From IMG/VR virus record IMGVR_UViG_3300029951_000024: DNA of 20,000 nt; one strand, given 5' to 3'. The notes beneath the pieces were generated by a model, which searched no databases, was not told where the DNA came from, and was given only the letters and a program-made list of their open reading frames with translations. Positions 1-20,000 of the stretch are shown in pieces. Both the position numbers and the translations under genes were made by a program. The first letter of the stretch is position 1, and every line of letters begins with the position of its first letter. This DNA comes from an uncultured virus (IMG/VR IMGVR_UViG_3300029951_000024). Taxonomy: Duplodnaviria; Heunggongvirae; Uroviricota; Caudoviricetes.

Positions 1-880
1 TCATGAGAGCCCGGGCGTTCAGGCCCTGCTTCTTCGCCCAGGTCGCCGCAAACGCTCTCAGATCGTGCAGGCGGGCGTTTTGGACACCCGCGGCCCTCAC
101 GGCGGCCTGCCACTGCCGGCGCACCGTGGCGTAGCGTGGCGGCTTTCCACGGTAGTGCAGCAGCGTCATCGAGCTGACGTTGCCGTTGAGCGTCTTGGCC
201 CGGGCCACGATCGCCTCAAGCTCTGGCGTCCAAGGCACGATGCCCTTCGCCTTCGTCTTCTGCTGCTTGAACCGGATGCCCTCGGGCAGTAGGTCCGCCC
301 GGCGGATGCCCAGCACGTCCGTGATGCGCTGGCCGGTCCGCATACACAGGTCGATGATGACCTGCATCAACGGCGCCGACTTTCCCCGGATGGCCCAGAC
401 CTCATCCAAGGATAGGAGCCGGTCCCGCTTGCGCCCCGGGTACGGCTTGATGCCCACGGCCGGGTTGGAGTCGACAAGCTGATTCTCGACGGCGAACGTG
501 AAGACCAACCGCAGAACGGTCACGCACAGGTTCGCGATGGTCGGCGTCTTGGCCAGCTGTAGCTTGAGCCCAGCAATATGCTTCGGCCGGATCTGGTCCG
601 GGCTGAACTCCACCAGTGCCTTTTTCAGACGGCGGACCGCTTGCTTGTAGGCGGCGATTGTGTTCTTCGACGCATTGCGGGTGATGACGGGGAAGGCCTG
701 GTCGATCAAGTCGGACATGCCGCCGCCCGGCTCTTCCATGTTCGCGGCATAGCGCGCCAGCGCAGTGCGCAGGTCGGTGCCGATGTGTTCCCACTTGCCG
801 CGGCGCACATGGTAGTAGGCGCCATGTTTCAAATAGACGCCGCTCGGCAAATGACGGTCCCTCGTCCGTGGTCTGTTCAT
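1..880 (-). CDS. int: Tyrosine recombinase / phage integrase, C-terminus cut by window edge
   Basis: Manual translation from ATG 880: MNRPRTRDRHLPSGVYLKHGAYY...DLCMRTGQRITDVL...QQKTKAK...RLHDLRAFAAT. Catalytic R, K and HxxR motifs present. Not in the ORF track because no stop lies in the window. ATGA overlap with the upstream gene. Confidence 0.95.
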   Translation of the reverse strand, partial: MNRPRTRDRHLPSGVYLKHGAYYHVRRGKWEHIGTDLRTALARYAANMEEPGGGMSDLIDQAFPVITRNASKNTIAAYKQAVRRLKKALVEFSPDQIRPKHIAGLKLQLAKTPTIANLCVTVLRLVFTFAVENQLVDSNPAVGIKPYPGRKRDRLLSLDEVWAIRGKSAPLMQVIIDLCMRTGQRITDVLGIRRADLLPEGIRFKQQKTKAKGIVPWTPELEAIVARAKTLNGNVSSMTLLHYRGKPPRYATVRRQWQAAVRAAGVQNARLHDLRAFAATWAKKQGLNARALM

Positions 881-1071
881 GCCAACCTCAACTGCGGCTC
901 GCGCTTCGTGACGGGCTTGTCGAACGTCATGCGTACATCTTCCCGCAGCACGATCAGTGTGCCGTCCGTGCGGCGGCGGAAGGGGATGTTCAGATGCTCC
1001 AGCTGCCGCGCCTGCCATGCCGGCCGGTCGCGATCAGTCAGCATCTTCACCTCTTCAGCTGTCAGGTTCAT
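877..1071 (-). CDS. DUF4224-like putative excisionase
   Basis: MNLTAEEVKMLTDRDRPAWQARQLEHLNIPFRRRTDGTLIVLRED fits the DUF4224 pattern. Lies directly upstream of int. GAGAGG RBS precedes ATG 1071. Confidence 0.8.
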   Translation of the reverse strand: MNLTAEEVKMLTDRDRPAWQARQLEHLNIPFRRRTDGTLIVLREDVRMTFDKPVTKREPQLRLA

Positions 1072-1114
1072 TATGCTGATTTCCTCTCGAGACGGCTCAT
1101 TGGGCCCGGCGCGC

Positions 1115-1297
1115 TCATGCGAATAGATCCTGCTGTGATTCCGGCTCAATGACCGGCTGCGGCACAGCGGCCGCTGCCGGCACCGCCAGGGCTCGACGGA
1201 ATGGGAATAGCTCGCGCCTGCCGCACGCCACGCAAGTAACGACGCGGCCGGTATGCACCTCGTGCTCGCGCGTCTGGCCCCCGCATGGGCAAATCAT
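1115..1297 (-). CDS. Small Zn-ribbon protein
   Basis: MICPCGG...CVACGRRE; ATGA overlap with the upstream stop at 1294-1296. Confidence 0.6.
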   Translation of the reverse strand: MICPCGGQTREHEVHTGRVVTCVACGRRELFPFRRALAVPAAAAVPQPVIEPESQQDLFA

Positions 1298-1656
1298 GCT
1301 CCCACCGCCTCGATCGCTTCCTCGCGCATCTGCTGATAGGAGCGGATCCAGTCGCAAGCGCCGCAGGACACGGCCTCATGCGAATTCAGCGACGCGCTGT
1401 GCAGCTCCTGGCTCCCGCAGTCGGGACACCGGCCCTCGACCAGCTCCAGCAGTCGCTCCACGATGATCTTTAGGCCGCCCGCGGCTTCCGCCGGCGCCAC
1501 GATTGGCATGAAGCTCTTGGCGGTATCGCATGGCCACGGCACGCCGCAGACCACGCAGTGTCCATGCAGCTTGCCGTTAGGAGGGTCGTGCTCCGTACCG
1601 CAGCACCCGCGATGCGCAAGGCAGGCAGCCGTCAGGCGTTGCACTTCGCTGTTCAT
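1294..1656 (-). CDS. Cys-rich hypothetical protein
   Basis: [17 protein letters not shown] and CGAC motifs; coupled by ATGA overlaps at both ends. Confidence 0.65.
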
Positions 1657-1868
1657 GCTTCCACCGCGGCGCCGTCGCCATTGACCGGCCACTGGTTCGG
1701 GTTGCCGTCGGCCAGCCGGCGCTCCCGAATTTCCTCACGGTCCACGATCATCGATCGGGGCGCCTCGATGCCCAGGCGGACCTGATGGCCGCGCACGCCG
1801 AGCACGGTGACCTTCACGTCATCGCCGATGCACACCAGCTCGCCAATGTTCCGGGTAAGGATCAACAT
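1653..1868 (-). CDS. csrA: Carbon storage regulator CsrA/RsmA homologue
   Basis: [47 protein letters not shown] matches the CsrA fold signature (MLILTR, GxQVRLGIxAP, REEI). TGATG overlap with the upstream gene. Confidence 0.93.
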
Positions 1869-2371
1869 CACGCACCTCTGCGGGCCTTGGCCCACGCTCG
1901 AATAGTTTTGGGAGTCGGCGCCAGCGTGCGAATCAGATCGACCGCGCGGGTGCAGGTCGTTACATCAAACATTCCCACATGGCATTCATCCCGGGCGATG
2001 CCCAGGTGGGCAGCGAGCCATGCGTAGGCGCGATGGCGCGCGATTCGGTAGACACGGTCCGAGACAGCGCCCTCGTAGGCGTCATGAGCGGCCTGCCACA
2101 GCGGATCGAATGCGGAGTGCACGCTCTGCTTTGCCTGGCGCAGCGCGGAGTCGGCGAGCCTGCCCAGCGGCTTCGCGGTGCCCTCATGGCATCCGACCCA
2201 TGCGCGGTCCGCAATGCACATGTAGAACGGCTTCTCCCACAGGTCCGGCCAGCGCGGATAGATTAGCTTGCCGCGCACCAGCGGCGCCGGGCATTCGCAG
2301 TAGGGACAGACGACTGACGGCCTCGCCACGATCGCCGGCGAGACCATTGAGACTTGGTGTTCCGTTACCAT
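1868..2371 (-). CDS. DUF3268-like zinc-finger protein
   Basis: CPYC...IYP...FYMC...AWVGCH.GT..PLGRLAD..LR..K...H.AFDPLW pattern. Start chosen after an AAGGA RBS. Confidence 0.8.
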
Positions 2372-2646
2372 TTGATAATCCTTTCCTTGCATAGCTCAAC
2401 TATTTGCCGGTACATCGCGCGCAGCGTCTCCAGCTCCACAAATTCCTTTTCCAGAATCTGCGTGCGCCGGTCGATCTCGTCGTGACAGGCCGAGCAAGCA
2501 TCGACGCCGAGAATGTCCGGCGGCTTGATCGACATGCCGAACCATCCGGCCTTCACGTGGGCGAGCACAACGGTTTCCCGGTTGTGATTGCACACTGGCA
2601 GCTGCACCCGGCATTCCCGGCCTTGCGCGCGCTTCCGCAGGTTCAC
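2365..2646 (-). CDS. DUF1364/YbcO-like His-Me finger putative nuclease
   Basis: LRKRAQGRECRVQLPVCNHNRETVVLAH...KPPD..G..ACSACHDEID; GTGA overlap with the upstream gene. Confidence 0.85.
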   Translation of the reverse strand: MNLRKRAQGRECRVQLPVCNHNRETVVLAHVKAGWFGMSIKPPDILGVDACSACHDEIDRRTQILEKEFVELETLRAMYRQIVELCKERIIKW

Positions 2647-3044
2647 GCCACGTCCTTCAAATACTCTTCGCCAAAGTTTTCCCTGATGGCCAGCTCCAGG
2701 GATGGCCAAATCTCTTCCCATTCATCGGCGGTCAGCTCATCGAAGGCGATCCGCTTCGGGACCTTTTCCTGGCGCCCGGCGGCGATGACCGTCTCGTAGT
2801 GCCCGGCCATGATCCGCACGAAGTAGTCAATGCACGGCTGGGAGCGCTGCGGATCCTGATTCTTGCCAATGACCCGGCAGATGCCCATGTACATGCGATG
2901 CCACTTCGGGCTACGCACGCGCTTGAGTTTGCACAGCGCGTACTCACCATCGCCCATGCGGCCAATGGTTTCCTCCGCGTCGCTGTCGGCCGGCATCAGC
3001 CCGACCTTCTCTCGCCCCGTGACCTTAACTACGCCAATGTCCAA
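2643..3044 (-). CDS. DUF1367-like phage protein
   Basis: LMPAD, VRSPKWHR, AGHY and PKRIAFDELT..EW motifs. Likely TTG start at 3044 after GGAGGT. Confidence 0.7.
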   Translation of the reverse strand: MDIGVVKVTGREKVGLMPADSDAEETIGRMGDGEYALCKLKRVRSPKWHRMYMGICRVIGKNQDPQRSQPCIDYFVRIMAGHYETVIAAGRQEKVPKRIAFDELTADEWEEIWPSLELAIRENFGEEYLKDVA

Positions 3045-3054
3045 AACTACCTCC

Positions 3055-3079
3055 AGGCAGGTGCGCCAATTGGCGCACC
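3055..3079. repeat. Copy 1 of the 23-bp element AGGCAGGTGCGCCAATTGGCGCA, with a perfect 20-bp palindrome at 3060-3079
   Basis: Read directly; 3055-3077 is identical to 10799-10821. Confidence 0.95.
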
Positions 3080-3102
3080 CTTGCCCATAAGAATGACGCG
3101 AG

Positions 3103-3789
3103 CTACGGCCGCCACCTTCGTAATCGATGTGGTGCATCCGCAAACTCTCTAACCGATAGCGCGTGCTCCAGCGCGTCAAACCATTCAGACACTTCACAAA
3201 CCATCGTATAGAGACGCTGGCACTCTCCATCGTCTAGCCCTTTGGCAATCTGTTTTGGATCTCGCTTCGCGATCGCCCGTGCCGTCTGGGCAAACATCGC
3301 TTCGCGTAACATGAATTCGTAGGCGTCGCTGTATTTTCCCTCCCGATGCTCTAAGCGTAAGTTTGTTGGCGATGGAGGAATCTCTCGCTTTACGGCATCG
3401 ATGAACTTTTTCTCGTGCAGCCGTCCGACGAAGACGGCATCGGTTGCCTGCGAAGCAGAAAGACCATTCTCGCGTAATAGCGAGGCCGGACCCGGGGATG
3501 CCTTCGTTAGCGGCTTTTTGGACCCTGGGCGCAACTCCTGCGCCAGTTCGCCCATGCGGCGATATGCGTGCAGCTTCAGGCGTTTCGCCAGAATGTCGGC
3601 ATCCTTCGAGCGATAAATCTTCGCCCACGCGGCAATGGCCTCGGCCTTGTCCGACCAGTACCGGCTTTCATCGATGCTGGTGCACGCACGCAGAGCGCAG
3701 ATAGCCTGTTCATACTCGTGTGGCAGGATCGGGGGGCGGCCGCTGCCGCTGCCCCGTGTTGCCATTGCTTGTCCAGCCTCAAGAGACAT
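3103..3789 (-). CDS. Hypothetical helical phage protein, possibly DNA-binding
   Basis: 228-aa [18 protein letters not shown]....DKAEA...RRMGEL resembles N-terminal domains recalled from phage methyltransferase fusions, but no methyltransferase motifs are present. Confidence 0.7.
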
Positions 3790-4306
3790 AGGTCACGCAG
3801 TGCGCAGCGGCCGCCAACAAGCCAAAGAGCGGCGCGATGATGAAGCCGAACGGGATGTCATCATCAAACTCGTCACGCACCGAGCCGGGGGCGTCCGTAT
3901 TGCCTGCGGCCGGTTGGCGGCCCTGCGCCTGAGAGCGCTGCTGTCGCTGCTCGCCGCCGCCTTCGTCGCCTTGCTTGCGGCTCAGCATTCGGAAGTTTTC
4001 GCAGACGATCTCCGTGGTGTAGCGGTCGGCGCCATTCTTGTCCTGCCACTTGCGAGTCTGTAGACGGCCCTGGATGTACACCAGCGAACCCTTTTCGGTG
4101 TACTGCTGCGCGACCTCAGCCGTGCGGCCGTAAATCGTGACGCTGTGCCACTCGGTTTTTTCCTTGCGGTCGCCGCTTTCCTTATCCTTCCAGGTCTCCG
4201 ACGTGGCAATGCGCAGGTTGACCACGCTGTTGCCGCTAGGAAGATTCTTCAGCTCCGGATCCTGGCCGAGTCGGCCGATCAGCTGCACCATGTTCAAGTT
4301 ACTCAA
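3779..4306 (-). CDS. ssb: Single-stranded DNA-binding protein with a C-terminal extension
   Basis: [15 protein letters not shown]...[10 protein letters not shown]...EKTEWH...[18 protein letters not shown]...DDDIPF. TTG start after GGAGG. Confidence 0.96.
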
Positions 4307-5556
4307 GGGACCTCCTGCCAATTGATATTGCGAATCCATTCGAGTGCCACGTGGGTCGGCACCAAATGCTCTGTTGCGACCAGCACCAGAATGTCGTGTG
4401 CGGTCGGTGGGTTTCCGCGCGCCAGCTCGATGCGCTCCGCCTCGGCCTGCTTGCGGGCGGCCTCCGCATCGGCCCGTCGCTGTGCCTCGGCCTGTCGATC
4501 GCGCTCAGCCTGCTCACGGCGCGCCAGTTCGTCGGCGTCGCGCTGCTGCTTCGCCAGCCGCTCACGCTCCTGCGCTTGGCGCGTCCGCTCTGCCGCCTCG
4601 CGCTGTTCGTCTTCGATGCGGCGGTCATGGGTGACCAGCGCTCCCTCGATGGCCGTGATAGACGCCGCTTTGGCAGCCTGAGCCACGGCGACCAGGGCGC
4701 CGAAGATCGCGGCATTGACCGGCCACAGCTTCGCGTTTTCGAGCGCTTGCAGGATCTGCGCACGGCTGGCACCGCGTAGCTTCTGCGGCTGCTCGGCGAT
4801 CGCGGTGATATCCCGCAACAGTTTGTCCGTGTGGGCGCGCTCTTCCGCGGCCTTGCGATCCCGCTCGGCATCCTCAGCGCGCCGGCGGTTCAGCTCGACG
4901 CGCTCGGCGGCAATACGGACCTGCTCGGCTTCGTGCGCCACGGCCGCCGCGTGTATCTCGCGCAGGCGGGCGATCGATGCCAACCGGGCGTCTTCGGCTT
5001 CTACCTGATACTCGCCGAAAGATTCATCGATGACCTCGCGCTCGATTTCACCGATGCGGTCAAGGATCGCTTCGGCGCTGCGCCCAATCGACGCGGGCAC
5101 GGCCTCGCGCATTTCGGTGATGCGCTCGCGAATCAGCCGCGTGCGCTCCAGTTCCCTTTCGATCAGCGCCTGTTTCAATGCCTCGGCACGCTGGTCGTAT
5201 TCGTCCTGTAGCTTCTGGAGTCGTTCCTCTTCGGGCTCGATGATGGCGACCAGACCGTTTTCCAAAGCGATGACGGCCTTGGACAACGCCGTCGCATCCT
5301 CGCGCGCCGTCTTGCCTGCGGCCTTGATGGCGACGCGCTCATTCTTGAGTGTGATGCGCGCCCGGTAGACCTGCTCACGGCCGTCGGCGTTGGTGATGGC
5401 GACAATGTCCTTTGTCGACTGCGCCAGCGTCTTGAGCGCGGTTTCCTTTTCTGCCGGGATGGCCAGGGCAATTACGGCACGCTCTTTGACGGTCAGCGCT
5501 ACCGCGGTCCCCGGGGAGGCGATCAGCGCCTCTACTGCTTTCGTTGCTGCGTTCAT
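4303..5556 (-). CDS. Coiled-coil phage protein of the recombination module
   Basis: 417 aa, rich in E/R/A heptads; coupled to the exonuclease and ssb by 4-bp overlaps. Confidence 0.8.
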
Positions 5557-6200
5557 GCCGCTTCCTCTCTATATGCGCGGATTTCTGCGACCCGGACCAT
5601 GACCTCGGCGAGTAGCCGGTGTACCTCGGCGCCGTAGGTCTCCATCAGCGCCTCGTCACGCAGCATCCGCTTGCGGAAAATCTGCATGTGCGCCGGATAG
5701 TCCGGATGCCAGCTGATGAAGTCGCACCACTGCGCGCCGGTGACCCACAGGTTGTGGACGCACTGGTAGTAGTACTCGGCCGGGACTACCCTGCCTTGCA
5801 GGTAGTCGAAGTGCGTTGCCTGCTTCGGCGCCTTCAGCTCCTGGATGCCCTCGAAGTTATTGACGTGGCCGTCCAGCGAGCACCCGGCCATGATCGACTC
5901 GCAGGCCAGGAACCCGGTCTTCTGCACGATCTCGCCGGTCAGCGCCTCATATGCGCAGATAATTTCGGGCTCCTTCTCTGAGCCGCGGCGCATGTCATAG
6001 GTCTGCGGGCCTTGCTCTTCCGGCCTGCCGGTGACTTGCTCCAATGCCATTGCTTGTATGACATTGCGCCGCGCCGTGGAGTAGCCGCCGCTCTTGACGC
6101 GGGCCATCATGTCTACGGCGCGGGAGCCGGTCAGGCGTCCCATGCGGGCAATGCGCCACTCGTCGCTGCGCTGCTCGCAATCAATGATTTTGAACTTCAT
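5553..6200 (-). CDS. YqaJ-like / lambda-type 5'-3' exonuclease
   Basis: EQRSDEW...R.GRLTGS, RGSEKEP, GCSLDG, ELKAP and YYYQC...LWVTG..WCDF motifs. Confidence 0.93.
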   Translation of the reverse strand: MKFKIIDCEQRSDEWRIARMGRLTGSRAVDMMARVKSGGYSTARRNVIQAMALEQVTGRPEEQGPQTYDMRRGSEKEPEIICAYEALTGEIVQKTGFLACESIMAGCSLDGHVNNFEGIQELKAPKQATHFDYLQGRVVPAEYYYQCVHNLWVTGAQWCDFISWHPDYPAHMQIFRKRMLRDEALMETYGAEVHRLLAEVMVRVAEIRAYREEAA

Positions 6201-6706
6201 GCGTATTCCCCAAAGTGTGTAACCCGGGCCGCCTGATATGCCGACGCGGCCGCGGCCGGTGTCGGGTAGGTGCCCAGGTAGATTTTCTTTTTGTTCACGG
6301 CGATGCGCGCCTCGTACCGTCCGGCGGTGCGTGCAGGGTGAACTCCCATAGGCAGGTCAGCGCGCTTGCTGCGCTTTCGCGTCTTATGGTTCCAGGCGTT
6401 CTGCGTTGGCGTTGCATCGCGCAGGTTGAGCGGCGCATCGTTCTGCGAATTGCCGTCGCGGTGATCCACGTGGCCACGCGCCCAGCGGCGGCGGGTCATG
6501 ACATAGATCAACTGCGATCGCCGATACTTGCGGCCGGCAAACTGGATGATCCAGTAGACCTTGCCGCAATGGTTCGGGGTCGGCGTCCCGGCAATCTGCC
6601 CGCGAAGGTCCGGGTGCCCCTTCGGGGGCACCGTCCAGAACAGCACGCCGTCGACGCGCATTTCGAGCGCCGCCTTGAGACTCGCGATTGTTGGGCGGCG
6701 CTTCAT
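6197..6706 (-). CDS. HNH endonuclease with C-terminal AP2 domain (putative homing endonuclease)
   Basis: VDHRDGNSQNDAPLNLRDAT..QN (HNH_3 type) followed by GV...GRYEARI..NKKKIYLGTY.T...A..AY..A....FGEYA (AP2). Confidence 0.92.
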   Translation of the reverse strand: MKRRPTIASLKAALEMRVDGVLFWTVPPKGHPDLRGQIAGTPTPNHCGKVYWIIQFAGRKYRRSQLIYVMTRRRWARGHVDHRDGNSQNDAPLNLRDATPTQNAWNHKTRKRSKRADLPMGVHPARTAGRYEARIAVNKKKIYLGTYPTPAAAASAYQAARVTHFGEYA

Positions 6707-7533
6707 TTCTGCGGCGTTCCCGTGGTGGCCGTAGCGGCGGCCGTAACCTTGTCGGCCTGCCGCTTGAGCGTGGCCCAGCGGGCGCCTTCGTGGTTGGCCA
6801 TGAACGTGCGCTTCTCCATGGGAGATTCCTTCCACGCCTTGAGCAACGGCTCCTTGCCCTCTTCGGCCTTGACCTTCAGGGCCTCGGCCCACGGCTCGTA
6901 TCCTTCCGGCGGCTGCGGGCCGCGGCGGACAGGGGTCGCAGTCCCGGCCGGCGCACCAGCAGCGCCGGTGGCAGTCGCGCGCCCTGCGCCGTTGGCGTCA
7001 TCGTCCTGGCTATACTCGCGGGCCACGACGCCGGTGATGGCCTGGAAGGTCGCGCCCTCCAGATAAGTCAGCGTCGACTTAATCATCTGAAGGTCGTTTT
7101 TCTTGCCCGTGGTATCCGGCGGCCCGGCAATGGTGACCGACTCTTTATGTCCCTCGATGTGGGACAGGATGCATGTCATCTTGATCCACGAGGGGTCCGT
7201 CTGGTCCACGCTCCAACGAGCATTCAGCCCAAACTGGCCAAGCGCAGCATTGGTGGTGTTCACCAGATTGCCCAGCGATGCATAGTCGGATCCGAACTGG
7301 TCGTTATGCAGATCCTTGACCACGGCCGGCGCGTTCTTTTTGAACTCGGCGAATGCGGTGACATAGGCGCTCTCGGCCTGCATGGCCTTGAACTCGCGCC
7401 AGATCTCCATACGGGCCTTGAACAGCTCCGGGTTGGGCTCGCGCAGGATCTCCATTTGGATCTGTTGCAATGGAGTCAGCTGCGGCGGCTCCATGCGCGT
7501 GAGGGTTGCGACTTCGTGTGCTTGTGCGTTCAT
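6703..7533 (-). CDS. erf: ERF-family ssDNA annealing protein
   Basis: YASL, CILSH..GH.ES, Q...STLTY and DDDAN motifs. Confidence 0.9.
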   Translation of the reverse strand: MNAQAHEVATLTRMEPPQLTPLQQIQMEILREPNPELFKARMEIWREFKAMQAESAYVTAFAEFKKNAPAVVKDLHNDQFGSDYASLGNLVNTTNAALGQFGLNARWSVDQTDPSWIKMTCILSHIEGHKESVTIAGPPDTTGKKNDLQMIKSTLTYLEGATFQAITGVVAREYSQDDDANGAGRATATGAAGAPAGTATPVRRGPQPPEGYEPWAEALKVKAEEGKEPLLKAWKESPMEKRTFMANHEGARWATLKRQADKVTAAATATTGTPQK

Positions 7534-7563
7534 GGACTTCCCTTTCGATGATGTGAAAATTAG

Positions 7564-7842
7564 TTAGGCCTGGAGCCGCAGGCAGTCGGGCAACTTGAAG
7601 CGCTCGCGGTACTGGCGCAGCCGGTCGCGCCATGCTTCGGCGCGGACGGGTGCCAGACGTGCGCGCTCGATGTCGGAGCCCGTTACCTGAATCCGGGTGA
7701 TCTCCAGCGGCGCCACTCGTGCGCGCTCCTTCGGATTGCGGCCAACGCGGACCGCGAAGCGCTTCTCTTCAAGGTTGTCATGCCGGCGCAGCTGCTCAGC
7801 GTTGCGCCGGTCATGGAATCGGCCGCTAAGAATGGCTGGCAT
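7564..7842 (-). CDS. Basic hypothetical protein
   Basis: 92-aa Arg-rich ORF in operon register. Confidence 0.55.
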   Translation of the reverse strand: MPAILSGRFHDRRNAEQLRRHDNLEEKRFAVRVGRNPKERARVAPLEITRIQVTGSDIERARLAPVRAEAWRDRLRQYRERFKLPDCLRLQA

Positions 7843-7843
7843 G

Positions 7844-7975
7844 TCAGAGCGCTCCTGTGTGGATGTGATGCCACAGCATCGGAGCGCCGACCCAGACGGC
7901 CCATCCCCATGCGGTCGCGACGGCGATAAAGATCGCTCCGAGTACGGCGACCTCAGTTTTTGTCCAAAGAAACAT
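7844..7975 (-). CDS. Small membrane protein
   Basis: MFLWTKTEVAVLGAIFIAVATAWGWAVWVGAPMLW; GAGGGGG RBS. Confidence 0.55.
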   Translation of the reverse strand: MFLWTKTEVAVLGAIFIAVATAWGWAVWVGAPMLWHHIHTGAL

Positions 7976-7977
7976 AG

Positions 7978-8112
7978 TTACCCCCTCGCCTTGGCGCGCC
8001 AGACATTGAAGGCATCGCAGCCGACTATCAGCGCGCACACCGCGCACCCGAACAAAAACACGTCACGCACGGCCGTAGTCCACGTGGCCGTATGGATGTA
8101 GTGAGCAATCAC
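7978..8112 (-). CDS. Small membrane protein (44 aa, below the ORF-track cutoff)
   Basis: GTG start, MIAHYIHTATWTTAVRDVFLFGCAVCALIVGCDAFNVWRAKARG. GTGA overlap upstream and a stop 2 bp before the next ATG. Confidence 0.55.
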   Translation of the reverse strand: MIAHYIHTATWTTAVRDVFLFGCAVCALIVGCDAFNVWRAKARG

Positions 8113-8405
8113 AGGTAGTCCCCCATGCGCTTAAACAAGATTGACTCCATGCCCATCTGCCGGCGCATCGTTTCGATGGCCGCGATCAGCTTCGGCATTT
8201 CGGTTTGCTCAAGGCGCTTGAGCACGAGGGTCAGGAACGCGCGCTCGGTGGCCGCGTCCAGCTGGACAACCTGCACAGTCGGAGCGGTGGGCGCGCCGGA
8301 CTTGATCTCTTCCTGAATCTCCGCGAACTCCTGCGCGAATTCATCGGTAGTCGGGACATCGCCGCGGCGCACGCGGTCGAGCATTTCTTTGATGGCTGGC
8401 GACAT
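8109..8405 (-). CDS. Hypothetical early protein
   Basis: 98-aa helical ORF with a GGGGAG RBS. Confidence 0.65.
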   Translation of the reverse strand: MSPAIKEMLDRVRRGDVPTTDEFAQEFAEIQEEIKSGAPTAPTVQVVQLDAATERAFLTLVLKRLEQTEMPKLIAAIETMRRQMGMESILFKRMGDYL

Positions 8406-8407
8406 GG

Positions 8408-8581
8408 CTACAGCTCCCCGAAGCGACTGACCCCGGCGTCATCGGCGGCGATGTCTTCGGGCTCCGGCTCGATAGGCTCGAAAGCGTGTTTGTCGGCCAG
8501 CTGGTCTAGACGCCAGCTGGGGAGCGATTCGGCAGCGGCGGGCGCCGTGCGTGTGGGTATCTGTGTCTGACTGCGTTGCAT
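8408..8581 (-). CDS. First gene of the pL-like operon, hypothetical
   Basis: AAGGAGG RBS before ATG 8581; acidic C-terminus. Confidence 0.6.
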   Translation of the reverse strand: MQRSQTQIPTRTAPAAAESLPSWRLDQLADKHAFEPIEPEPEDIAADDAGVSRFGEL

Positions 8582-8610
8582 GGTGGCCTCCTTGGCTAGC
8601 AAGGCGCCAT

Positions 8611-8650
8611 ATCAGCACACTCATTGAAGGGTGTCAATGAGTATGCTGAT
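8611..8650 (-). promoter_or_regulatory. pL/oL: two 14-bp operators flanking a TTGACA -35 box
   Basis: ATCAGCACACTCAT (8611-8624) and ATGAGTATGCTGAT (8637-8650). The minus strand reads TTGACA-N17-TGATAT. Confidence 0.85.
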
Positions 8651-8713
8651 TCAAGAAAACATATATTCCGTGTGGTCCGCTAGGAAGTCAGGGATTTACT
8701 CAGGGGAAATAGC

Positions 8714-8750
8714 AAAAAGCCCCACGCTCCGTTAGGGGCGCAGGGCTTTT
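8714..8750 (-). terminator. Intrinsic terminator after the repressor gene, possibly bidirectional
   Basis: Minus strand GCCCTGCGCCCC-TAAC-GGAGCGTGGGGC-TTTTT, with A/T tracts on both sides. Confidence 0.8.
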
Positions 8751-8775
8751 CGTCGGTCCGAGTCGGGCTGGTAGG

Positions 8776-9141
8776 TTACTTGTGCGTGCGCTGCTGCAGC
8801 TCGGCTAGCAGCTGGTCTAGGACTGAGCCGCCGGCGCGCACAGTGGTGGGCAGCCCGATGCCGTATTGCAGCCACACCGTGCGGATGCCCAGCGCGTCCG
8901 CGATTATCCCCGCATAGGAGCCTTTTTGCAGGTTATCCCTATCGTTGATGTAGTTGGTGATAGAGGTCTGCCCGGGAGCGACCCCTGGCACGCCTTGGGC
9001 GATCCGTCGGCACTCTTCTAGTAGTACCGCCTGAGTCCGGATTGTGGCATGTGAGGCGAGCACGTCCCGCAGCCGCTGATTGGCAGTCTTGCCATCAGGT
9101 CCGACAGGGAAGGGCTCCTTCTGTCGTTTCTCAGTCGCCAT
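8776..9141 (-). CDS. CI-like XRE HTH repressor, 121 aa, with no S24 peptidase domain
   Basis: NQRLR...TQAVL...GQTSITNY...IADALGIRTVWLQYGIG; divergent from the Cro-like gene across the operators. Confidence 0.8.
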   Translation of the reverse strand: MATEKRQKEPFPVGPDGKTANQRLRDVLASHATIRTQAVLLEECRRIAQGVPGVAPGQTSITNYINDRDNLQKGSYAGIIADALGIRTVWLQYGIGLPTTVRAGGSVLDQLLAELQQRTHK

Positions 9142-9177
9142 CTCAATAACTGCCGGTAAACCCAAGCGGCTCACCGT

Positions 9178-9256
9178 ATCAGTCGACTCATAGGCTGTCA
9201 CGTTTGCGTTCACTTCAGCATACTCATTGCACTGCGCATGAGTATGCTGATAGTCT
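9178..9256 (+). promoter_or_regulatory. oR/pR: three 14-bp operators and a rightward promoter
   Basis: ATCAGTCGACTCAT (9178-9191), TTCAGCATACTCAT (9214-9227) and ATGAGTATGCTGAT (9238-9251). TTGCAC-N18-TAGTCT spans 9227-9256. Confidence 0.85.
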
Positions 9257-9264
9257 CGCAGCCT

Positions 9265-9573
9265 ATGAAGACTAAACTCAAGAACATCGCACCCACCCGG
9301 GAGCCGGACCACTCTGGTGAACCGGCCCACGTTCGCGCACTCCGGGACGCTGTCGAACACGGTGGCGGGAGCCAAGTCGCGCTGTCTGAAGGCATCGCGG
9401 CGTTCATGAAGCGCCCGGCGTTCGGGCAAAGCACTATCTCGTATTGGCTGTCCGCCCAGACACTTCTCGAAGCGAAGTGGTGGCCAGCGATCGAACACTG
9501 CACTAAAGGCAGAGTTACCCGCGAACAGCTGCGTCCCGATGTTTTCGGCAAGCAGCGCCGGCGGGCGGCCTGA
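9265..9573 (+). CDS. Cro-like / YdaS-family HTH regulator
   Basis: ALRDAV..GGGSQVAL...QSTISYWL...IEHCTKGRVTREQLRPDVFG signature. Confidence 0.88.
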   Translation: MKTKLKNIAPTREPDHSGEPAHVRALRDAVEHGGGSQVALSEGIAAFMKRPAFGQSTISYWLSAQTLLEAKWWPAIEHCTKGRVTREQLRPDVFGKQRRRAA

Positions 9574-9908
9574 ATCGTGGGGGCTGGCGTGAACGGGCAG
9601 GTCATCCCACCTGCGGCCGTAGGGGCTGAGTCTTCGCTCCTGCAATTTCTTATATCCATCCGTGGCGCAGTGAGTGCGGATGCTGCGCCACAGCAGAGCA
9701 GTGCGGACCGTGCGCACGTCACAAAAGTGACAACGATTGCCATTTCAGCTGAAACACAAAACCTGTCGCGCAGCTTTCCGGCGCTGAAAACAATTCGTAG
9801 CAAGGGGGATGCGAGGCTCATGGTTGAGGATTTGAACATTTCGCAACCATGTGTGCTTGCGAGAAAGTCGCATCTAGTCGCAGCACATATTGATATCCGG
9901 TGCGCGAC

Positions 9909-10310
9909 GTGACCGTCGCTCTGCGATCACTCAATGGCGCCACTCCCGAGAGCATCTTGGAAGTGCACACGGCCCTTATAGATCGGCTCGGCCGCAAGTT
10001 TGTCGCGAACAAACTCTGGCCGCACAAGGATATCGGCAGCGCCACACGCTACCTCTCCGATTGCCTCAATCCGAATCGCGAGCACTGCATCGGTGTTGAG
10101 CGCAGCCACCAGCTCAAGAAGCTCGCCGCAGAGCGCGGAATTCACAGCGCATTTGAATGGGAGGCCATCGACCTGGGCTATTCGGCTCCCGTCTATATAG
10201 AGGTGGATCCCATCAAGGCGGAACTCCGCCGCAGGCTCGATGACGCAGAACGCACGGTGGCGGAACTGCGTAACCAACTCACAGAAACACTCTCGGTACT
10301 AACGCGATGA
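9909..10310 (+). CDS. Putative CII-like regulator
   Basis: Position after cro; ESI...G.K.VA..LWP.K...A...LSDCLNPNR...GY..P pattern; C-terminal coiled coil. Confidence 0.55.
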   Translation: MTVALRSLNGATPESILEVHTALIDRLGRKFVANKLWPHKDIGSATRYLSDCLNPNREHCIGVERSHQLKKLAAERGIHSAFEWEAIDLGYSAPVYIEVDPIKAELRRRLDDAERTVAELRNQLTETLSVLTR

Positions 10311-10495
10311 AAGACCGCGACCCATCAATCGAATTGCCGCCGCGCATCTCGCGTTGCCGCTGCATCGGTCCGCACTGCGCAGGGTGCGGCTCACATTTCA
10401 AACCGCACCCGACGCAGCCGCAGTACTGCGCCGAGTGCATTTCCTGGGGAAACAATCCTATGACCGCAGACACGCAGGGCGCCGGAGCGCCATGA
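10307..10495 (+). CDS. Small Zn-finger protein
   Basis: CAGCGSHF...YCAEC; ATGA overlaps at both ends. Confidence 0.6.
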   Translation: MKDRDPSIELPPRISRCRCIGPHCAGCGSHFKPHPTQPQYCAECISWGNNPMTADTQGAGAP

Positions 10496-11310
10496 AGTTT
10501 CATCGCTATTCGGAGATATTCCCGCTGATCGAAGGACAGGCCTTCGATGACTTGGTGCTCGACATCAAGATGAACGGGCAGAAGGAAAAAATCTGGCTGT
10601 ATGAGGGGAAGATCCTCGACGGTCGCAACCGCTACCTCGCGTGCCAGCGCGCGAAGGTGAAGCCGCAGACGAAGACCTACCACGGCAAAGAGCCGCTGAA
10701 ATTCGTGCTGTCGCTCAACATGCATCGTCGGCACTTGAATGAGAGCCAGCGCGCCATGGTGGCCGCTCGCCTCACGCAGATTGAGGCTGAAGACCGCAAG
10801 GCAGGTGCGCCAATTGGCGCAGGTGCTCTGTCTCAGTCCGATGCCGCCACCACCATGAATGTCGGCCGCCGCTCAGTGCAGCGGGCGGCGCAGGTGCAGG
10901 AAAAAGGCAGCAAGCAGCTTCAGGACGCCGTCGACGCCGGCGAGCTGTCGGTATCGAAAGCCGCCGCAGTACTCGACCGCCCCAAGGGTCAGCAGCTGGC
11001 GGCCGCGAAGGAGCCTACGCCAGCGCCGGAGGCTCCGAATCTCAACGAGGGATGGGTGCCTGAGCACGACGAGGATGCGTACCTCGCGGGACTGGAGAAG
11101 GAATACGCCGCATCGATCGATCGGATCATGGGCGCCGACGACAAGTTGAAGGCGGCCCACGAAGAGCTGAAGCGGCAAGCGGCTCAGATCGCGCAGCTGA
11201 AACTATCCCGCGATGGTTTCCAGAATGAACGTCTCGAGGCCATCCGGCTGGTCAAGCAGCTGCGCCGCGAGAACGACGGTCTCAAACGCAAACTCGACAA
11301 GGCGGCTTAA
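10492..11310 (+). CDS. ParB/Srx-like N-terminal domain protein with HTH and coiled coil
   Basis: IFPLI...LVLDIK.NG....I.L..GKILDGRNRYLAC, SLNMHRRHLNESQRA and HTH LSQSDAATTMNVGRRSVQRA. Confidence 0.85.
   Translation: MKFHRYSEIFPLIEGQAFDDLVLDIKMNGQKEKIWLYEGKILDGRNRYLACQRAKVKPQTKTYHGKEPLKFVLSLNMHRRHLNESQRAMVAARLTQIEAEDRKAGAPIGAGALSQSDAATTMNVGRRSVQRAAQVQEKGSKQLQDAVDAGELSVSKAAAVLDRPKGQQLAAAKEPTPAPEAPNLNEGWVPEHDEDAYLAGLEKEYAASIDRIMGADDKLKAAHEELKRQAAQIAQLKLSRDGFQNERLEAIRLVKQLRRENDGLKRKLDKAA
10799..10821. repeat. Copy 2 of the 23-bp element, with the perfect 16-bp palindrome TGCGCCAATTGGCGCA at 10806-10821
   Basis: Read directly; encodes AGAPIGA immediately before the HTH. Confidence 0.95.
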
Positions 11311-11313
11311 CCC

Positions 11314-12891
11314 ATGGAAAGCCAGCATCTGTTTCTGCCGGCCACCAGTGCCAACTACTCCAGCACCAGCTTCCCGTCGCCGCGTGACTTCCAGGTCACC
11401 GCGCACGAGAAGCTGCGTGACGGCGTACGCAACAAGCACCGCAAGCAGCTGCTGGTGGCGCCCACGGGCTCAGGCAAGACATACCTGGGCCTGCGGGCGT
11501 CGCATGAGGCATTGATTAAGGGGCGCCGTGCGCTGTTCGTCTGTGACCGCACTGCGCTGATCGACCAAACTAGCAAGCGTGCCGATGAGTACGGGCTCAC
11601 GGCACACGGCATCGTCCAGGCGAATCACTGGCGGCGCGACAAGTCGCAGCCGTTCCAGATCGCCAGCATCCAGACCATCGGCGCCCGCGGCTTCTGGCCC
11701 GATGCCGATGTCATCATCATCGATGAGGCTCACACGCAGTACAGCACCTGGGTGGAGCATCTGAAGACCACCAAGGCGGCCGTCATCGGGCTGACCGCCA
11801 CGCCGTGCTCGAAGGGCCTTGGGCATAGCTTCTCGAACATGGTCAATGCAGCGACCATGAATGAACTGACCCTGGCGGGCGTGCTGGTCCCAATGCGGAT
11901 CATGTCGTGCACGAAGCCCGACATGGCCGGCGCGCAGACCAATAGCGTCGGGGAGTGGACCGAGAAGGCCGCATCGCAGCGTGAGGCGATGATCCTCGGG
12001 GATGTGGTCTCCGAATGGAGCAACTACGCTGCCGACATCCGCAAGACGATCGCCTTCGGTCCGGACATCGCCTACTGCCACCAGCTCGCGCAGCGCTTCA
12101 ATGAGGCGGGCATCCCGGCTGATGTGTTCACGTCAGAGACCAAGCCCGCCGAGCGGGAGTATCTGCTGGCGGAGTACAGCAAGCCGAATCCAAAGATGCG
12201 CGTGCTGGTCAGCGTGGAGGCCTTAGCGAAGGGCTTCGACGTGCCGGACATCGGGTGCGTCATTGATGCGCGGCCGCTGCGCAAGTCGCTGTCCACCGCG
12301 ATCCAGATGTGGGGCCGTGGCCTGCGGTCATCGCCCGACACCGGCAAGACCGAGTGCCTGCTGCTAGACCACAGCGGCAACATCCAGCGGTTCTACAAAG
12401 ACTTCATCGACGTGTACTTCAATGGCTTCCATAGCCTCGACATGGCTGAGCAGCTGGACGGCAAGGTCCGCAAGGATGATGAGGAATTCGAGCCGGCCGG
12501 GTGCCCGACGTGCGGCCACAAGCCGTTCCTGCGCCGCTGCATGGCCTGTGGCTATGAAAAGCCCACCATGGTCTTCGAGGACTCCAAGGCCGGCGAAATG
12601 CGGGAAATACGCATCGGCAAGAACGTCATCGCATCCGACCAGGTCAATCTATGGCAGCAGCTGTGCGCATACGTGCGCGGCCACGGCAACCCGGACAATC
12701 AGAGCAACCGAGCCCGGGCGATCTTCAAAGACATCACCGGGGACTGGCCGACTCGCGACTGGAGTTTCAGCGCAACCGAAAATGCGCCCATCAGTCACGG
12801 GACGCTGAGCAAGATCAAGTCGCTCAACCTGCGGTTTCGCAAGGGGAATGAGAAGAAGGCGCGGCTCGCGGCGGAGGCTCGCGCTTCGTGA
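11314..12891 (+). CDS. SF2 DEAH-box helicase (RadD/YejH-like) with C-terminal Zn finger
   Basis: APTGSGKT, IIDEAH, GLTATP, GFDVP, QMWGRGLR and CPTC...CMAC motifs. Confidence 0.95.
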   Translation: MESQHLFLPATSANYSSTSFPSPRDFQVTAHEKLRDGVRNKHRKQLLVAPTGSGKTYLGLRASHEALIKGRRALFVCDRTALIDQTSKRADEYGLTAHGIVQANHWRRDKSQPFQIASIQTIGARGFWPDADVIIIDEAHTQYSTWVEHLKTTKAAVIGLTATPCSKGLGHSFSNMVNAATMNELTLAGVLVPMRIMSCTKPDMAGAQTNSVGEWTEKAASQREAMILGDVVSEWSNYAADIRKTIAFGPDIAYCHQLAQRFNEAGIPADVFTSETKPAEREYLLAEYSKPNPKMRVLVSVEALAKGFDVPDIGCVIDARPLRKSLSTAIQMWGRGLRSSPDTGKTECLLLDHSGNIQRFYKDFIDVYFNGFHSLDMAEQLDGKVRKDDEEFEPAGCPTCGHKPFLRRCMACGYEKPTMVFEDSKAGEMREIRIGKNVIASDQVNLWQQLCAYVRGHGNPDNQSNRARAIFKDITGDWPTRDWSFSATENAPISHGTLSKIKSLNLRFRKGNEKKARLAAEARAS

Positions 12892-13754
12892 CACTGGCGG
12901 AGACTCTGGCCACGTTCGGCATGACGCCGCCGCGGCATTTCCCAATCGGGCGCTTCGTGCGATTCCCCGGCGCTGGCAAGGGCCAGGGGAACAAGGCCGG
13001 CTGGGCGAAGCTCTTCACGCCGGACGTTGCGGTGTGGGGGGACTTCTCCAGCGGCCAGGGCGAGGCAAACGTGTGGACCAGCGATCGGCACGTAGACCCT
13101 GCCGAGGCAGCTCGCGTCCTTCGCGAAGCGCGCGAGCAAATGCGTCGCGCTGCCCAAGCGACGCGACGGGATCAAGAGAAGGTTGCCCGCGCGGCCAGTC
13201 AGCTGATTGCCGGCTCGAAGCTCTCAAGTCATGCCTATCTGGTCAAGAAGGGGTTCCCGGACCTCAGAGCGCTGGTGAGCGGCACGAACCTGATCGTTCC
13301 GATGCGCGACGTGGCGGACTATTCGCGCGTGCTGTCGGTGCAGACGATCTCAGAGGCCGGCGAGAAGTTGTTCCTGAGAGGCGGCCGCACGGCTGGCGCC
13401 GTCTTCCGCATGGGCGCCACGGAGAAGGCAGCGGACCGCAGCGTGCTGTGCGAGGGATACGCCACTGGCTTGACGCTCATTGAAGCCCTGCAGCGCCTGA
13501 GAGGGCGCCCGACAGTGATTGTGTGCTTCAGCGCAGCGAACCTCGAACGGGTCGCCAAGCATTTCCCTGGCGCCTTCGTGGCGGCCGACAACGATCACCC
13601 AAATAAGCTGACCGGCGTTAAGGCCGGCGAGGCAGCGGCGATCGCCACCGGACTCAAATGGTCGATGCCACCGACGATCGGCACCGACTTCAACGACATG
13701 CACCAGTCAGAAGGCATTCACGCAGTGGTGGAGGTTCTACGCACGGCCTTTTAA
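12888..13754 (+). CDS. Toprim-domain DNA primase-like protein
   Basis: LCEGYATG, FSAANL, AADND and GTDFND motifs; GTGA overlap with the helicase. Confidence 0.9.
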   Translation: MTLAETLATFGMTPPRHFPIGRFVRFPGAGKGQGNKAGWAKLFTPDVAVWGDFSSGQGEANVWTSDRHVDPAEAARVLREAREQMRRAAQATRRDQEKVARAASQLIAGSKLSSHAYLVKKGFPDLRALVSGTNLIVPMRDVADYSRVLSVQTISEAGEKLFLRGGRTAGAVFRMGATEKAADRSVLCEGYATGLTLIEALQRLRGRPTVIVCFSAANLERVAKHFPGAFVAADNDHPNKLTGVKAGEAAAIATGLKWSMPPTIGTDFNDMHQSEGIHAVVEVLRTAF

Positions 13755-13770
13755 CACGCAGATCAATGCA

Positions 13771-14071
13771 CGACGGGGGGCGGGCTAACGTAACACCAGC
13801 CCCGTCGGAAGAGTCCGCTACTGGGGGTCAGACACTGAAACAGCGGAGAAGGGTGGCGAAGCTAGCGCCCTTGTGTCGAACGGCTGGCGGGTCATGCGGC
13901 TCCGGGAGGCATGTGAAGGTGGACTCAGCGTCTTAGGAGGCTGGGTCCGCCCACCAAGAGGGCATAGAGGGGAAGGTCCGAACGGTAAGGAGAGTTGAGT
14001 AGCAGTTCTTCTCAAGAGTTAGTTCTCCTAATAGGGGAAAAGCCCGGCCAGCTCATAACTGGACCGGGCTT
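13771..14071 (+). other. Structured non-coding element (candidate ncRNA or ssDNA replication origin)
   Basis: At least six consecutive stems in a 360-bp gap between tightly coupled genes (see findings). Confidence 0.65.
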
Positions 14072-14114
14072 GGGAACGCAGTACAGACACATGGATAGAT
14101 GGGGAGTCCATCCA

Positions 14115-14429
14115 ATGACGACAAGGTACGAGGCGCCTCAGACGGCGCGTGTCAGCAAGCTCGAATACTTCGTGTCGGATCGTTCCGGCGCGGAGCTTAC
14201 GTTCAAGCGCGTCTCAATCGACGTGCTGGCCTCGGTGTGCGGCCGCTACCGCATCGTGCGCTCGCCGCTCGGCGGTGGCGACCTGAGCTTCGAGGGCATG
14301 TACGGCGCGGAGTGCGTGGCCTTCGAGGTCTCCGATGCGGAATCGACACGGCTGGCGATCGCGGCCGTGAAGAGGGACTGCATGTATCACGCGGCCCGGC
14401 TGGCGCGCGCCGCGGTGATAGCGGCATGA
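14115..14429 (+). CDS. Hypothetical protein
   Basis: GGGGAG RBS, ATG 14115, coupled to the next ORF. Confidence 0.6.
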   Translation: MTTRYEAPQTARVSKLEYFVSDRSGAELTFKRVSIDVLASVCGRYRIVRSPLGGGDLSFEGMYGAECVAFEVSDAESTRLAIAAVKRDCMYHAARLARAAVIAA

Positions 14430-14701
14430 CTCAACGGCAACAGCTCGGCGAACCGCGCAAGGCGGGCTGGGTGGCAGCAGCGAGGGTGTGCGAAACCGTT
14501 GATGGCCTGGAGGTTTGCTTCTGGGAGTACTGGACCGGGGAGTTCGGCGAGCGTGGCGGCCCATCCCGCACGCGCTGGCGCGGGCTCGCGCATCACTGGC
14601 CCTATGCCCGGGAAGGCTATGCGTACCTCGGCTGGAACAGCCACCTGTTCGATAAAGACCAGTGGAAAGTGATTGAGTCAAAACCCGGGGAGGATCGATG
14701 A
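14426..14701 (+). CDS. Trp-rich hypothetical protein
   Basis: ATGA overlaps at both ends. Confidence 0.55.
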   Translation: MTQRQQLGEPRKAGWVAAARVCETVDGLEVCFWEYWTGEFGERGGPSRTRWRGLAHHWPYAREGYAYLGWNSHLFDKDQWKVIESKPGEDR

Positions 14702-14880
14702 AAGCGACCGTGGAATTCAGTTACGGCATTGGCACGCGCGTAACGATCAAGGACATCGGGCTGCGCGGCACGGTCATCGCGATGCTTTTCAATGCGCAGG
14801 GTCCCCAATATCAGGTCACGTGGTTTAGCGACAGCCAGCGGCGCTGTGAGTGGCTGTTTGAGTTCGAGGTCACGCCATGA
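14698..14880 (+). CDS. Small beta-barrel-like protein (YodC/DUF2158-like)
   Basis: GTRVTIK....RGTVIAM......YQVTWF......EWLFEFEV. Confidence 0.55.
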   Translation: MKATVEFSYGIGTRVTIKDIGLRGTVIAMLFNAQGPQYQVTWFSDSQRRCEWLFEFEVTP

Positions 14881-15491
14881 GCCGCTACGGATCAATCAAT
14901 GACCTGCCGCCGCACTTGCGAGAGCAAGCGGCTGCGCAGCTGGATCCCGCGGCCGCGTTCATCAAGCCTGTCGCGATCGACAACAGCGCCCTTATAGATC
15001 ATGCGTTCGCAACCGGCGTGAAAGATGCGATCGCGAAGGTTGAGACGATGGTCAATACCTTCCGCATCAAGCTGGCCCCGATGGGCCCCATGACCATCAA
15101 GCTGGGTTCCGCCCCGCCGCCGAAGCGCCGCAAGTACGGCAATGAGCCGGAGGTGGTCGACGGCCACACGTTCGCCTCGAAGTGGGAGGCGCAGCGCTAC
15201 AGGGAGCTGCGCAACCAGGTCCTGCTTGGCCAGATCCACAGCCTCACGCTCCAGCCGGAATTCGCCCTGGAGGCCTGGACCACTCAGGGTCCGGTGCGCA
15301 TCGGCGCCTACATCGCGGACTTCACCTACTGGCGCCACGTGCCGAACAGCAAGCATGTCTTCGTGGTCGAGGACTGCAAGTCGATCGCCACGAAGCGCGA
15401 CAAGGTCTACGTCTGGAAGCGCCGCCACCTGGAAGCCCAGTACGGCGTGACCATCACCGAAGTTGAACGTCAAAGGAAACGAAAATCATGA
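14877..15491 (+). CDS. DUF1064-family PD-(D/E)xK nuclease
   Basis: KYGN....VDGHTFASKWEA.RY..L...LQPEF.L...YIADFTY...VVEDCKS. Confidence 0.88.
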   Translation: MSRYGSINDLPPHLREQAAAQLDPAAAFIKPVAIDNSALIDHAFATGVKDAIAKVETMVNTFRIKLAPMGPMTIKLGSAPPPKRRKYGNEPEVVDGHTFASKWEAQRYRELRNQVLLGQIHSLTLQPEFALEAWTTQGPVRIGAYIADFTYWRHVPNSKHVFVVEDCKSIATKRDKVYVWKRRHLEAQYGVTITEVERQRKRKS

Positions 15492-15772
15492 GAGGAATCC
15501 CGCCCCCACAGCCACTCCCGGATCCGAAGGTGACCGAGGCGCGCGCCACCATCGCGCGCGCTGTCGGCTCCCTACGCGATGAGGACGCGCTCGCCCTGGC
15601 TGACCATCTGAAGCGCCAGGACCGCGACACACTGATGGCTGGCGTGACATCGCGGCCAGTGGAGTGCGGCGAGGAAGTGCTGGTTCGCCACGGCGAATGG
15701 TTCCAGGCGGCCCGCTGTAACAAGCGAGTAGGGCACGCCGGCGGCCACGATTTCATTGGGGAGGTCCTATGA
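15488..15772 (+). CDS. Hypothetical protein with a C-terminal C...C...GH.G.H motif
   Basis: ATGA-coupled; ends in RCNKRVGHAGGH. Confidence 0.6.
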   Translation: MRGIPPPQPLPDPKVTEARATIARAVGSLRDEDALALADHLKRQDRDTLMAGVTSRPVECGEEVLVRHGEWFQAARCNKRVGHAGGHDFIGEVL

Positions 15773-16191
15773 AAGAGGTTGCTCAATTCGCAGCATCGGT
15801 TGTGCTCGCTGCGATCCTGTTCGCCTTGGGCTACTACGTCATGGAGCTGCGCACCGACAATTTGGTGTTGATCGCAGAGGTGCACAGGCTCCAGGCCGAC
15901 CAAGCGCATGACGCGGCCATCGCAACCAACGCTGCGATCGTGGCCGCTGATGAAGCGCGCAAGCTGGTCCCGGACTGCCCCGCTGTCGACAATCACCCGG
16001 ACCGACCGATGGCTGTGGGCTGGCATTTCGAGCCGGTGTGTGGCCAGTTCGCCCTGGATCTTCTGAGGCTCAGCCTCACGAGCTTCACCAATGGCGACGG
16101 CGAGCTGTGCGAGCCGATGTACGACTGGGCCGCCCTCAGTGTTGAGGGAATGATGTGCAAGGGGGGGGGCGATGAACCGACGCCGCGTTAA
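15769..16191 (+). CDS. Protein with an N-terminal transmembrane anchor
   Basis: FAASVVLAAILFALGYYV; GGAGG RBS. Confidence 0.6.
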   Translation: MKEVAQFAASVVLAAILFALGYYVMELRTDNLVLIAEVHRLQADQAHDAAIATNAAIVAADEARKLVPDCPAVDNHPDRPMAVGWHFEPVCGQFALDLLRLSLTSFTNGDGELCEPMYDWAALSVEGMMCKGGGDEPTPR

Positions 16192-16372
16192 AGGCCTGGA
16201 GGTAACCGTCCGGATCCGGTGCCCGAAACATCCATCGTACATGGCGCAGAGGCGGCCGAACGGCTGCTGTTCGGCTTGTAGCCAGGTGTGGCAGTTACTG
16301 GGGCAGCTGCGGCATTCGATGCCTTCATCCGGCGGCCCGGTGCGCAGTCTAAGCGTGAGGTATCAGCGATGA
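16172..16372 (+). CDS. Small basic Cys-rich protein
   Basis: RCPKHPSY...CCSAC. Confidence 0.55.
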   Translation: MNRRRVKGLEVTVRIRCPKHPSYMAQRRPNGCCSACSQVWQLLGQLRHSMPSSGGPVRSLSVRYQR

Positions 16373-16482
16373 TTCAGCAGATTGCATACGCCGCAGCTGT
16401 GGTCTGCATCGGCGTGACCGCGCTCATGGTCGCCGCGGCGCTCGCCGTCATCACATACCGACTGTACAGGGGAGAGCGATGA
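16369..16482 (+). CDS. Small membrane peptide (37 aa)
   Basis: MIQQIAYAAAVVCIGVTALMVAAALAVITYRLYRGER; GAGG RBS; ATGA overlaps. Confidence 0.55.
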   Translation: MIQQIAYAAAVVCIGVTALMVAAALAVITYRLYRGER

Positions 16483-17048
16483 ACGCCATAGACGAAAACC
16501 ACCATCGCAACAGCAGGCTGCGCCGGCGTCCCGATGTGTTCCACTACTCGAGATATTGGGGGACCTGGAGCCGGGTGCTGACGCCGTATTCAGACTCCCC
16601 GGTGGTGGAGCTGAATCTCACGCCGATAAACTCCTGGGCCAACGAGGTCGAGCCGATCATCTTCCGCAGCCATCGCACGTCGCTGGATCAACGCGACCAG
16701 CTGCGCGAGGAACTTCCGACCGAGGTGAAGTTCTCAATCATCCAGCAAATCGGCATCGATCTGCTGACGCGCCTCGTATCCACTGACTGGCTGCCGCTGC
16801 TGGACATGGCGAAGGTGCACCGCGGCCGCCACGGAGGCGGAGGCCTGCCATTCGCCGAGTGCGCTGCGGTCGCGTGCACCGAATGCAAGCCATGCGACTG
16901 CGCGTGCCACACGCCGGGAGGCTCGGTCATCATGGAGTTCGTCGCGTGCTGCGAGGAATGCCCGCACTGCAAGCAATGGCGGCGCGTCCCGGCAGATCCG
17001 AAGCGGTCTCGCTTCCCCACGATCTATAACGGGGGGATCCGGACGTGA
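16479..17048 (+). CDS. Hypothetical protein with a Cys-rich C-terminus
   Basis: 189 aa; CTECKPCDCACH...CCEECPHC. Confidence 0.65.
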   Translation: MNAIDENHHRNSRLRRRPDVFHYSRYWGTWSRVLTPYSDSPVVELNLTPINSWANEVEPIIFRSHRTSLDQRDQLREELPTEVKFSIIQQIGIDLLTRLVSTDWLPLLDMAKVHRGRHGGGGLPFAECAAVACTECKPCDCACHTPGGSVIMEFVACCEECPHCKQWRRVPADPKRSRFPTIYNGGIRT

Positions 17049-17476
17049 ACCGAAGCGAGTTCCTGGCGATCATGGGCGGCCTGATCGCCGCTGCCCACGC
17101 TGCACCGACGCGCGAGCAGTCCGTGCGGTACCGATTCCCCGCGGACCCTGGCGGCCCGTATGTCTTCATTCCCTATGCGGTCTATCAGGAGCGGGGCGGA
17201 TACCCCGCACCGCTGCTGTCGCGCGTGAAGGCAGAGACGCTGTGCACCATCGCCTACGGCCGGCGCATGTGCATCGAGTGGCAAGTTGCGCGCCTTACGC
17301 CCGAGTTCGGCCGCGACCAAGTTGTCATGCTCGACCTCCGCAACAGGCTCGAGCCTACGATCGACGGCGTGGTGCCTGACTGGCTGCGCATCGAGCTGCA
17401 TTCATTCAGGCCGCTTTACGGTGGGGCGCCGCCAATCTCGGACAATGCGCCGCGCGTGCTGGAGTGGGTGGCATGA
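17045..17476 (+). CDS. Hypothetical, possibly exported protein
   Basis: N-terminus MNRSEFLAIMGGLIAAAHA is signal-peptide-like. Confidence 0.55.
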   Translation: MNRSEFLAIMGGLIAAAHAAPTREQSVRYRFPADPGGPYVFIPYAVYQERGGYPAPLLSRVKAETLCTIAYGRRMCIEWQVARLTPEFGRDQVVMLDLRNRLEPTIDGVVPDWLRIELHSFRPLYGGAPPISDNAPRVLEWVA

Positions 17477-17646
17477 ATCAGAAGCTGACCGAGTCCGCTG
17501 AGGACAAGATCGCTGCGGACCTCGACCTGAAAGAACGGGTGACGCTCAAGAGAATGTGTCGCGAGCATGGGGTCGATAGAGCCACGTTGTATCGCGCGCG
17601 CGAAAGGTCAAGGGAAAGGGCGAAACGCGACAAATCAGCGTTCTAG
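17473..17646 (+). CDS. Small HTH DNA-binding protein
   Basis: TLKRMCREHGVDRATLYRA, a resolvase-type HTH. Confidence 0.7.
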   Translation: MNQKLTESAEDKIAADLDLKERVTLKRMCREHGVDRATLYRARERSRERAKRDKSAF

Positions 17647-17726
17647 AACATAACGCACCTACAGTACATTTCTTTCCGTCCTACAGACACTTAGCCGTAG
17701 CAATTTGAGTTTTTCGGGGGTTTGAC

Positions 17727-18251
17727 TTGAGCAACGAGACGGTGCAGCACTGGGATGGATCGCGCCATATTGAACTGACCAAGGAGCGCTCGGAAGCCCT
17801 GGTCTACGCGGAAGCACGGCTGCGCCCGTGGGCCAACTGGATCCGCGACAGTCGCGAGTCGCTGGGCTTCCCCACGATATCGCTGCTGTACAAGGCGATG
17901 CGGCAGAAGACCGTGCGCCTGCGCCGCGATCCCAATAGCAACCCCATGAGCAAGAACGCGGACCACACCAAGATGGGCGGCCCGGAGTTCACGGCTATCG
18001 GCAAGGAGACGCGATCCTTCAAGCCGAACACGGTGGCCGAGCCTACTGAAGCTGTCGCGGATGTGGACGCGGTAGTGAACACGCTCCCGAAGGAACTGCG
18101 CGAGGTGGTGGTGGCCGACTTCTTCGTGTACGGCCCCATCGAGACACGCGCGCGTAGCCTGGGTCTGCGCAAGGCGACCTACAGCGCGCTGCTGCGGGCG
18201 GCGAAGTACTCGGTGTACACGGGGCTCGCGAGCAAAGCCCCGGTAGCGTGA
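17727..18251 (+). CDS. Putative late antiterminator Q-like protein
   Basis: RLRPWANW...LGFP N-terminus and a sigma4-like C-terminus VDAVVNTLP..LREVV...RARSLGLRKATYSALLRAA; located at the end of the nin-like block. Confidence 0.7.
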   Translation: MSNETVQHWDGSRHIELTKERSEALVYAEARLRPWANWIRDSRESLGFPTISLLYKAMRQKTVRLRRDPNSNPMSKNADHTKMGGPEFTAIGKETRSFKPNTVAEPTEAVADVDAVVNTLPKELREVVVADFFVYGPIETRARSLGLRKATYSALLRAAKYSVYTGLASKAPVA

Positions 18252-18649
18252 AACCGCTCTTTCGTGTGAACAGCATGGCGGATGACCTCATGAGGGAGGC
18301 TCTGTGCTCCACCAATGCCGCAGCGCCGATGGCCGCCGAGCCGCCGACCGCGGCCCAGGTCATGGCCGATATCCAGACCCTGTGGAGATCGATGAAGGCG
18401 CAATTCGGTGAGCTGGCTCCGCCGCGCTATGACGTGTATCCCAACCCGTTCATCACCGAGGCCTACGAGTTGCGCAAGCCGGCGCCCATGCTGGAAGGCC
18501 TGCCGATCTTCGCCGGCGGCCGCAGGGTCATGGTGGTCCCGAAGGATAGCCTGGACGTGGTGGTGCGCGCCCTGGTCGAGTCGGGCGCTGATGTGAGGGT
18601 CGCACCCGTCTACTGCCCGCCCAGCCAGCCGAGAGGGGAAGAAGCGTGA
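18248..18649 (+). CDS. Hypothetical protein
   Basis: GTGA-coupled 133-aa ORF. Confidence 0.6.
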   Translation: MKPLFRVNSMADDLMREALCSTNAAAPMAAEPPTAAQVMADIQTLWRSMKAQFGELAPPRYDVYPNPFITEAYELRKPAPMLEGLPIFAGGRRVMVVPKDSLDVVVRALVESGADVRVAPVYCPPSQPRGEEA

Positions 18650-18873
18650 CCCACAAGATGAGACTCGCGGTTGCGACCGCTGCGCTGCTGGCGCTCAGCG
18701 CCTGCGATTACGGGCGGATCACCTTCGATCCGGGAGAGTGTAAGGCGACTGACATGCAAGAGCGGGGGACACGGTCAGAGATGGTCATGATCGGGAAGAT
18801 CATGATGCCTCGCGATCGGCCTGTGGAGCTGTACCACGTCGAGTGCCAGCGCGACGAATGGGGGAACCAGTGA
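18646..18873 (+). CDS. Small lipoprotein
   Basis: KMRLAVATAALLALSA-C lipobox. Confidence 0.75.
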   Translation: MTHKMRLAVATAALLALSACDYGRITFDPGECKATDMQERGTRSEMVMIGKIMMPRDRPVELYHVECQRDEWGNQ

Positions 18874-19370
18874 GGCGGAAGGTCCCATTCACCCCGGCAT
18901 GGCGCGTGCGCGTGGCGGAGCGCGTGGCGGAGCGGAAGGTGCTGTCGAAGCTACACGAGGATTTCGCCCCGATCCTTGAGCGCTGGCAGGCTGCGCAGTG
19001 GCACCCGCCGTACCCGCTGGATACCGAGCTGACCACGGCGGGCAGGCTATCGGTGATCCTGCGCTGTGGGAGAGAGCCCGCACCGCAGCGGCTGCTGACG
19101 ATCAACGTCGGGCAAGACCCCAACTCCTACGTGCTGGGAGTCACAGTATGGGAACCGTTGCGGAAGGCCTGTGAGTACGATGCGGCCGTGTTCGAGACGG
19201 TGGCTGGCTTCGCGAGCAAGCGATTCGGGGACCTCGAGCAACGGCTCCCGATGAACCCCAGCGGCTACGCACAGGCGCAGTACGTGCTCGACGCGGCATC
19301 GGACGACATCTGGGCCCTGGTCGATGACCTCTTGCACCCTCGGCACTTCGTGTCCGTGGTATCGCTATGA
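18870..19370 (+). CDS. Hypothetical protein
   Basis: GTGA-coupled 166-aa ORF. Confidence 0.6.
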   Translation: MRRKVPFTPAWRVRVAERVAERKVLSKLHEDFAPILERWQAAQWHPPYPLDTELTTAGRLSVILRCGREPAPQRLLTINVGQDPNSYVLGVTVWEPLRKACEYDAAVFETVAGFASKRFGDLEQRLPMNPSGYAQAQYVLDAASDDIWALVDDLLHPRHFVSVVSL

Positions 19371-19486
19371 GCCTGGAGAGCGCGGGCTGGTTCCTCGTAC
19401 GGATCCTCCAGGGGACGGCGCTGTACCTGGCGGTCATCGATCTGACAGCGGCGATCGTCCACTACCTCAACACCGGGACGCTGTAA
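19367..19486 (+). CDS. Small membrane peptide (39 aa)
   Basis: MSLESAGWFLVRILQGTALYLAVIDLTAAIVHYLNTGTL; ATGA overlap; last ORF of the operon. Confidence 0.5.
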   Translation: MSLESAGWFLVRILQGTALYLAVIDLTAAIVHYLNTGTL

Positions 19487-19605
19487 GCCCCCCACACCCC
19501 CCGTTCGATCACTGCAGGGGAGGGCATGTGCACCGCTTCCCATGGGCTGTACACCCTCCTGCGCACGCTCCAGACACCGATTTGCACCCGATTTGAAAAT
19601 ACCGC

Positions 19606-19636
19606 TTGCGTTCTAGAACGAAACCTACCGTATAAC
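19606..19636 (+). promoter_or_regulatory. Putative late promoter (pR'-like)
   Basis: TTGCGT and TATAAC with an atypical 19-bp spacer that overlaps the palindrome CGTTCTAGAACG; AT-richer non-coding DNA downstream of the Q-like operon. Confidence 0.5.
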
Positions 19637-19791
19637 GTCAGCCTCGACGGACACCCAGTCACATCCACCCATGTGCTGCTGTCCCGGTCTCCCACGCCAC
19701 GTCGCTGAACCCCCTTCGCGTTCGCTGGCGTGCAGTCTTTTCCCGTCGCCTGCGTCAGTCAGGATCAATGGCGGGGAGAGAGTTAGTCCAA

Positions 19792-19824
19792 CCGCCCCGG
19801 GCCTGAACCCCCTGGGGCGGGTTT
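19792..19824 (+). terminator. Intrinsic terminator (tR'-like)
   Basis: CCGCCCCGGG / CCTGGGGCGG stem followed by GTTTT. Confidence 0.7.
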
Positions 19825-20000
19825 TAAATACCTGCAACATGATGACTTGCTTTTGAGAAGCGAGCGCATGTGCTTACGGCACTTATAAAAGGTTCATACG
19901 TCTTTGCCCGCGCAGCCGTCCGCCGTCATGAACGAGCGGCCGCACTGACGGGCTGGGCATCCCGTTCCTGGCTCGCGCGCGATTGAGCTGACACGTCGTT

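Follow-up and report, generated by a model that had tools for sequence, protein, structure and literature searches.

What can an orphan ParB-like protein do for a temperate phage when its own gene carries a palindrome that recurs elsewhere in the genome? ParB-fold proteins act as segregation clamps, repressors or activators, and many orphan phage members are without an assigned role in the part of the survey PMC12704722 considered here. The 20,000-nucleotide stretch of phage DNA analysed in this study (hereafter the window) raises this question with a 23-bp repeat, AGGCAGGTGCGCCAATTGGCGCA, present in two copies whose identity we confirmed, one in a gap of the left arm and one inside a ParB-like gene (copies 1 and 2, Table 1). 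A first-pass annotation had read them as a parS-like site pair used by the protein to silence the distal left arm. The complete 70.7-kb temperate phage genome containing the window (G000, whose coordinates differ from those of the window) and its relatives suggest another answer, to which we assign a probability of roughly 0.55: the protein, hereafter the reader, would dock on the palindrome within its own gene, its C-terminal coiled coil would bring the helicase encoded next door onto the phage DNA, and the recruited helicase would start phage replication.

A predicted ParB-fold reader and the palindrome within its gene

No Pfam or NCBIfam family matched the reader protein. According to its AlphaFold model (pLDDT 90), it is a ParB/Noc/KorB fold followed by a helix-turn-helix (HTH): Foldseek retrieved Spo0J, ParB, Noc and KorB (E 7e-6 to 7e-4), the best structural match of the N-domain was KorB (8qa8, Z 10.0, rmsd 2.1 over 78 residues), and hhalign paired the reader with chromosomal ParB (90.4%, E 1.4e-6). 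The N-domain carries DGRNR at the GERR/GxxR position and LNMHRRHL at the ENxxR position. The GxxR (Box II) arginine is present in G44-R45-N46-R47, invariant in 90/90 rows of the alignment, while the acidic residues of GERR and ENxxR are replaced, aligning to R45 and L75, and the Box I glutamine aligns to E32. In ParB these acidic residues have a catalytic role, and their replacement makes ParB-like CTP hydrolysis by the reader doubtful. The chances are about even that the N-domain would bind an NTP and close into a sliding clamp, in which case a single site would do the work of the iteron array that lambda needs. The first-pass annotation saw no parA, and this holds for the complete G000 genome, where no AAA_31/ParA match appeared at E up to 1; the reader also lacks the ParA-binding motif (L/F/I)G(K/R)G(L/F/I) given in the consulted part of PMC12704722.

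Copy 2 does lie inside the ParB-like coding sequence, where it encodes AGAPIGA (residues 104-110), and its palindrome measures 16 bp. Among the viral homologues, 50/79 have a methyltransferase in place of the coiled coil, so the front end is not replication-specific.

Table 1. Features of the window around the two repeat copies
Feature	Position	Strand	Remarks
NinB/Orf (DUF1367-like) gene	2643..3044	-	starts 10 nt downstream of copy 1 (TTG, GGAGG)
Copy 1, 23-bp repeat	3055..3077		one of 8 extra sites; other 7 outside the window
228-aa ORF (phrog_33995)	3103..3789	-	ends just upstream of copy 1
CI-like repressor	8776..9150	-	phrog_4, weak; start not fixed
Cro-like gene (YdaS/phrog_35)	9238..9573	+	
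Gene in cII position	9900..10310	+	phrog_24214, unknown function; cII label by position only
ParB-like reader gene, 272 aa	10492..11310	+	N-domain, palindrome-coded linker, HTH, acidic linker, coiled coil
ParB N-terminal (NTP-binding fold) domain, residues 1-96	10492..10779	+	KorB structural match, ParB alignment
Copy 2, in-gene site	10799..10821		core TGCGCCAATTGGCGCA at 10806-10821; codes a linker inserted relative to canonical ParB
HTH	10831..10905	+	R126, R127, Q130 and R131 co-vary with half-site positions 7, 5-4, 6 and 3
Acidic stretch and C-terminal coiled coil	11071..11307	+	putative dimerisation and helicase-binding part
SF2 helicase (ResIII/Helicase_C)	11314..12891	+	best NCBIfam model RadD, far below its cut-off
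Toprim primase-like gene	12888..13754	+	overlaps helicase stop

Co-variation of the palindrome with the recognition helix

The linker palindrome proved to be a trait of the family. In a gene-first, non-redundant set of 141 homologues, 103 carry a perfect palindrome of at least 12 bp just before the HTH, compared with 2.0 predicted by equally long windows taken from these genes and a mean of 8.9 (maximum 15) after synonymous recoding; the other 38 have no perfect 12-bp palindrome in the linker. Perfect palindromes with arms of at least 8 bp are likewise held by 36/67 non-redundant coiled-coil genes upstream of a helicase (recoded mean 3.8).

The palindrome co-varies with the recognition helix, base by residue and in independent tree pairs. 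Position 3 of the half-site is C in 59/59 cases with Arg131 and in 0/54 without it (n = 113); in the same set, GC at positions 5-4 goes with R127 in 74/76, position 6 best tracks residue 130 and position 7 residue 126. Agreement across tree-independent pairs was 6/6, 7.9/8 and 7.2/8, with position 7 reaching only 4.5/8, and mismatched base/residue controls across these pairs gave no agreement. Starting from the pattern, R131 was found in 0/25 genes holding TGCGCAAATTTGCGCA, rows that are redundant and partly overlap the training set, and a check at the peptide level returned 80/80 versus 2/26. Reader R126 corresponds in the alignment to R173 of ParB, a residue that forms a bond with a guanine of parS (PMC7383237). 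Judged by the co-variation, the HTH would read a 14-16 bp palindrome, like those of ParB, Noc and KorB. Together with the family palindrome, it bears out the earlier idea of an orphan ParB-fold/HTH protein whose gene bears its own likely site: the in-gene palindrome is very likely the docking site of the protein, and we are confident that a reader dimer would read each half-site, TGCGCCAA, with R126, R127, Q130 and R131. Address and reader lie ~50 bp apart in one gene and could thus be swapped as a cassette, so that each phage would target its own DNA.

It is very improbable that the reader ignores the palindrome, and that the latter instead acts as an RNA hairpin or as a hot spot of recombination where cassettes are exchanged, or is a host repeat, with co-variation arising through linkage. 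Site and helix are indeed tens of bases apart and co-inherited, the mRNA hairpin of copy 1 is stable when folded (z -4.2), as that of any perfect palindrome would be, and in three relatives (G009, G011 and G012) two dispersed TGCGCCAATTGGCGCA copies remain beside a resident reader with another site type. However, linkage alone does not produce a map in which single bases pair with single residues, all of them in the recognition helix, while cross controls fail, and the base/residue traits change 26-36 times on the N-domain tree. An abundant host REP-like repeat is also argued against by the 14-mer, found in 35/301 sampled bacterial genomes of one class, which may not be that of the host (28 of them once, maximum 6), and G000 encodes a single reader of the ParB-like family.

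Dispersed copies and the left arm

The presumed pair dissolved into a larger set. Five exact copies of the 16-mer TGCGCCAATTGGCGCA occur in G000 (at 2228, 14663, 37088, 53764, which is copy 1, and 61508, which is copy 2), together with four of a sister 14-mer palindrome, GCGCAAATTTGCGC (613, 22264, 37316 and 45663); this set is spread over the whole genome and accounts for all 9/9 occurrences of the 10-mer GCNAATTNGC. The copy at 2228 has a different 23 bp in common with copy 2, so copy 1 is not alone in sharing 23 bp. In shuffles of the window allowing up to three mismatches, 0.30 matches were expected versus three found, two of them exact, and when the 70.7-kb genome was simulated 20 times with an order-4 Markov model, the longest direct repeat was 16-21 nt, never 23. 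The GCGCAAATTTGCGC copies fit a non-Arg131 allele, and are somewhat more likely relics of an earlier reader than secondary sites. Phages with the sister allele (G390, G391 and G393) carry sister-type copies, and one relative (G006) has lost the in-gene palindrome and kept the same recognition helix and four dispersed copies.

Recurrence of the palindrome outside the gene, anticipated by the first-pass annotation, is therefore seen in G000 and some relatives, dispersed sets being common in the long-form ones, but not in 13/16 gene-first contigs, where the in-gene site is the sole copy. A second copy is found in 0/6 of the helicase-coupled relatives whose contig is whole and whose in-gene site is perfect. 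Conversely, a reader is encoded on 13 of the 18 contigs with at least two copies of the 16-mer, and no contig of at least 76% completeness (10 in all) is without one.

Copy 1 was correctly described as a 20-bp perfect palindrome in a 58-bp gap. The palindrome occupies 3060-3079, 5 nt from the ribosome-binding site, and the gap (3045-3102) is flanked by a TAG stop and a TTG start, with copy 1 abutting GGAGG. The adjoining gene, first labelled DUF1367-like (E 0.002), is better described as NinB/Orf (phrog_319, E 3.4e-8). This placement, the KorB-like N-domain and the silencing exerted by KorB from distant OB sites (PMC11790492) would suit a KorB-like clamp acting from copy 1 on the distal left arm (NinB-like gene, csrA, xis, int) by roadblock, looping or silencing, a reading that we consider quite unlikely. 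Over 14 genomes, 27/48 dispersed copies are intergenic compared with ~9% non-coding DNA, but this enrichment is expected from coding constraint alone, and 21/48 fall within called genes. No sigma-70-like promoter was detected in 2000-12000 by a scan that also misses the cI/cro promoters, three of the eight extra G000 sites occupy gaps of the late head and tail operon, and the orthologues with the same coiled coil manage without a second copy. A dedicated two-site circuit silencing the left arm is thus unsupported, and copy 1 is likely just one of several extra docking sites around the genome.

The extra copies may be accounted for by a ParA-independent DNA-organising clamp of the Noc/BisD kind, loaded genome-wide by evenly placed sites, which would compact or protect the replicating phage circle or deliver partners such as a stand-alone methyltransferase, the helicase link being secondary. 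Sites are spaced more evenly than random in G000 (CV 0.36, p 0.033) and in 10 genomes combined (Fisher p 8e-4), although 3/10 have no such regularity (p 0.27-0.79); from its two bisS loading sites BisD spreads over ~50 kb (PMC12409273), and G000 encodes a separate methyltransferase next to two sites. As a general explanation it is unlikely: dispersed copies are missing from most relatives, coiled-coil contigs with a perfect site included, and while it may well hold for the extra copies of G000, it leaves the in-gene copy unexplained.

The helicase link, a candidate origin and known systems

The gene order is cI-cro-cII-[reader]-helicase-primase, and this context favours replication over the proposed repressor circuit separate from CI/Cro. 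All 11/11 full-length viral orthologues of the reader are followed by an SF2 helicase, and the coiled-coil gene lies upstream of such a helicase in 77/77 evaluable loci, directly in 75. The DNA-binding fronts attached to this coiled coil are ParB-like in 63 loci, DUF3102 in 9 and others in 5, and in some helicase-coupled genes the phrog_33995 family takes the place of the ParB front end. No other known initiator family was found among the 107 ORFs scanned in G000. The reader is likely a self-addressed protein in the lambda-O slot, recruiting the helicase, as gene order and domain exchange suggest.

There is a small but real chance that the reader binds the palindrome only to regulate its own operon, through a mid-gene block on helicase and primase transcription, with titration by the dispersed copies. 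The site does belong to the early rightward operon, with helicase and primase following closely downstream, it is mostly the only copy in gene-first contigs, and relatives fuse this front end to methyltransferases, enzymes whose amount may have to be restrained. Such regulation nevertheless fails to explain the coiled coil kept with the helicase in every locus despite exchanged, unrelated fronts, and an operator 300 bp inside a gene would be unusually placed.

Returning to helicase recruitment, the balance tilts slightly towards the in-gene site marking the origin, by analogy with the iterons of lambda inside O. The GC-skew minimum is 1.1-4.6 kb from the site in 7/7 coiled-coil genomes (median 9.5 kb in 16 long-form genomes), but the cI/cro transcription switch, at a distance of 1-2 kb, is a confounder, and the skew maximum of G000 is not opposite its minimum. 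At the in-gene site there is neither an AT-rich unwinding tract nor tandem iterons (GC 0.64-0.68, outside the 10 lowest-GC windows), and the four extra exact copies of G000, which a unique origin would not need, speak against one. The helicase-primase units of Fels-1 and PS-1 (same slot, 31-35% identity) have no such upstream gene, so the reader is not required by all these modules, and LE1 has a ParB-like gene before the helicase with neither coiled-coil match nor palindrome. The three-gene module, its in-gene palindrome being near-perfect, is also present in a cultured phage, Acidovorax phage AP1, which makes the model testable. The full scheme is put forward more tentatively, as possible rather than probable: a widespread phage family would start replication by a nucleotide-gated ParB-type clamp that loads at one palindrome of its own gene, slides and delivers the SF2 helicase through the dedicated coiled coil, and its swappable cassette with a four-residue code would deliver methyltransferases in other phages.

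If the scheme is true, these sliding clamps would form a new class of replication initiators and, taken together with their sites, a natural library of orthogonal pairs. Since each gene states its own likely target, more than 100 natural protein-site pairs offer a testable recognition code without a screen. The link between coiled coil and SF2 helicase gives a candidate origin and initiator for temperate phages in which helicase and primase replace lambda O/P, and the helicase-coupled fronts give a first functional lead for DUF3102.

In the available parts of the literature, phage orphan ParB folds are common, fused to methyltransferases and bind varied NTPs (PMC12704722), and ParB proteins can activate partner enzymes, the T-dioxygenases (PMC13229309). 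The parts of these two papers considered describe no in-gene site, recognition code or helicase-coupled coiled coil, and the main text of PMC12704722 does not contain the string 'palindrom'. The reader resembles ParB-parS and Noc-NBS (PMC7383237) in its ParB-CTPase fold with HTH, its 16-bp palindrome and the alignment of R126 with R173, a specificity residue; parS-359, which lies within B. subtilis parB (PMC4442127), is a precedent for a site in the gene of the protein that reads it. Unlike ParB, it has neither parA nor the ParA-binding motif, GERR and ENxxR have become GRNR and LNxxR, a long coiled coil replaces the C-terminal domain, and its site, which forms part of the coding sequence for an extra linker ahead of the HTH, differs between phages together with the helix. 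KorB/OB of plasmid RK2 (PMC11790492) shares the N-domain structure and a 16-bp site in several dispersed copies, whereas the phage copies are optional and without sign of promoter placement, and the gene is tied to a helicase. The Eru1 unit of Stx phages (PMC8044961) is alike in gene content, an SF2 DEAD/DEAH helicase and Toprim replacing O and P, but no origin-binding protein is described in the part of that source considered, and its distant examples Fels-1 and PS-1 are those lacking the upstream reader gene. With lambda O/ori-lambda (PMC7466680) the phage shares a gene between the cI/cro/cII region and the helicase function and a binding site located mid-gene and translated as a linker; it differs in that the reader has a ParB fold without O homology, a single palindrome stands in place of 4-6 iterons, an AT-rich tract is missing, and an SF2 helicase takes the part of P/DnaB. 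Finally, BisD-bisS of ICEclc (PMC12409273) is another case of an orphan ParB-like clamp encoded by a mobile element and equipped with sites of its own and an extra effector domain. BisD works with BisC to activate transcription, whereas the part added to the reader is a helicase-linked coiled coil, or a methyltransferase in its relatives.

The ParB-like reader and the palindrome within its gene

The genome (G000) is that of a temperate phage, complete at 70.7 kb, which encodes a contractile tail along with an integrase and CI/Cro-like genes; the window forms its final 20 kb. About 186 nt are shared by the two ends of the record (G000:C1:1-186 and 70517-70702), apart from a small internal difference, which makes the genome circularly complete even though the record is classed as linear. 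Phage-borne genes of the left arm include a CsrA homologue (1653-1895) and an HNH-AP2 gene (6197-6700), assigned in this order and both on the minus strand.

The 272-aa ParB-like protein encoded here, hereafter the reader, matched no family from Pfam or NCBIfam and no solved structure in sequence searches, and its fold rests on structure prediction (pLDDT 90, alignment of 90 rows). The predicted model has a ParB-type N-domain and an HTH, together with an acidic linker and a helix of 55 residues, with Spo0J, ParB, KorB and Noc at the top Foldseek ranks and, in the VIA comparison of this model with KorB, Z 10.0 and an rmsd of 2.1 over 78 residues. Two glutamates of ParB have a catalytic role; aligned with five chromosomal ParB proteins, the reader has GRNR in place of GERR and LNxxR in place of ENxxR, and the palindrome-coded linker preceding its HTH is an insertion. 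Its R126 occupies the alignment column of Caulobacter R173, a specificity residue contacting parS (PMC7383237). The description of an orphan protein lacking parA, made by the first-pass annotation for the window, holds across the whole of G000, where the ParA family has no match.

A locus search with the single sequence recovered only G000 itself. Searching through the gene (gene-first) yielded 230 loci. N-domain and HTH shared a frame in 175 of them, and the set shrank to 141 once rows more than 90% alike had been dropped. The linker held a perfect palindrome of at least 12 bp in 103 of these 141 non-redundant homologues, against 2.0 expected from windows of equal length elsewhere in the same genes and a mean of 8.9 (maximum 15) after synonymous recoding; at least 6 of 7 positions paired in 124/141. 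The linker peptides PIGA, SIEA, SRDA, PRGA, QICA, TARA, ANLP, ANLH, GKFA and SIDP are different palindromes translated. The palindromic linker, which the first-pass annotation had proposed to look for in homologues, recurs in most of them and, judged from sequence, characterises the family.

In contig G011 (locus L208, near 43880), the in-gene site is TGCTTCACGTGAAGCA, two changes from the chromosomal parS consensus, and cross-talk with the host ParB is possible there. At least five different palindromes cluster at another locus (L586, G394:C1:5565-6466), namely the C-type and sister types defined below, TGCAAATTTGCA and variants. They lie in a broken reader gene, parts of which are repeated, and the cluster resembles a row of spare address cassettes.

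Co-variation of site and recognition helix

The code set was restricted to non-redundant genes whose site is perfect; it numbered 113, of which 103 were gene-first and 10 found through the site itself (pattern-first). Every half-site position had its own best recognition-helix partner (n = 113). Arg131 accompanied C at position 3 in 59/59 genes and other bases in 0/54, residue 127 was Arg with GC at positions 5-4 in 74/76, and positions 6 and 7 paired best with residues 130 and 126, respectively; the central four bases showed no link with the helix. On a FastTree tree built from the N-domain only (112 rows), site and helix traits switched 26-36 times, and independent pairs on supported branches agreed in 6/6, 7.9/8, 7.2/8 and 4.5/8, with no agreement in two mismatched base/residue controls.

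The G000 linker carries a C-type site (TGCGCCAATTGGCGCA), whose sister is the A-type (GCGCAAATTTGCGC). The sister 16-mer occurred at 110 loci, redundant and overlapping the code set in part, with 26 inside a reader gene and Arg131 in 0 of the 25 having an HTH. Among 120 protein homologues, Arg131 was present with 80/80 C-type and 2/26 A-type peptides (14 unclassified), and in the two exceptions (P0020, P0115) an ANLH/ANLP lying upstream seems to have been captured by mistake. The co-variation of palindrome and recognition helix, which had been proposed as a check, was recovered and constitutes strong indirect evidence for direct read-out of the site by the helix; the reader very probably binds its own in-gene site.

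Dispersed copies in G000 and beyond

Palindromic sites of G000 and neighbouring features (window coordinates unless a locus is given)
Feature	Coordinates	Setting
Copy 1	3055-3077	remaining one of the extra sites; in a 58-bp gap, abutting GGAGG of the NinB/DUF1367-like gene
Copy 2	10799-10821	codes AGAPIGA within the 272-aa reader gene (10492-11310)
Extra site		after tRNA cluster
Extra site		before small terminase
Extra site		after major capsid gene
Extra site		after tail tube gene
Two extra sites		beside HTH gene and methyltransferase
Extra site		3' end of a gene
tRNA-Asn, -Tyr, -Leu cluster	L002:287-603	sister palindrome begins 10 nt past tRNA-Leu
PAPS-reductase-like gene and small gene without assigned function	L002:973-2069	directly precede small terminase; possibly a DNA-modification pair
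Stand-alone DUF3560-methyltransferase gene, then HTH gene	L004:3730-5484 (-)	just downstream, one C-type and one sister palindrome, 227 bp apart, common CCCAAGG flank

The 23-mers of copies 1 and 2 are identical at every base, as first observed, but the dedicated pair read into them gave way to a nine-site set, since the whole genome holds five exact TGCGCCAATTGGCGCA and four GCGCAAATTTGCGC; the 23-bp identity with copy 2 is not peculiar to copy 1. All nine GCNAATTNGC 10-mers of G000 (9/9) extend into these perfect palindromes, none is a C/A hybrid, and a single further place in the genome lies within two mismatches. A separate G000 reader for the sister palindrome was rejected, as no second member of the reader family was found in this genome.

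Across IMG/VR, the C-type 16-mer occurred at 109 loci, and 18 contigs had at least two copies, 13 of them encoding the reader and the other five being 13-59% complete. Among 20 single-copy contigs submitted, the reader was encoded by four, each with the site inside the gene. The same core lay in the gene in eight of the 13 multi-copy reader contigs; G010 had a one-mismatch version, G006 no in-gene site with an unchanged helix, and G009, G011 and G012 a different in-gene site with two old-type dispersed copies retained. Sister-allele phages have sister-type dispersed copies. Spacing was more even than random in 10 genomes picked for several copies (Fisher p 8e-4), and 27/48 dispersed copies were intergenic and 21/48 within genes, as called by a simple codon model.

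From the gene-first side, an extra exact 12-mer was present in 3/16 whole contigs with a perfect site, a count leaving out 4 contigs without one (5 copies vs 0.1 for other site types), and in 0/6 of the coiled-coil orthologues among such contigs. A general rule of dispersed sites was rejected on this 3/16, and the recurrence in each genome that had been proposed as a check was seen in few gene-first contigs: dispersed copies are real, but optional. Nor was the motif an abundant REP-like repeat in the bacterial genomes sampled, all from one class, where the 14-mer occurred in 35/301, mostly once (one row, G385, being an unpublished genome). One bacterial genome has six GCGCAAATTTGCGC within 5.3 kb (G145:C1:583812-589061).

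Helicase coupling and a candidate replication role

Beyond the HTH, 50/79 viral homologues continue as a methyltransferase and the G000 protein as a coiled coil. The same SF2 helicase directly follows the reader in 11/11 full-length viral orthologues, with a primase-like gene next in the orthologues checked. Starting from the helicase, a gene with this coiled coil was found upstream at 22/22 and then 77/77 evaluable loci, 75 directly adjacent, in a census of the best 80 of 286 (G000 included; three with too little upstream DNA; 67 non-redundant). Of the front ends of these 77 genes, 63 were ParB-like and belonged to several subfamilies, 9 were DUF3102 and 5 were of other types. A long palindrome of their own was present in 36/67 non-redundant genes (recoded mean 3.8).

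The ParB front end gives way to DUF3102 at L676, L677, L679, L680, L683, L686, L696, L735 and L740, and several of these genes bear their own palindrome (24-30 bp) straight after the domain, which suggests that DUF3102 is a self-targeting DNA-binding domain. Three to four of the five other front ends resemble window ORF 3103-3789 (minus strand), a stand-alone relative of those in L697, L739 and L745 that ends just before copy 1 and in which no clear in-gene palindrome was seen. An ORF of 140-200 aa, nuclease-like by eye, often comes next after the methyltransferase-fused readers (L124-L191), and one phage has two reader-methyltransferase genes inside 4 kb (G047:C1:51246-55400).

In the mechanism that we propose, the reader docked at an in-gene origin site would recruit the SF2 helicase encoded next door. 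The 107 G000 ORFs showed no match to any other known initiator family. The GC-skew minimum is close to the site, at 1.1-4.6 kb, in 7/7 coiled-coil genomes vs only 4/16 long-form genomes, a result confounded by the nearby cI/cro switch in transcription direction, which could cause it. Counting against an origin are the lack of any AT-rich tract or iteron array at the site, the extra exact copies in G000, unneeded by a unique origin, the distant helicase-primase units of Fels-1 and PS-1 without such an upstream gene, and LE1, whose ParB-like gene before the helicase has neither palindrome nor coiled-coil match. The latter is a separate gene, and its identity with the characterised replicator of LE1 did not hold up. 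Overall, we consider the helicase-recruiting origin role slightly favoured (probability of about 0.55). The first-pass annotation had envisaged a silencing circuit, with the protein acting through copy 1 on the distal left arm; its ParB-like reader with a likely site of its own stands, whereas the silencing is improbable. A promoter scan of 2000-12000 detected no sigma-70-like promoter, nor did it pick up those of cI/cro.

The literature searched, mostly outside subscription papers, yielded no paper on palindromes within phage ParB-like genes, on the code of these, or on the link between coiled coil and helicase; supplements to PMC12704722 may list members of the reader family.

At its site the protein would behave as ParB/KorB-type readers do, yet membership tests placed it outside ParABS, and likewise outside the lambda O family. 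Its gene occupies the same slot as O, and the lambda origin lies within the central part of O (PMC7466680). A helicase and a Toprim gene in the O-P slot, as in G000, make up the Eru1 unit (PMC8044961). The job of the reader is most likely like that of lambda O.
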